A DNA stretch of 64,000 nt from NCBI GenBank assembly GCA_041640295.1, contig JBEQAR010000004.1, positions 3,128 through 67,127 on the forward strand. Direction: 5' to 3'. The notes under the pieces are model-generated. The model was not told the DNA's origin and searched no databases. It saw nothing but the letters and a program-made list of their open reading frames with translations. This document shows positions 1 through 64,000 of the stretch, in pieces (the first letter of the stretch is position 1; each line of letters begins with the position of its first letter). Origin of the DNA: a bacterium. Lineage in GTDB: Bacteria > Patescibacteriota > Minisyncoccia > UBA6257 > HR35. The translations under genes and the position numbers were made by a program.

Positions 1-2847
1 ATTATTAATCAGCTGTTAAGATCACCCGGAGTTTATTTTAGTTTTATTTTATTTGGTGAAAAAAAATTGTTTGGAGCAAAAGTTATTCCTCTTCGAGGAG
101 CTTGGTTAGAATTTCAAATTGAATCCAATAATCTATTACAGGTAAGGATTGATCGAAGAAAAAAAGTTTTAGCTACTGTACTTTTGAAAGCTTTTGGGGT
201 TTCTGAAGAAGAAATCAAAGAAGAATTTAAAGATTTAGACCACAATTTGAATGTCATCCGCGATACTCTTAAAAAAGATGATTTAAAAGATAGCGAAGAT
301 GCTTTACTATATCTTCACTACAAATTAAGAAGCCTTGAACCTAATACTTTTGATAATGCACTTCTGCTTTTTGAAAATCTTTTTAGAAAAAAAGAAAGAT
401 ATTCTCTTTCAGAAGTTGGCCGTTATCATATCAATCGAAGATTAAATTTAGAGAGTAATTCATTATTAATTGAAAAAGAAGATTTGATAGCGATTATAAA
501 AGAAATTTTGAAACTTCAAGCTGATCCTAATGCTCAAGCAGATGAAATCGATGCCCTTTGGAATAGAAGAATTAAGGGTATTGATGAGCTTTTAGAAAAT
601 CAGACAAGAATTGCTTTGACCAGAATGATGAAAACAATTAAAGATAAAATTGCTGTTATAGATAAGTCAGATAAGGTTTACCCCGGGCAATTAATTTATT
701 CTAAAATTTTCTCATCTTCAATTAATGAATTTTTTAATGTTTCACCCTTATCTCAAGTAGCTACTCAAATTAATCTTCTATCTGAATTAGAACATAAAAG
801 AAGATTAACAGCCAGCGGTCCTGGTGGAGTTTCAAAAGAAAGAGCTGGTTTTGAGGTGAGAGATGTTAACCCTACTCATTATGGAAGAATTTGCTGTGTC
901 CAAACACCTGAAGGAACAAATATTGGTTTAATTACTTACCGAGCATTATGTAGCCGAATTAATGATTATGGATTTTTAGAAGCTCCTTATTACCGAGTAA
1001 AAAATGGAAAAGTTGATAAAAGTAAAATTGTTTACTTAACTGCCTTAGAAGAAAAAAAACATAAAATTGCTAGCTCATCAACAAAAATTGATAAAAACGG
1101 AAAAATTTTAGATGATTTAATAGAAGGTAGAGTAAATAACGAACCTACCCTTATTCCTAAAGAAGAAGTAGAATTTATTGATGTTTCTCCTAATCAAATT
1201 TTTTCTGTAGCTGCTAATCTTATTCCATTTTTAAGTAATGATGATGCTAATCGAGCACAAATGGGAGCTAATATGCAAAAACAAGCTGTTCCTTTAATTA
1301 ATCCCCAAGTTCCAATTGTTAGTACTGGTGTTGAAGAAATAGCAGCAAAAAATAGTGGTTATTTAATATGCGCTGAAGCTGATGGTGAAGTCATTGAAGT
1401 TGATGCTGAGCATATTGTTGTTCGTTATCGATATGGAAATAAAAAAGAAAAGAAAGTTTATCATCTTAAAAAATATATTAAAACTAATGATTTTACATTT
1501 ATTAATCAAAAACCAATAGTAAAAATTGGTCAGCGGGTGAAAAAGGGTGATGTTTTAGCTGATGCTGCTGGTACCAAAGATGGTATTTTAGCTTTAGGAA
1601 CTAATTTATTGGTTGCCTTTTTATCGTTTAAGGGGTATAACTTTGAAGACGCGATTGTAGTTTCTGAAAGATTGTTGAAAAACGATACATTTACTTCTAT
1701 TTCTATTGAACAATTTTCAATTGATGTTAGAGATACAAAGTTGGGTAGAGAAGAAACAACATCAGATATTCCTGGAGTTCATGAAAATAAGTTAAGAAAT
1801 CTTGATGAAGAGGGAATCATTAGAATTGGAGCTAAGGTTAAATCAGGAGATATTTTAGTTGGTAAAATTACACCTAAAAAAGATATTGAATTAACACCTG
1901 AAGAAAAATTATTGAAAGCGATATTTGGAGAAAAAGTGCGAGAAGTTAAAGATACATCTCTTTACTTAGAACCAGGTAAATCAGGAAGAGTAACAAGAAT
2001 TAAAGTTCTTGAAAGAAGTCGAGGAGATCTTTTTGATCCTGGAGTAATTAAGAGAATATATGTTGAAATTTCTAAACTAAAAAAATTACAAATTGGTGAT
2101 AAATTAGCTAATAGGCATGGTAACAAAGGTGTTATTTCTGTTATTTTACCTGAAGAGGATATGCCATTTTTGCCTGATGGTAGACCGGTTGATATTATTT
2201 TAAATCCATTAGGTGTAGTTTCGAGAATGAATTTAGGTCAAATACTTGAGATGCATTTAGGTTATGCTGGTTATAAATTAGGATATAGAGCAATAATTCC
2301 AGCAATTTCTGGGGTTTCTGAAGATATTATTAGAGAAGAATTAAAGAAAGCTAATCTACCAGAAGATGGTAAAATGACTCTTTATGATGGAGAAACTGGC
2401 GAACCTTATAAAGAAAAAATTGCTGTAGGAGTAATGTATTTGATGAAATTAGTTCATATGTCAGAAGATAAAATTCACGCTCGATCAATAGGACCATATT
2501 CTTTGATTACCCAACAACCATTAGGAGGTAAGGCTCAATTTGGTGGTCAAAGATTGGGAGAAATGGAAGTTTGGGCATTAGAAGCTTATAGTGCTGTAAA
2601 TATTATTCAAGAAATGTTGACTATTAAATCAGATGATGTTATTGGTCGAGGGCAAACATATACCAAAATAATAAAAGGAGAACCAATAAAATCACCCAGC
2701 ATTCCTTCATCTTTCAATTTATTAGTGAAAGAATTAAATGGTTTAGGATTATCTGTTAAGGTTAAATATTTTGAGGAAAAAGAAAAACAAAAAGAACAAC
2801 CAGAAGAAGTTTTGGGAGAAGAAATTAAAATTAAGGAAGAAAATTAA
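1..2847 (+). CDS. rpoB: DNA-directed RNA polymerase beta subunit, 5'-truncated at window edge
   Basis: Frame is open from nt 1 (RSPGVYF motif before the first Met at 67). Conserved beta-subunit C-terminal motifs are present ([22 protein letters not shown]). Followed 2 nt later by rpoC. Confidence 0.95.
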
Positions 2848-2849
2848 AA

Positions 2850-5800
2850 ATGGCAATTACTAATCAGGAAGAAATCAAATCAATTTTAATTAAGTTGTCA
2901 TCGCCGGAAGAAATTTTGGAAAATTCTTATGGTGAAGTTTCTAAACCAGAAACGATAAATTATAGAACTGGTAAACCAGATAGAGATGGTTTATTTTCTG
3001 AAGTTATTTTTGGTCCCTTAAAAGATTTTGAATGTTCTTGTGGCAAATATAAAGGTCAACAATTTGCTGGTTTAAAATGTGATCGTTGTGGGGTTGATGT
3101 TATTAGATCTTATGCTCGAAGAGAACGATTGGGACATATTACTTTAGCTACCCCTATTGTTCATATTTGGTTTTTAAAAGTTTATCCCTACCCTATCTCT
3201 TTGATTTTAGATATTCCTAATTTTCAATTAGAAAGAGTTGTTTACTATTCAGCTTATATTATTACTAAAGTAAATGAAGAAGAAAAGGAAAAATTATTAA
3301 AAAATATTGAAAAGGAATATAAAGAGAAAATTAAAGAAACTAAAAATAAAAAAGAAATTGAAGAAACATTTAAAAAGATTAAAGAAGAAATCAATGGCTT
3401 AAAAGTCAAAAGAGTGCTTTCTGATGTTGAATATTATCTTCTCTCCAAAAAATACCCCAATATTTTCGAAGTGGGTATGGGAGCAGAAGTAATTAGAAGA
3501 TTTTTAGAAGAATTAGATTTAAATTCTGCTTACAAAGAAGCTTTAGAAAAATTTAAAAAGGCTAAAGATATTGAAAAGAAGAGGCTTTCGTTAAAGCTTA
3601 AATTACTTAAATCTTTTATTAAAAATAATATTAGACCAGAATGGATGGTTCTAACTATTTTACCTGTTATTCCTCCAGACTTAAGACCAATTGTTACTTT
3701 AGAGGGAGGTAAATTAGTTTCATCAGACCTTAATGATCTTTATAGAAGGATAATTAATCGAAATAACCGCTTGAAAAGATTATACGAAGTTAAAACTCCA
3801 GAAATAATTATCAGAAATGAAAAAAGAATGCTTCAAGAAGCTGTTGATGCCTTATTGGATAATTCTCTTAGAAAAGAGAAGCTAATTGTTTCTAAAAGAA
3901 AAGTTTTAAAATCATTAGCTGATATGTTGAGAGGTAAACAAGGAAGATTTAGACAGAATCTCTTAGGAAAGAGAGTTGATTATTCTGGTAGAGCGGTGAT
4001 TGTTGTTGATCCTAAATTAGCCATTGATGAATTTGGTCTACCTAAAAAAATGGCTTTAGAAATTTTTAAACCATTTATTATTCATGAATTATTAGCTAAA
4101 GAAATTGCTGGTACAATTAAACAAGCATTATATTTAATTGAATCCGAAGATCCCGAAGCCATCCAAGCTTTAAATAATATCATAAAAAACAAATATTGTT
4201 TATTGAACCGAGCACCAACTTTACACCGCTTAGGAATTCAAGCATTTAAACCAATTCTTGTTGAAGGAGTAGCATTAAAAATCCCACCATTAGTTTGTAC
4301 TGCCTTTAATGCTGATTTTGACGGTGATCAAATGGCAGTTTTCTTACCTTTATCTGAAGAAGCTCAAAAAGAAGCAAAAGAAATAATTTTAGCTTCTAAG
4401 AATCATCTTAAGCCAGGCACTGGCGAAATAATTACTAATCCAACTAAAGATATTATTTTGGGTATTTATTACCTTACGCAAATTCTTAAAAATCGAAAAG
4501 GAGAAAATAGTGTGGTCTATGATGGGCAAGAAGCTAAAATTCTTCTTGAACACAAGGTTATTGATTTACAAGCTGAGATTTTGGTTAAAAATTGTAAAAA
4601 TGAAAAAAATATAAAAACCAGCGTTGGAAGAATAATTTTCAATGATGTTTTACCCGATAGTTTTCCTTTTGTTAATAAGACTGTTGATAAAAAAACTATT
4701 GTTAAGATCATTGGAACAATTTATGAACAATATGGTGCAGAAAAAACCTCGTTAATTTTAGATAAAATAAAAGAATTAGGTTTTCACTACGCAACCTTTT
4801 CTGGAATTTCTTGGTCATACAGCGATTTAAGGGGTATTCCTAATAAAGAAGACTTTATTAAAGAAGGTTATGAAAAAGAAAAAGAAGCAATCCATCTCTA
4901 TGAAACTGGTTTTATTGACGAAAGAGAGAAAAAAATAAAAATTATTGATGTTTGGTTGGAAATTGTTGCGAAAATTAACAATAGATTAAAAGAAATTTTA
5001 GAAGACGATAATAATCCTAAAAGAATGATTGATTCTGGTGCTCGTGGTTCTTATACTCAATTAGGACAAATGGCAGGAATGAAAGGTTTGGTAGAAAATC
5101 CAAAAGGTGAAATTATTGACTTGCCTATTATCCATTCTTATAAAGAAGGTTTGACTGCTTTGGAATATTTCATTAGTACTCACGGAGCTAGAAAAGGAGC
5201 TTCAGATACAGCACTGAAAACAGCTCGCGCTGGTTATTTGACAAGAAGAATGGTTGATGTTGCTCATGATGTAATTGTGATTGAAGAAGATTGTAAAGAT
5301 GAAGAAGGAATTGTTTTAACAAAGGAAGAAGCAGAAGAAGTTGGTGAAACATTAGCAAGTAGAATTTTCTCTCGAGTTTCTTTAGAAACTATTGTTGATA
5401 AAGATAATAACATTATTGTTAATAAGGGTGAATACATAACTAAACAATTAGCTGAAGAAATAGAAAAAAATACCAATAAAATTAGAGTTAGGTCACCATT
5501 TACTTGCAAGTCTTTATTTGGAATTTGTGTTAAGTGTTATGGATTTGATTTAGCTTACAATCAGCCTGTTAAGGTTGGTACACCAGTAGGAATTATTGCT
5601 GCTCAATCAATTGGTGAACCGGCAACGCAGTTAACAATGCGTACTTTCCACTTCGGTGGTGTTGCTGGCGCTGGAGATATTACTCAAGGTGTACCTAGGG
5701 CAGAAGAACTTTTAGAAGTTAGAAAACCTAAAAATCAATGTATTTTTTCACCAATTAGCGGAAAAATCGTTCATTTAGAAAAAGTAAATAAATATTATAA

Positions 5801-6386
5801 AGTTACCATTAAAGGAGTTCATCAAAAAAAGATTACTCTTCATATACCTAGTTCAACAAATTTAACATTTAAATTAGGAGAAAGTGTAAAAAAGGGTAAC
5901 CCTCTTAATGATGGTAGCAAAGATCCCAAAGATATTTATGTTTATTACGGTAAAATGGCAGCCTTTAAGTATATAATTAATGAATTAAAGAAAGTTTATA
6001 ATTTCCAAGGCGCTGAAGTTCATGATAAACACATCGAAATTATAATCAGGAAAATGTTTTCCAGAGTAAAAATCAAAGAAATTGGTGATTCTGATTTTGT
6101 TTATGGTGATATTGTTGAAAAAGATATCTTTTTGTATACCAATCAAAAGCTTAAATCAGAAAATAAAAAACCAGCAAAAGGAATTTTATTATTAACCGGA
6201 ATTACTAAAACAGCTTTAACAACAGAAAGCTTTTTATCAGCTGCTTCTTTCCAAGAAACAGCTCGAGTGTTAACAAGAAGTGCTTTAGAATGTAAAGAAG
6301 ATTTATTGCGTGGTTTGAAAGAAAACATTATTTTAGGTAGAAAACCATTTATTGGTAGTAATTTTAAAAAATTTAGTATTGACTAA
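2850..6386 (+). CDS. rpoC: DNA-directed RNA polymerase beta' subunit
   Basis: 1178 aa. Zn-binding CxxC N-terminus, catalytic [11 protein letters not shown] motif and trigger-loop region. Immediately downstream of rpoB. Confidence 0.95.
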
Positions 6387-6505
6387 TTAAATTTTATTGC
6401 TTAAAATTATTTATTAAAGAAAATTACAGTTGAATTAACATTAAGATAATTAGTAAAAAATTTAATAAAAGGTCGTATTTAATTATTATCTTAAAAAATT
6501 GAAAA

Positions 6506-7702
6506 ATGGCAGCAAAATTTGAAAGAACAAAACCACACCTTAATGTAGGAACAATTGGTCATATTGACCATGGTAAAACAACATTAACTGCAGCTATTCA
6601 GCATGTCCTTAAATTAAAGGGAATGATAGAAAAGGCTGAATCGGTCGATGAAATTGATAATGCTCCAGAAGAAAAAGCAAGGGGTATTACAATCAATATT
6701 CACCACTCAGAATACGAGACAGAAAAAAGACACTATGCTCACATAGATTGTCCTGGACACGCTGATTATGTTAAAAATATGATTATAGGTGCAGCTCAAA
6801 TGGATGGCGCTATTTTAGTTGTCGCTGCTAATGATGGTGTTATGGCTCAAACTAAGGAACATATTCTTTTGGCTCGTCAGGTTAATGTGCCTGCTATTGT
6901 TGTGTTTTTAAATAAAGTTGATATGGTGCCAGATAAAGAATTAATTGATTTAGCCGAAGAAGATGTTAGAAATGAATTAAAAAAATACGGTTTTCCAGGA
7001 GATGAAGTGCCAGTCATTAGAGGTTCAGCTCTTAAAGCATTAGAAGCTAAATCATTAGATGATGAATGGGCAAAGCCTATTTTAGAACTTTTGGATGCTT
7101 TAGATAATTATATTCCTGAACCAGTTCGTGAAGTCGATAAACCATTTTTATTACCTGTAGAAGATGTTTTTTCTATTGCTGGTCGAGGAACAGTAGTAAC
7201 CGGTAGAGTAGAGCGAGGTATTTTAAAATTAAATGAAGAAGTTGAAATTGTTGGTTTAAGAGATAAATCAATGAAAACAGTCGTTACAGGAATTGAAATG
7301 TTCCATAAACAATTAGATGAAGCTCATCCAGGAGATAATGTCGGTTTACTTTTAAGAGGTATTGCTAAGGAAGATGTTGAAAGAGGAATGGTATTAGCTA
7401 AACCAGGTTCGATTACTCCCCATACTGAATTTGAAGCAGAAGTTTATGTCTTGACACCAGAAGAAGGTGGAAGACATACACCATTCCATTCAGGTTATAA
7501 GCCTCAATTTTATTTTAGAACAACTGATGTTACTGGAGAGATATTCTTAACTGAAGGCATTGAAGCTATTATGCCTGGCGATAATGCTACTTTTAAAGTA
7601 AAATTAATTTATCCTATTGCTCTTGAGGAAGGATTAAGATTTGCAATTCGTGAAGGAGGAAGAACTGTTGGTGCTGGTGTGGTAACAAAGATTATTAAAT
7701 AA
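6506..7702 (+). CDS. tuf: Elongation factor Tu
   Basis: [14 protein letters not shown]-loop, [12 protein letters not shown] motifs. 398 aa. Confidence 0.97.
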
Positions 7703-7748
7703 ATTTCATTTTAAATAAATATAAAAATGTAAAGTTAATTATTTATCA

Positions 7749-8078
7749 GTGATGTCTAACAAGCAAAAAATTGAACAAAAGCTTAGAATTAGGCTAAAAT
7801 CTTACGATCATAAATTAATAGATAAATATGCAAGACAATTGGTAGATTTGCTATTAAAAGAAGGTTTACAAATTAAAGGACCCATTCCGCTACCAACAGA
7901 AATAAAAAAATATACTGTCAACCGGTCAACATTTATTTATAAAGATTCGCGCGAACAATTCGAATTAAGGATTCACAAAAGATTAATTGATATTCTTAAT
8001 CCAAGTCAAAGGATTATTGAACTTTTTTCTTACTTAGATTTACCTTCAGGTGTTGAAATTGAATTAAAGATGATTTAA
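7749..8078 (+). CDS. rpsJ: 30S ribosomal protein S10
   Basis: 109 aa. Start of canonical S10 operon order S10-L3-L4-L23. KDSREQFELRIHKRLIDI motif. Confidence 0.93.
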   Translation: MMSNKQKIEQKLRIRLKSYDHKLIDKYARQLVDLLLKEGLQIKGPIPLPTEIKKYTVNRSTFIYKDSREQFELRIHKRLIDILNPSQRIIELFSYLDLPSGVEIELKMI

Positions 8079-8122
8079 TTATTAATTAGCTTTTGACCAT
8101 TCTCTAAATTTATATTGCAAAA

Positions 8123-8719
8123 ATGATTAAATTTGGATTAGCTAAAAAATTGAATATGATTACTTATTTTAAAGAGAATGAAGCCGTTCCAGCGACATTG
8201 ATTCAAATGATGAAGTGTACTGTTAAAAAATTGATAAAAGATAATTATACCGCCGTTCAGCTAGAATGTTATGATGATAAGAAAAAAAGATATTTAAAAG
8301 AATTTAGAGTGCCATCAGAATTTATTAATAATTTTCAAATTGGACAAGATATTGATATCAATTTTTTTAATATTGGTGATAAGGTTAATATTACCGGAAT
8401 TTCAAAGGGTAAAGGTTTTCAGGGTGTAGTAAAAAGATGGGGTTTTCGCGATGCTCCTCGAACTCATGGACAGACAACAAAATATCGTCATCCGGGATCA
8501 ATTGGAGCAACAACTCCCCAAAGAGTAAGAAAGGGGTTAAGAATGGCTGGTAGAATGGGTGCGGAAAGAGTGGTGGTTAAAAATTTAGAGATTTTAGATA
8601 TTGATCCAGAGAATAACTTATTGGTAGTTAAAGGAAGTCTTCCTGGGCACAGAAAAGGATTATTAGAAATTAGAAGCAATAATTTAACTCGCAAGGGAAA
8701 ATTACAGATTAAAAAATGA
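8123..8719 (+). CDS. rplC: 50S ribosomal protein L3
   Basis: GKGFQGVVKRWGF motif. Position after rpsJ. Confidence 0.9.
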   Translation: MIKFGLAKKLNMITYFKENEAVPATLIQMMKCTVKKLIKDNYTAVQLECYDDKKKRYLKEFRVPSEFINNFQIGQDIDINFFNIGDKVNITGISKGKGFQGVVKRWGFRDAPRTHGQTTKYRHPGSIGATTPQRVRKGLRMAGRMGAERVVVKNLEILDIDPENNLLVVKGSLPGHRKGLLEIRSNNLTRKGKLQIKK

Positions 8720-9363
8720 AGCTTAAAGTTTTTAATCAACAAGGTCAAGAAGTAGGAGAAATAGAAGTTAATGATATTTTTGATCAATTAGAATTTAATC
8801 CAGCATTAGTTCATCAGGTAATGAGATGGCAAATGATGAATACTTATTATCCTTGGGCTCATACTAAAATAAGAAGTGAGGTTAGTGGTGGTGGAAGAAA
8901 ACCTTGGCGTCAAAAGGGTACTGGTCGAGCTCGACATGGTTCAATTCGTTCTCCTATTTGGCGTGGTGGTGGTGTAGTTTTTGGTCCTCGAAAAGATAAA
9001 ATTAGGAAAATAAAAATAAATAAAAAAATGAAAAGAAAAGCTATTTTAATGGTTTTAGCAGAAAAAATGAAAAAAAATTATGTAAAAGTTTTAGATAATC
9101 TTACCCCGCCAGAGTTTAAAACTAAATTTATGGATAAAATTTTAAGTCAATTTTTAGAAAAAAGAAAAACAAGAAAAAAAAGAGAATCAGCTTTAGTTAT
9201 TATTCCAGAAAATAATAAAAACATCATAAGAGTAGTTAGAAATTTGCCTTATGCTGATGCTATTGAAGCAAGAAATTTAAATATTCTTTCTTTGTTAAGT
9301 CATAAATATTTATTTTTAGAACCAGAAACTATTAAAGTTATTAAGGAAACTTTTGTTAAATAA
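8716..9363 (+). CDS. rplD: 50S ribosomal protein L4
   Basis: GGGRKPWRQKGTGRARHGSIRSPIWRGGGVVFGP motif. 4-nt overlap with rplC stop. Confidence 0.9.
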   Translation: MKLKVFNQQGQEVGEIEVNDIFDQLEFNPALVHQVMRWQMMNTYYPWAHTKIRSEVSGGGRKPWRQKGTGRARHGSIRSPIWRGGGVVFGPRKDKIRKIKINKKMKRKAILMVLAEKMKKNYVKVLDNLTPPEFKTKFMDKILSQFLEKRKTRKKRESALVIIPENNKNIIRVVRNLPYADAIEARNLNILSLLSHKYLFLEPETIKVIKETFVK

Positions 9364-9369
9364 ATAACA

Positions 9370-9765
9370 ATGTGGTTTAAAAAACGAAAACAAGATCAAG
9401 AGCAAAAACAAGATAAAGAGAGGGAAGAAAAAGAAAAAACTGAGACAAAATCTTCAGCGACTAAAATTGGTAGTGATTTATTTTTAGAAAAAAACTTAGA
9501 ATTATTACCCATTATTAGTGAAAAAACAAAAGCTTTAGTTAATAAAGAAAATACTTATACATTTAAAATTAGACCAGTTAGTGTTAATAAAACGGAAATA
9601 AAAAAAGCAATTGAAAAAATTTTTAAAGTAAAGGTTTTAGGTGTAAGAACAGTTAACTATAAAAAAAGGATACGCGGTAGAACAAGAATTCCTAATGTTA
9701 GATATAGATTTAAAAAAGCTTATGTAAAAATAGCTGACGGACAAAAAATAAATATTTTTGAGTAA
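9370..9765 (+). CDS. rplW: 50S ribosomal protein L23 with KE-rich N-terminal extension
   Basis: C-terminal ~95 aa match L23 (IRPVSVNKTE...KVLGVRTVNYKKR). N-terminal ~35 aa Lys/Glu-rich extension. Confidence 0.85.
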   Translation: MWFKKRKQDQEQKQDKEREEKEKTETKSSATKIGSDLFLEKNLELLPIISEKTKALVNKENTYTFKIRPVSVNKTEIKKAIEKIFKVKVLGVRTVNYKKRIRGRTRIPNVRYRFKKAYVKIADGQKINIFE

Positions 9766-9767
9766 TT

Positions 9768-10535
9768 TTAAGGTTGTGTTCTGATACAAAAAGTTAAAGC
9801 TTCATCATCGCCACTACAATCTCCTAAGCAAATATGTTTTAATACTCCTCCTCTATTTTGTTCACCAAAACAATAATCGGGGTTTCTATATACAGCGATG
9901 TCATTACTACCACTTAAATTTCTTACCCATGTAGCTCCTGGTGGTTGAGTACCTCTTTTGTATACGCCTTCTTTACCTAGACAACTAACTTCATCTTGTT
10001 CACAAGAATAAACTGCTATTAAATCACCAATATCAGCATAAAGATAAGATAACAAAAATTGACCTTCAGTTAGATAAGAATTTTGGTTGCCGAAATCAAA
10101 AACGACTGACATTAATCGGGGTATCATCAATATTCTGCTGTAACTATTAGGATCAACCTGGGTACCAGCACCCAATCTGATTGCTGTTAAATTAGTTGTC
10201 GAATTATAATTTAGTATTCTAAAAATGTTTTTATTGAGATCTATTAAATAACCGCCAGCAGAAGGTTTAGGTTTAAATTCAAAAATCGGATAGCCAAAAG
10301 TACCGTTATCTCCTGAATAATTACCATAATTATCGTCTCTGTAGCTGGAAACACCAAATATCAATTCTCTTTCATAACCGGGTGCGCTTGTGGGATTATA
10401 ATAAAATTTAAAGCCACGATTATCAGTTTTAAAAACAGTAATTCGATTTTGAGCTAAAACAAAACTCGTGGACAATAATAAGATAAATAATAATATATTT
10501 AAAATTTTATCTAATGCAATTAAAAACCTTTTCAT
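9768..10535 (-). CDS. Secreted Cys-rich protein, paralog 1 of 3 (unknown family)
   Basis: N-terminal signal peptide. Motifs FKTDNRGF, IGDLIAVYSCE, CLGKEG, CFG and LTFCIRT are shared with the two ORFs immediately upstream on the same strand. Confidence 0.6.
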   Translation of the reverse strand: MKRFLIALDKILNILLFILLLSTSFVLAQNRITVFKTDNRGFKFYYNPTSAPGYERELIFGVSSYRDDNYGNYSGDNGTFGYPIFEFKPKPSAGGYLIDLNKNIFRILNYNSTTNLTAIRLGAGTQVDPNSYSRILMIPRLMSVVFDFGNQNSYLTEGQFLLSYLYADIGDLIAVYSCEQDEVSCLGKEGVYKRGTQPPGATWVRNLSGSNDIAVYRNPDYCFGEQNRGGVLKHICLGDCSGDDEALTFCIRTQP

Positions 10536-10537
10536 TT

Positions 10538-11197
10538 TTAAAAATTAGTTCTAACACAAATAGTTAAACCAGCCTCCACCCCGCTAATAATTCCCATTAA
10601 TAAACCCTCGTGAATAACCTTTCCAAAACCAGGAGAATTACCGAAACAAAAAGATGGATTACCTGATTTACCCAAACAAGTTGGTGGATTTGAATCCCAC
10701 CATTCTCTTTCTTCACAAGTATAAATAGCTATTAAATCTCCTATTAAACCATAAACTTTAGCATAATTTTGGTAATAACCGCCGTTAGGTGCCGGTTGAT
10801 AATGATAAAGGTAGATATTTCCATTGGAATTACCACCAGAAATATTAGGTGGAGCTAAATCAACTATTATTGATTGCTTTGTGATTGTATTGTAAGAATA
10901 AATAAGGGTTCTACCATAGAAAGGTCTAATTAATAATTGATGTTGATTTAAAGCATTATTAGTATTTGTTGAATAAAAAGATAGCTGAGAAAGAAGTCCA
11001 GAATCAGTAATTGCTTTTGAGATTTCGAAATTATAATTACCCCATTGTGTTGGAAAACGTAAAATAAAACCATTATTGTCTGATTTAAATGTTGTATAAT
11101 TAAATGATTGAGCAGAAACTAAATACAAATTTATTCCAATAAGTAAAACTATTATTAATTTTAAAAAAATCTTTATTTTTATATTTAAATTTTTCAT
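10538..11197 (-). CDS. Secreted Cys-rich protein, paralog 2 of 3
   Basis: Signal peptide. Shared motifs FKSDNNGF, IGDLIAIYTCE, CLGKSG, CFG, LTICVRT. Confidence 0.6.
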   Translation of the reverse strand: MKNLNIKIKIFLKLIIVLLIGINLYLVSAQSFNYTTFKSDNNGFILRFPTQWGNYNFEISKAITDSGLLSQLSFYSTNTNNALNQHQLLIRPFYGRTLIYSYNTITKQSIIVDLAPPNISGGNSNGNIYLYHYQPAPNGGYYQNYAKVYGLIGDLIAIYTCEEREWWDSNPPTCLGKSGNPSFCFGNSPGFGKVIHEGLLMGIISGVEAGLTICVRTNF

Positions 11198-11207
11198 TAT
11201 CTATGTA

Positions 11208-11873
11208 TTAATCTAAAACGCATATTGTTAAAGCAGAATCATCTCCATTTCCCCCTCCGCAATCACCTGTACATATTTCTTGTAAAACTCGACCAGCATT
11301 GTTTCCAAAACATGTATTTGGATTGGTATGAATTCTTCTATTTTGATTCCAGATTACTCCTGGTGGCAATTGTTCAGGCTGTGTTCCAGTATAATATCCT
11401 CTCTTTCCTAAGCATGTACCAACAGGTGAACTATCTAACCAATCATTCCAAGAACAATTATAAATAGCAATTGCTTTTTCTAAATTAGCGTATATTGCAG
11501 CATATTGAAGACCAGGTCTTAATCTATTTTCATACAAAAAATAAACTGAACCTGTATTTGGTCTTAGATTTATAGAAACATATTTATCTGCTTCAGTATA
11601 ATCACGCAGGGTTGAATAGATATAACTTCCACCATAATGTGATGGTCTAATAATAGCTCTTAATCCAGTTGAACTTCCAAATAATAAATAGGGTGAAATT
11701 TCATCACTATCTAATCTTAATTCAGCTCTACTATTCTGAGTGGTAATAAATTTAAATCCTCTATTTTCTGTTTTAAATAAAGTAAATTTGTTACTTTGGC
11801 CAAAAACAAAATTTATTATTAAGATAATAAAAATCAAAGATAAAGTTAATATCACTAATTTTTTATAATTCAT
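11208..11873 (-). CDS. Secreted Cys-rich protein, paralog 3 of 3
   Basis: Signal peptide. Shared motifs FKTENRGF, AIAIYNCS, CLGKRG, CFG, LTICV. Confidence 0.6.
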   Translation of the reverse strand: MNYKKLVILTLSLIFIILIINFVFGQSNKFTLFKTENRGFKFITTQNSRAELRLDSDEISPYLLFGSSTGLRAIIRPSHYGGSYIYSTLRDYTEADKYVSINLRPNTGSVYFLYENRLRPGLQYAAIYANLEKAIAIYNCSWNDWLDSSPVGTCLGKRGYYTGTQPEQLPPGVIWNQNRRIHTNPNTCFGNNAGRVLQEICTGDCGGGNGDDSALTICVLD

Positions 11874-11983
11874 TTTTATTTTATAATTTTATAATATTAA
11901 ATAATATTAAATTATAAAAATATTTCAAATTAATTCAAATAATCATAATTTATACTTGATTAAAAATTTTTTTTAACTAAGCT

Positions 11984-13489
11984 ATGGAAATTACTCCTAT
12001 TGGTATTTCACATTTTAGAAGCAGAGAAATAAGATTCGGTATTAAGCGCGAAGACCGGCGCCGACATATGTATATTATTGGTAAAACAGGAAGCGGTAAA
12101 ACAACATTAATGGAAAATCTTGTTTTTTATGATATTAACTCAAACGAAGGATTAGCTTATTTAGACCCTCACGGCGACAGCATCTTAAGAATATTATCTT
12201 ATATTCCTAAAGAAAGAATAGAGCAGGTAATTTACTTTGATCCGTCTGATTTAAATTACCCTATCTCTTTTAATCCTTTAGAAAATGTTTCTTACGAAGC
12301 TCGACACATAATTGCTTCCAGCATTCTGTCAGTGATGAAAAAAATATGGGTTGATGCATGGTCAGCAAGAATGGAATATATTCTTTTAAACACTTTGTTA
12401 GCCTTATTAGAATACCCTAATGCTACATTATTGGATATTAACCGTTTATTAGGTGATGATAGCTTTAGGAGAAAAGTTGTTGATGGTTTAAAAGATCCTA
12501 TAGTAAAAAATTTTTGGGAAAAAGAATTCGCTCGTTACCATATGAATTTCCGCACTGAAGCTATTGCTCCAATCCAGAATAAAGTTGGTCAATTTATTTC
12601 TAGTCCTTTAATTAGAAATATTATTGGTCAAGAAAAAAGTTCATTTGATTTAAGAAAGGTGATGGATGAAAAGAAAATATTTTTAGCTAATTTATCTAAG
12701 GGTAAATTAGGTGAAGAAAATTCAATGCTTTTAGGAGGATTGTTGATTACTAAATTCCAATTAACAGCAATGAGTCGCGTTGATATACCCGAAGAGGAAA
12801 GAAATGATTTTTATCTTTATATTGACGAATTTCAAAATTTTGCTACCGAATCGTTCGTTAATATTCTTTCTGAAGCGAGAAAATATAGATTAAACTTAAT
12901 TTTAGCCCATCAATATTTGGATCAAGTTCCAGAAAGTATTATTAAAGCTGTTTTTGGTAATGTAGGTAATATGATTGTTTTTAGATGTGGAAGTTTAGAT
13001 GCAGAAATTTTAAGTAAAGAATTTGTTGAAATCCAACCCTATGAATTTATTAATTTACCCAAATATCATATTTATGCTAGGTTGGTTGTTGATGGAATTG
13101 TAACTCGTCCTTTTATGGGAATTACTTATCCACCGAGACCTTTACCAGAAATTGATTACACTGATGAAATAATTAAAATTTCCCGATTAAAGTATGCTCA
13201 AAATAGAAAAATAGTAGAAAGTAAAATTTTCGCTAAATATCAGGAAGCAAGAACAGAGAAAATGAAGCTGAGAGAGTGTAGTCAGTGTCATCAGGAATTT
13301 TGGGTAGATGAAAAATCAGATAAGAATATTTGTTATGAATGCGAAGAAAAATCAATTGGGATAAATATTTCCTCCTTAAGTTCTAAAAATTTAAATGTTT
13401 ATTTTAAAAATACAACCAAAATGATTGCTGAAGAAGAAAGTGATGAAAAAATTGTCGATCAATTATTAAAAAGATTGCTTAATGAATAA
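11984..13489 (+). CDS. TraD/VirD4/TrwB-like P-loop ATPase (type IV coupling-protein-like) with C-terminal Zn-ribbon
   Basis: Walker A IIGKTGSGKTT, Walker B LYIDEFQNF, ILAHQYLDQ. No N-terminal TM helices. C-terminal CxxC...CxxC (CSQCHQ...CYEC). Confidence 0.6.
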   Translation: MEITPIGISHFRSREIRFGIKREDRRRHMYIIGKTGSGKTTLMENLVFYDINSNEGLAYLDPHGDSILRILSYIPKERIEQVIYFDPSDLNYPISFNPLENVSYEARHIIASSILSVMKKIWVDAWSARMEYILLNTLLALLEYPNATLLDINRLLGDDSFRRKVVDGLKDPIVKNFWEKEFARYHMNFRTEAIAPIQNKVGQFISSPLIRNIIGQEKSSFDLRKVMDEKKIFLANLSKGKLGEENSMLLGGLLITKFQLTAMSRVDIPEEERNDFYLYIDEFQNFATESFVNILSEARKYRLNLILAHQYLDQVPESIIKAVFGNVGNMIVFRCGSLDAEILSKEFVEIQPYEFINLPKYHIYARLVVDGIVTRPFMGITYPPRPLPEIDYTDEIIKISRLKYAQNRKIVESKIFAKYQEARTEKMKLRECSQCHQEFWVDEKSDKNICYECEEKSIGINISSLSSKNLNVYFKNTTKMIAEEESDEKIVDQLLKRLLNE

Positions 13490-14045
13490 AATAAAAATTA
13501 AAAATTTAACCGAGGGAGATATTATAAAATTAGAGAATGATTTTTGGAAAATTTTAGATTTAAAACATAGTCATTTAGGTAGAGGAGGAGCGAATATTCA
13601 AATTAAACTTAAGAATATAATTAATAATACTACAATTAGTAAAAATTTTAGTCCAGACGAAAATGTTGAATTAGTAGAAATTGAGGAAAAACCAATTAAG
13701 TTTGTTTATCAAAAAGATAATTTTTATTATTTTTTTGATAATCAAAATAAAAAATATCAATTAAGTAAAAATACTTTAGGTAATAAAGCAAACTTTGTAA
13801 AAAAAGATTTAGAAATCAAAGGATTATTTCTTGATGATCATTTGATTAATATTATCTTACCAGTTAAAGCTAAATATTTAGTAACTGAAGCACCACCTGG
13901 ATTAAAGGGTGACTCTCAAAAAAACAATACCAAAACAGTAACTATCGAAACCGGTTATCAATTAAGTGTACCGCTTTTTATTGATGCAGGAGATTATATT
14001 ATTATTAATACCGAAACAGGAGAATATGTTGAGCGAGCAAAATAA
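13482..14045 (+). CDS. efp: Elongation factor P
   Basis: 187 aa. KPGKG-like region GRGGANIQIKLKN. OB-domain pattern. Overlaps upstream ORF by 8 nt. Confidence 0.88.
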   Translation: MNKIKIKNLTEGDIIKLENDFWKILDLKHSHLGRGGANIQIKLKNIINNTTISKNFSPDENVELVEIEEKPIKFVYQKDNFYYFFDNQNKKYQLSKNTLGNKANFVKKDLEIKGLFLDDHLINIILPVKAKYLVTEAPPGLKGDSQKNNTKTVTIETGYQLSVPLFIDAGDYIIINTETGEYVERAK

Positions 14046-14060
14046 AATTTAATTTTTAAT

Positions 14061-15035
14061 TTATCTCAAACCAACTTTTGAAAGAATAATTTTTAAATTT
14101 TTATTAGCAATTCTGTTAATTTTAACTGCTGATTGTTGAAATATTTTATTTACTTGTTGATTGGTGATCTTATTTTTCTTTTTTCTAGCTTCTTGAAAAT
14201 AATTCATAAATTCTTCATAAATAGCTAATTTAAATTCATAATAACTTTTGTTTTTAAATAATTCTTCTATTTCCGGATAAGTTTTTTTTGATAAATATTT
14301 ATAAATAGTCATTAAATTGCTAATCCCTGGTTTTTTAATTGGGTCATAAATTATTTCTTTTCCTGAATCAGTAACAGCTGATAAAATTTTTTCTTTAATT
14401 TCTTTTGCTGGAGCAAATATTTCTAAACAGCCTTTAGGTAGTGATTTTGACATTTTCTTTGTTGGATCAGTTAAACTCATAATTTTAGCTGTTTCTTGAT
14501 GGAGATAAATTTCCGGAATTTTTATTTTAAGATTAAATCTTTTATTTAATCGCCGGGCTAATTCTCGAGCAAGTTCCAAATGCTGTCGCTGATCTTCACC
14601 TACTGGTACCAAATCAGCATTATAAATCAAAATATCAGCAGCCATTAAAACAGGATAGAGTAAAATACCAGCACCCACCCCTTCTTTTTTATATCGTTCG
14701 CTTTGTTCTTTGAATTCATGCATTCTTGTTAATTCACCTAAATAACAAATAGTTGAAAGTATCCAAAATAAATAAAGATGAGCTGGTATATCTGATTGTC
14801 TGAAAATAATTGTTTTTTGCGGATTAATACCCAAGGCAATTAAAGATTTAGTTAAATCATAAGTTAACAATCTTAATTGTTTAGGTGAATAAGGTACAGT
14901 TTGGGCATGTAAATCAGCAATCATCAAAAATACTTCATATTTTTCTTGCATAGCCACAAGTTCTTTAATTACTGAAAGATAATTACCTAACTGAATTTCT
15001 CCTGTTGGTTTAATGCCGGTTAATATCCTTTTCAT
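14061..15035 (-). CDS. trpS: Tryptophanyl-tRNA synthetase
   Basis: 324 aa class I aaRS. TGIKPTGEIQLGNY (HIGH-region equivalent) and KMSKS motif. Confidence 0.85.
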   Translation of the reverse strand: MKRILTGIKPTGEIQLGNYLSVIKELVAMQEKYEVFLMIADLHAQTVPYSPKQLRLLTYDLTKSLIALGINPQKTIIFRQSDIPAHLYLFWILSTICYLGELTRMHEFKEQSERYKKEGVGAGILLYPVLMAADILIYNADLVPVGEDQRQHLELARELARRLNKRFNLKIKIPEIYLHQETAKIMSLTDPTKKMSKSLPKGCLEIFAPAKEIKEKILSAVTDSGKEIIYDPIKKPGISNLMTIYKYLSKKTYPEIEELFKNKSYYEFKLAIYEEFMNYFQEARKKKNKITNQQVNKIFQQSAVKINRIANKNLKIILSKVGLR

Positions 15036-16492
15036 TTTAGGAAATTTTTTATTAATTGATTAAATTTTTCACCGCGATCAAATTCATTTTTAAATTTTTC
15101 AAAAGATGCTGCTGCTGGTGAAAACAAGATAATATTTTTTTTATTTTTCTTAACTAATTGTAATGCCCTTTGGGTACATTCAGATAGATTATTAAAAATT
15201 TGGCTTTCATCTAAATTATATTTTAATTTTTTTAATTCGGCGATAATTTTATTAGAAGCGCTCCCCTGAAGAATAATTAAGTTTTTATTTTTAATTTTTT
15301 GCTTGATAAGAGTGGATAATTCTTGATAATCTAAATTTTTATCAGTACCACCAATAATTAATATTAAGTTAATATTTTTTTTAAAAAATCTATTAATAGC
15401 TTCAAGAGTAGCTTGAGGAGCAGTACTAGCCGAATCATTAATAATAATTAAATTTTTATTTTTGTAAATCAACTCTTGCCTAAAAGAAGGAAATGATAAA
15501 ATTTTGTAGACATCTTTCAGCCTATTTTTATTTAATTTAATTCCTTTGTATTCAGAAAAAATTATTAAAGTTAATAGAGCAATCATTAAATTACTAAGAT
15601 TATGCTTACCTATATTTTTTATTATTTTTTTTATATTCAAATTAATTTTACTTTCCGAATAAGCATTTCTAAATAATAAATAATTATTTTTGATAAACAA
15701 ACCATTAAGCAACGATGGTAATTCTTTAAAAGAAATAAAATAAATTTTACTCTTTGGTTTAAGACTTAAGAAATACTTTATCCACGGGTTATCATAATTA
15801 AGAATTAAAAAATCATCTTTGTTTTGATTGCTAAATATTTTTGCTTTAATTTTTGCATACTCCTCCATATTTTGATAGCGATTTAAATGATCTTCATAGA
15901 TATTAGTAATGATGGCAATTTTGGGCGCTTTAAGGTTTTTTTGGTAAAATTCTAATTGAAAGGAAGAAAGTTCTAAAATAGAAATCGAATTTGGTGTAGT
16001 TTTATCAATAATTTTTAATAAACTTTTATCTGGTTGATTGCCGGCTAAAAAAATTTTTTTTGAAATAAAATTTTTGAATAATTGATAAATTAAATAAGTA
16101 GTTGTTGTTTTGCCCCTGGTGCCAGTTAAAGCAATTAGTTCACCTTGGCTATTTTTAAAAAATAAATAACAATCGTTAATAACTAATTTGCCTCTTTTTA
16201 GTGCATATCGAACAAATTCATTTTTATAACTGATTGCTGGATTAACTACAACTATATTTGACCAATCAAAATCTTCTTTGCGATGTTTGCCTAAGATATA
16301 AACAATTTTTTTATCATAATTATATTTTTGAGCGATCCTGTTTATTTTTTTAATTTCTTGATCTAATTTATCTTTCGTTTTTAAATCAGTGATTCTTAAA
16401 ATCGCTCTATGCTTAATAAAATATTCTACTGAGGCTAAACCACCTCCCAAAATTCCTAAACCAAAAATTAAGACCTTTTTATTTTTAAACAT
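15032..16492 (-). CDS. murD: UDP-N-acetylmuramoylalanine--D-glutamate ligase (Mur ligase family)
   Basis: N-terminal Rossmann GLGILGGG. Mur ligase ATP site LTGTRGKTTTT. 486 aa. Confidence 0.75.
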   Translation of the reverse strand: MFKNKKVLIFGLGILGGGLASVEYFIKHRAILRITDLKTKDKLDQEIKKINRIAQKYNYDKKIVYILGKHRKEDFDWSNIVVVNPAISYKNEFVRYALKRGKLVINDCYLFFKNSQGELIALTGTRGKTTTTYLIYQLFKNFISKKIFLAGNQPDKSLLKIIDKTTPNSISILELSSFQLEFYQKNLKAPKIAIITNIYEDHLNRYQNMEEYAKIKAKIFSNQNKDDFLILNYDNPWIKYFLSLKPKSKIYFISFKELPSLLNGLFIKNNYLLFRNAYSESKINLNIKKIIKNIGKHNLSNLMIALLTLIIFSEYKGIKLNKNRLKDVYKILSFPSFRQELIYKNKNLIIINDSASTAPQATLEAINRFFKKNINLILIIGGTDKNLDYQELSTLIKQKIKNKNLIILQGSASNKIIAELKKLKYNLDESQIFNNLSECTQRALQLVKKNKKNIILFSPAAASFEKFKNEFDRGEKFNQLIKNFLK

Positions 16493-16523
16493 TTTTTTAA
16501 TTTAAAATTATTATAATCACAAA

Positions 16524-16910
16524 ATGTATAAATTTTTACCACATACCGCTGATATAAAATTTAAAATAATTTCTAAGGATTTTTTTAACTTGGTAAAGGA
16601 ATCGCTTAAAGCAATAAATTTTTATCTAAAGCCCAAAATAATAAAAAATCAAAAGCCTAAAAAAGTTATTTTAAAAAGAGAATTAACCGAAAATATCAAC
16701 TCGTTAATTGATTTTTTAAATGAGATTTTAGCGTTAACTTATACTCAAAAAATGGTCTTTAGCTTGATTAAAATAGATAAAAAAGAAATCCATTTATTAG
16801 GTTATGCTTTTGAAAAGTTAAAAAAAGAAATTAAAGCTTTTACTTATCATCAAGCCCAACTCGGAAAAGAGGAAAATAAAATAACCTTCGAATTTATTGC
16901 CGATATTTAA
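16524..16910 (+). CDS. Archease-like protein
   Basis: N-terminal F-x-HTADI motif and C-terminal KAFTYHQAQL...FEFIADI, matching the archease family signature. Confidence 0.6.
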   Translation: MYKFLPHTADIKFKIISKDFFNLVKESLKAINFYLKPKIIKNQKPKKVILKRELTENINSLIDFLNEILALTYTQKMVFSLIKIDKKEIHLLGYAFEKLKKEIKAFTYHQAQLGKEENKITFEFIADI

Positions 16911-16915
16911 AAGAG

Positions 16916-17197
16916 TTATTTTATTGGTTCAACATTAACTACTTTAATCCACCTCTCTTTTTGGTTAAAGCCAAGTTTTCTTTTAGTCTTAAATACTACT
17001 CTGCCAAAAATTTTTGAATGAATAGTATAATCTTTACCTAAAAAAGTATTTTCTCCTGGATAATATTTTGTTCCTCTTTGGCGAACAATTATTTCTCCTG
17101 GCTTAACAATTTGACCACCAAATCTTTTAACTCCTAATCTTTTACTAATTGAATCTCGGGTTGATTTTGCTGCACCTGAAGCTTTTTTCTCAGCCAT
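16916..17197 (-). CDS. rpmA: 50S ribosomal protein L27
   Basis: [16 protein letters not shown]...KRFGGQ...VRQRGTK. Confidence 0.92.
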
Positions 17198-17230
17198 AAC
17201 AAAAATAATTATAAATTATTTAACATTTAA

Positions 17231-17821
17231 TTACAACCTCAAAAAACTTCTTCGATGATATTGAGAAAGTCCGTATTTTTTAATTTTTTTAAAATGATTA
17301 TATGTTCCATAACCCTTATTTTTTTCAAACTCGTAATTATTTATTTTTTTAGCTAATTTTTCCATATAACTATCTCTTAGAACTTTGGAAATAATAGAAA
17401 TTGCTCCTATAGATATTAGCAAACTATCGCCATTAACTAAAAATTTCACATTTTTTATTTTATTTTTTAAATATTTTATTTCCTTACCGTCAATTAAAAC
17501 AAAATCTGGCTTGAAAAAGCGATAAAGTTCAATAACACCCCGATTAAAACATTGACCAATTCCGTATTTATCGATTTTTTTATTAGAAAATTTCACTATT
17601 TTATAAGATAAATTAAGTTTCTGAATTAATTGGAAAATTATTTTTCTTTTCAAAGGATTTAATTTTTTTGAATCAGTAATTGAAATTTCTTTTAGTTCTT
17701 TAAATTGTTTAAAATTTAAAAGCAATCCACCAACATACAAAGGTCCAGCCAAACTTCCTCGTCCAACTTCATCAATAGCTAATATTTTTTTATACCCACT
17801 TTTAAATAACCTTTCTTCCAT
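17231..17821 (-). CDS. rnhB: Ribonuclease HII
   Basis: ILAIDEVGRGSLAGPL active-site motif. 196 aa. Confidence 0.85.
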   Translation of the reverse strand: MEERLFKSGYKKILAIDEVGRGSLAGPLYVGGLLLNFKQFKELKEISITDSKKLNPLKRKIIFQLIQKLNLSYKIVKFSNKKIDKYGIGQCFNRGVIELYRFFKPDFVLIDGKEIKYLKNKIKNVKFLVNGDSLLISIGAISIISKVLRDSYMEKLAKKINNYEFEKNKGYGTYNHFKKIKKYGLSQYHRRSFLRL

Positions 17822-17874
17822 TATTTACATCAAGTTAAATTTGAGTATAATATTTAAATTATAAAACTTCAAAA

Positions 17875-20800
17875 ATGAAATTTACTCATCTCCATGTTCA
17901 TACTAATTATAGTTTATTAGATGGATTAGCTAAAATTGACTTATTGATTAAAAGAGCAAAAGAATTAAATTACGATTCATTAGCAATTACTGATCACGGA
18001 AATCTTTATGGAGCAATTGAATTCTATAAATTATGTAAAAAGAATAATATTAAACCAATTATTGGTGTTGAAGCTTATTTAGCCCCACGAACTATTAATG
18101 ATCGAGTTTACCGAATTGATTCAAAGAGCTACCATTTAATATTATTAGCAAAAAATTATCAAGGTTATAAGAATTTAATTAAACTAATGACTATTGCCCA
18201 CTTAGATGGTTTTTACTATAAACCAAGAATTGACAAGCATCTTTTAGCTCAATACAGCGAAGGATTAATAATTTTATCTGGTTGCTTAAACGGTGAAATA
18301 GTTAGACTTTTATTAAATAATGATTATCAACAAGCAAAAAAAATAGTTTATCAATATTTCGATATAGTTGGCAAAGAAAATTTTTATTTAGAAATACAGA
18401 AACATCCCAACATTCAAGAAAGTTTAAGAGTTTACCCGCTTTTAAAAAAATTAGCTCAAGAGACTTCAGCTCCTTTAGTTGCTACTTATGATGTTCATTA
18501 TATTTATAAAGAAGATAGAGATATTCACGATGTTTTTTTAGCTATTCAAACAGGGAAAGATATTGAGGAAAAGGATAGATTAACTATGAAAGATGATTAT
18601 TTTCATTTAGCTAGTCAGGAAGAAGTTTTCGAGCTATTTCAAGATTTACCAGAAGCAATTGAAAATACACAAAAAATAGTAGCTGAATGTAATTTAGATA
18701 TTGAATTAGGTAAAATTAACCCACCCCTATACCAGCCACCCGATAACAATTCAGCCGATGATTATCTTAAAAAATTGTGTTATGATAAACTAAAAACAAA
18801 AAATTTAAATAAAAAAGATTATCAACAACGATTAGATTATGAGTTAGAAATTATTAAAAAAACAGGATTTTCTTCTTATTTTTTGATTGTACAAGATTTT
18901 GTTAATTGGGCAAAAAATAATGGTATAAAAGTTGGTCCAGGAAGAGGATCAGCTGCTGGAAGTTTAGTTTCTTATCTTTTAGGTATTACAGAAATTGATC
19001 CAATCAAATATGGTCTTATTTTTGAAAGATTTTTAACTCCAGAGAGGGTATCTTTTCCTGATATTGATGTTGATTTTTCTGATATTAAAAGAGATGAAGT
19101 TTTGAATTATCTTATTAATAAATACGGAAAAGATAAAGTAGCTCAAATTTCTACATTTGGTAAAATGGGAGCCCGAGCAGCAGTAAGAGATGCTGGTAGA
19201 GCTTTAGGATTACCTTATGCTTTTTGTGATAAAATTGCTAAATTAATTGGTTCTAATAGTACCATAGAAGAAGCATTAGAATCCGAAGAATTGTTTTCTA
19301 TTTATAGCAAAGATGAGCAAGCTAAAATACTTCTGGAGACTGCTCAAAAATTAGAAGGTACAGTAAGACATATTTCAGTTCATGCCTCAGGAGTAGTAAT
19401 TACCCCATTGCCCTTGGTAGAATATTTGCCCCTTCAATATGCACCTCAAGAAAAAAGAATTATTACTCAATACGATATGTATGCTGTAGAAGATTTAGGT
19501 TTACTGAAATTAGATCTTTTAGGTTTAAGAACTCTTTCTGAAATAGAAACTACAATTAATTTAGTTAAACAAAGAAGAGGAATAGAAGTTAATTTAGACT
19601 ATGAAAATTTAGATGATCCAAGGGTTTATGAAATTTATCGTCAAGGGCGAACATTGGGGGTTTTTCAGGTAGAAAGTAAGGGGATGACTGATTATTTCAA
19701 AAAACTTAATCCTAATAATATTAATGATATCAATGCAATGATTGCTCTTTATCGCCCAGGACCGGTAGAATTAATACCAAGTTATATTAAAAGAAAAAAT
19801 AATCAAGAAAAAGTTACATATTTACATCCCCTACTTAAAGATATATTAGAAGAAACATACGGGATAGCTGTTTACCAGGAACAATTAATGAAAATTGCCC
19901 AAGTTTTGGCAGGTTTTTCTTTAAGCGAAGCTGATGTTTTAAGAAAAGCAATTGGTAAAAAAATTAGTCATCTTTTAGAAGAACAAAAAAATAAAATGAT
20001 TGAAGGGATGATTAAAAATGGGATTGATCAAGAAACCGCGCAAAAAATTTGGAGCTGGTACGAACCATTTGCTCGATACGGTTTTAATAAAAGTCATAGT
20101 ATTTCCTATGCTTTAATTTCTTATCAAACAGCTTATTTAAAAGCCTATTTTACTATCGAATTTTTAAATTCTTTATTTATTCACGAAGGAAATGATATTG
20201 AAAGAATTAAAGAACTTTTTGAAGAGGCTAAAAGATGGAAAATAAAAATCTTACCACCAGATATAAACGAAAGCTTCGAAACCTTTACTATTGTTGACGA
20301 TCATACTATTAGATTTGGTCTTTCTTCGATTAAAAATGTAGGTGAAAGATTAACACAAGAAATAATTCAAGAAAGATTAACCAATGGCCCATATTCAAGT
20401 TTTTCTAATTTTATTAATAGAGCTAAAAAATTTAAAGATCTTAATCGTAAATCATTAGAAAGTTTAATAAAAGTAGGTACCTTTGATAGCTTGATTAGTC
20501 GAGATTTATTGTACTACAACATAGATGAAATTATTGAATTCATTAATAAAACCAAAAATTTTGTTTATAATGGTAATCGTCTTTTCGGTGGAGAACCAGA
20601 AATTATTCTTAAAGAAAAAGCAAAATTATCTCCTTTTGAAAAATTAAAATGGGAAAAAGAATTATTAGGAGTTTATCTTTCTGGTCATCCTTTAAATTTT
20701 GTTAAAACTAATGGGTATAACAAGATTTTCGAAGTTAAAAAATATAAAGAAAATTTAAAAGTAAAAATTTTAGGAGTAATTAATTCAATGAAAAGAGTGA

Positions 20801-20991
20801 TAACCAAAAATAATGAAACTATGATTTATTTAGATATTGAAGATCAAACAGATAATATAGAAATTATTGTTTTTCCTAATGTTTATAAAGAAACTAAAAT
20901 TTTATGGTCAGAAAATAAAATCGTTGCTGTTATTGGCGAATATCGAAACCAAAACCAAATAATAGCTGAAAAAATTATTGAATTAAGATGA
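17875..20991 (+). CDS. dnaE: DNA polymerase III alpha subunit
   Basis: N-terminal PHP domain HLHVHTNYSLLDG. 1038 aa. Polymerase core motifs and C-terminal OB region. Confidence 0.93.
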   Translation: MKFTHLHVHTNYSLLDGLAKIDLLIKRAKELNYDSLAITDHGNLYGAIEFYKLCKKNNIKPIIGVEAYLAPRTINDRVYRIDSKSYHLILLAKNYQGYKNLIKLMTIAHLDGFYYKPRIDKHLLAQYSEGLIILSGCLNGEIVRLLLNNDYQQAKKIVYQYFDIVGKENFYLEIQKHPNIQESLRVYPLLKKLAQETSAPLVATYDVHYIYKEDRDIHDVFLAIQTGKDIEEKDRLTMKDDYFHLASQEEVFELFQDLPEAIENTQKIVAECNLDIELGKINPPLYQPPDNNSADDYLKKLCYDKLKTKNLNKKDYQQRLDYELEIIKKTGFSSYFLIVQDFVNWAKNNGIKVGPGRGSAAGSLVSYLLGITEIDPIKYGLIFERFLTPERVSFPDIDVDFSDIKRDEVLNYLINKYGKDKVAQISTFGKMGARAAVRDAGRALGLPYAFCDKIAKLIGSNSTIEEALESEELFSIYSKDEQAKILLETAQKLEGTVRHISVHASGVVITPLPLVEYLPLQYAPQEKRIITQYDMYAVEDLGLLKLDLLGLRTLSEIETTINLVKQRRGIEVNLDYENLDDPRVYEIYRQGRTLGVFQVESKGMTDYFKKLNPNNINDINAMIALYRPGPVELIPSYIKRKNNQEKVTYLHPLLKDILEETYGIAVYQEQLMKIAQVLAGFSLSEADVLRKAIGKKISHLLEEQKNKMIEGMIKNGIDQETAQKIWSWYEPFARYGFNKSHSISYALISYQTAYLKAYFTIEFLNSLFIHEGNDIERIKELFEEAKRWKIKILPPDINESFETFTIVDDHTIRFGLSSIKNVGERLTQEIIQERLTNGPYSSFSNFINRAKKFKDLNRKSLESLIKVGTFDSLISRDLLYYNIDEIIEFINKTKNFVYNGNRLFGGEPEIILKEKAKLSPFEKLKWEKELLGVYLSGHPLNFVKTNGYNKIFEVKKYKENLKVKILGVINSMKRVITKNNETMIYLDIEDQTDNIEIIVFPNVYKETKILWSENKIVAVIGEYRNQNQIIAEKIIELR

Positions 20992-21548
20992 AAAAACGAC
21001 TATTTTTTGCCTTTCCGATTACTTATGGATTATATCCTAAAATTAGTCAATTAGAAAAAGAGATTAGTAAGAAATTAAAAATCAATTGGTTGCCGATTGA
21101 AAACCTTCATTTAACTTTATTATTTTTAGGTTGGTTAGATGTTAATGATATCGTTAGGATTATTGAAATTTTTGAAAAATCAGTTAAAGAAAACCAAGAT
21201 ATTTTTAGTACTTTAAAAATTAAAATCACTAAAGTTGATTACGGACCGCCAGGTAAAAATCGGATGATCTGGTTGTATTTAGAAAAAAATGCTCAATTAA
21301 TAGAAATGAAAAAGATATTAGAAAACAATCTTTCTCAAAATCAAATAGTTTATCAGAAAGAAGAAAGAGAATTACTGCCCCATATTAATTTAGCTCGGCT
21401 AAAATATAGTTATAACTTACCTGAAATTAAAAAAGAACTTCATTGGGGAATAATTTTGAATAAGCTTAATCTTTTTGAGAGTCAATTAGAAAAACCATTC
21501 GCACGTTATGAAGTTTTATCATCAGTAAGGTTATTTTCTAATACTTGA
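20988..21548 (+). CDS. thpR: RNA 2',3'-cyclic phosphodiesterase / 2'-5' RNA ligase (LigT/2H family)
   Basis: Two H-x-T/S motifs (LHLTLLFLG and HINLARL). 186 aa. Confidence 0.75.
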   Translation: MKKRLFFAFPITYGLYPKISQLEKEISKKLKINWLPIENLHLTLLFLGWLDVNDIVRIIEIFEKSVKENQDIFSTLKIKITKVDYGPPGKNRMIWLYLEKNAQLIEMKKILENNLSQNQIVYQKEERELLPHINLARLKYSYNLPEIKKELHWGIILNKLNLFESQLEKPFARYEVLSSVRLFSNT

Positions 21549-21871
21549 TTAGATTGATTTTCTTTAATATTTTTTAGATTCATTAAATGTTTTTCTGTCC
21601 ATACCTGTAATTTAAGAGATTCAGTTTTGAAGCGCTGAAGTATTTTAATTAATAAATTGACTATAAAACTTATTATTGATTGATATAGTTTAGTAATTTG
21701 AACATAACTTCTCACCTTTCTTTCGTAGTGATAAAACTTAAGATAGTCTTTAGGTAAAACCTTAATTCTTTTAAGTTTTGTTCTTAAATAACCAATAATG
21801 ATTACTAAAATAAAGATAGCCAATAATGGAGAAAGATAATAAAAATATTCTAAATAAAAATTTTTAATCAT
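21506..21871 (-). CDS. Hypothetical membrane protein
   Basis: One predicted TM helix near the N-terminus. Sits in the gap upstream of tsf on the same strand. No recognisable domain. Confidence 0.35.
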   Translation of the reverse strand: MIKNFYLEYFYYLSPLLAIFILVIIIGYLRTKLKRIKVLPKDYLKFYHYERKVRSYVQITKLYQSIISFIVNLLIKILQRFKTESLKLQVWTEKHLMNLKNIKENQSNQVLENNLTDDKTS

Positions 21872-22454
21872 TAATATCTAATCTGACAAATCTTTTAATT
21901 TCAATTTTCTCTCCAAATTTATTAACTGCTTGATGAATTAAATCTTTTATTTTAAGATCTTCATTTTTAAAATATCTTTGCTCAACTAAACAAATCTCTT
22001 CATACCATTTTTGCATTTTACTCTCAATAATTTTTTTTCTCACATCCTCAGTTTTTTCTTTAAATTCTTTTTCTAATTCTTCAATTTTTGATTGTTTAAT
22101 TTCATCAGGAATTTGATCAGGAGAAATATACAAAGGTCTCATCGTAGCCACCTGAAGAGCAATTTCATGAGCTAATTTTTTGAATTCTTCATTTTTAGCA
22201 ACAAAATCAGTTTCTGACCTTAATTCTACTAAAGCCCCTACACGTCCGTTGAAATGAATATAACCTTCAATAATGCCAAAACCAGTTTTTTTATCTTCCT
22301 TTTTACTAATAAGAGTTTCCCCTTTTTTGATAATATAATCTTTAGCTAAATTTAAATCATATTGACTTTGTTCTAAAGCTTCTTTACATAAATTAATGGG
22401 CGCACCTGTTTCTTCTCTTAATTTTTTTATTTTTTCTATTAAATCTTGGTTCAT
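21864..22454 (-). CDS. tsf: Elongation factor Ts
   Basis: N-terminal UBA-like motif IKKLREETGAPINLCKEAL. Downstream of rpsB as in the canonical rpsB-tsf operon. Confidence 0.85.
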   Translation of the reverse strand: MNQDLIEKIKKLREETGAPINLCKEALEQSQYDLNLAKDYIIKKGETLISKKEDKKTGFGIIEGYIHFNGRVGALVELRSETDFVAKNEEFKKLAHEIALQVATMRPLYISPDQIPDEIKQSKIEELEKEFKEKTEDVRKKIIESKMQKWYEEICLVEQRYFKNEDLKIKDLIHQAVNKFGEKIEIKRFVRLDIND

Positions 22455-23143
22455 TTTTGAATTAAGTTCATTAATTGCGAAATAATAAAATTAATACTTC
22501 TTGGTGCTTTATCATTTGCAGGAATAAAAGCTAATACCTTGGAAATATCGTTATCTGAACCTGAAAGAGAAATGACTGGAATATTTTTTTTAAGACATTC
22601 TTTATAAGCTGTTCTGTGGTTTTTAAAATTTAAGTCAACAATAAAAACATAATCCGGCAATTGATTTAGAGTAATTAAACCACTATAAATTTTTTTCATC
22701 TTTTCTAATTCTTTTTTCATTTTTTCTCGTTCGTAGGGAGGTAGTTCATTAATTTCTCCCCGCTCTTCTTTTTCTAATAAACTTTTAAAATAAACAATTC
22801 TTTTTTGAATAGTATCAAAATTAGTTAATAAGCCACCTATCCATTTATAAACTACATAGGGCATATTTAAATTTTGAGCAATTGTTTTAATTGGTTGTTC
22901 AGAAGCTGGTTTAGCGCCGACAAATAGAATTGTTTTATTTTCTGATAATATTTTCTTTATTAAATTAGCAACTTCATTTAGATGTTCTGAGGTTTTTTTT
23001 ATATTAAAAAATTCTATATTTGAATTTTTTGATTTCAATAAATAAGGCCTTATTGATGGATGGGTAAATCTTTTAGCCCGACCATAATGACAACCATTTT
23101 CAAAAAAAATTTTATAAATTTCTCTGTCTTGATTATTAATCAT
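22451..23143 (-). CDS. rpsB: 30S ribosomal protein S2
   Basis: GCHYGR (HFGH-equivalent) motif. 230 aa. Upstream of tsf. Confidence 0.85.
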   Translation of the reverse strand: MINNQDREIYKIFFENGCHYGRAKRFTHPSIRPYLLKSKNSNIEFFNIKKTSEHLNEVANLIKKILSENKTILFVGAKPASEQPIKTIAQNLNMPYVVYKWIGGLLTNFDTIQKRIVYFKSLLEKEERGEINELPPYEREKMKKELEKMKKIYSGLITLNQLPDYVFIVDLNFKNHRTAYKECLKKNIPVISLSGSDNDISKVLAFIPANDKAPRSINFIISQLMNLIQK

Positions 23144-23219
23144 TTTTAATTTATAATTTTAATTCATTAATATTTAATTTGGTAAATAAAATTAAAAGAT
23201 ATTTTAACATATTGTAAAA

Positions 23220-23429
23220 ATGAAAAGCAAGATTCATCCTAATTATTTTAAAACAACAGTTAAATGTGCTTGTGGTCAAACTTATGAAGTATTTTCAACT
23301 GAAAAAGAAATAAATGTTGAAATTTGTAAAAATTGCTCGCCAATTTTTATTGGAACGGAAGAAAAAAAGGTAATTACAGGCCAAATCGAAAAATTTAATA
23401 GAAAATATAAAAATAAAAAATCTTCCTAA
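23220..23429 (+). CDS. rpmE: 50S ribosomal protein L31
   Basis: MKSKIHPNY start and CxxC...CxxC zinc motif. Confidence 0.9.
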   Translation: MKSKIHPNYFKTTVKCACGQTYEVFSTEKEINVEICKNCSPIFIGTEEKKVITGQIEKFNRKYKNKKSS

Positions 23430-23457
23430 ATAAAATTTTACTTTACTTATCTCTAAA

Positions 23458-24198
23458 ATGCAAACCGAAGATTTAAATAATATTAATAATATTTTAATTG
23501 AAATTCGAGCGGGTGTAGGAGGTGAAGAAGCTGCTCTTTTTGCTCGTGATTTATGGCGAATGTATCTTAAGTTTTTTGAAAAAAATAACTTTAAGGTTAT
23601 TATTTATGATGAGGAGAAAACAAGCTTAGGGGGTATCAAGAATTTAATTGCTGAAGTAAGAGGAAGTGGTATTTATAATTTAATGAAAAACGAAGCAGGA
23701 GTTCATCGAGTACAAAGAATACCAGTGACTGAAAAGGGTGGTAGAATTCATACTTCGACAGCTTCAGTAGCTATTTTGCCTAAATTAGAAATCAAACCAG
23801 GAGAAATTAAAGAAAGTGATTTAGAGATAGAATTTTATCGTGCTTCTGGTCCTGGTGGTCAAAATGTTAATAAGGTTGAAACCGCTGTCAGAATTTTACA
23901 TAAACCAACAGGTATTATTGTCAATTGTCAATCAGAACGTACCCAACAAAGAAATAAAGAAATTGCTCTTCAAATATTAAAATCTAAACTTTGGCAAAAA
24001 GAACAAGAAGAATTATTAGGTAAAATAACAGAAGAAAGGAGAAAGCAAATTGGCAGTCAAGAACGATCAGAAAAAATAAGAACTTATAATTTTGTTCAAA
24101 ATAGAGTTACTGATCATCGTTTAGGAAAAAGTTGGTATAATTTAGATAATATTTTAGATGGTAATATCGAAGTAATTTTAAGAAGTTTTAATAAATAA
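23458..24198 (+). CDS. prfA: Peptide chain release factor 1-like, lacking N-terminal domain 1
   Basis: PVT codon-recognition tripeptide (RF1-type) and GGQ motif ([19 protein letters not shown]). Only 246 aa. Begins at the equivalent of E. coli RF1 residue ~105. Confidence 0.75.
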
Positions 24199-24214
24199 AA
24201 TTTTATTATTTTTA

Positions 24215-24340
24215 ATGGGAGAAAAAGAAAAATTTTTATTAATAATCTATTATATTATCGCTATAATTTTTATTTGGTTGTTTACTGATCCAGAAATTTG
24301 GCGAACAATAATTAATTCAATTTCTAAACCTATAAAATGA
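24215..24340 (+). CDS. Possible small membrane peptide (41 aa) overlapping trxB start
   Basis: ATG..TGA ORF MGEKEKFLLIIYYIIAIIFIWLFTDPEIWRTIINSISKPIK with one TM. Not in the ORF track and no homology. Confidence 0.2.
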   Translation: MGEKEKFLLIIYYIIAIIFIWLFTDPEIWRTIINSISKPIK

Positions 24341-25254
24341 TTTATGAAAGTATTATTATAGGCTTATCAGCGGCAGGTATTAGTTCAGCTATTTATCTTA
24401 AGCGTCGAGGTATAAATTTTATTATTATTGGTAAAGATATCGGAGGCGAATTAGCTCTTTCTGGTATAGTTGAAAATTACCCGGGTTTTTTAAGAATAAC
24501 TGGTTTGGAATTAGCTAAAAAATTTAAAGAACATCTTAATTATTATGAAATTAATTTTTTATTAGAGGAAGCTAAATCATTAACAAAAGAGGATAATTTA
24601 TTTAATGTTATCACTAATAAAAATCAATATAAAACAAAATCAGTGATTATTGCTACCGGTGCTAAACCTAAAAAACTTAATATCCCTGGCGAGAACGAAT
24701 TTTATCATCGTGGGGTGAGTTATTGTAGTGTATGTGATTTACCTTTATTTAAAAATAAAACCGTAGCCTTAATTGGGGGAGGAAATTCTGTTTTAGAAGC
24801 TGGAATTATGGCTAGTAATATTTGTTCTAAAGCTTATGTAATTAATAAAAATCCAAAATTTAAAGGAGATCAAATTTTGGTTCAAGAATTATCAAAAAAA
24901 AATAATATTGAAATAATTTATAATGCTTTAACACAAGAAATTTATGGGGATAATTTTGTTAGAGGGATTAAATACTTAAATCAATTAACGCAGGAAATTG
25001 TCACCTTAGAAGTTGAGGGAGTTTTTATTCATATTGGTTTAAGGCCCAATAGCGAATTTGTTCCTGATAATTGGAATATTAAAAATGAATTGGGTGAAAT
25101 TATTGTGAATGAATTAGCTCAGACATCAATCGATGGTTTATTTGCTGCCGGTGATGTGACGAATATTCCTTATAAACAAATTGGGATTGCGGTAGGACAA
25201 GGAATTACCGCTGCTCTTTCTAATATTTCTTATTTAAATAAACTAAACACTTAA
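24337..25254 (+). CDS. trxB: Thioredoxin reductase-like FAD/NAD(P) disulfide oxidoreductase
   Basis: FAD-binding N-terminus, redox CSVCD (CxxC) and NAD(P)-binding GGGNSVLEAG. 305 aa. Confidence 0.75.
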   Translation: MIYESIIIGLSAAGISSAIYLKRRGINFIIIGKDIGGELALSGIVENYPGFLRITGLELAKKFKEHLNYYEINFLLEEAKSLTKEDNLFNVITNKNQYKTKSVIIATGAKPKKLNIPGENEFYHRGVSYCSVCDLPLFKNKTVALIGGGNSVLEAGIMASNICSKAYVINKNPKFKGDQILVQELSKKNNIEIIYNALTQEIYGDNFVRGIKYLNQLTQEIVTLEVEGVFIHIGLRPNSEFVPDNWNIKNELGEIIVNELAQTSIDGLFAAGDVTNIPYKQIGIAVGQGITAALSNISYLNKLNT

Positions 25255-26805
25255 TTTTTTTAATAAACTTTCTCCCTCCATTTCCGAAGGAATAGGTAAG
25301 TTTAATATTTCTAAAATAGTTGGAGCGATATCTATTAAACTGCCGATTATTTCTCTTTCTTTAAGGGTTAGATAATCTGGTTTAAGCTCAAAATAAAGCT
25401 TAGGATGAATAAGAAAACAAGGAACAGGACTAAAATCATGAGAAGTTTCAGGTTCTCCAGTTTGAATATCAATCATTTTTTCCAAATTTCCATGATCACT
25501 GGTAATAATTAAAAAGTAATCTTCATCTTTTATTACTTCATAAATTTGTTTTAAATAATCATTAATACCCTCAACGACCTTGATACCTAAATTAATATTT
25601 CCTGTATGAGCAATAATATCAGGAGCAGCATAATTGACAGCAATAAAATGATAAATTTTTTCCTGAATTGAATTAATTAAAATACTTGTAATTTCTTCTG
25701 ATTTTAATAAAGGATTTTCAGAAAAAGACAATTCAGAACTTGGTAAAATTTTCCAAAATTCGTTAGGATGTGGTTCGCGATATAAACCATTAAAATAATA
25801 AGTTAAATGATAAGCCTTTACTTTTTCTGCAATTTTTAATTGGGTAAGATTATTTTCAGAAATAATTCTTGATAAAGAAGTATTAATTTTACTTTTTTCA
25901 AATGCTACTGGGTAATCGATATCTTCAAAATATTTAACCATCGAAGCAATAAATAAATTCTTTTTTAATGGTCGAGGAAAATAATTGAATTCCGGATCAA
26001 GGAAAGCTTTAGCTAATTGATACATTCCATCCTCTCTAAAATTAAAAAAGAAAACAGCATCATTATCTTTAATAATTCCACCTTCATTGACAACCAATGG
26101 TTCTAAATTTTCATCTATGAAATCTTTGTTTTCGTTATAGATATCAGATAAAAATTTTTTATAGTCTTCTACTTTCCTTCCTCGCCCTTCAACAATAAGA
26201 TAAAAAGCCATTTCTGTTTTTACTTTCCAATATTCATTTTTGTCCATTCCATACGATCTACCAATAAGCGTGGCAATGTTTCCTACGCCGAGATTATTTA
26301 TTTCATTTTCTAAGTTTTTTAATAATGACAATCCTGATTGAGGTGGGCTATCTCTACCATCTAAAAATAGATGAAGGAATACTCTATTAAAATTATTTTT
26401 TTGGAAAAAATTTAGTAGAGCAATTAAATGTTCAAAAGAACTATGAACAATACCCTCAGTTAATAAACCAATTAAATGAACATTACTTGAATATTTTTCA
26501 CAATGCTCAATAAGTTTTTTGAGAATTGAATTGTCAAAAAAACTGCCGTTTCTAATTGCTAAAGTTATTTTAGGATAATTTTGATAATAAACCTTTCCGG
26601 TACCTAATGTTAAATGACCAACTTCACTATTGCCTTCTTCGCGCCAAGGAAGACCTACTGCAATTCCCGAAGCCTGTAGTTGGCAAAAAGGATAATGATG
26701 TTTTAAAAAATCGATAAAATCCTTTTTAGCTAAATGAATAGGATTTGAAAAATTTTCTTTGCCAATACCCCAACCATCTAAAATAATTAGAATCACTTTA
26801 GTCAT
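25243..26805 (-). CDS. gpmI: 2,3-bisphosphoglycerate-independent phosphoglycerate mutase
   Basis: 520 aa. N-terminal ILDGWGIG motif characteristic of iPGM. Confidence 0.9.
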   Translation of the reverse strand: MTKVILIILDGWGIGKENFSNPIHLAKKDFIDFLKHHYPFCQLQASGIAVGLPWREEGNSEVGHLTLGTGKVYYQNYPKITLAIRNGSFFDNSILKKLIEHCEKYSSNVHLIGLLTEGIVHSSFEHLIALLNFFQKNNFNRVFLHLFLDGRDSPPQSGLSLLKNLENEINNLGVGNIATLIGRSYGMDKNEYWKVKTEMAFYLIVEGRGRKVEDYKKFLSDIYNENKDFIDENLEPLVVNEGGIIKDNDAVFFFNFREDGMYQLAKAFLDPEFNYFPRPLKKNLFIASMVKYFEDIDYPVAFEKSKINTSLSRIISENNLTQLKIAEKVKAYHLTYYFNGLYREPHPNEFWKILPSSELSFSENPLLKSEEITSILINSIQEKIYHFIAVNYAAPDIIAHTGNINLGIKVVEGINDYLKQIYEVIKDEDYFLIITSDHGNLEKMIDIQTGEPETSHDFSPVPCFLIHPKLYFELKPDYLTLKEREIIGSLIDIAPTILEILNLPIPSEMEGESLLKKLSV

Positions 26806-26953
26806 AATTTTTAAATTAATATATAAAAATATTATTTTTAAATTATTTTTTTAAATCTCCTTATTAATCTCTATGTTATGTTATAATTTTAATATTAAAT
26901 TTAATTATAAGCACTAAAAATGAAGGCCGCAATTTTCTTCCCTAAACTAACAA

Positions 26954-28480
26954 ATGAATATTTATATTACTTTAGAAAAGATTATTATTTTTATCATTGG
27001 AATCCTTTTGGGGTTTTTAATCAGATATCTTTTAGCTTACTTCCAAGCTTCTTCTTTAGAATATAAATTAAAGCAGAAACTTGATGATCTTAAAAAGAAA
27101 GAGAAGGAAATAATTTTAAATGCCGAAAAGCAAGCTTTAGAAATATTAGAAAATTCTCGAAAAGAAAGAGAAAGTTTGATTAATGATTTAAGAAAAAGAG
27201 AAGAAAGATTAATTAATAAAGAAGTTATTTTAGAAAATAGAGAAAAAGAATTAGAATCAGAGAAAGAAAGAATTAAACTTAAACTACAAGAGTTAGAAAA
27301 CAAAGAGCAAGAAGTGACAAAACTAAAATTAGACTACGAGAGTCATTTAGAAAAAATTTCCGGTATTACTAAAGAAGAAGCTTTAGATTTACTTTTTCAG
27401 AAAATAGAAAAAGAAAATGAGCAATTGCTATTACAAAAAATTTCTAAGCTAATTAATAATCAAAAAGAAGAAATAGAGAAAAAAGCTAATGAAATTATTG
27501 TTCAAGCTTTACCTCGTTATAGTCGATCGGTAGCTAATGAAATTAATTTAAGTGTTGTTTCCTTACCAAGTGAAGAAATGAAGGGTAGAATTATTGGTAA
27601 GGAAGGTAGAAATATTAGATATTTTGAAAAATTAAGTGGAGTGCAAATAATCATTGATGAAACACCAGAGATTGTTACTTTGTCTTCTTTCGATCCGATT
27701 AGACGAGAAATAGCTAAAATTGCTTTAGAAAAGTTAGTACAAGATGGAAGAATACACCCCTCATCTATTGAAGAAGCTCTCCTGTGGGCAAAAGATAAAA
27801 TTGAAGAAGAAATAAAAAACGCTGGTAAAGATTCAGCCTTCGAGCTTGGTATTTTAGATTTACCCGAAGAAATTTTGCATTTAATGGGGCGGTTGAAATT
27901 TAGATATAGTTATGGTCAAAATGTTTTACAACACTCAATTGAAGTTGCAATCTTTTCCAGAATGATTGCTGAAGAATTGAAATTAGATGCCGAAACTGCA
28001 AAAAGAGCAGGATTTTTGCACGATATAGGTAAATCAGTCAGTCATGAAATAGAAGGTTCACATCTAGAAATTGGAATTAAAATTTTAGAAAAATATAATA
28101 TTGATGAAAAAATTATTTTAGCTATGAGATCTCACCATGAAACATACCCATTTGCTATTCCTGAAGCTTATATTGTTTTAGCTGCTGATGTAATTTCCTC
28201 TAAAAGATTAGGTGCTCGTTCTGAAACTTTGGAAGCTTATCTCCAGAGATTAGAAAACCTTGAAAAAATAGCTTTAAGCTTTAAAGGTGTGGATAAAGCC
28301 TATTCAATAAGTGGAGGAAGAGAAGTTTGGGTTTTTGCTAGATCTGATGAGGTAAGTGATTTAGAAATGGTAAAATTAGCCCAAAATATAGCAAAAAAAA
28401 TAGAGGAAAATCTTAAATATCCAGGAGAAATTAAAGTAGTAGTTATTCGAGAAAGTAGGGCAATAGAATATGCTAAGTAA
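26954..28480 (+). CDS. rny: Ribonuclease Y
   Basis: N-terminal TM, coiled coil, KH domain (GRIIGKEGRNIRYFE), HD domain (LHDIGK). 508 aa. Confidence 0.9.
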   Translation: MNIYITLEKIIIFIIGILLGFLIRYLLAYFQASSLEYKLKQKLDDLKKKEKEIILNAEKQALEILENSRKERESLINDLRKREERLINKEVILENREKELESEKERIKLKLQELENKEQEVTKLKLDYESHLEKISGITKEEALDLLFQKIEKENEQLLLQKISKLINNQKEEIEKKANEIIVQALPRYSRSVANEINLSVVSLPSEEMKGRIIGKEGRNIRYFEKLSGVQIIIDETPEIVTLSSFDPIRREIAKIALEKLVQDGRIHPSSIEEALLWAKDKIEEEIKNAGKDSAFELGILDLPEEILHLMGRLKFRYSYGQNVLQHSIEVAIFSRMIAEELKLDAETAKRAGFLHDIGKSVSHEIEGSHLEIGIKILEKYNIDEKIILAMRSHHETYPFAIPEAYIVLAADVISSKRLGARSETLEAYLQRLENLEKIALSFKGVDKAYSISGGREVWVFARSDEVSDLEMVKLAQNIAKKIEENLKYPGEIKVVVIRESRAIEYAK

Positions 28481-28548
28481 TCTTTTAAATTTAAATATTT
28501 TGCTTTATAATCTTTATTGAGGTCGAATTAATATTAAATAAACAAAAA

Positions 28549-28839
28549 ATGGCAAGTCAAAACACAGTAAAAAGAGAAGCTTTGGCTCAAAAAATCGCCG
28601 AAAAATTTGATTTACCCAAAAAAACAGCGGTCGAAATATTAAATTATTTTGTTGAATTGGTTTCTTCCAATCTTAAATCAGGTAACAAAGTTAAATTGCC
28701 AGGTTTAGGAACTTTTAAGGTTAGAGAAAGAAAGGCAAGAACCGCTATTAATCCAAAAACAGGCGAAAAAATTACTGTTCCTGCTACACGCGTTCCTAAA
28801 TTTACTCCAGCAAAAGAATTAAAAGCATTATTTAAATAA
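28549..28839 (+). CDS. hup: DNA-binding protein HU
   Basis: 96 aa. GLGTFKVRERKARTAINPKTGEKI arm motif. Confidence 0.9.
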   Translation: MASQNTVKREALAQKIAEKFDLPKKTAVEILNYFVELVSSNLKSGNKVKLPGLGTFKVRERKARTAINPKTGEKITVPATRVPKFTPAKELKALFK

Positions 28840-28924
28840 ACAATTAAAATTAAACCTCTTATTAGTGGAAAATATAATTCTATATCAAGATTTTTTAATG
28901 TTGTTAAAATTATTTTGAGATAAA

Positions 28925-29023
28925 ATGGTTAAAAAGGAAAGTAAATCTAATATTTTTTTGATAATACTTATCGTTGTGATTATTTTAGGAATGATTTTAA
29001 GTTCATTAGCTTTTATTTTTTAA
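28925..29023 (+). CDS. Possible small hydrophobic peptide (32 aa), not in the ORF track
   Basis: ATG...TAA ORF encoding MVKKESKSNIFLIILIVVIILGMILSSLAFIF with a single TM-like helix. No homology support. Confidence 0.2.
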   Translation: MVKKESKSNIFLIILIVVIILGMILSSLAFIF

Positions 29024-29070
29024 TTATATTAATAAAAAATTATATTAATGTGTGAGAATTATTAAATAAA

Positions 29071-29637
29071 ATGGCAGGAATAAAAAATGACGAATGGATA
29101 AAACATATGGCTAAAAAGCATAAAATGATTGAACCTTTTGTTGAAAAGCTTGTTTCCAAAGGCAAAGTTTCTTATGGTCTTTCAAGTTATGGTTATGATA
29201 TGAGAGTTGCTGATGAGTTTTATATTTTTCATAACGCTTATCCAACTGAAGTTATTGATCCTAAAAATGCTAAAGAAAGTTACTTTATTAGACATAAAGG
29301 TAAGGTTTGTATTATCCCTCCCAATTCTTTTGTTTTAGCTAGATCAGTTGAATATTTTCGAATTCCAAGAAATGTTTTGGGTATTGTTTTTGGAAAATCA
29401 ACTTATGCCCGCTGTGGGATTATTGTTAATGTGACCCCATTAGAGCCAGAATGGACTGGAACGCTGGTTATAGAAATCTCTAACACAACACCTCTGCCAG
29501 CTAAAATTTATGCTAATGAGGGAATCGCTCAAGTGATATTTTTAGAAGCTGATGAACCCTGCAAGGTTTCTTATGCTGATCGCAAAGGAAAATATCAAAA
29601 ACAAAAAGGCATAGTTTTACCAAAAGTAATTAAATAA
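29071..29637 (+). CDS. dcd: dCTP deaminase
   Basis: 188 aa, length and overall pattern consistent with dCTP deaminase. Confidence 0.85.
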
Positions 29638-29649
29638 AAGTCGGCCATT

Positions 29650-29825
29650 AAATCAACCGCGAACTAGTGCAAACGGCGATAATAAACGCGAACCAATGCG
29701 AACAAGTGAGTATAATCACTACCCATGCAAACAAACAAAAGTTCGCAGGAGTTCGCGTGAAACCTTACCTGACGCCCGCCTATCTGGCGGACAGGGCAGG
29801 CAGAGTTTGCAGTAGTTCGCATTAT
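29650..29825. repeat. GC-rich palindromic repeat element: left arm RCGAAC units, right arm GTTCGCR units (intergenic copy)
   Basis: Left arm has ccgcgaac, gcaaac, acgcgaac, gcgaac, gcaaac. Right arm has gttcgca, gttcgcg, gtttgca, gttcgca. Central GC palindrome gcccgcc...ggcggac. GC far above the flanking ~28%. Confidence 0.7.
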
Positions 29826-29835
29826 ATTATCAAAA

Positions 29836-30225
29836 ATGGAATTTATCTTCCTTCTTTCAAGACTTATTCTTGGTCTTTATTTTTTATTTAATGCTTTTAA
29901 TCATTTTACAAAATTAGCTATGCTTGCTGAATATGCTAAAAGTAAAAATGTTCCAATGCCAAAATTGGCTGTTATATTTACGGGTTTTCTTTTATTAATT
30001 GGAGGCATTTCAATTTTGTTAGGAATTTATATAGAAATAGGAGTTTTAGCTTTAACTATATTCTTTTTACCAGTAACTTTTATAATGCATAATTTCTGGC
30101 AAATTCAAGATCCGCAAATGAAAATGATGGAAATGATAAATTTTTCAAAAAATATAGCAATTTGGGCAGGAGTTTTACTTTTACTTTTTGTTCCTCAACC
30201 TTGGATTTATTCGTTGGGCTGGTAA
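29836..30225 (+). CDS. DoxX family membrane protein
   Basis: 129 aa. Four TM helices, DoxX-like LILGLYFLFNAFNHF. Confidence 0.65.
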   Translation: MEFIFLLSRLILGLYFLFNAFNHFTKLAMLAEYAKSKNVPMPKLAVIFTGFLLLIGGISILLGIYIEIGVLALTIFFLPVTFIMHNFWQIQDPQMKMMEMINFSKNIAIWAGVLLLLFVPQPWIYSLGW

Positions 30226-30264
30226 ATTTAATTCGGAATTAGTTCTCAATATTATCAAGAAAAA

Positions 30265-30684
30265 ATGATAATCAAAAAATTAAATAACAACAATTATCTT
30301 TTACGGATTGAACCCAACGAAGAATTATTCGGTTCGCTTTTAAATTTTGCCCAAAAACACAAAATTAAGTCAGGATTTTTCTATGGTATTGGTGCTTGTA
30401 AAACTTGTATAATTGGAAGATATAATGAGAAGAAAAAAGATTATGATTGGAAAAAAATTAAACAGCAAATGGAGATCGGTAGTTTAATTGGTAATTTAAC
30501 TTATAAAGAAGGGCATTACTATTTACATATTCACACTGTTTTTGGAGATAAAAATTTAAAAACTTTGTCAGGACATTTAAAAGAACTTATAGTTTTTCCA
30601 ACTTGTGAGATAATGTTTTTTGCTTTTGATAAGAAAATTGAAAGAAAATATGACAAATTAACAAATCTGTTTTTGATTGGGTAA
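30265..30684 (+). CDS. PPC (DUF296) domain protein
   Basis: LRIEPNEEL...GIGA...YLHIHTVFGD...SGHLKELIVFPTCEI pattern typical of PPC/DUF296. Confidence 0.55.
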   Translation: MIIKKLNNNNYLLRIEPNEELFGSLLNFAQKHKIKSGFFYGIGACKTCIIGRYNEKKKDYDWKKIKQQMEIGSLIGNLTYKEGHYYLHIHTVFGDKNLKTLSGHLKELIVFPTCEIMFFAFDKKIERKYDKLTNLFLIG

Positions 30685-31133
30685 TGTTATCAAAAATAGA
30701 TCAATTTATAATCAGAACCCTACAAAAAATCTGGAGACCATTAGCAAAAATTTCTATCTTTATTATTTTCTTTTATTTTGGGTTTTTGAAAGTTCTGGGC
30801 TTAAGTCCAGCTAATCCTTTAGTCTCAGCCCTACTTCAGCAAACTATTGATTTTGTTCCTTTTGAAAAATTTGTTATTCTTTGGGGATTTTTTGAAATGC
30901 TTATTGGTTTAACATTTATTACTCCCAGATTAGAAAGAATAGCAATTTTTCTTTTATTACTTCATATGATTATAGTTGCTTTACCATTAATATTACTTCC
31001 TCAAATTACTTGGCAGAAATTCTTAGTTCCAACATTAGAAGGTCAATATATAATTAAAAATTTAGCTATAATTTCTTTAGCTTTAGTTATTGGCGCTCAT
31101 TTAAAAAATAACCAAGATAAAATTTTTAAATAA
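30684..31133 (+). CDS. Hypothetical integral membrane protein
   Basis: 149 aa. Four predicted TM helices. Translationally coupled to the upstream ORF. Confidence 0.4.
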   Translation: MLSKIDQFIIRTLQKIWRPLAKISIFIIFFYFGFLKVLGLSPANPLVSALLQQTIDFVPFEKFVILWGFFEMLIGLTFITPRLERIAIFLLLLHMIIVALPLILLPQITWQKFLVPTLEGQYIIKNLAIISLALVIGAHLKNNQDKIFK

Positions 31134-31165
31134 AAATTTATTAAATTTATTAAATTGAAAATTAT

Positions 31166-32110
31166 ATGGAAAAATTTTTACAAGAATTCAAATTACAATT
31201 TCAATTCAAACCAGTAATAGAAAATTTAAATAACTTTAAAGGTAAAAACAAATTCTTAATCGTTGGGATGGGTGGTTCTCATTTAGCAGCTGATTTATTA
31301 AAAATAACCCATCCCTTTTTAGATTTAACTATCATTAGTGATTTTAATTTACCTCAATTGTCAGATTTATTAGAAAGGAAAATTATTTTAATTTCTTATT
31401 CTGGAAATACTTTAGAAACTATTAATGCTTTGCAAAAATTAGAACGAACCAAAATTAAACCTTTGATGATTTCAGCTAATGGCTTACTCTTAGCTCGAGC
31501 GAAAATTAATAAATATCCTTATATTGAATTACCAGAGAAAAATTTACCACCTAGATTAGCGATTGGTTATCTTTACTTAAGTCTATTAAAAGCTATTAAT
31601 GATGAGAATTCTTTAAAAAAGATTAGTGGAGACTTAATAAAATTTAATTTTTCAAAAATTCAAAAAAGAGCTTTAACCTTGTCATTGAAATTGAAAGGAA
31701 AAATTCCTATTATTTATTCATCTTTTATTAATTATCCGTTGGCTTATAATTTTAAAATAAGATTTAACGAAACAGCGAAAATTCCAGCTTTTTGCCATTA
31801 TTTACCCGAAGCGAATCACAATGAAATTCAGGGTTTTTATAGGTTGAAAAAAATTTTTTATTTTTTGCTATTAGAAGATAAAACAGACTCTAAAGAATTA
31901 ATAGCAACATTCAAAACAATTAAGAAATTTTTAAAAGATAAAAAATTTTTTGTTGAAAGTTTAACTCTTGATGAAAAAGATGTATTTAAAAAAATTTTTT
32001 CAGCAATTCATTTAGCGGATTTGTTAAGTTTTTATCTAGCGAAAATTTATAAGTTAGATCCATTATCTACACCATTTATTGATGAAATTAAAAAAAGATT
32101 AAAAATTTAA
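31166..32110 (+). CDS. SIS-domain bifunctional phosphoglucose/phosphomannose isomerase-like protein
   Basis: IVGMGGSHLAADLLK SIS motif. 314 aa. Directly upstream of the glucokinase. Confidence 0.55.
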   Translation: MEKFLQEFKLQFQFKPVIENLNNFKGKNKFLIVGMGGSHLAADLLKITHPFLDLTIISDFNLPQLSDLLERKIILISYSGNTLETINALQKLERTKIKPLMISANGLLLARAKINKYPYIELPEKNLPPRLAIGYLYLSLLKAINDENSLKKISGDLIKFNFSKIQKRALTLSLKLKGKIPIIYSSFINYPLAYNFKIRFNETAKIPAFCHYLPEANHNEIQGFYRLKKIFYFLLLEDKTDSKELIATFKTIKKFLKDKKFFVESLTLDEKDVFKKIFSAIHLADLLSFYLAKIYKLDPLSTPFIDEIKKRLKI

Positions 32111-33273
32111 TGGGATTTTTCTTAGGCGACATTGGCGGAAGTAAAACAAGATTGATTTTTCTTGATTCAGAGAAAGATTTAAAAAAGCAAAATTTGAAAA
32201 TTTTTAAAACCCCTCAGAAGTATAAAGAATTTTTGGAATTATTAAGAAATGAGTATGTGGTACGAATTAATAGAAACCACAATAAACTAATACAAACAGA
32301 TAAAAATACTAACAATAATCGCGACTCTATACAAAAAAATAAAGTTCGCATCAATTTGCGTGAAAGTTCGCAATGGTTTGCGGCAAAGAAAACGAGAAAG
32401 ACTGTTTTTGGGTTTGCAGGTATGCTTGATGAAAAGAGAGAAAAATTAATTTATGCTCCGAATTTAAAAGATTTTGAAAATAAAAATTTAAAAAGAGATT
32501 TAGAAAAAATCTTGGAAACAGAAGTTATTTTAGAAAATGATGCTACTTTAGCTGGTTTAGGAGAAGGGAAATACGGAGTAGGTAAAAATTTTGATGTTTT
32601 TGGATATATAACTTTGTCAACAGGAGTAGGAGGCGCAAAAATTGTTAAGACGCGAACTAATACGAACTATAGCGAACTGATGCGAATAGATACTACAACA
32701 CGAACGGATACGAACAATGATAATAACCACGAACCAATACGAACAAATAATAGTTTATATGAGTTCGCGCCTAATGATAATGTTCGCAATAGTTCGCGAG
32801 AAAGTTCGCAATGGTTCGCGGTTGATATAAATAAATTTGGTTTTGAGCCTGGACACTCTTTTTTGTTATTAACGCAGACAGCCGCGGACTTAACGCAGAC
32901 ACTCTTTAACAATGTTCGCGGCAGTTCGCGTATAGTTCGCGGTAGTTGGCGTAAAAACTTATTTGAGATCGAAGAACTGCTTGGTGGAGAAAATATTGAG
33001 AAAACTTTTGGTAAAAAACCTGAAGAGATAAAAGACAAAAAATTTTGGAACTTTTATCATCAAATTCTTTCAATTTTTTTAATCAATGTTTCAATTTTTT
33101 GGTCTGTTGATAAAATAATTTTAGGCGGCGGAATTACAAAAAGTTTAGATTTTAAAAAATTAAATTCTCTAGTGAACAAACTCCACCCCTTGCCGATAAA
33201 AATACAAATAATAAAATCAAAACTCGGTGAAATGAGTGTTTTATATGGAGGATTAGTAAGGAGCGGTATCTAA
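32110..33273 (+). CDS. glk: ROK-family glucokinase carrying two in-frame GC-rich repeat insertions
   Basis: ROK motifs MGFFLGDIGGSKTRL, ENDATLAGLGE, GYITLSTGVGGA, ILGGGI. Two insert segments of about 45 aa and about 100 aa encode low-complexity peptide, including a duplicated RESSQWFA. Confidence 0.7.
   Translation: MGFFLGDIGGSKTRLIFLDSEKDLKKQNLKIFKTPQKYKEFLELLRNEYVVRINRNHNKLIQTDKNTNNNRDSIQKNKVRINLRESSQWFAAKKTRKTVFGFAGMLDEKREKLIYAPNLKDFENKNLKRDLEKILETEVILENDATLAGLGEGKYGVGKNFDVFGYITLSTGVGGAKIVKTRTNTNYSELMRIDTTTRTDTNNDNNHEPIRTNNSLYEFAPNDNVRNSSRESSQWFAVDINKFGFEPGHSFLLLTQTAADLTQTLFNNVRGSSRIVRGSWRKNLFEIEELLGGENIEKTFGKKPEEIKDKKFWNFYHQILSIFLINVSIFWSVDKIILGGGITKSLDFKKLNSLVNKLHPLPIKIQIIKSKLGEMSVLYGGLVRSGI
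32265..32400. repeat. GC-rich GTTCGCR-type repeat element, in-frame insertion 1 in glk
   Basis: Right part has gttcgca, tttgcgt, gttcgca, gtttgcg. Left part has degenerate caaac/aacaa units. Confidence 0.6.
32650..32960. repeat. GC-rich inverted tandem-repeat element, in-frame insertion 2 in glk
   Basis: Left arm is 8 copies of RCGAAC spaced by a ~10-bp period (with two ~18-19-bp lapses). Right arm is 5 copies of GTTCGCR at 10-12 bp spacing (one ~19-bp lapse), then ttaacgcagaca x2, then 3 more GTTCGCG at 10-11 bp. Arms are reverse complements. Confidence 0.75.
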
Positions 33274-33318
33274 TTTACGCTATTTTTAAATTTTCACAAT
33301 TTATTTTATAATTAATCT

Positions 33319-33540
33319 ATGTCAAGAATAATTTTTGACCCAAAGATTTTAAGAGGGAAGCCGATTATTAAAGGAACAAGAATTTCTGTTGATTTAATTT
33401 TGGAACTTTTGGCTAATAATTGGTCAATTGAAGATATTTTAAAACAATATCCCCAACTAAAAAAACAAGACATTCTCGATGCTTTAAAATATTCTGCTAA
33501 GAGAATTAAGAGAGAAGAAACTATTTTAATTTCTAAATGA
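33319..33540 (+). CDS. DUF433 family putative antitoxin
   Basis: 73 aa. FDPKILRGKPIIKGTRISVDLILELL matches the DUF433 signature. 4-nt overlap with downstream ORF. Confidence 0.65.
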   Translation: MSRIIFDPKILRGKPIIKGTRISVDLILELLANNWSIEDILKQYPQLKKQDILDALKYSAKRIKREETILISK

Positions 33541-33857
33541 AATTTCTTTTGGATGAAAATATTCCTTTTGAACTTCAAAATTATTTAGCAAAATATAAAA
33601 TTTCAAGCTCTCATCTTTTAGGTTTGAAACTGAAAGGACTAAGCGATGAGGAAGTTTTCGATTATGCACAGAAAAGAAAATTTATAATAATTACTTTCGA
33701 TAAGGATTTCTTAAATGAGAAATTTTATACCCAATCCCATTACGGAGTAATTTATATTTCACCTAAAATCAAAGATTTAGATAAATTAGCAGAAGCAATT
33801 TTTAAAACGATTAAAAGTTATAAAAGTTTTAAAAACAAAGTTGTTATTATTCAATAA
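33537..33857 (+). CDS. DUF5615 (PIN-like, Mut7-C-type) putative toxin
   Basis: MKFLLDENIP start and acidic PIN-like residues. Canonical partner of DUF433. Confidence 0.6.
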   Translation: MKFLLDENIPFELQNYLAKYKISSSHLLGLKLKGLSDEEVFDYAQKRKFIIITFDKDFLNEKFYTQSHYGVIYISPKIKDLDKLAEAIFKTIKSYKSFKNKVVIIQ

Positions 33858-33926
33858 AGATAAGCTTTGACAAAATTAGAATTTAATATGAGGCTTTTTA
33901 ATAGCCTAAGGGCTAGCGGTTAGTTT

Positions 33927-33998
33927 CGGGCTGTGGTGCAGTGGAAGCACGCTGGCTTCGGGTGCCAGAGGTCGTGGGTTCAAATCCCACCAGCCCGA
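33927..33998 (+). tRNA. tRNA-Pro (anticodon CGG)
   Basis: Manual fold: acceptor CGGGCTG/CAGCCCG (7 bp), D-arm GTGC-AGTGGAA-GCAC, anticodon arm CTGGC-TTCGGGT-GCCAG (anticodon CGG, G37), T-arm GTGGG-TTCAAAT-CCCAC, discriminator A. No encoded CCA. Confidence 0.85.
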
Positions 33999-34021
33999 AA
34001 AGAATATGTTAAAATATCAAA

Positions 34022-34432
34022 ATGACTGCTTTGGCTTTAATTTTTACTTTAGCGGCAATTGGAATTAGTGAAACTGTTTATCTTATTCGCAAAAGAATTG
34101 CTTCGGAAAAACCTGTTTGTATTTTAGGTGAAGATTGTGTAACTGTTTTAACCAGCAAATATAGTCGATTATTTATTATTCCCAATGATGTTTTAGGTTT
34201 TTTAGCGTATATTGTTATTGCAACAATTTCAGCATTTTTAGTAATTGGCGTTGAACCAATTTATTTTTGGAGTCTAATTCTTAAAATTCTAGTCTTTGTC
34301 GCTTCATTAATATCTCTTTTATTTACTTATCTTCAGTGGCGTGTTATTAAAGCTTGGTGTTTTTGGTGTTTAATGTCAGCTTTTACGATTTGGCTAATGG
34401 GTGTTATAATATTAGCAAGCCCAACAATTTGA
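34022..34432 (+). CDS. VKOR (vitamin K epoxide reductase) family disulfide-forming membrane protein
   Basis: 136 aa with several TM helices. Loop Cys pair CILGEDC and TM CxxC (WCFWCL) typical of bacterial VKOR. Confidence 0.55.
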   Translation: MTALALIFTLAAIGISETVYLIRKRIASEKPVCILGEDCVTVLTSKYSRLFIIPNDVLGFLAYIVIATISAFLVIGVEPIYFWSLILKILVFVASLISLLFTYLQWRVIKAWCFWCLMSAFTIWLMGVIILASPTI

Positions 34433-34449
34433 GAATAAAGCTAATAGTT

Positions 34450-35700
34450 TTACAGACCAACTTCGTGGGGAAGGTTATTTAAAATAAACTCCTGTGGTTT
34501 TTCTGTAAAAATAATTCTTTTACCTAAACATTGAGCAAAACCGATTTCTAAGAGAGCCGAAGCTCCTACATATCCATCTGGATCACAAACTATTAAAGCA
34601 TCTGAGTTAGCAATTGAGTTTAAATGATAACGTTCTAATTCTAAAGGAGATAAACCTTCTTCGCCAGTGAAAATAACAAATTCTTCTCCAGGATTTTTAG
34701 GTTCGACAAACCTCGGACTAAGAACTTTTACACCTTTATTTTCTAATTCCTCTTTGATCTTTAAAATATAATCCAAATGTTTTCTAAAGCTTCCGCTCAA
34801 AGTTACATATCTAAATTCTTGTCTAATAACGCCATTTATCAAATTTGAATCAGAAGGAATAATTTTTTCAATATTATACTCTTCGCAGATAGCTTGAGCG
34901 ATTCCTGAAAAAGCTCGAGCTCCATGCATCCATTTAGGGTTATCAGGCATCAATCCTTCTAATTCTTTTAAAGTTATTTTTTCGTATATTTCCTTATTTT
35001 TATTTTTATAATCTTTTAAATCAATTAAGAATGGATGATCTTCGTCTTCAAATAAATAGTTTTTTCTTAATGGATAATTTGCTAATTTCATATAAGTTAA
35101 TTCTCCTCCTGAAAGAAAGGCTATTTTTGGTTTATTCTCTAAAGGAACAAGTTTCTGTTTTACATAACTCACAATCTCTTCTAATTTTATTTTTGAAATC
35201 TCCTCATTAATTTCTGGGAATTCAGTTAAAATTGTACCAACTCCTAATTCTAAATTTTTTCTTTCAATTGCCTCATTACCGTACATTATTACTAGTTCAG
35301 TTGTTCCTCCTCCAATATTAATCAAAAGGATCGGCTCATCAAGGTGACACTTTCCTATTAAAGCTTTTTCTAAATAAAAATTCTCTAAATCTTGAGAAAT
35401 AATATTGAAGTATAAACCTGTTCTTAAGAAGACTTCATCAATGAAGGATACTTTAGTTTGCGGAGATAACTTCCGAAAAATACCTGTAGCATAGATTTTA
35501 ATTGGGATGTTAGGATGTTGGGCTTTAACTGCGTCTAAAAGTTCAAAAAGTTCCTTTTTATTTTCTGGAGATATTCCTCCTTCGGGATCAAAACCTTCTT
35601 TAAAAAAGAGTGAACGCTGCATGTGGAGCTCCAATCTTTGTTTTGAATATTTATAAACCTTTACCGTTGAAGAACCTATATCTAAAAGAATTTTTTCCAT
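34450..35700 (-). CDS. Ppx/GppA-family phosphatase fused to a nucleoside 2-deoxyribosyltransferase-like C-terminal domain
   Basis: N-terminal ASKHA fold LLDIGSSTVKVY...INIGGGTTEL. C-terminal ~110 aa with DPDGYVGASALLEIGFAQCLGKRII resembling the NDT-like Rossmann motif. Confidence 0.5.
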   Translation of the reverse strand: MEKILLDIGSSTVKVYKYSKQRLELHMQRSLFFKEGFDPEGGISPENKKELFELLDAVKAQHPNIPIKIYATGIFRKLSPQTKVSFIDEVFLRTGLYFNIISQDLENFYLEKALIGKCHLDEPILLINIGGGTTELVIMYGNEAIERKNLELGVGTILTEFPEINEEISKIKLEEIVSYVKQKLVPLENKPKIAFLSGGELTYMKLANYPLRKNYLFEDEDHPFLIDLKDYKNKNKEIYEKITLKELEGLMPDNPKWMHGARAFSGIAQAICEEYNIEKIIPSDSNLINGVIRQEFRYVTLSGSFRKHLDYILKIKEELENKGVKVLSPRFVEPKNPGEEFVIFTGEEGLSPLELERYHLNSIANSDALIVCDPDGYVGASALLEIGFAQCLGKRIIFTEKPQEFILNNLPHEVGL

Positions 35701-35888
35701 TTGTTTGTTTTGCGAAAATAGACGACTTTTAATATTTAATTTTAATTTATAATTTAGACCACGATAGACTCCACCTTAAGATGTTCTAAAACTTTTATAA
35801 CATAAAACCCCCTATGTCAAGCTTCTTATATTTGAATATTAGGTTATAACCTCTATAATATAATTAAGTATTTAAATTAAGTATTTAA

Positions 35889-36269
35889 ATGACAAAAGCA
35901 GGGTTTCATATTTTAAGGGTTGGATTAGGGATAACATTTTTGTGGATTGGGGTTTTGATTTTTAAGCAGCCTGAAGCTTGGGGAGGATATTTAAAACCTT
36001 GGGCAGCTGGTCTTTTGCCTGTTCCTCTTTCGCAAGCAATGATAGGCACCGCAATTTTAGATATTGTTATAGGTTTTTTATTTCTTGTCGACACTTTTAC
36101 TTGGTTAGCCTCACTACTTGCAACTATTCATCTTATCATTGTTTTAACTGTTAGTGGTATCACTGATATAACTGTAAGAGATATAGCTATTTTAGCTGGC
36201 GCGATAGCAGTTTTACTTGATTCCTTACCGCAAAAGTTTCTTGACAAATTTAAAATTTTTAAAAAGTAA
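35889..36269 (+). CDS. Hypothetical membrane protein
   Basis: 126 aa. Predicted TM helices. No domain recognised. Confidence 0.4.
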   Translation: MTKAGFHILRVGLGITFLWIGVLIFKQPEAWGGYLKPWAAGLLPVPLSQAMIGTAILDIVIGFLFLVDTFTWLASLLATIHLIIVLTVSGITDITVRDIAILAGAIAVLLDSLPQKFLDKFKIFKK

Positions 36270-36310
36270 AGTATAATTGATACAAGTCGTCATTAACTAA
36301 ATAAAATTCT

Positions 36311-36847
36311 ATGAAAAATAAAATTCCTATAATCACTATAGCCGTCGGTTTAGTTATTATTTTAGGGTTTGCTGGTTATTACTTTTATAAAAAATCTACC
36401 CCTAGCCCAACACCAGAATTTCAAATTTCTCAACCACTTCAACCATCAGAAGAGGTTCAGCCACTACCAGAAGTAACACCTCCAGCTCCAACTGAACCTA
36501 CAGCAACTCCTTCATCCGAAGTTCAACCCCCAACCCAAAATGTTGTTATTTATACTGACTCTGGTTATTCGCCAAGTACTTTAAGAATCAAAGTTGGAGA
36601 AACTGTTACATTCAAAAATCAAAGCTCTCAAGCAATGTGGCCAGCTTCTGCTATGCATCCAAGCCATACAGTCTATAGTGGTACTTCTTTAGATGAACAT
36701 TGTCCTGATACAGCGGGAATAGCTTTTGATGCTTGTACTGGAATTCAACCAGGTAATTCTTGGAATTTTACCTTTAACAAAAAAGGAAGCTGGAAATACC
36801 ACGACCATCTAAATCCTTCATTTACCGGTACAATTATTGTTGAATAA
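36311..36847 (+). CDS. Secreted/membrane-anchored protein with Pro/Thr-rich linker and cupredoxin-like domain
   Basis: N-terminal TM or signal, PT-rich low-complexity linker, then beta-rich domain. TLRIKVGETVTFKNQS resembles the cupredoxin strand 1 pattern. His/Cys residues present but the ligand set is not canonical. Confidence 0.35.
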   Translation: MKNKIPIITIAVGLVIILGFAGYYFYKKSTPSPTPEFQISQPLQPSEEVQPLPEVTPPAPTEPTATPSSEVQPPTQNVVIYTDSGYSPSTLRIKVGETVTFKNQSSQAMWPASAMHPSHTVYSGTSLDEHCPDTAGIAFDACTGIQPGNSWNFTFNKKGSWKYHDHLNPSFTGTIIVE

Positions 36848-36849
36848 CA

Positions 36850-37719
36850 ATGAAGAAAATTATTTTTACTTTATCCCTTCTCTTTTTATTTAATTATCTT
36901 AATCAATTTACTTTTGCACAAGAAATCAATCTATCTCGTGATTTATATCTTGGTTTAAAAGGAAAAGATATAGAATTTTTGCAACAATTTTTAGCTAATG
37001 AAGGTGTTTATCCAGAAAAATATATCACTGGTTACTTTGGTCCTTTAACTAAAAAAGCAGTTATTAGATTTCAACAAAAATACAATATCTTTCCTCAACT
37101 TGGTTATGTTGGTCCCAAAACAAGAGCAAAGATTAACGAATTAATTTTACAAACAAAGTCAACAAAATCTTGTCCGACTATCGCACTTGATACCTCTAAA
37201 GGCAAAGAAGAATGTTTAAAATCAGCTGAATATCTTAATAAGATATATCCTGGATGTAATTATGCAAAAATATGTGAAGCAACTTCTTACCAAAAACCAT
37301 TTTTAGATTGTGGTCCAGCTCCAGGAGCGCCAGGAACTTGGAGATGTATTGATGGTATTTGGAAAAATATTAGTCAATGTGGAAAAATTCAATGTATCAG
37401 ATACGATCCAGTTTGTGGTACTGATGGTAGAACTTACGCTTGCGGAGAAGCTGATGCTGAATCTTGCGGTGTAGAAGTAGCTTACAAAGGAGAATGCAAA
37501 AAACAAGAATATCCAGCTCCGCCTCTTCCTAAGGAACGACCAGCAACATCATCAAAAAGTGTTCCAGCTCAAAGATTGCCTCAACCAATTTTCTGCACTC
37601 AAGAATGGAATCCAGTTTGTGGAGTAGATAATAAAACCTATTCTAATGAATGTATGGCAAGAGCAGCTGGCGTTGAAGTTAAATATAAAGGTGAGTGTCA
37701 ATCGACAATGAGTCGTTGA
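36850..37719 (+). CDS. Secreted protein with peptidoglycan-binding domain and two Kazal-type inhibitor domains
   Basis: Signal peptide. PG_binding_1-like LKGKDIEFLQQFL...GYFGPLTKKAVIRFQ. Two Kazal signatures, C-x(5)-PVCGTDGRTYA-C...C and C-x(5)-PVCGVDNKTYSNEC...C. Confidence 0.65.
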   Translation: MKKIIFTLSLLFLFNYLNQFTFAQEINLSRDLYLGLKGKDIEFLQQFLANEGVYPEKYITGYFGPLTKKAVIRFQQKYNIFPQLGYVGPKTRAKINELILQTKSTKSCPTIALDTSKGKEECLKSAEYLNKIYPGCNYAKICEATSYQKPFLDCGPAPGAPGTWRCIDGIWKNISQCGKIQCIRYDPVCGTDGRTYACGEADAESCGVEVAYKGECKKQEYPAPPLPKERPATSSKSVPAQRLPQPIFCTQEWNPVCGVDNKTYSNECMARAAGVEVKYKGECQSTMSR

Positions 37720-37736
37720 TTTTAAATATTTTATAA

Positions 37737-38180
37737 ATGGAAACAAAAACACATTATCCTTTAATCAGAACAATTTATCTTTATATTTTTGCTCTTTTGG
37801 GTTTGGTTCTTCTAATTGTTGGCAGCGTACGGTTTTTGGATATGGCTCTTAGGGCCTTTGTTTTTACTGCGGCTGAAAAAGAGGAAAGATTATGGAGTAA
37901 ACAACCTCCATTTCCGCCAATAGAAATAGCAAAGATTGGCAGAGTCGAAGGCGAAAAATTGTCTCCCAAAGAAGAAGTTAATCTTTCTAATGAAGAAAAA
38001 GCAATAATTGATAACTGGATTATTCAGTATAATAATTGGCGTGAAGAACGAGCTAAGATTGACCCGGTAACTTCAAGAAGACATCGAGAAGCATCTTTAA
38101 ATTTAGCTTTTATTCTAATAGGGTTGCCCTTATATCTCTATCACTGGTCTATAATCAGAAGAGAAACAAAAAAACAATAA
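37737..38180 (+). CDS. Hypothetical membrane protein
   Basis: 147 aa, two predicted TM helices. No domain recognised. Confidence 0.35.
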   Translation: METKTHYPLIRTIYLYIFALLGLVLLIVGSVRFLDMALRAFVFTAAEKEERLWSKQPPFPPIEIAKIGRVEGEKLSPKEEVNLSNEEKAIIDNWIIQYNNWREERAKIDPVTSRRHREASLNLAFILIGLPLYLYHWSIIRRETKKQ

Positions 38181-38355
38181 ATAATTTATAAAAATTGTCG
38201 CTTATTCTTATAAAAATTTATTAAAGAAGCTATTATTTTTCATAATTAATTTTTAGAAATAACATAAAAAACAAAATAATCTTAAATAAAAACTTGAGGA
38301 GTTAATTAAAAAGAAAGTGGTTTCAAAAATAAAGCTAAAAATTTATTAGCAAGTT

Positions 38356-38577
38356 ATGTTAATAAAAGTAAAAGTTTTCCCAAATTCAAAAGAAGAGATA
38401 ATAATTAAAAAATCTGAAGATAGTTTTGATGTTAAAATAAAAGAAAAATCTGAAAGAGGATTAGCTAATAAAGCAGTTATCAAAATTTTATCTTCTTATT
38501 TTAAGATTCCAATATCACAGATAAAATTAATTAAAGGCGCAAAACAAAGAAATAAAATTTTTGAGATAAAAATTTAA
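38356..38577 (+). CDS. DUF167 (YggU/UPF0235) family protein
   Basis: 73 aa. VKVFPNSKEEII...GLANKAVIKIL...IKLIKGAKQRNKIFEI matches DUF167 conservation. Confidence 0.5.
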   Translation: MLIKVKVFPNSKEEIIIKKSEDSFDVKIKEKSERGLANKAVIKILSSYFKIPISQIKLIKGAKQRNKIFEIKI

Positions 38578-38584
38578 TAATACT

Positions 38585-39310
38585 ATGAAACTTTATATCG
38601 TAGCAACGCCGATTGGGAATTTAAAAGATATAACCTTAAGAGCTTTGGAGGTTTTAAAATCTGTTAATTATATTGTTTGCGAAGATACAAGAAGAACAAA
38701 AAAATTATTAGATCATTATGGAATTAAAAATAAAAAATTAATTTCTTATTTTGCACCCCGAGAAGAAGAGAAGATTCCTTTGATTTTAAAAATTTTAGAA
38801 AAAGAAAATGTTGCCTTAGTTGTTGATGCGGGAATGCCGGGAATTTCTGATCCTGGTTATAAATTAATTAAGGCTTGTTTAGAGAAAACGCGGATTTACG
38901 CGGATATGACGAAAGATAATCAGCGTCTATCAGCGTCGAATCAGCGTGAATCAGCGTTAATAGAAATAGAGGTTTTACCGGGACCATCAGCATTTTTAAC
39001 TGCTCTTATTGGTTCAGGACTGCCAACTGATAAATTTTTATTTTTAGGATTTCTACCGAAAAAGGGATTAGAAAATTATTTAAGTAAATTTGAAAATTTA
39101 GAAGCAACAATAATTTTCTATGAATCGCCCCAAAGAATTCCAAAAACTTTAGATGTTATTGAAAAAGTTTTTGGAAATGTTGATATTGTTATTGCCCGCG
39201 AAATCTCGAAAATTTATGAGGAATATATAAGAGGAAAATTAAGCGAAATCAAAGAAAAATTAAAAAACAAAAAATTAAAAGGAGAACTAACTGTTATTTT
39301 TAGAAAATAG
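38585..39310 (+). CDS. rsmI: 16S rRNA (cytidine1402-2'-O)-methyltransferase with in-frame repeat insertion
   Basis: MKLYIVATPIGNLKDITLRALEVL...VCEDTRRT and PGISDPGYKLI motifs. About 24 extra aa (RIYADMTKDNQRLSASNQRESALIEI) sit between the KACLEKT and EVLPGPSAF blocks that are contiguous in E. coli RsmI. Confidence 0.85.
   Translation: MKLYIVATPIGNLKDITLRALEVLKSVNYIVCEDTRRTKKLLDHYGIKNKKLISYFAPREEEKIPLILKILEKENVALVVDAGMPGISDPGYKLIKACLEKTRIYADMTKDNQRLSASNQRESALIEIEVLPGPSAFLTALIGSGLPTDKFLFLGFLPKKGLENYLSKFENLEATIIFYESPQRIPKTLDVIEKVFGNVDIVIAREISKIYEEYIRGKLSEIKEKLKNKKLKGELTVIFRK
38885..38962. repeat. GC-rich inverted tandem-repeat element (ATCAGCGT type), in-frame in rsmI
   Basis: Left arm ACGCGGAT x2. 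Right arm ATCAGCGT x4 at 10-11 bp period. Arms are near reverse complements (ATCCGCGT vs ATCAGCGT). Confidence 0.7.
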
Positions 39311-39328
39311 TGATAATGTTATCGTGTT

Positions 39329-40039
39329 TTATTTAGAATTAATCTTTTGGCAAATTTTTATGAAATTTTTAGGAATTAAACTTTGGGAACCTATTAAAAA
39401 TCCTAATAAAGGTAAATTAAGGTAATTTTCAATAGTTTCCAAAAAAACTGACCCGCCATAAATTACTCTATTTTCGATATTCCAATTTTTAACAAATTGA
39501 ATAAATTCCGAAACAATTTCTTTAGGAACTGATCCTTGGCGGTAAGTACTAATTGCCCAAGTAGGTTCATAGGCAATCAAAATATTTTTGTTTTTTAAAT
39601 CAATATTCTTAAATAAAATTTTAAATTGTTTTTGCCATTCAGTTTTTAGCTTGCTTAAATTAGTTATTTGCTTTTCTTCACCTAAACATACTACCGCCTT
39701 TAAATTGTTTTTTAATACAATATCAATTTTTTTATTCGCTATTTCTAAATTTTCGCCCAACTTTCTTCTTTCTGAATGATTAATAATAACAAAACGAGCG
39801 CCTATATTTTTAATCATCTTGACAGAAATCTCACCAGTATAAGCACCCTTCTCTTCGAAATAAATATTTTGAGCTCCAAAAATACAATTTTTAAATTTAT
39901 CAATTAGTGGTTTTAAAAAAATCGCTGGCGGAGCAATCCAAATATTTATTTTTTTTATTTTTTGATATTTTTTTACCAATCTAAAAGCTTCATTCAAAGT
40001 CAAAGGATTCATTTTCCAGTTGGCAATAACTAATTTCAT
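39329..40039 (-). CDS. tpiA: Triosephosphate isomerase
   Basis: MKLVIANWKMN start and AYEPTWAI region. 236 aa. Confidence 0.85.
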   Translation of the reverse strand: MKLVIANWKMNPLTLNEAFRLVKKYQKIKKINIWIAPPAIFLKPLIDKFKNCIFGAQNIYFEEKGAYTGEISVKMIKNIGARFVIINHSERRKLGENLEIANKKIDIVLKNNLKAVVCLGEEKQITNLSKLKTEWQKQFKILFKNIDLKNKNILIAYEPTWAISTYRQGSVPKEIVSEFIQFVKNWNIENRVIYGGSVFLETIENYLNLPLLGFLIGSQSLIPKNFIKICQKINSK

Positions 40040-40062
40040 TCTTTTTATAATATTTTACCAGT

Positions 40063-40743
40063 TTAACCAAAATTTAAAAGGGAAGCGCAAATAAAAAAAA
40101 CTGTTTCTGTTCGTAAATTTGTTTGACCTAAACTAACAAATTGGCTATTTTTATTTTTTAAAATTTCCAATTCTTTATTTGAAAACCCTCCTTCTGGTCC
40201 GATTAATAAAGAAATAGAGTGAGGAAAAATAATTTCGTTTATTGGTTTTCCGTTTTTTTCTAAAACATAAATATTCTTAGGGACATCTTTTAAATTAATA
40301 GGCAAACCAATTTCTGGTAAATAATTCCAATCACCAATTTCTAAACCTTTATACATTATTTTTAGCCATCGCTCAGAAACTTCATCGCTTATCCAAGGAC
40401 TTCTTTCGGTTTTAACTGGAATAATTTTTTTAACGCCCAATTCAAAACTTTTGCTTAAAATTAATTCAAAATTTTCTTTTTTAATAAAACTAAGATAAAA
40501 AAATAATTCTTTAGGTGGCAATAAATTTCTAATAATTGATTCTTGAAATTCAAAAATTAACTTATTTTTGCTCCGTTCTTTTAAAGTGTAATAACCCTCA
40601 AATAAATCTTTACCGATAAAAATTAAACTTTCGCCCAATTCTAAACGGTAAACTTTAATAATTCTTGAGATGATTTCTTGGTCTGTAATTTTTAATAATT
40701 GATTATTAGCTAAATTTTGATCAAGAAAAATTTTTCTTTTCAT
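40063..40743 (-). CDS. rsmE: 16S rRNA (uracil1498-N3)-methyltransferase
   Basis: C-terminal LLIGPEGGFSNKELEIL motif of RsmE. Confidence 0.8.
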   Translation of the reverse strand: MKRKIFLDQNLANNQLLKITDQEIISRIIKVYRLELGESLIFIGKDLFEGYYTLKERSKNKLIFEFQESIIRNLLPPKELFFYLSFIKKENFELILSKSFELGVKKIIPVKTERSPWISDEVSERWLKIMYKGLEIGDWNYLPEIGLPINLKDVPKNIYVLEKNGKPINEIIFPHSISLLIGPEGGFSNKELEILKNKNSQFVSLGQTNLRTETVFFICASLLNFG

Positions 40744-41429
40744 TTACAAATAGTTAAAGCAATAATATTTTTACACCCTTTATCTTTAAGAACTTTAGCT
40801 AACTCAAAGATAGTACTACCAGTGGTGATAATATCGTCAACAATTATTAAATTTTGGGGTGGCGGTTGATTAACGGCAAAACAATCTTTAATATTTATCA
40901 ATCTTTGATGATAATCTAATTTAGCTTGATATTCTGTTTCCTTAATTTTTTTAATGCCTTTAAAAATTGGTAAATTTAAATTGCGAGCAATTTTTTTAGC
41001 AAGAACTTCAGATTGGTTAAATCCGCGAAGTTTTTCTATTTTCTTACTTAAGGGAACATATGTTAGAGAAAAATTTTTAAGATTTAATATTTTTAGTTTT
41101 TCTGAAATTAATTCCCCCCACCAGAGAAATATTCGCCAATAGTTATTAAATTTACCATCAATAATTAATTGCGCTATAGGTAAATTTTGATAATCATTGA
41201 AGGTAATTAAAGTTTTTACTAAATTACTGCAACAAACTGAAGTTAATTTTTCATCAATTGGTTTTCTTCTTTGACATTTAGGGCAAAAAAGAAATAAATC
41301 AAAATTTAATTTTTGCAAGCAATTATTACATAAATAAGATGAATTTAAAAAATTTAAGCATTGATAGCAGAAATAAGGAAATAAAAAATTTTCAGAAATG
41401 TTATATAATTTTCTTATTATGTTTAACAT
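40740..41429 (-). CDS. comFC: ComF family phosphoribosyltransferase-domain competence protein
   Basis: N-terminal Cys-rich zinc finger (CPKCQRR) and C-terminal PRTase motif IVDDIITTGST. Confidence 0.75.
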   Translation of the reverse strand: MLNIIRKLYNISENFLFPYFCYQCLNFLNSSYLCNNCLQKLNFDLFLFCPKCQRRKPIDEKLTSVCCSNLVKTLITFNDYQNLPIAQLIIDGKFNNYWRIFLWWGELISEKLKILNLKNFSLTYVPLSKKIEKLRGFNQSEVLAKKIARNLNLPIFKGIKKIKETEYQAKLDYHQRLINIKDCFAVNQPPPQNLIIVDDIITTGSTIFELAKVLKDKGCKNIIALTICK

Positions 41430-42471
41430 TTTTGGTTCAAAAAAAATTTTAGGCGTAGATTTGGGTTCAAAGAATATTAAAATAGCTGAGATAGAAAAAT
41501 ATAAAAACTCTTTTATTTTAACTAATTATATTATAATTGAACTTGAAGGTGGCGAGAGGATATCATCCTTATTAGAAACTTCACAGATTTATGAGGAGAA
41601 TTTATCCAAAATTTTAGAAAATGGATTTAAAGAATTTAAAATCAAAGATGTAGTTTATTCAGTTTCTATTTTTTATTATTTTTATACGAATTTCTCTTTA
41701 CCCTATATTCCACCCAATGCTCTGAAGAATGCAATTAATTTTGAATATCGGAAGTATATCCCTGTTGGTTATGAAAAATTTCAAATAGAGTGGCGTAATA
41801 TTAAACACTCACCCTTCAATTTAGAAGGGCAAGATAAATGGTTAATTTTTTTTACCGCTATACCCGAAAGTTATTTAAACAAAATTAAAAATATCTCCCA
41901 ATTAGCTAAAGTAAGATTTCAAAAAGCCTACCCCGAATTTTTAACTCTCGAACCATTTTTTAAAGAAAATAAAGAAAATATTATTTTGATTGATATTGGT
42001 TATTCTTATTCTTATGCTGTTTTAATAAAAGAAAATCAAGTTATCAATGCTAAAAAATTTAATTTAACCACAAAGAATATTATTGATACTTTAATGAATC
42101 TTCTAAGTGTTGGTCATCAGGAAGCTGAAGATTTTTTTATTAAGAAAGGTTTTCAAATTGCTCCCGAAGAACTTGATTTAAAAAAAGCTTTAGGAGAAAT
42201 TATTGACAATTTTTCTTCTCAGGTTTTAAGCTTAAAAGAAAGTTGGGAAGCAACATTTGGTACAAAAATTAGCTTAATTTATCTGACCGGCGGCTTAAGT
42301 TTGGCTAAGGGATTATTAGATGTTGTTAGTACTAAAATACCCAATATTTCCTTTGCAATTTTTAATCCTTTAGAGAAAAACATTATTCCTGGTGATAATA
42401 TTCAGAATCGATTGAATGGTTCGGTTTTAGTTCAGGCAATGGGTTCTTGTCTAAAATTTTTCTTAAGTTAA
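41398..42471 (+). CDS. pilM: Type IV pilus assembly protein PilM (actin-like ATPase)
   Basis: ILGVDLGSKNIKIAEI N-terminus. 357 aa. Heads the pil cluster. Confidence 0.8.
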   Translation: MLYNFLIMFNIFGSKKILGVDLGSKNIKIAEIEKYKNSFILTNYIIIELEGGERISSLLETSQIYEENLSKILENGFKEFKIKDVVYSVSIFYYFYTNFSLPYIPPNALKNAINFEYRKYIPVGYEKFQIEWRNIKHSPFNLEGQDKWLIFFTAIPESYLNKIKNISQLAKVRFQKAYPEFLTLEPFFKENKENIILIDIGYSYSYAVLIKENQVINAKKFNLTTKNIIDTLMNLLSVGHQEAEDFFIKKGFQIAPEELDLKKALGEIIDNFSSQVLSLKESWEATFGTKISLIYLTGGLSLAKGLLDVVSTKIPNISFAIFNPLEKNIIPGDNIQNRLNGSVLVQAMGSCLKFFLS

Positions 42472-42490
42472 AATATTAATAAATAAAGAT

Positions 42491-42994
42491 ATGTTTAAAA
42501 ATATTTGGGAATTAATACCACATCGTTTATTTTATTTTTTGGTTATTGGTTTGATTTTAAGTTATGTTGGAAGTTATAGTTTAGATTATTTAACTAAAAT
42601 TAACAATAGAAAGATTAATGAATTAAAAGCTGAGATTGAAAATATCAAATCACAATATTCAGAACAAGTTAATACTGAAGCTTATCAAGCCTTAATGCAC
42701 TTTTTATCCCTTAAATATTTAATAGATCAAAAAAAATCTATCCTACCTTTAATTCAACAACCACCGAGATATTTACCTAAATTTCTTAAAATTACATCAG
42801 TTTCAATTGAAAATCAAACCAATAAAATTAAATTAACCGGTCAAGTTAATGGTTGGGTAAATTATTCAAGATTGATTAATTATTTTGAATCCCAAAATAA
42901 TATTTTTAAAGATTTTAAAATTGAAAGTTATTCTTTTGATAATTCAACTGGATTAATTAATGTCAATTTAAGTTTTATTTATAATATCCAATGA
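42491..42994 (+). CDS. pilN: PilN-like inner-membrane pilus assembly protein
   Basis: Single N-terminal TM plus coiled coil. Position after pilM. Confidence 0.5.
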   Translation: MFKNIWELIPHRLFYFLVIGLILSYVGSYSLDYLTKINNRKINELKAEIENIKSQYSEQVNTEAYQALMHFLSLKYLIDQKKSILPLIQQPPRYLPKFLKITSVSIENQTNKIKLTGQVNGWVNYSRLINYFESQNNIFKDFKIESYSFDNSTGLINVNLSFIYNIQ

Positions 42995-43551
42995 GGTTGT
43001 TAATTAATTTAATTTTTATAATTTTATTTTTCTTCTTTATTAATTCAGTATTTACTTCTTTGATTCCTTCGTATAAAAATTATCTGTCATCAGCTAAAGC
43101 AAAAAATGAAATTGAAAATGAATTAATTAAAACAAAAGCAATTGAGGAACAATTTAAATTTTTACAATCCAAAAGCGTTGCTGACATCTTAAAAATAAAA
43201 AAAGCAAATTTTTTTGATTATTTTTTACCCTCAAAATTCATTGATTATGAATTAACAATGTTTATTAATCAAATTTTTTATATTAGTAATTTTCCTCAGC
43301 CCAATATTTATTCTTTTAACAAAACAGAATTCACCCACCCTGAGTTTAAAAAAGCAAAAATGACTAAATTTAGTTTTTCAGTCAGTGAAAAAAGTAATTT
43401 AGATGATTTGATAAAATTAATTAATAATTTAGAAAATAGTAGTCGAATTTTTGTTATTGAATCTATTAATTTTAGCCCAGCTTCTGAAGGAAATGTTATT
43501 AATGCTAGTTTAAATATTTCAACTTATTACTACAATTATCAACAACAATGA
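42991..43551 (+). CDS. pilO: PilO-like pilus assembly protein
   Basis: N-terminal TM, coiled coil. Position. Confidence 0.45.
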   Translation: MRLLINLIFIILFFFFINSVFTSLIPSYKNYLSSAKAKNEIENELIKTKAIEEQFKFLQSKSVADILKIKKANFFDYFLPSKFIDYELTMFINQIFYISNFPQPNIYSFNKTEFTHPEFKKAKMTKFSFSVSEKSNLDDLIKLINNLENSSRIFVIESINFSPASEGNVINASLNISTYYYNYQQQ

Positions 43552-43841
43552 AATTTGATAATTTATTAAAATTCAAAGCTTTTAATTTAATTTCGTTAAT
43601 TTTAAGCCTGGTTATTTTAGGAGCAATTATCTATATTGCTTTTTGGGAATTAAATATTTTTAAAAAGGAAAAAGAAATTCCATTAGAAATTAAAGAAATA
43701 GAAAATGAATTAACTATTCTTTCAAAGTTAAATTTAACTTTATTATCTGAAGAGTTAAGGTCTAAATTACCCCAACCTCAGGTTTTATCTCAACCAACTA
43801 TCTCTCCTGATATGATAGGTAAAAATAATTGGTTTGAATAA
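43548..43841 (+). CDS. Small membrane protein of the pilus assembly operon
   Basis: 97 aa, one TM. Translationally coupled between pilO-like and pilB. Confidence 0.35.
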   Translation: MKFDNLLKFKAFNLISLILSLVILGAIIYIAFWELNIFKKEKEIPLEIKEIENELTILSKLNLTLLSEELRSKLPQPQVLSQPTISPDMIGKNNWFE

Positions 43842-43854
43842 AAGTTAAGTAATA

Positions 43855-45573
43855 ATGACTTTTAACGAATTTTTAAAAGAAAAATTAAAAGATAAGATAG
43901 AAAATATCGACGAGTTAATTAAAGAAGCAGAAAAAAATAAGATATATATAGAAGAATTTTTTTATCGTTTGGGCTTATTAGATGATAACTTTTTGGATTT
44001 AAAGGCTGAATTTTATAAATTGCCTGCTAAAAAATTTCTTTATGACGAGCAAATCCCTTCAGAAATTTTAAATTTAATTTCTGAGGATTTTTCTAAACAA
44101 CGACAGGTGATAGCTTTTGATAAAAAAGAAGATGGTATTTATATCGGTGTTGTTAATCCTGAAATTCCACCCTTGATGGAAACTGTTAATTATTTACAAT
44201 CCACCTATAATCAAGAAATTAAAACTTTTCTTATTTCAATTAAAGATTATTTTTTAATTTTTAGACAATATCATAAATTTTCCGATGTATTAAAAGAAAT
44301 TTTGTTTTCACTGAGAAAAACAAAACCATTAATTACTGAAGCGGAAATTGTTAAATTGGAAGAAGAATTATTACCCACAGAAGAAGCACCGGTTATTAAA
44401 TTAGTCCAATCATTAATTGAAGAAGCTGTCTATTTACAAGCTTCAGACATTCATATTGAACCACTTTCTCGCAAATTAAAAATTAGATTTCGTCTTTTGG
44501 GTGATTTAAAAACAATTGCTTATTTACCAAAAGACTTACATCAACAAATAACTAATCGTATAAAAGTCTTAGCTAAACTAAAATTAGATGAATCTCGTAT
44601 TCCTCAAGATGGACGAATTAGGGTCTTTGTTCATGGTCGAGAAATAGACTTAAGGATAGGTATATTTCCAACAATTGAAGGAGAAAAAGTCGAAATTAGA
44701 ATCTTAGATCCTTTAGTTGGGTTGAAAAAAATATCTGGATTAGGAGTTTTAAATTATCATGAAAATAAATTGAATGAAGGGATTAAAAGTCCTTATGGAT
44801 TAATTTTAATTACTGGCCCAACTGGCTCTGGAAAAACAACTACTCTCTATGCTATTTTACAAGAATTGGCTAATGAAAAAATAAATATTGTTAGTTTAGA
44901 AGATCCAGTTGAATATCGATTAGATGGAATAAATCAATCTCAAGTTAGACCAGAAATTAATTATACTTTCGCTAATGGCTTAAGAAGTATTTTAAGGCAA
45001 GACCCTGATGTTATTTTTGTTGGTGAAGTAAGAGATTTAGAAACTGCTGATTTATGTATACATGCTTCTCTTACGGGTCACTTAGTTTTATCAACGCTTC
45101 ATACTAATACTGCTATTGGTGCTATTTCAAGATTAATTGATTTAGGTATAGAAAGGTTTTTACTGCCAGAAACAATTAGATTAATTATAAGCCAAAGATT
45201 AGCTAAAAGATTGTGTGATAATTGTAAAAAGGAAATTGAACCACCTCAAGATATTAAAAAAATAATTTTAGAAAATTTAACAGATGTTGATAAAGAAATT
45301 ATTTCTAATTTAAATATTGATATTAATAATCCTAAAATTTATCATCCTGAAGGTTGTGAAAGATGTAATTATCGCGGATATATTGGTAGAAGTGGTATTT
45401 TTGAAATTGTAATTATGACTGATGAGTTGAGGAATGCTGTTTATGAAGGAAAAAAAATTGATGAAATTGAAAAACTTTTAAAAAATCAAAAATTTGTTAG
45501 TTTAAGGCAAGATGGAATTATTAAATCTTTGATAGGTTGGTTTACTATTGAAGAAATTATAAAAATAACTTAA
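43855..45573 (+). CDS. pilB: Type IV pilus assembly ATPase PilB (GspE family)
   Basis: Walker A GPTGSGKTTTL, Asp box, His box, tetracysteine CDNC...CERC. Confidence 0.9.
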   Translation: MTFNEFLKEKLKDKIENIDELIKEAEKNKIYIEEFFYRLGLLDDNFLDLKAEFYKLPAKKFLYDEQIPSEILNLISEDFSKQRQVIAFDKKEDGIYIGVVNPEIPPLMETVNYLQSTYNQEIKTFLISIKDYFLIFRQYHKFSDVLKEILFSLRKTKPLITEAEIVKLEEELLPTEEAPVIKLVQSLIEEAVYLQASDIHIEPLSRKLKIRFRLLGDLKTIAYLPKDLHQQITNRIKVLAKLKLDESRIPQDGRIRVFVHGREIDLRIGIFPTIEGEKVEIRILDPLVGLKKISGLGVLNYHENKLNEGIKSPYGLILITGPTGSGKTTTLYAILQELANEKINIVSLEDPVEYRLDGINQSQVRPEINYTFANGLRSILRQDPDVIFVGEVRDLETADLCIHASLTGHLVLSTLHTNTAIGAISRLIDLGIERFLLPETIRLIISQRLAKRLCDNCKKEIEPPQDIKKIILENLTDVDKEIISNLNIDINNPKIYHPEGCERCNYRGYIGRSGIFEIVIMTDELRNAVYEGKKIDEIEKLLKNQKFVSLRQDGIIKSLIGWFTIEEIIKIT

Positions 45574-45584
45574 AATTTTAAAAA

Positions 45585-46646
45585 ATGAATGAAAAATTAA
45601 AAAGAATTTTTTATATTGCTTCTCAAAGAAATGCTTCTGATGTTCATATTACTCCAGTAAGATACCCAACCTTAAGAATAGATGGTAATTTGCTTACTTT
45701 AAATGAGGAAGGAATTATTTCTTCAAGTGAATCAAAAGAATTATTATTTTCTTTATTAACTGAAGAACAAAGAAACTATTTATTAAAATACAAAGATTTA
45801 GATTTTTCTTTTAATATTGATGATAAAATAAGGATTCGGGCCAATATCTATTTTCAAAATAATGGTTTAGCAGGAGCTTTTCGATTAATTACTACCGAAA
45901 TCAAAACTATTGAAGAATTAAATTTACCCCCCATACTACATGAATTTATTAAAAGAAAACAGGGTTTAATACTGATTACTGGTCCAGCAGGCGTTGGTAA
46001 ATCAACCACTTTAGCTGCTCTAATTGATGAAATAAATCACACCCGACCAGCTCATATTATTACTATTGAAGAACCAATTGAATATATCTTTATCCCAGAT
46101 TTAGCTTTAATTTCCCAAAGAGAGATACCAAGAGATTCTCCTACTTGGCATCGAGCTTTAAGGGCAGCATTGAGAGAAGATCCAGATATTATTATGATTG
46201 GTGAATTAAGAGATGAAGTTTCAATTCAAATTGCCTTAACTGCTGCTGAAACAGGTCATTTAGTTTTAGGTACTCTTCATACTAATTCAGCTTCCCAAAC
46301 AATTGATAGAATTTTGGATGTTTTACCTGAAGATAAGAAAAATCAGGCGAGATATCAACTTGCGTCAACATTAGTTGGTATTATTTCCCAAAGATTAGTA
46401 AATAGGATCAAGGGCGGTAGAATTCCTGCTTGTGAAGTTTTAATTGCTAATACTGCTGTTAAAAATCTTATCAGAGAAAATAAAATTTATCAAATAGATC
46501 TTGTTATTGAAACAAGTTTTGAATCTGGTATGTTTACTTTAGAAAGATCCTTAGCAACCTTAGTTAATTTAGGTGAAGTAAGTTTAGAAACTGCTTATAA
46601 TTACGCTCTTAATATTGATAGATTAAATAATTTGTTAAAAAGATAA
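45585..46646 (+). CDS. pilT: Twitching motility / pilus retraction ATPase PilT
   Basis: GPAGVGKSTTLAALI. 353 aa. No tetracysteine. PilT length. Confidence 0.88.
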   Translation: MNEKLKRIFYIASQRNASDVHITPVRYPTLRIDGNLLTLNEEGIISSSESKELLFSLLTEEQRNYLLKYKDLDFSFNIDDKIRIRANIYFQNNGLAGAFRLITTEIKTIEELNLPPILHEFIKRKQGLILITGPAGVGKSTTLAALIDEINHTRPAHIITIEEPIEYIFIPDLALISQREIPRDSPTWHRALRAALREDPDIIMIGELRDEVSIQIALTAAETGHLVLGTLHTNSASQTIDRILDVLPEDKKNQARYQLASTLVGIISQRLVNRIKGGRIPACEVLIANTAVKNLIRENKIYQIDLVIETSFESGMFTLERSLATLVNLGEVSLETAYNYALNIDRLNNLLKR

Positions 46647-46661
46647 TTTCAATAAAATAAA

Positions 46662-47867
46662 ATGAAATTTGAATTTAGGGGTTTTGATCGCGATGGTAAT
46701 TTTAAAACTGGGATAATAGAGGCTGCTAATCAACAAGAGGCTATTTCTTTACTTCAAAATCAAGGATTAGTAGTAACTTATATTAGCAAACCAACTGTTC
46801 CTAAATTTTTAATTACTTTTTCTAAAATTTCTTTATTAGATTTAGCTTTTTTTTGTAGTTCTTTTAAATTTTTACTTAAATCAAGAACACCTCTTGATGA
46901 AGCAGTTAAAACCTTATCCTATCAAGTTACTAAACCAAGATTTAAAACCATTCTAGAAGATATTTACCAGCAAATTATTAGTGGTTTACCATTATCTGAA
47001 GCTTTAGAGAAATATCCAGAAACATTCCCTAAATCAATGACTAAGTTAATTAAAATAGGAGAAGTGGCAGGAAAACTTGAAGAAGTTTTTGATAATTTAG
47101 CAGAATATTTTGAAAATCAACACAAACTTCTTAGTAAGGTTATACAATCTTTATATTATCCAGTAATTGTTATTTTAATTTTTCTTGCAACAATGGCTTT
47201 TATATTTTTTCAAGTTGTACCCCAAATTAGTAAGCTTTTTATAGAAAATGGAATTGCTCTTCCCGCTGTTACTCAAAAATTTTTAACTATTTCTAATTTT
47301 TTATTTTCTTATTGGTATTATATTTTAGCAGGTTTAATTATTTTTAATTATATTTTGATAGAATTTTTAAAAACAGATGACGGAAAGCTTTTTCTATATA
47401 ACTTTTTTGTTAATGTTCCAATAGTTGGTGTTCTATTGAAAGAAATCTATATTATTGCCTTTTTGCAATCATTAATTTTTCTTATTAAAGGAGGACTTCC
47501 ACTTTCTGAAAGTTTAGAAATTGTTGCTAATAGTATTACTAATCCTTATTATAAAAATGCTATTAGTTATTTAGCCGAAGAAACAAGACGAGGTAAACCA
47601 GTTTCTGAAGCTATCAAAATTTTCCCTGATTTATTTCCACCTTTTGTTGTTCAATCTTTTGCTACAGGAGAAAAAACTGGTGAATTATCTAATACCTTAG
47701 GAACAATTTTAGAATATTATAATTTAGATGTTAATAATAAAACTGCTAATTTGGGTGAGGCAATTCAACCAATAATCATTATTGTTTTAGCTATTGGTTT
47801 AATTTTTATTGAACTTTCTTTAATTATTCCTATTTCTGAATTAGCTAAAACAATTAGACAATTTTAG
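46662..47867 (+). CDS. pilC: Type IV pilus inner-membrane platform protein PilC (GspF family)
   Basis: Two T2SS-F repeats. 401 aa. Position after pilB/pilT. Confidence 0.85.
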   Translation: MKFEFRGFDRDGNFKTGIIEAANQQEAISLLQNQGLVVTYISKPTVPKFLITFSKISLLDLAFFCSSFKFLLKSRTPLDEAVKTLSYQVTKPRFKTILEDIYQQIISGLPLSEALEKYPETFPKSMTKLIKIGEVAGKLEEVFDNLAEYFENQHKLLSKVIQSLYYPVIVILIFLATMAFIFFQVVPQISKLFIENGIALPAVTQKFLTISNFLFSYWYYILAGLIIFNYILIEFLKTDDGKLFLYNFFVNVPIVGVLLKEIYIIAFLQSLIFLIKGGLPLSESLEIVANSITNPYYKNAISYLAEETRRGKPVSEAIKIFPDLFPPFVVQSFATGEKTGELSNTLGTILEYYNLDVNNKTANLGEAIQPIIIIVLAIGLIFIELSLIIPISELAKTIRQF

Positions 47868-47901
47868 TTATCCACAATTTATGAAATTTTTACTAAATTT
47901 A

Positions 47902-47910
47902 TGATATAAT
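47902..47910 (+). promoter_or_regulatory. Putative extended -10 promoter element (TGaTATAAT) upstream of the pilin gene
   Basis: Perfect TGnTATAAT about 85 nt upstream of the pilin start. Weak -35 (tgaaat at 17-nt spacing). Confidence 0.3.
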
Positions 47911-47995
47911 TATTTTTGATAAACCTTATAACTCAATATTAAAATTGAAAATTGGTCGAATATTAAGAAAATTATTAAAAATTAAATAATTAAAA

Positions 47996-48547
47996 ATGAA
48001 AAACAGATATTTTAAAGCTTTTACATTAGTCGAATTAGCAGTTGTTCTTTTAGTTATTGGTATTTTAGCTGGTATTTTAATAAGAAACTATGGTGGTTTT
48101 ACTTCAGCAGCCAGAGATGCCAGAATTTTAGCTGATTTAAGGAATGTATCAACAATGTTAGCTGCTTATTATTCAAAAGCTGGTAATTTTCCCGATGTAA
48201 CAATGGCAGCTAGTAGCGCTAGCTGGACTGACCAATTTGCGGACACTTTAATAAATATGGGGGTAATTACAAACAGAAACGAATTACCGCGTCATCCTTT
48301 AAGTGGAAAATTTTATCAGTATTTTGCCTGTGATAGAGATGGCGCTAGCACTACATATTCGACTGGTAGTGCTTATATTTTAGCTGCAGATTTAGAAGCA
48401 CCAACCAGCAATGTTCAAATATATTCAGGTAGCGTAAGCGAAAACGCGGCTGTTTCATGCGTCAAGACTGACGGCTCCTCATTTAGTCAACCATCTGAGA
48501 TTAGATGTTATCCTAGTGGACAAAGATATTGTTTATATAATTACTAA
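47996..48547 (+). CDS. Type IV (major) pilin with class III signal peptide
   Basis: MKNRYFKAFTLVELAVVLLVIGILAGI prepilin leader. C-terminal Cys pair. Confidence 0.75.
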   Translation: MKNRYFKAFTLVELAVVLLVIGILAGILIRNYGGFTSAARDARILADLRNVSTMLAAYYSKAGNFPDVTMAASSASWTDQFADTLINMGVITNRNELPRHPLSGKFYQYFACDRDGASTTYSTGSAYILAADLEAPTSNVQIYSGSVSENAAVSCVKTDGSSFSQPSEIRCYPSGQRYCLYNY

Positions 48548-48628
48548 AAACTAATAAAAACTAACTAATAAAAATCTAAAAATTGAAAAAAAATTTAGAC
48601 TATAATATTCAAATTAACAGAGAAAGTA

Positions 48629-49477
48629 ATGTTATTTTTTATCTTTGGTTTATTTTTAGGTAGTTTGTTGAATAATATTGCTTATCGATTAGTTAGAGGA
48701 GAAAATTTTGTTATCGGTTCATCTAAATGTGATTATTGCCAAAAAAAACTTAATTGGTATGAGCTTATACCTATTTTAAGTTATATAATTCAAAAAGGTC
48801 AATGTCGAAATTGTAAAACAAAAATTTCTTTTCGCTATCCATTAACTGAATTAATTTCTGGATTATTTGCTTATAAAATTGCTGAAAAAACATTATTGCT
48901 AAACGCTTTTAATCTAACTAATTTTATTTATTTTTTATATTTTTTATTTATTGTTTCTCTTTTATTGATTTTAGCCCTTTACGATTTAGAAACATTTTAT
49001 ATTGAAGAAAGAATTATTTATTTTGCCATTATTTTTTGGTTGATATTTATTATTTCCTTTGATTATGTTAATTTCCCACACGTTAATTTTGCTGATAGTT
49101 TTAATTATTTAATCTACTTACCCCAAACCAATATTAAAGAATATGCTTTTAATAGATTATATTTTGGTTATCTTTTGGCTTTAGGAATTGTGATTATTTT
49201 TCTTTTAACATTAGGAAAAGGAATTGGTTTAGGAGATGCTAAAATTTTATTTATTTTAGGGTTATATTTTAATTTCGGTGATATAATTTTAACCTTAGTT
49301 TTTTCAATTATTATTGGTGGAATTTTTAGTTTATTTATATTATTCAAAAAAAGAAAAACCAAACAATCAATACCCTTTGTACCTTTTATATTTATTAGTC
49401 TATTTTTAACTATTATAGCAGGCGAATTAGTATCAAATATTTTATTTGAAAATTTGATTAATCTTGATTTAAAATAA
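48629..49477 (+). CDS. pilD: Prepilin peptidase (A24 family)
   Basis: N-terminal CDYC...CRNC zinc site. Polytopic membrane protein. Confidence 0.85.
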   Translation: MLFFIFGLFLGSLLNNIAYRLVRGENFVIGSSKCDYCQKKLNWYELIPILSYIIQKGQCRNCKTKISFRYPLTELISGLFAYKIAEKTLLLNAFNLTNFIYFLYFLFIVSLLLILALYDLETFYIEERIIYFAIIFWLIFIISFDYVNFPHVNFADSFNYLIYLPQTNIKEYAFNRLYFGYLLALGIVIIFLLTLGKGIGLGDAKILFILGLYFNFGDIILTLVFSIIIGGIFSLFILFKKRKTKQSIPFVPFIFISLFLTIIAGELVSNILFENLINLDLK

Positions 49478-49530
49478 TTTTAGATTATTTGTTATAATTA
49501 ATCAGTAAAGAGCTTAACTTTTCAAAATAA

Positions 49531-50727
49531 ATGGAAAAAAATAATTTAATAATCTTATTATTTTTTTTGTTAGGAATTATTAGTTTATTTTTTGTTGTCG
49601 ATAATTCAATGCTGAAATTTAAATTCGGTTTAGATTTAGCTGGAGGAATTATTTTAACTTATGATGCTGATTTAAGTCAAATAAGAATTAGTGAGCAAGA
49701 AGCAACCTTATCAGCAGTAAAAGATTTAATCGAAAGAAGAATTAATACTTTGGGTTTAGCAGAAACGAGTATTAATTATAGCCGAAGCGGAAGAATTATT
49801 GTTGAGATTCCCAATGTAAAAGATTATCAAGAAGCAGTTAATTTAATTGGTCAAACACCCCTATTAGAATTCAGAGTTCCGCAAATCGTTGGTACACAAA
49901 CTGTTTTTGTTCCATCAGAGTTGACTGGTAAATATTTAAAAAGTGCTGAAGTAAGAATTAATCCTAATACTGGCTTGCCATTAGTTGCTTTAAAGTTTGA
50001 TAATCAAGGAGCTAAAATTTTCGAGCAATTAACTCAGAAATATTTAAATCAACCGATTGCTATTTATATTGATGGTCAACCAATTTCTATTCCGAATGTC
50101 AGAGAAACTATTACCGGAGGAGAAGCAGTTATCGAAGGCAATTTTACCTTAGAAGAAGCAAAAAAATTAGCCGGCAACTTACAGCAAGGAGCATTACCTG
50201 TACCATTAAAATTAATTAGTATTAATCAAGTTAATCCAAAATTAGGAATAAAATTTAAAGATTTAGCTGTTAAGGGAGGTGCAATTGGTTTTATTTTAGT
50301 TTTAGCTTTTATGATTGGCTATTATCGTCTTCAAGGTGTAATTGCTTCTATTTGTTTGTTTATTTATCTTTTAATTAATTTATTTATCTATAAACTATTC
50401 GGAGTAGTTCTTACTTTAGCTGGTATAACTGGTTTAATTTTATCAATCGGAATGGCTGTAGATGCTAATATTTTGGTTGCAGAAAGAATTAAAGAAGAAA
50501 TTAGAAGGGGATTAGAAAAAAAACAAGCAATTAAGGCGGGCTTTAGTCGGGCTTGGACATCAATTCGTGATTCTAATATTACTACCATTATTTCTGCATT
50601 ATTAGTTTATTTTTTGACTACTTCATTTGTGAGAGGATTTGCTTTGACATTACTGATTGGTGTTATAATTAGTTTTATTACTGCTTTTTATCTAACTAGA
50701 ATTCTTACAGAAAAGATTTCTAGTTAA
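49531..50727 (+). CDS. secD: Protein translocase subunit SecD (short form)
   Basis: GLDLAGG motif, periplasmic domain, six C-terminal TM helices with GMAVDANIL. No secF adjacent. Confidence 0.7.
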   Translation: MEKNNLIILLFFLLGIISLFFVVDNSMLKFKFGLDLAGGIILTYDADLSQIRISEQEATLSAVKDLIERRINTLGLAETSINYSRSGRIIVEIPNVKDYQEAVNLIGQTPLLEFRVPQIVGTQTVFVPSELTGKYLKSAEVRINPNTGLPLVALKFDNQGAKIFEQLTQKYLNQPIAIYIDGQPISIPNVRETITGGEAVIEGNFTLEEAKKLAGNLQQGALPVPLKLISINQVNPKLGIKFKDLAVKGGAIGFILVLAFMIGYYRLQGVIASICLFIYLLINLFIYKLFGVVLTLAGITGLILSIGMAVDANILVAERIKEEIRRGLEKKQAIKAGFSRAWTSIRDSNITTIISALLVYFLTTSFVRGFALTLLIGVIISFITAFYLTRILTEKISS

Positions 50728-50733
50728 TAATAG

Positions 50734-53317
<2,584 letters not shown>

Positions 53318-53407
53318 TTATTTTTTTATTATAAACAATAAAGAATTGATTTTGGATTGATTATTTAAAGCTTTTTACAATGATTTATATGGATTCTATT
53401 GTTATGG

Positions 53408-53920
53408 TTATCTACAAACAACAGGCCAGTTAAATGTTTTAAGATTAGCTAATTTATTTCTTACAACCCCTTGAGAATTAATAGAAGTTTTAACAAAAGT
53501 TGTTCCTCCAATAGTGGTGGCATTATTAGTAGTAGCTAATCTTAAATTTAAGTAGCCACTTAAACCACTACCACTAAACACTCTTGATAAATGACAAAAT
53601 TTTGAAGTTCTGTTTAATTGATTTCTACCTTGGTATTGATCAAAACCACAAACACTAGTTCTATCAGAACTATAACAACTACCATCAGTACCTCTTGAAG
53701 TAGTATTAGCTAATAAATCAAAACCATTAAAAGTTATAGTTAAATATGCTATTTCTAAACCACTATTAGCAATATTTATTGCTTGATAATAATCTGTAGT
53801 TTCCCTAATAGATGTTAATAATTTAGTAATAGGAAGAAAAGAAATATATACTACTACTAACATAATAATAAGAGAAATAGTAGTTATGATAATAATTTGA
53901 CCCTTATTTTTTTTATACAT
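53408..53920 (-). CDS. Minor pilin/pseudopilin-like protein
   Basis: N-terminal hydrophobic helix after a basic stretch. Last gene of a four-gene same-strand cluster. Confidence 0.4.
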   Translation of the reverse strand: MYKKNKGQIIIITTISLIIMLVVVYISFLPITKLLTSIRETTDYYQAINIANSGLEIAYLTITFNGFDLLANTTSRGTDGSCYSSDRTSVCGFDQYQGRNQLNRTSKFCHLSRVFSGSGLSGYLNLRLATTNNATTIGGTTFVKTSINSQGVVRNKLANLKTFNWPVVCR

Positions 53921-53921
53921 T

Positions 53922-54503
53922 TTATTGAAAATAACAATCAGGAATACCGGTAAAACTATTAAATGGTTGAACTGTTAATTGAAGATTAAAGGGTATATGT
54001 AAGCCCTTAGTTAATAAACTATTAGCTTCTATAGATAACGTAACAGCTTTAGTTGAACTTATACGATAGTGTGGTTGACCAAATATATTTATGGTAGGAG
54101 TAGCAGGATTAAGTATTCCCCAAAGATTGATATTGAAATTTTTTATATCAATTAAATCCAAATCAGTTAAAGTAATTGTTGTGTTATCTTTTATTAACGC
54201 TAAATAACCAATATTTTCGGGTGAAGAAGCAAAAACTATTGTTTTAGTTGCACAATCTTGAGTGCTAATAAACATAATTCCTTGAGTAGTGGTTGATATA
54301 TTTTCACTGAATTTTAATTCATAATAAATTCTATCTAAGGCAGTTTTTAAATTTTGTAAAGCTAATAATTGATTATTAGTAATTAGATGAGTATTAACAA
54401 TTCCTAAATAAGAACTAATAATTGTTCCTAAGACAATTAAAAAGATAAATAAACCAAGTAATACTTCCTCTATAGTAAACGATTGGTTTATTTTTTTAAA
54501 CAT
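53922..54503 (-). CDS. Minor pilin-like protein
   Basis: QSFTIEEVLLGLFIFLIVLG prepilin-like N-terminus. Confidence 0.5.
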   Translation of the reverse strand: MFKKINQSFTIEEVLLGLFIFLIVLGTIISSYLGIVNTHLITNNQLLALQNLKTALDRIYYELKFSENISTTTQGIMFISTQDCATKTIVFASSPENIGYLALIKDNTTITLTDLDLIDIKNFNINLWGILNPATPTINIFGQPHYRISSTKAVTLSIEANSLLTKGLHIPFNLQLTVQPFNSFTGIPDCYFQ

Positions 54504-54533
54504 ATTTAATTTAAGATTAATGCAAACAAATTT

Positions 54534-55139
54534 TTACCGCTCTATTTTAGAAATATTATATATAATTCCTTTAATTTCTAAATTATTATTATCCCATTCT
54601 ATTTTACTAGTTACTATTACCGAGGTAGCATTTTCTATGTAGCTATTAGATTCAATAGTGATTAATCTTTTAAATTTAGTAGAAGTACCCGAAGGATTGA
54701 TAGAAAAAAATCCTTGACTATTTAAATATAGAGTTTGAGGTTCATCGCAAGATGAAGTAGCAAGATTGTAATCTAAGCAAAGTTTCGTTGTAGTAACGCC
54801 ATTTCCCCAACCACCCAACCAAGTAGAACTAGTGTATTCTTCACAATATGGATATTCTAAGTTACCACCCAAAATTTCTACAGAATTTCTACAACTATTA
54901 ATTGCATAATAATAATTTCGATAAGCCCTTACCAATTCTATACCTTCTAATGCTAAAAAATTAGCAATTATTCTATTATTTGCTGATTTTAGATTAATAA
55001 GATAGTTATAAACCAAAGTATAAAAACCTACAAAAGCAATTAAAAATACTAAAATAGCTAACAATGATTCTATAAGTAATTGTCCTCTATTTAGAAATAA
55101 TTTTTCCTGTTTTGAAAATAGTTGTTGTTGATCTTTCAT
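54534..55139 (-). CDS. Minor pilin-like protein
   Basis: GQLLIESLLAILVFLIAF prepilin-like N-terminus. Confidence 0.5.
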   Translation of the reverse strand: MKDQQQLFSKQEKLFLNRGQLLIESLLAILVFLIAFVGFYTLVYNYLINLKSANNRIIANFLALEGIELVRAYRNYYYAINSCRNSVEILGGNLEYPYCEEYTSSTWLGGWGNGVTTTKLCLDYNLATSSCDEPQTLYLNSQGFFSINPSGTSTKFKRLITIESNSYIENATSVIVTSKIEWDNNNLEIKGIIYNISKIER

Positions 55140-55740
55140 TATTTTTGATAAAAATTATATGAAAACTATCATCAAAGTTTAATTTATAACTATTAGAGCT
55201 AGTACTATAGAAACCTATTGGTTCACCCAATGGATTAATAAAAACTATAGAAGCAGTAGCAAAGTCAATTAAAGTATTAGTAGCTAATTTAATGTCTTCT
55301 ACCAGTTCTAAGTTTCTTATTAAAGCTTCAGATGATGAATTAGTAAAATTACCAGTTTTCGAGATGTAGATATTAGGACTATTGATTGAAAAATCAAAAG
55401 AATTAGGAGAAGTTGAAGCAATTTCCAAACAATCAATTACTGTTGAGCTAGAAATAGTAGCATAAGCAATTAAATAATATTTCTTTTCTTGACTATTTAA
55501 AACAATACCAGTACCGCACAAAGTAGAAGTTGTTCCTGATAAGTTGAATTCATTCCCCTTAGTGCTTAAATCTAAAACATATTTCAAATCCTGATTAAAT
55601 AAGAAAATATTTTCTTGAAATTTTCTGTATGATTTAGTAATATTACTTAAAGAAAAAAAGCTTCCCAAAATTACTGTAGTAATTAACAACACTGCGGTTG
55701 ATTCTAAAATAGTAAAAGCTAAATTTGTTTTATTTTTCAT
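55087..55740 (-). CDS. Minor pilin-like protein
   Basis: LAFTILESTAVLLITTVILG class III prepilin motif. Confidence 0.6.
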   Translation of the reverse strand: MKNKTNLAFTILESTAVLLITTVILGSFFSLSNITKSYRKFQENIFLFNQDLKYVLDLSTKGNEFNLSGTTSTLCGTGIVLNSQEKKYYLIAYATISSSTVIDCLEIASTSPNSFDFSINSPNIYISKTGNFTNSSSEALIRNLELVEDIKLATNTLIDFATASIVFINPLGEPIGFYSTSSNSYKLNFDDSFHIIFIKNNERSTTTIFKTGKIISK

Positions 55741-55848
55741 TATTTTATATTATAACACAAAACAATAATTATTAGTCTATCTTTAATATCAATTAATTAC
55801 TGGTTAAAATTTGTTAAAATTATTCAATTTAACTAAAATTTTTATATT

Positions 55849-56733
55849 ATGGTCTATTTATTAATAGGAGGGGATAACTATTTTATAAAAGAAAAAATAA
55901 AAGAAATAGCGGGTGATAATTATTATTCATTTTCTTTAAAAAAAGATAAAGATTATTTATTACAAATAGAAAGCTTGATTAACCAAAAACTTTTCTCCTT
56001 CCCACCATTTATTGTTTTATTTGATTTAGATAAAATAGAATTTAAAGATGAGATATTTTCAAAAATCAGTAAAGGAAATTTCATTTTAATTTTTAAAACC
56101 AAACCCCAAATTTTAATCAAAAAGTTTATTAAATTAGGTATCCCCTATCAAGAAATTAAAGTAGAAAACTTAAATTTTAGAAATGAACGAGATTTTAAAT
56201 TATTTTTAATTAATTATTTAAAAAATAAAAATATTTATTTATCAGAAAAAGTTATAAATGTTTTAGCAAAAATTTTCTTAGCTAATCCTGAGATACTTTT
56301 GAACGAATTAAAAAAAATAGAATTTGTTAAGTTAAATCAAGAAGAAATTTTAAGCTTAATCAAATGGCCAAATGATTCAATGATTTTTCAATTAGTAGAT
56401 GATTTACTTGATGATAAATATTCCGATTTTATTTTGAGACTAAAACGAGAATTAGGTTTTGGTAATTCTTTAAACAATATTCTTTCGTTAATTTATAAAA
56501 CTTTGATTCGAATTTATCTTTTGAAAAAAGCTTATAGTGTTAAGCAAGAAAATGCTTTAGGTTTAAATCCTTATTATAAAGAAATTTTAAAGAGAAAAGC
56601 ACAAAAAATTTCAGAAAAGAAAATTAATTATTTAATTAAAATAGTTAGCGAAATAGATAGAAAATATAAAAAATTTATTATTAATGAAAACGAAGCTGTT
56701 TATTATCTGGCAGAATTGCTCAACTCAAAATAA
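55849..56733 (+). CDS. holA: Probable DNA polymerase III delta subunit
   Basis: N-terminal VYLLIGGDNYFIKEKIKEI resembles HolA. All-helical C-terminus. 294 aa. Weak. Confidence 0.45.
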   Translation: MVYLLIGGDNYFIKEKIKEIAGDNYYSFSLKKDKDYLLQIESLINQKLFSFPPFIVLFDLDKIEFKDEIFSKISKGNFILIFKTKPQILIKKFIKLGIPYQEIKVENLNFRNERDFKLFLINYLKNKNIYLSEKVINVLAKIFLANPEILLNELKKIEFVKLNQEEILSLIKWPNDSMIFQLVDDLLDDKYSDFILRLKRELGFGNSLNNILSLIYKTLIRIYLLKKAYSVKQENALGLNPYYKEILKRKAQKISEKKINYLIKIVSEIDRKYKKFIINENEAVYYLAELLNSK

Positions 56734-56915
56734 TTCTTAAGACTACTTTCCAAATCATTAATTATTGTTTTCAATTCTTCAGTATTATTTTCTGGTAAAC
56801 TAGGCCTAACAAATAAATTCTTTAAATTGCTAAAATTTTTAACAAAAATGACAGTAAAAAAAGCAATAATGAAAATTATTATAACTAAATTAACGACTAA
56901 AGTTATTTTCTTCAT
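56703..56915 (-). CDS. Small membrane protein
   Basis: 70 aa with one TM, coupled to the upstream ORF. Confidence 0.25.
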   Translation of the reverse strand: MKKITLVVNLVIIIFIIAFFTVIFVKNFSNLKNLFVRPSLPENNTEELKTIINDLESSLKNYFELSNSAR

Positions 56916-57382
56916 TTTAATTCAATTTCAAATTTTAATTGATTATTTTCTAACTTACCCGTTAATTGATTAATTTCTATTTTTTTATTTTTTAAAAAAT
57001 TAATCAATTTTAAAAAATTATTTAAATCCGCCTTATCATTTAAAATGATTTTTGAGTCAGATAGAGAAATATCTATTTGATTACTTGAAGCAAAGGATAA
57101 AATCTCTTGATTAATTGCTGATTGATCTTTATTTAATTCTTCTTTAAGGTTTTCAAAATTAAAATTATATTTTTTTTCTAATTGACTAATTGTTGATCGA
57201 ATTTTAATTGTTTCTTTTTCTTTTTCCAATCTAGTTTCTTTTTCAATAATTAAATTATTAATTTCTTGAACTGAACTAAATATTTTTTTTGTTAAATAAT
57301 CAGTCAAAAAATAAATTGTTGTCAGAATAATAACAAAAATTGCGATAAGGATTATTAATCTTTTAACAAGATTTTGGACCAT
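56912..57382 (-). CDS. Membrane-anchored coiled-coil protein
   Basis: N-terminal TM then heptad-rich region. 156 aa. Confidence 0.35.
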   Translation of the reverse strand: MVQNLVKRLIILIAIFVIILTTIYFLTDYLTKKIFSSVQEINNLIIEKETRLEKEKETIKIRSTISQLEKKYNFNFENLKEELNKDQSAINQEILSFASSNQIDISLSDSKIILNDKADLNNFLKLINFLKNKKIEINQLTGKLENNQLKFEIELK

Positions 57383-57389
57383 TTAAAAA

Positions 57390-59297
57390 TTATAAGTTAT
57401 TTCTTTCTTCTTCCAAAAAGATGATCAATTCTTCTTTATTTATTTCTTTTTCCCTTTGAGCGAATTCTTCTAAGGGGGTTTTAATTAACTCTTTGATAAT
57501 TGGCTGGGGTTTAAGATTATATTTTTTATTAAATTGAAGTTGATAATTTCTCCTTCTTTCTGTTTCTTCAATTGCTTCTTTCATTGATTTTGTTATTTTA
57601 TTTGCATAGAGAATTACTTTTCCATTGATATTTCTTGAAGCTCGCCCGATAGCTTGAATTAAAGTAGTAGTATTTCTTAAAAATCCTTCTTTATCGGCAT
57701 CTAAAATACAAACCAAAGAAACTTCTGGTAGATCTAAACCTTCTCTTAATAAATTAACGCCAATCAAAATATCTATTTCCCCTTTTCTTAATTTTCTTAT
57801 AATTTCAGGTCTTTTTAAGGTTTTAATATCAGAATGGATATATTCAACCCTTAATTCATAATTTGCTAAAAATTCTGTTAAATTTTCAGCTGATTTTTTA
57901 GTTGCAGTTAAGATAAGAACTCTTTCTTTATTTTTTAATCTTACTTCGATTTCTCTTAATAAATCTATAATCTGGTTATCAGAAGGCCTGACTTCAACAA
58001 TCGGATCAGCAATAAATGTTGGTCGAATAAGTTGTTCTACTATTTGTTGAGAATGTTTTTTTTCAAAAGGCCCTGGTGTAGCTGAAACAAAAATTATCTG
58101 AAAATTTTTAGCAAAAAATTCATCAAAAGTTAACGGTCGATGATCAATTGCCGAAGGTAATCGCCAACCATATTCAACCAAAACTTCTTTTCTTTTTCGA
58201 TCACCGCGTGCCATTGCTTTAATTTGGGGAATAGTCAGATGAGATTCGTCAATAAAAATAATAGTTTCTGGAGGTAGATAATCCAAGATAGTATAAGGTG
58301 GTTCACCTGGTTGTTTGAAATTTAAATGTCTTTCATAGTTTTCAATTCCTTGACAATAACCTTTTGTTTTTAACATTTCAATATCAATCAATGTTCGTCT
58401 TTTTAATCTTTCGGCTTCAATTATTTTTCCTTCTTTTAACAATTGCCAATATCTTTCATCTAATTCTTGTTTAATATTACTAATTGCTATTTCTAATTTT
58501 TCTTTATCAGTTACAAATAATTTTGCTGGATAAATTTTAATTTTTTCTAAATCCATTTCAGAATCTCTTTTGATTATTAATCTCAAGCGATTATCAATTT
58601 TTTTTAAAATAGTCAATTTTTTAATTTCTTTAATAATATTACTCTCAACTTTAATAACAAAAAAATCATTAGCATTGGCGGAAACTATTTCTATTTGCTT
58701 TTCTTTTCTATTTAAAGAACTAATCTTAAATGTTCCTGCTTTAATTTCATCTTTTAATTTACCATATTGAAGAGTTTTTAGAGCAGAAATAAATTCTTTA
58801 ATATTTAAATGTTGATTTAATTTTACTTCTACGCCAACTCGTTGATATTCATCAGGATTTCCTATACCATAAAGACAGGAAACAGAAGAGACAACTATAA
58901 AATCTTGGTGATTTAAAATTGCCTGAATAGCTCCATGCCTTAATTGATCTAAGTATTCATTAATTCGGGCATCTTTAGCAATATAAGTATCAGTTTCTGG
59001 CAAATAAGCTTCAGGTTGGTAATAATCATAATAGCTAACAAAATAATGTATTTGATTAACAGGAAAAAAAGATTTAAATTCTTGATAAAGTTGAGCAGCC
59101 AACATTTTATTATGAGAAATAATAAAAGCAGGTCTTTTGGTTTTTTCAATAACCCAGGCTATGGTTGCTGTTTTACCACTTCCTGTCACCCCTAATAAGG
59201 TTTGATATCTATACCCCCTATTTAAACCATTAACCAACTTTTTAATTGCTTGTGGCTGATCTCCAGTAGGTTTTATATTTTGTGAAAAAATAAACAT
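57390..59297 (-). CDS. uvrB: Excinuclease ABC subunit B
   Basis: GVTGSGKTATIA Walker A, helicase motifs, beta-hairpin region. 635 aa. Confidence 0.93.
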   Translation of the reverse strand: MFIFSQNIKPTGDQPQAIKKLVNGLNRGYRYQTLLGVTGSGKTATIAWVIEKTKRPAFIISHNKMLAAQLYQEFKSFFPVNQIHYFVSYYDYYQPEAYLPETDTYIAKDARINEYLDQLRHGAIQAILNHQDFIVVSSVSCLYGIGNPDEYQRVGVEVKLNQHLNIKEFISALKTLQYGKLKDEIKAGTFKISSLNRKEKQIEIVSANANDFFVIKVESNIIKEIKKLTILKKIDNRLRLIIKRDSEMDLEKIKIYPAKLFVTDKEKLEIAISNIKQELDERYWQLLKEGKIIEAERLKRRTLIDIEMLKTKGYCQGIENYERHLNFKQPGEPPYTILDYLPPETIIFIDESHLTIPQIKAMARGDRKRKEVLVEYGWRLPSAIDHRPLTFDEFFAKNFQIIFVSATPGPFEKKHSQQIVEQLIRPTFIADPIVEVRPSDNQIIDLLREIEVRLKNKERVLILTATKKSAENLTEFLANYELRVEYIHSDIKTLKRPEIIRKLRKGEIDILIGVNLLREGLDLPEVSLVCILDADKEGFLRNTTTLIQAIGRASRNINGKVILYANKITKSMKEAIEETERRRNYQLQFNKKYNLKPQPIIKELIKTPLEEFAQREKEINKEELIIFLEEERNNL

Positions 59298-59527
59298 TAT
59301 GATAAAAATGTGGATAACTTAAATTAATTAATTACCCAATTGAAAAATTATATTAAAATCGTTATTTTTAATTAATTTTATCCATTAAATTCTTTCTTTA
59401 TTTCTTTCTTATTTTCTTTCTTATTTTTTTTGTAATTTATAATTTTACTATAACTATAATTAAATTATTTATTTAATTAATTATATAAAAATGGTCGATT
59501 ATTTTAAATTAAATTAATTTTTAAAAA

Positions 59528-62500
59528 ATGAAAAATCTAAAAAGAAAAACTTCAATATATTTTTTAATATTTTTGTTTGTTATTACCTCTTCACCTTTTA
59601 ATTTTTTGCTAAATAAAGACAATCCTAACAAAACTTATGCGCAATATAATAATACTGAAAGTATTATAAGAGATTTTATTAGATTAAATAATTTAGAAGT
59701 TATTCCTCCAGGACAAAAAGATCTTTTATTAACCGGTTTTCGTTTTGAAAATGTTCCAACAAATAGTAGCAGTACTATATATGTATCTTTAAGAAACTTA
59801 GGGGTTACAGGAGATCCAAATACCACTTATTTAGTTGATAGAAACATAATAAGATATAATCTTAATCAAACTGTTCAACAGAACGATGCTGTTGGTATAG
59901 AAGAACCACCATTAATTAATTACGAAGAATTAAAAGAGTTTGTTCTTTCTAATGAAAATATTGATAAACTAAAAATATCTGAAGGGATATGGAATGTTAG
60001 AAGTGAAGAAGATTTAGAAAATAATCAGACTGGCAATAGAGATATTAACTTAAATCAAAATCAACAATCATTAAATACAATTATAAGAGGGATTAGAAAT
60101 CTATCCAAAATTCAAGGAGAAGAAAATATTTCAAAAATAGCTGAAGATCTTTCTAATGATGGTGAAGCTCGAGTAATTATTAAATTAAACACAGGTATTC
60201 AAAGTGTTTATCCAACTATTCTACCTGCTATAAGAAAAACTAAATCACAACTTCAACAAGAATTTTCGGATAATAAAAATAGAGTTAGTAGAATAGCCTC
60301 AGAGGTAAAAAATATAATCAGGATTGGAGGAGGTGAGGTAAAGCTAGATGAAAGAAACTTCTATTTAACCGGTGGTTTAATAGTTGCCGAAGTTAACCAA
60401 AATACATTAAATAACTTAAATAATTCTAATAAAGTAGAAGCTATTTATCATGATTATAAAGTAAAAGTTTTTTTGGATGAATCGATATCACAAATAGGAG
60501 CTAATTTAGTTTGGAATCAAGGTGATAGGGAAAGCACGCCGCTAAGAGGTTTTGGAAAAAAAATAGCTATTATTGACACTGGCGTTGATTATACTCATCC
60601 ATTTTTAGGTGGTTGTTTTGGTTCTAATTGTAAAGTATATGGTGGTTGGGATTTTGCTAATAATGACGGTGATCCAATGGATGATCATTATCATGGTACA
60701 CATGTTGCTGGTATTGCTGCTGGTAAAGATCCAAATAATGTTTATAATGGTGTAGCGCCTGAGGCAAAAATATTAGCAGTTAAAGTTTTAAATGCCAATG
60801 GTTCTGGTTTTCATTCTAATGTTCTTGCGGGTATTAATTATGCTGTTGATCCAAATAGAGATGGAGACTTTTCTGATAGAGTTGATGTTATTAACCTAAG
60901 CTTAGGTGCAGATGTACCACCAGATCCTGAAACAGAAAGAGTAATTACTCAAGCGGTAGATAGAGGTGTTGTAGTTGTAGCTGCAGCTGGTAATTCAGGA
61001 CCATTAGGAAAGGTGGGTAGTCCTGCTAATTCGAGAGATGCTATTGCTGTTGCTGCTTCTTGTAAAACAATTGATATTGGTAATAATAATAGGTGTAGTA
61101 AACCAATTGCTAATTTTAGTTCGAGGGGTCCGATATATAATAATGGGGTAAATTATTTTAAACCAGATGTTGCTGCGCCTGGTGTAAGAATAATGTCATC
61201 ATTACCCGGAAATAGAATAAGAGCACTTAATGGAACATCTATGGCTTCACCGCATATTGCTGGCGTAGTGGCTATTTTAAGACAAGCCTTCCCTGATTTA
61301 ACTGCTAGAGAGATAAAAGAGATGGTTAAAAATTCCTCTCGTAATTTAGATAGTGATGGTAGATATGGTTTAACTTATGATGATCAAGGTAGCGGAGAGT
61401 TTGATTTTCGCCTAGCACCTGTTTTTGGTTTAGGTTTTTTAAGATTTGATCCACTTCCTTATATTCAGATTATTTCAGATCCTACCCAAAGATATACGAA
61501 TCGTGATTTCCAATTCAGAATTAGAGGATTAAACTATAGCGGATTGGTATTTGCTAGAGCTAGCTCAGTTCCAGGTGTTAATATTAATTTTCAAAATGAT
61601 AGATTTAATCTTAATAATAACCAAACTGTAAATTTTGATTTTTCCCTTAGGCTTGATAATGATTCATTACCCTTAAGCGATGATAAAATATTAACAGGTA
61701 TTCAATTTTTAGATGAAACTGGTCGAATTATTGGAATTATTCACTTAGAGATTAATTTAAGAAGGCAAATAGAAATTAACCCCGAAGTAATTGATTATGG
61801 TGTTTCTCCTGGATCTCTAAATAATTGGGCTTCGGAATGGATAACTCTAACTATCGTTAATAAAAGAAGAGATAGATCATTTACTTTTAATATAAACCCA
61901 CAACAACCTTCTGGAGTTTCTTTGGATTTCGGCCTCAGTAATACTAGCTTTAATCTTCCTCCAGGCGGATCTGTTAATTTAAATTCAAGGGCTTTAACTA
62001 ATTCAAATGCTCAAAGAGGCGAGCTTAATGGCAGATTATTATTTTTATCTACAGATGGCAGAAATGTTTCTATTCCAACTAAATTATTCAAAGGCTATGT
62101 TTTAGATATTACTACTTCAGATCAACCCGAACAAAGCTTAAACTCTTTGATGATTCATACAAAGCTGTCTAATTATAACAGTTTATTAATAGTAAGAAGC
62201 TTTAATCCTAATGAAAATATAAGAGTTTACCTACCTATAGATGGTCATTTTGATATAATTTTGAATAATTTTAAAGATTCATATTATTCTGGATTAGCAT
62301 TAGTCGATACTGAAAATGTCATTATACCTAAATCTATCTATATTAGTGGTGGCAATCCTATATACTCAATACACTTTAACAACAGAGAGGCAAATAGAAA
62401 AGTTACTTATAAATACTTCAATGAAAATAACGAAAGAATTCTTAGTTTTCTTCATCAAAATTTAATTTATTTTAAAACATGGCAACCGGAAAATAGGTAT

Positions 62501-64000
62501 TTCCATGCTGATTTCCGCTATCTTGCTATTGGTGTATCATCTAAATTTAGAGACACAATACGATATCCATCTCATTTAGATCGTAGATATAATACTCTAG
62601 AATTCCTTTCTTCACCTACAATTCAACCAGCTAGTAAATTTTATGTATTTTATGACAATATATTAACTAATCAATTAGAAAATATTAATTTTGGGGGCTC
62701 AAGTAGATTTAAAACAGTTGATTATTTATTAACAAGGAAGTTTAATGATAATAGAAACGAAACACTACCTCCTATCTTTGATATAAGAATTACAAAAAAT
62801 TTCGGTGGTTGGATATCTGCTCTGTTTAGATTCATTAGTCCAACAAGAGTACCTTTTCCTTTTACAACGAGGATTTATTATGATTTGAATGGAAATAGCG
62901 GTGATCTGATCAGTGTATTCAACAGATCAACCCTAGCAAGAACGCCTTATAATCTTTACTTTAGTCCAGTTATTTATTTAGATACTAATAAAAGGTCAAA
63001 TTTAAGGCACGTAGCTTATTATGAGTTAGGAAGATTAATTCCTGATGAATTTAGAGTAGAAAAAGCAGAACAGAATAAAAATTATGTTAATTTAGGACCT
63101 GTTTATTTTTCTGGTAAATTATTAAATGAATTTAATAGAATAAATTTGTATCCTCGTTTATATTTTCAACAAAACCTTAATCCTGGTATTGTGAACTACC
63201 GTCCAATATACTTAACCCTCAGTAGTTTGTTGAATTCTCAAGATTTTTCAGCCGTTTCTTATCCTCCTGTACCAATCAAAATTTATATTAACAACGAATT
63301 ATATCTAACTACTCAAACCCCACCATTCGAAAGTATACACCAATTAATGTATACTGGTATTTATGAAAGAGGTGAAGGAAGGTTTGCGCCTATTGCTAAA
63401 ATCGACATTTCTGATGGATTGAGAAGAAATGATATTAAAATGGATATCGGACCATTTGAATGGAATTGGTCAGAAAATGAATTTAACCTTCGTAGTTGGG
63501 CAACATTTATTTTTAACTTGTTAAGAAATGACAGAAATCCTCCAGCTATGAAGGCGTTAAGATTATATAATAATAATCAATTTAGTGAATATTATCATCC
63601 TGATAAAGAAAATAAAATAAGAGCTATTTTCGATCCTATTGATGGTCAAATAAGCAATATTAAATTAAGTTATTTTTATGAAAATCAAAGCCCTATTGAA
63701 TTAGCTAATGTTAATAATACTGACACTATTGAGGCTATAATACCTAATAATATTAGATCCCAATTGATTACATTAATTTTTGAAGCTACTGATGATTCCA
63801 ATAATAAACTAATCAATAAAATCGAAATACCTAATATTAACAACATAGTTTCAGATAGCCAGCCTCCTACAGTAAGAATAATTTCACCAGAGGATAACCA
63901 ATCTCTTTCAGGAATCGTAAATATTACAGCAGAAGCTGAAGATAATATTGGCATTAGTAATGTAAAATTTTATATTAATCACGAACATAAACATACCAAA
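59528..64000 (+). CDS. Large secreted subtilisin-like (S8) serine protease with C-terminal beta-rich repeat domains, 3'-truncated at window end
   Basis: Not in the ORF track because no stop occurs in the window. Reading the frame ≡2 mod 3 by eye gives signal peptide MKNLKRKTSIYFLIFLFVITSSP. Catalytic triad motifs AIIDTGVD (~60570), HGTHVAG (~60700), GTSMASPHIAG (~61235). Still open at 64000. Confidence 0.8.
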   Translation, partial: MKNLKRKTSIYFLIFLFVITSSPFNFLLNKDNPNKTYAQYNNTESIIRDFIRLNNLEVIPPGQKDLLLTGFRFENVPTNSSSTIYVSLRNLGVTGDPNTTYLVDRNIIRYNLNQTVQQNDAVGIEEPPLINYEELKEFVLSNENIDKLKISEGIWNVRSEEDLENNQTGNRDINLNQNQQSLNTIIRGIRNLSKIQGEENISKIAEDLSNDGEARVIIKLNTGIQSVYPTILPAIRKTKSQLQQEFSDNKNRVSRIASEVKNIIRIGGGEVKLDERNFYLTGGLIVAEVNQNTLNNLNNSNKVEAIYHDYKVKVFLDESISQIGANLVWNQGDRESTPLRGFGKKIAIIDTGVDYTHPFLGGCFGSNCKVYGGWDFANNDGDPMDDHYHGTHVAGIAAGKDPNNVYNGVAPEAKILAVKVLNANGSGFHSNVLAGINYAVDPNRDGDFSDRVDVINLSLGADVPPDPETERVITQAVDRGVVVVAAAGNSGPLGKVGSPANSRDAIAVAASCKTIDIGNNNRCSKPIANFSSRGPIYNNGVNYFKPDVAAPGVRIMSSLPGNRIRALNGTSMASPHIAGVVAILRQAFPDLTAREIKEMVKNSSRNLDSDGRYGLTYDDQGSGEFDFRLAPVFGLGFLRFDPLPYIQIISDPTQRYTNRDFQFRIRGLNYSGLVFARASSVPGVNINFQNDRFNLNNNQTVNFDFSLRLDNDSLPLSDDKILTGIQFLDETGRIIGIIHLEINLRRQIEINPEVIDYGVSPGSLNNWASEWITLTIVNKRRDRSFTFNINPQQPSGVSLDFGLSNTSFNLPPGGSVNLNSRALTNSNAQRGELNGRLLFLSTDGRNVSIPTKLFKGYVLDITTSDQPEQSLNSLMIHTKLSNYNSLLIVRSFNPNENIRVYLPIDGHFDIILNNFKDSYYSGLALVDTENVIIPKSIYISGGNPIYSIHFNNREANRKVTYKYFNENNERILSFLHQNLIYFKTWQPENRYFHADFRYLAIGVSSKFRDTIRYPSHLDRRYNTLEFLSSPTIQPASKFYVFYDNILTNQLENINFGGSSRFKTVDYLLTRKFNDNRNETLPPIFDIRITKNFGGWISALFRFISPTRVPFPFTTRIYYDLNGNSGDLISVFNRSTLARTPYNLYFSPVIYLDTNKRSNLRHVAYYELGRLIPDEFRVEKAEQNKNYVNLGPVYFSGKLLNEFNRINLYPRLYFQQNLNPGIVNYRPIYLTLSSLLNSQDFSAVSYPPVPIKIYINNELYLTTQTPPFESIHQLMYTGIYERGEGRFAPIAKIDISDGLRRNDIKMDIGPFEWNWSENEFNLRSWATFIFNLLRNDRNPPAMKALRLYNNNQFSEYYHPDKENKIRAIFDPIDGQISNIKLSYFYENQSPIELANVNNTDTIEAIIPNNIRSQLITLIFEATDDSNNKLINKIEIPNINNIVSDSQPPTVRIISPEDNQSLSGIVNITAEAEDNIGISNVKFYINHEHKHTK

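Follow-up and report, generated by a model that had tools for sequence, protein, structure and literature searches.

The window analyzed here, a stretch of DNA of 64 kb, originates from a CPR bacterium that is Parcubacteria-like as judged by the homologues of its RsmI protein. It contains an rsmI gene with a 78-bp insert that lies in frame within an ORF of 241 aa, and related repeat arrays are found in a ROK kinase gene and in intergenic DNA (Table 1). The initial annotation had described the rsmI insert as a left arm of two ACGCGGAT units and a right arm of four ATCAGCGT units on a 10-11 bp period, the arms being near reverse complements of each other. Exact-match searches bear out this description, with right-arm units starting at 38919, 38929, 38940 and 38950 (spacing 10, 11 and 10 bp) and with left and right units complementary at 7/8 positions, the exception being a central G/A mismatch.

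Table 1. Positions of the rsmI gene, of the units in its insert and of the other copies of the family in the window.
Feature	Position	Strand	Evidence
rsmI host gene (16S rRNA C1402 2'-O-methyltransferase, 241 aa, bears insert)	38585..39310	+	ORF; Pfam PF00590; PDB matches 5hw4 and 3kwp; homologues named RsmI
Foldback element, predicted single long imperfect hairpin from first left to last right unit, translated roughly TRIYADMTKDNQRLSASNQRESAL	38887..38958		Folds (z -4.8, -4.0, -3.7); missing in L123; AlphaFold pLDDT <50 at residues 105-122
Left-arm unit 1, ACGCGGAT	38888..38895	+	Exact-match search
Left-arm unit 2, ACGCGGAT	38898..38905	+	Exact-match search
Left-arm third unit, degenerate, ACGAAAGAT	38909..38917	+	Sequence reading; predicted structures
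Right-arm unit 1, ATCAGCGT	38919..38926	+	Exact match; mostly in loop of predicted hairpin
Right-arm unit 2, ATCAGCGT	38929..38936	+	Exact match
Right-arm unit 3, ATCAGCGT	38940..38947	+	Exact match
Right-arm unit 4, ATCAGCGT	38950..38957	+	Exact match
Intergenic copy between dcd and DoxX-like gene; left CGCGAAC/GCAAAC/GCGAAC, right GTTCGC(G)/GTTTGC, inner GC-rich hairpin	29645..29830		Sequence and fold
ROK kinase gene site 1, in frame; mainly right arm GTTCGC / TTTGCG, four units	32315..32388	+	Sequence comparison
ROK kinase gene site 3, in frame; roughly eight (G)CGAAC units followed by five of GTTCGC(G)	32648..32822	+	Sequence, fold
ROK kinase gene site 4, in frame; ACGCAGAC / GCGGAC / ACGCAGAC, then GTTCGCG x3 and GTTGGCG	32860..32958	+	Sequence, fold

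The unit ACGCGGAT occurs exactly twice in the whole window, both times in the left arm of the rsmI insert, and ATCAGCGT is found five times in 64 kb including the four tandem copies, where 0.52 occurrences are expected by shuffling and five or more were reached in 0/100 shuffles. For the insert, Tandem Repeats Finder detects a 10-bp period with 4.3 copies and a 21-bp period with 1.9 copies (89% match). The segment 38887-38958 is predicted to fold at -29.5 kcal/mol as RNA (z -4.81) and at -17.9 kcal/mol as DNA (z -3.98), and in neither case was any of 200 shuffled sequences as stable. In the predicted structure the ACG of the degenerate third left unit pairs with part of right-arm unit 2, and the loop comprises about 13 nt.

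At the protein level, residues 2-100 and 125/126-238 of the window RsmI align with E. coli RsmI (5hw4) and with 3kwp, whose chain numbering runs unbroken over the gap. The net gain is 23 residues with respect to the nearest uninserted orthologues (218 aa); the initial annotation had proposed roughly 24 residues between blocks contiguous in E. coli. As evidenced by the PDB entries 3hh1 and 3fq6, which represent separate domains and stop or begin on either side of the insertion point, the site lies in the interdomain linker. About 110 of the 120 best RsmI homologues have a length of 217-223 aa, and among these 120 only P0002, P0005 and P0014 likewise carry an insert at this point. The peptides inserted in these three are unrelated in sequence, so that protein-level conservation of the insert, which would have spoken against the initial interpretation, is not seen. 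AlphaFold assigns the inserted residues 105-122 a pLDDT below 50. Stop codons interrupt two of the three sense frames through the insert, leaving a single one open.

In a DNA alignment the element is missing from the uninserted orthologue L123, where the empty site reads CAGGGA. Neither this comparison nor that of the intergenic copy with L125 revealed a target-site duplication or a defined terminus, the flanks and orthologues having diverged. In a neighbour-joining tree the RsmI proteins with an insert do not form a single clade, which would reflect either repeated hits at one site or several precise losses.

The same architecture recurs within the window. In the syntenic L125, dcd and the DoxX-like gene are 25 bp apart without the intergenic copy, and a 51-nt stretch of this copy is 71% identical to a ROK copy (family D1). 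The ROK gene itself holds three copies of the family. That at site 1 is missing from most orthologues and shares a 45-nt stretch with positions 32777-32821 at 84% identity, spacers included (family D5). At the site 3 loop orthologues have different inserts or none, and for site 4 the empty site in L125 is TTGTTAATTGGCGATTTT. With 84% identity over 45 nt and 71% over 51 nt, the homology among these copies reaches past the units themselves.

The pairs ACGCGGAT/ATCAGCGT, CGCGAAC/GTTCGCG, CCGAAT/ATTCGG and GCGAAT/ATTCGC, as well as ACGCAGAC, are one or two substitutions apart, and all of these units belong to one ACGCNGAT-like motif superfamily present in many phyla, with the CGCGAAC, CCGAAT and CGCAGAC units found elsewhere as variants of ACGCNGAT-like 7-8-mers. 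The rsmI insert had initially been taken as a second unit of identical architecture pointing to a family of elements. It is indeed one of a family; its unit is however not an independent one, lying one or two substitutions from the others. Rfam covariance-model scans detected nothing in the window except a tRNA, and in eight loci only LSU rRNA and a tRNA.

We further studied the occurrence of the ACGCGGAT/ATCAGCGT subtype in other genomes. With the same G/A mismatch, ACGCGGAT on the left and ATCAGCGT on the right are present in frame in uvrB of the CPR genome L019, at a position where the window's own uvrB is empty, and the subtype also appears in frame in recG of L009 (CPR) and in the 23S rRNA helix-45 loop of L051 (Parcubacteria). 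Across the copies in the window, L019 and L051 the units are near-invariant, and the spacers vary both in sequence and in length (2-4 nt). Related arrays in other phyla are mostly intergenic. Together with the helix-45 copy, these arrays show that the family is special neither to the source genome nor to coding DNA. In every coding copy examined the reading frame is kept and no stop is introduced; these copies comprise those in the rsmI genes of four genomes, those at several ROK sites in several genomes, and those in uvrB, recG and pyrG. The copy in pyrG of L001 is a single-arm array, ATCCGCGT x4, and the foldback is therefore not obligatory.

Note that for the pattern ATCAGCGT-N2-3-ATCAGCGT in a collection of 596 Gb we estimate about 550 chance matches, so that the number of matches listed, at least 120, carries no weight by itself and architecture was used. 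Among the genome-collection matches, at least two left-type units lie upstream in 37/115, as compared to 8/115 in the downstream control. As transposase candidates, the genes beside the arrays were rejected, being ordinary ones that include pyrF, rsmB and genes for ABC ATPases.

A link to a protein family emerges at the rsmI site itself. In P0014/L128, a 193-residue insert occupies exactly this site and consists of decayed CGAAC-type units, a GxxExxY ORF and decayed GTTCG-type units, in frame throughout. The ORF matches PF13366 with E = 7e-27 and TIGR04256 with E = 3e-29, and arms and ORF jointly form one insertion with respect to empty orthologues. As an unbiased test of this association we selected 70 metagenomic GxxExxY loci by protein similarity alone, in a profile search with two GxxExxY sequences. 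Exact 7-mers repeated at a spacing of 9-12 bp were present in 50/70 upstream and 41/70 downstream flanks, versus 3/70 gene-body controls. Upstream and downstream flanks shared 11.2 reverse-complement 7-mers, versus 3.1 in permuted pairs (maximum 3.9 in 200 permutations). The dominant upstream units are CACAGAT, CGCAGAT and CGCCGAT, with their complements downstream. A CPR GxxExxY homologue, P0247/L209, is flanked by ACGCGAAT/ACGCTAAT and ATTCGCGT/ATTAGCGT, the units of the rsmI insert of L002. Unit class furthermore tracks GxxExxY protein similarity (58.4% versus 55.3% identity), a small and significant difference reached in 0/2000 permutations. Clustering of 3,760 ORFs near arrays left GxxExxY as the only informative recurrent neighbour. 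Clusters of response regulators and ABC proteins were discarded as generic, and a search for other cargo genes between arrays gave nothing convincing.

The structural model of GxxExxY (pLDDT 87) matches lambda exonuclease, Cas4, Hjc and tRNA-splicing endonuclease, and residues D71, E81 and K83 are invariant; by its predicted fold the protein is a PD-(D/E)XK nuclease with an intact D...ExK motif. A sequence search against the PDB returned only non-significant matches to T7 endonuclease I (E 0.5-0.8), which were not relied on. The function of GxxExxY / PDDEXK_3 is listed as unknown both by Pfam and in a PD-(D/E)XK survey that noted many horizontal transfers (PMC3424549). Our literature searches found no GxxExxY protein for which transposition, binding or cleavage has been reported, and no description of a link between arrays and GxxExxY. 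Nothing they retrieved on CPR in-frame palindromes, bacterial foldback repeats or GxxExxY shows the architecture, with the small dispersed repeats of cyanobacteria (Elhai 2008) lying outside this comparison, and searching with the octamers gave chance matches only.

Taken together, we consider it likely that the rsmI insert represents a selfish foldback element in an ORF-less, 'miniature' or relic, form that is tolerated in frame in a surface linker. Members of this family have two inverted arms, in each of which 7-8-bp ACGCNGAT-like units form a short array with a period of 10-12 bp, and the arms pair unit to unit to yield a long hairpin with interruptions, or a cruciform. In full-length members a gene for a GxxExxY protein of about 125 aa (TIGR04256 / Pfam PDDEXK_3, PF13366) lies between the arms or beside complete foldbacks, and short ones, such as the rsmI copy, have a loop only. 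The element may have landed in, or been inherited at, the DNA coding for the linker between two RsmI subdomains. It would persist there because its length is a multiple of three, because the sole stop-free sense frame is the one in use and because the resulting hydrophilic peptide of 23 residues is placed in a surface linker. From this mode of survival we infer that the insert is translated rather than removed, and that it is therefore a passenger and no functional part of RsmI.

The initial annotation had raised the possibility that the units are recognized by a protein. Among the genes of the window, none of the HTH or ribbon-helix-helix type could be linked to the rsmI element. As a working hypothesis suggested by the sequences, the partner might be the GxxExxY nuclease of full-length elements, for which the helically phased units would be candidate binding sites, by analogy to the IS607 transposase TnpA that coats phased 9-bp repeats. 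The nuclease would then presumably act in trans to mobilize or maintain the arrays. A far wider proposition, to which we attach only tentative belief, is that arrays and GxxExxY constitute an unrecognized class of mobile elements spanning phyla, in which a nuclease of about 125 aa, without a classical transposase, might coat phased 8-bp units and move or home the foldback.

The association between arrays and nuclease can also be read as that of two separate entities, with arrays as REP-like hairpins and the nuclease gene as a homing-type gene that lands in or beside them, in which case the rsmI insert would have no link to the nuclease. In L008, L021 and L146 the GxxExxY gene is flanked by complete foldbacks on each side, ORF-less foldbacks are common beside GxxExxY genes, the correlation of unit class with protein similarity is weak, and no GxxExxY gene, between the rsmI arms or anywhere else, was found in the 64-kb window. 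As the gene sits sometimes in the loop and sometimes between two foldbacks, foldbacks might be the target of an independent selfish gene that is not their engine. Nevertheless, the ORF lies between one left and one right arm in L079, L083, L023, L149 and L128, arms and ORF form a single insertion at the rsmI site when compared to empty orthologues, and the association of 50/70 versus 3/70 is very strong, and we regard two independent entities as unlikely. Even less favored is an intervening sequence at the level of the mRNA, where the hairpin would be removed by RNase III or other processing, or would regulate translation or stability of rsmI. The predicted sense-strand RNA fold is strong, and the subtype is also found in the 23S helix-45 loop, where RNase III processing is classical (PMC4990558, PMC11270868). 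Across ten elements, however, sense and antisense fold energies did not show any consistent strand bias, and the frame is kept without stops in all coding copies examined, a constraint that would be needless for a segment that is cut out. Cleavage of bacterial intervening sequences is moreover not followed by religation, which would destroy an mRNA, and we consider this explanation improbable.

A local, non-mobile origin would require slippage to multiply a unit of 10-11 bp (or 21 bp) and intrastrand template switching to copy one arm into the other. The right arm does contain a clear duplication of 21 bp (7 codons), unit number varies between copies, single-arm arrays exist, and ROK copy C ends in a 'unit' similar to TTGGCGA of the empty site. 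Slippage probably shapes copy number, without explaining the origin: the ACGCGGAT/ATCAGCGT pair recurs together with its mismatch in unrelated genes and in rRNA of different genomes, spacer and loop sequence is common to the window copies, and related units stand beside GxxExxY genes across phyla, all of which makes a purely local origin very improbable. Finally, the array might benefit the host, either by binding a DNA-binding protein of the host, for instance a nucleoid or partition factor, or as a useful loop of RsmI. Such a role would fit the helical period, units far better conserved than spacers, and the HU/IHF-type gene at 28549-28839 of the window, which was identified by eye only. As most close orthologues lack the insert, inserts where present are unrelated in sequence, the peptide is predicted to be disordered, and the scattered sites are linkers of unrelated enzymes, rRNA and intergenic DNA, we give this possibility almost no credence.

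If the rsmI insert is a tolerated copy of a selfish foldback element, the variable inserts that CPR housekeeping proteins carry at fixed loops, for instance in the linker of RsmI and in four ROK kinase loops, would be selfish DNA translated as peptide and not lineage-specific functional domains, with a bearing on orthology calls, on structure prediction and on what is concluded from 'CPR-specific insertions'. One sequence architecture would tie together 23S rRNA intervening sequences (IVSs), REP-like intergenic hairpins and in-frame palindromic inserts, which are usually handled apart, and would tie all three to GxxExxY / PDDEXK_3, a single gene family that has received little study. For the mobility of IVSs, a question that is 30 years old, there would be a candidate enzyme and a defined DNA substrate, and phased 8-bp units on both arms, kept while spacers drift, predict a filament-type recognition. 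Should the arrays and the nuclease indeed form one mobile class, it would account for ORF-bearing and ORF-less 23S rRNA IVSs, for many REP-like intergenic hairpins in Cyanobacteria, Chloroflexi, Planctomycetes, Verrucomicrobia and Bacteroidetes, and for the in-frame inserts that lengthen CPR housekeeping proteins.

Among known systems, the rsmI copy has the terminal inverted repeats of a MITE, although its arms are arrays and not a single terminal repeat. No parent IS with a recognized transposase of the DDE, HUH or serine type was found beside the arrays, where the only recurrent neighbour is GxxExxY, not a known transposase. REP/REPIN sequences (RAYT; GTAG- and CGTC-tagged) are likewise abundant short palindromic repeats, located mostly just downstream of genes and often as inverted pairs. 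They occur occasionally inside genes, including repair genes, and CGTC REPs have no known transposase either (PMC3733652). Assignment to the GTAG/CGTC class was nevertheless rejected, as a REP unit is a tagged stem-loop of 20-40 bp, whereas here a non-self-complementary 8-mer is repeated in tandem (PMC3733652); moreover, the gene associated with the arrays is GxxExxY and not RAYT. Drosophila Foldback (FB)/Galileo elements similarly have long inverted arms of short tandem repeats with variable arm length (PMC3573991). They are however eukaryotic, of kilobase scale and dependent on another or unknown transposase, such that the comparison is an architectural one only. The arm repeats of FB measure 10, 20 and 31 bp.

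Rickettsia palindromic elements (RPEs) are closer in behavior, being short dispersed hairpin repeats that insert in frame into housekeeping genes as well as non-coding DNA, give rise to surface peptides and have no known transposase (PMC10969869, PMC3733652). Like an RPE, the window copy is a palindromic repeat in frame within an ORF and compatible with the fold of the protein. By their description, RPEs are set apart here by a length of about 100-150 bp, a family-specific consensus and their restriction to Rickettsia, and they are neither described as 8-bp units arrayed every 10-11 bp nor known in a nuclease-bearing full-length form.

The 23S rRNA IVSs of Leptospira, Coxiella, Salmonella and other bacteria, some with an S23p / 23S_rRNA_IVP ORF, share with the present family the extended stem-loops built from inverted ends, an optional small ORF in the loop, and a sporadic, apparently horizontal spread to places where the host molecule tolerates an extension. 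The exact unit subtype is found in helix 45 of the Parcubacteria 23S rRNA (L051), a canonical IVS site, and direct heptamer repeats lie beside the Coxiella IVS (PMC4990558). An IVS replaces the tip of 23S helix 9, 25 or 45, whereas the window copy resides in a gene for a protein, where it has to be read through by translation and not excised. The arms of the present family are furthermore arrays of 8-bp units on a helical period and not a plain stem, and its cargo is GxxExxY (PD-(D/E)XK) and not the four-helix bundle S23p.

The ends of IS607-family elements (IS1535, IS607, ISC1926) consist of several direct repeats of about 9 bp that are often helically phased and inverted between the ends, an arrangement that is also seen in the window copy; they lack terminal inverted repeats at the tips and target-site duplications, and in IS1535 they carry four and two repeats, as unequal as the four and two of the rsmI copy (PMC6188088). 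These repeats nucleate a transposase filament (PMC6188088). IS607 elements however encode the serine recombinase TnpA, with or without TnpB, neither of which was found beside the arrays, and GG termini or targets are not evident at the rsmI junctions, so that the resemblance is mechanistic only. As to the GxxExxY-associated foldback-array family as defined in this analysis, the window copy has inverted arms with at least two ACGCNGAT-like 7-8-mers each, a period of 9-13 bp and the polarity ...GAT / ATC..., and the family behaves as an insertion, being present or absent at orthologous sites in rsmI, in the intergenic copy versus L125, in uvrB and in the ROK loops. An ORF between or beside the arms is absent in the window but present at the orthologous site of L128, and we accordingly file the rsmI copy as an ORF-less derivative of this family.

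The array in the rRNA methyltransferase gene rsmI that the initial annotation had pointed out is real: two ACGCGGAT and four ATCAGCGT units are spaced at 10-11 bp, and the arms pair with one central mismatch. The window is AT-rich (27.8% G+C), and ATCAGCGT occurs five times in its 64 kb where 0.52 occurrences are expected; no shuffle gives five. Tandem Repeats Finder yielded periods of 10 and 21 bp, the latter corresponding to seven codons and visible in the insert peptide as NQRLSAS/NQRESAL. The predicted fold is a single long interrupted hairpin, in which each 8-mer pairs with its partner 8-mer except at the central G/A mismatch and the spacers of 2-3 nt form internal loops. Its energy is -29.5 kcal/mol as RNA (z -4.8; z -4.0 as DNA), and no shuffle was as stable.

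Coordinates of repeat elements and adjoining features
Feature	Sequence	Position	Strand	Remark
Intergenic family copy	window	29645-29830		between dcd and DoxX-like gene
ROK-family kinase gene	window	32110-33273		387 aa, relatives ~270 aa
Small ORF	window	33537-33857		106 aa, MKFLLDENIPFELQNYL...
tRNA	window	33927-33998		adjoins small ORF
rsmI	window	38585-39310	+	encodes 241 aa
Predicted hairpin in rsmI	window	38887-38958
ACGCGGAT units	window	38888, 38898		only occurrences in window
Degenerate third left unit	window	38909-38917		ACGAAAGAT
ATCAGCGT tandem units	window	38919, 38929, 38940, 38950
pyrG single-arm array	L001	5904-5944
Tandem arrays beside ATCAGCGT	L027	~3810-3900
Tandem arrays beside ATCAGCGT	L041			1,735 nt of upstream context
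23S rRNA insertion	L051	5084-5220		~130 nt
NUDIX-like/GxxExxY frame	L074	974-1984
Tandem arrays beside ATCAGCGT	L097	upstream of 1841
Element of reversed polarity	L113	3978-4042		ATCAGCGT x2, then ACGCTGAT x2
rsmI with nuclease domain	L128	6001-7245		P0014, 414 aa

Set against its orthologues, the segment is an insertion, in frame, at a structurally permissive linker. It is absent from most RsmI homologues, whose length is mostly 217-223 aa (best 120), and the closest orthologue without it reads GAG-CAG-GGA-ATT at the site. Solved RsmI structures match residues 2-100 and 125-238, ungapped on the structure side, and the insert lies in the interdomain linker, as evidenced by the structural-genomics entries for the isolated N- and C-terminal domains: 3hh1 stops before it and 3fq6 starts after it. 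In the AlphaFold model, confidence is good for the domains around it but falls to a pLDDT below 50 for residues 105-122. Only one sense frame is stop-free over the 78 nt, and it is the one in use.

Three further RsmI proteins carry inserts at the identical codon boundary, P0002 with CGAAT/ATTCGGG units (locus L001), P0005 with ACGCTAAT, GCGAAT and ATTCGCGT (locus L002), and P0014. The window protein and P0002 are sisters with 87.6% identity outside the insert, the clade next to this pair lacks the insert, and P0005 and P0014 lie elsewhere in the tree. This pattern calls for repeated filling of the site or for several clean losses of the insert; under both scenarios the gene changes far more slowly than what the site contains. 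The protein-level conservation that would have spoken against an inserted element was not found, the peptides at this site being unrelated. In P0014 the linker holds 193 additional residues comprising, in frame, a whole domain of the GxxExxY family with its PD-(D/E)XK nuclease fold: decayed (A)C(G/A)CAAAC/ACGAAC units are followed by an intact GxxExxY ORF and decayed GTT(C/T)(G/T)(C/T) units. Should the whole frame be translated, the product would be a methyltransferase interrupted by a nuclease domain. Note that a further RsmI homologue of 243 aa (P0028) has a C-terminal extension, RTTHNERRTNKNSFIASYQLQSFSAS, which at the protein level resembles the product of another array, here 3'-terminal in its gene.

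Within the window, three in-frame arrays with CGAAC/GTTCGC(G) and ACGCAGAC units account for the surplus length of the ROK-family kinase, and orthologues in other Parcubacteria bear different inserts in the same four loops (CCGAAT/ATTCGG, ACGAAC/GTTCG, CGCAGAC/GTCTGCG). The intergenic copy holds an additional inner GC-rich hairpin, cctgacgcccgcctatctggcggacagggcagg; the syntenic contig L125 lacks this copy and has 25 bp between the two genes. As the window copies have sequence in common beyond their units (45 nt at 84%, 51 nt at 71%), they are homologous and not independent inventions. The proposed family of elements thus gains dispersed copies, but its supposed second unit is only one or two substitutions off: these also separate ACGCGGAT, ACGCTGAT, ACGCAGAT, ACGCAGAC, ACGCGAAT, CGCGAAC and CCCGAAT, which we treat, judging by this likeness, as one putative superfamily. 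Judged by eye only, the small ORF near the kinase gene looks like a PIN-like or DUF5615 toxin.

Searching 185,579 species genomes for pairs of ATCAGCGT units separated by 2-3 nt gave at least 120 loci; with chance matches estimated at ~550 this count is uninformative, and architecture was used instead. Many of the matches listed possess a third unit together with an inverted ACGCNGAT array immediately upstream, an inverted array being present upstream in 37 of 115 versus 8 of 115 in the downstream control. Their hosts are mainly Cyanobacteria, Chloroflexi/Anaerolineae, Planctomycetes, Verrucomicrobia, Bacteroidetes, Acidobacteria and CPR, and the same loci contain 32 more periodic arrays off the seeded sites, most with related units (ATTCGCG, ATCTGCG, ATCCGTG, AATCTGTG). 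Precisely the ACGCGGAT/ATCAGCGT subtype, identical mismatch included, is present at three further sites: uvrB of a patescibacterium (L019; in frame, at a point where the window's uvrB is empty), recG (L009; in frame) and the 23S rRNA of a parcubacterium (L051). According to Infernal, the 23S rRNA copy lies in a terminal loop; the hairpin concerned occupies LSU model positions 1205-1226, and we take it to be helix 45. The core of this copy, four ACGC(G/C/T)GAT opposite four ATCAGCGT (-45.6 kcal/mol, z -6.6), looks like an ORF-less intervening sequence; helix 45 is the classical site of these (PMC4990558), and short non-intron insertions have been reported at such sites in CPR rRNA genes (PMC11270868). 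Across copies of the subtype the 8-mers are almost invariant (by our count, ~6 of 176 unit positions differ), and the spacers vary in sequence and length.

Some arrays depart from this architecture. In the CTP synthase gene pyrG of L001, four ATCCGCGT units without inverted partner add IRVNPRNQSALIRV in frame directly before the conserved ERHRHRYE motif, so that the foldback is not obligatory, and the reversed polarity of the L113 element is unlike nearly all others. In Bacteroidetes and Acidobacteria contigs, long heptamer/octamer tandem arrays (GTGAACG/GTGAATA, CCAACTG/CTATTG, CTCAACTT) adjoin ATCAGCGT arrays, recalling cyanobacterial STRR repeats and the heptamer repeats adjacent to Coxiella intervening sequences.

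Clustering of all ORFs from 120 loci among the matches listed left a single informative recurrent neighbour, a ~135-aa GxxExxY protein (TIGR04256, E down to 3e-42; Pfam PDDEXK_3), a family listed as of unknown function with many horizontal transfers (PMC3424549). Its AlphaFold model (pLDDT 87) matches lambda exonuclease, Cas4, Hjc and tRNA-splicing endonuclease, D...ExK is invariant, and the predicted fold is thus PD-(D/E)XK. Periodic inverted arrays lie at the ends of every copy examined; in L079, L083 and L023 the ORF sits between one left and one right arm. To control for ascertainment bias, 80 metagenome loci were picked by GxxExxY protein similarity alone. Among the 70 with both flanks analysed, exact 7-mers repeated at 9-12 bp were found within 150 nt upstream in 50 and downstream in 41, as against 3 for the gene-body control, and the two flanks had a mean of 11.2 reverse-complement 7-mers in common versus 3.1 for permuted pairs (maximum 3.9 in 200 permutations). 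Upstream units are dominated by CACAGAT, CGCAGAT and CGCCGAT, with the complements downstream, and there is a weak yet significant correlation between unit class and protein similarity. Next to the CPR homologue P0247 (L209) lie ACGCGAAT/ACGCTAAT on one side and ATTCGCGT/ATTAGCGT on the other, the units of the L002 rsmI insert. In P0251, P0247, P0250 and P0241 the C-termini are translated from the right-arm array (...NYQRQSAINQRKSA, ...ARTNSRELALD), so that these ORFs, as called, terminate within the repeat. In L074, a NUDIX-hydrolase-like region and a GxxExxY domain occupy one stop-to-stop frame with a foldback upstream and GCGCCTT-type arrays downstream, which may be a fusion or merely an open intergenic frame.

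The rsmI segment is thus an ORF-less member of a dispersed foldback family whose full-length members carry a PD-(D/E)XK nuclease gene. This nuclease would act in trans as the source of mobility or maintenance, with the conserved, helically phased 8-mers as its candidate recognition sites. The gene may instead be a separate selfish one that homes to foldbacks, in line with the GxxExxY genes that lie between two complete foldbacks (L008, L021). Since unrelated genes and genomes share identical subtypes, a purely local origin of the repeat is contradicted, as is a host-beneficial role by the patchy distribution and the unrelated insert peptides. A role at the RNA level, like that of rRNA intervening sequences, is unlikely, since the frame is preserved in every coding copy and the folding energy has no sense-strand bias. 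Slippage, as in the 21-bp duplication, probably tunes the unit number in place, and selection would discard insertions out of frame or with stops, which would account for the repeated occupation of a small set of loops.

Already known are the Rickettsia RPEs, which are palindromic repeats lying in frame, and the intervening sequences of 23S rRNA. In open-access text we found no description of intervening-sequence-type foldbacks with helically phased 8-bp units in CPR protein genes, of their forming one group with REP-like intergenic hairpins in various phyla, or of their association with GxxExxY genes; that the rsmI-type foldback marks a new class of mobile element is a tentative and rather doubtful proposition. 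No serine recombinase was found beside family arrays, and the likeness to IS607/IS1535 is therefore one of analogy and not of membership. The ends of these elements provide the closest worked-out precedent: without terminal inverted repeats or target duplications, they carry helically phased 9-bp repeats, four and two at the respective ends, that nucleate a transposase filament (PMC6188088).
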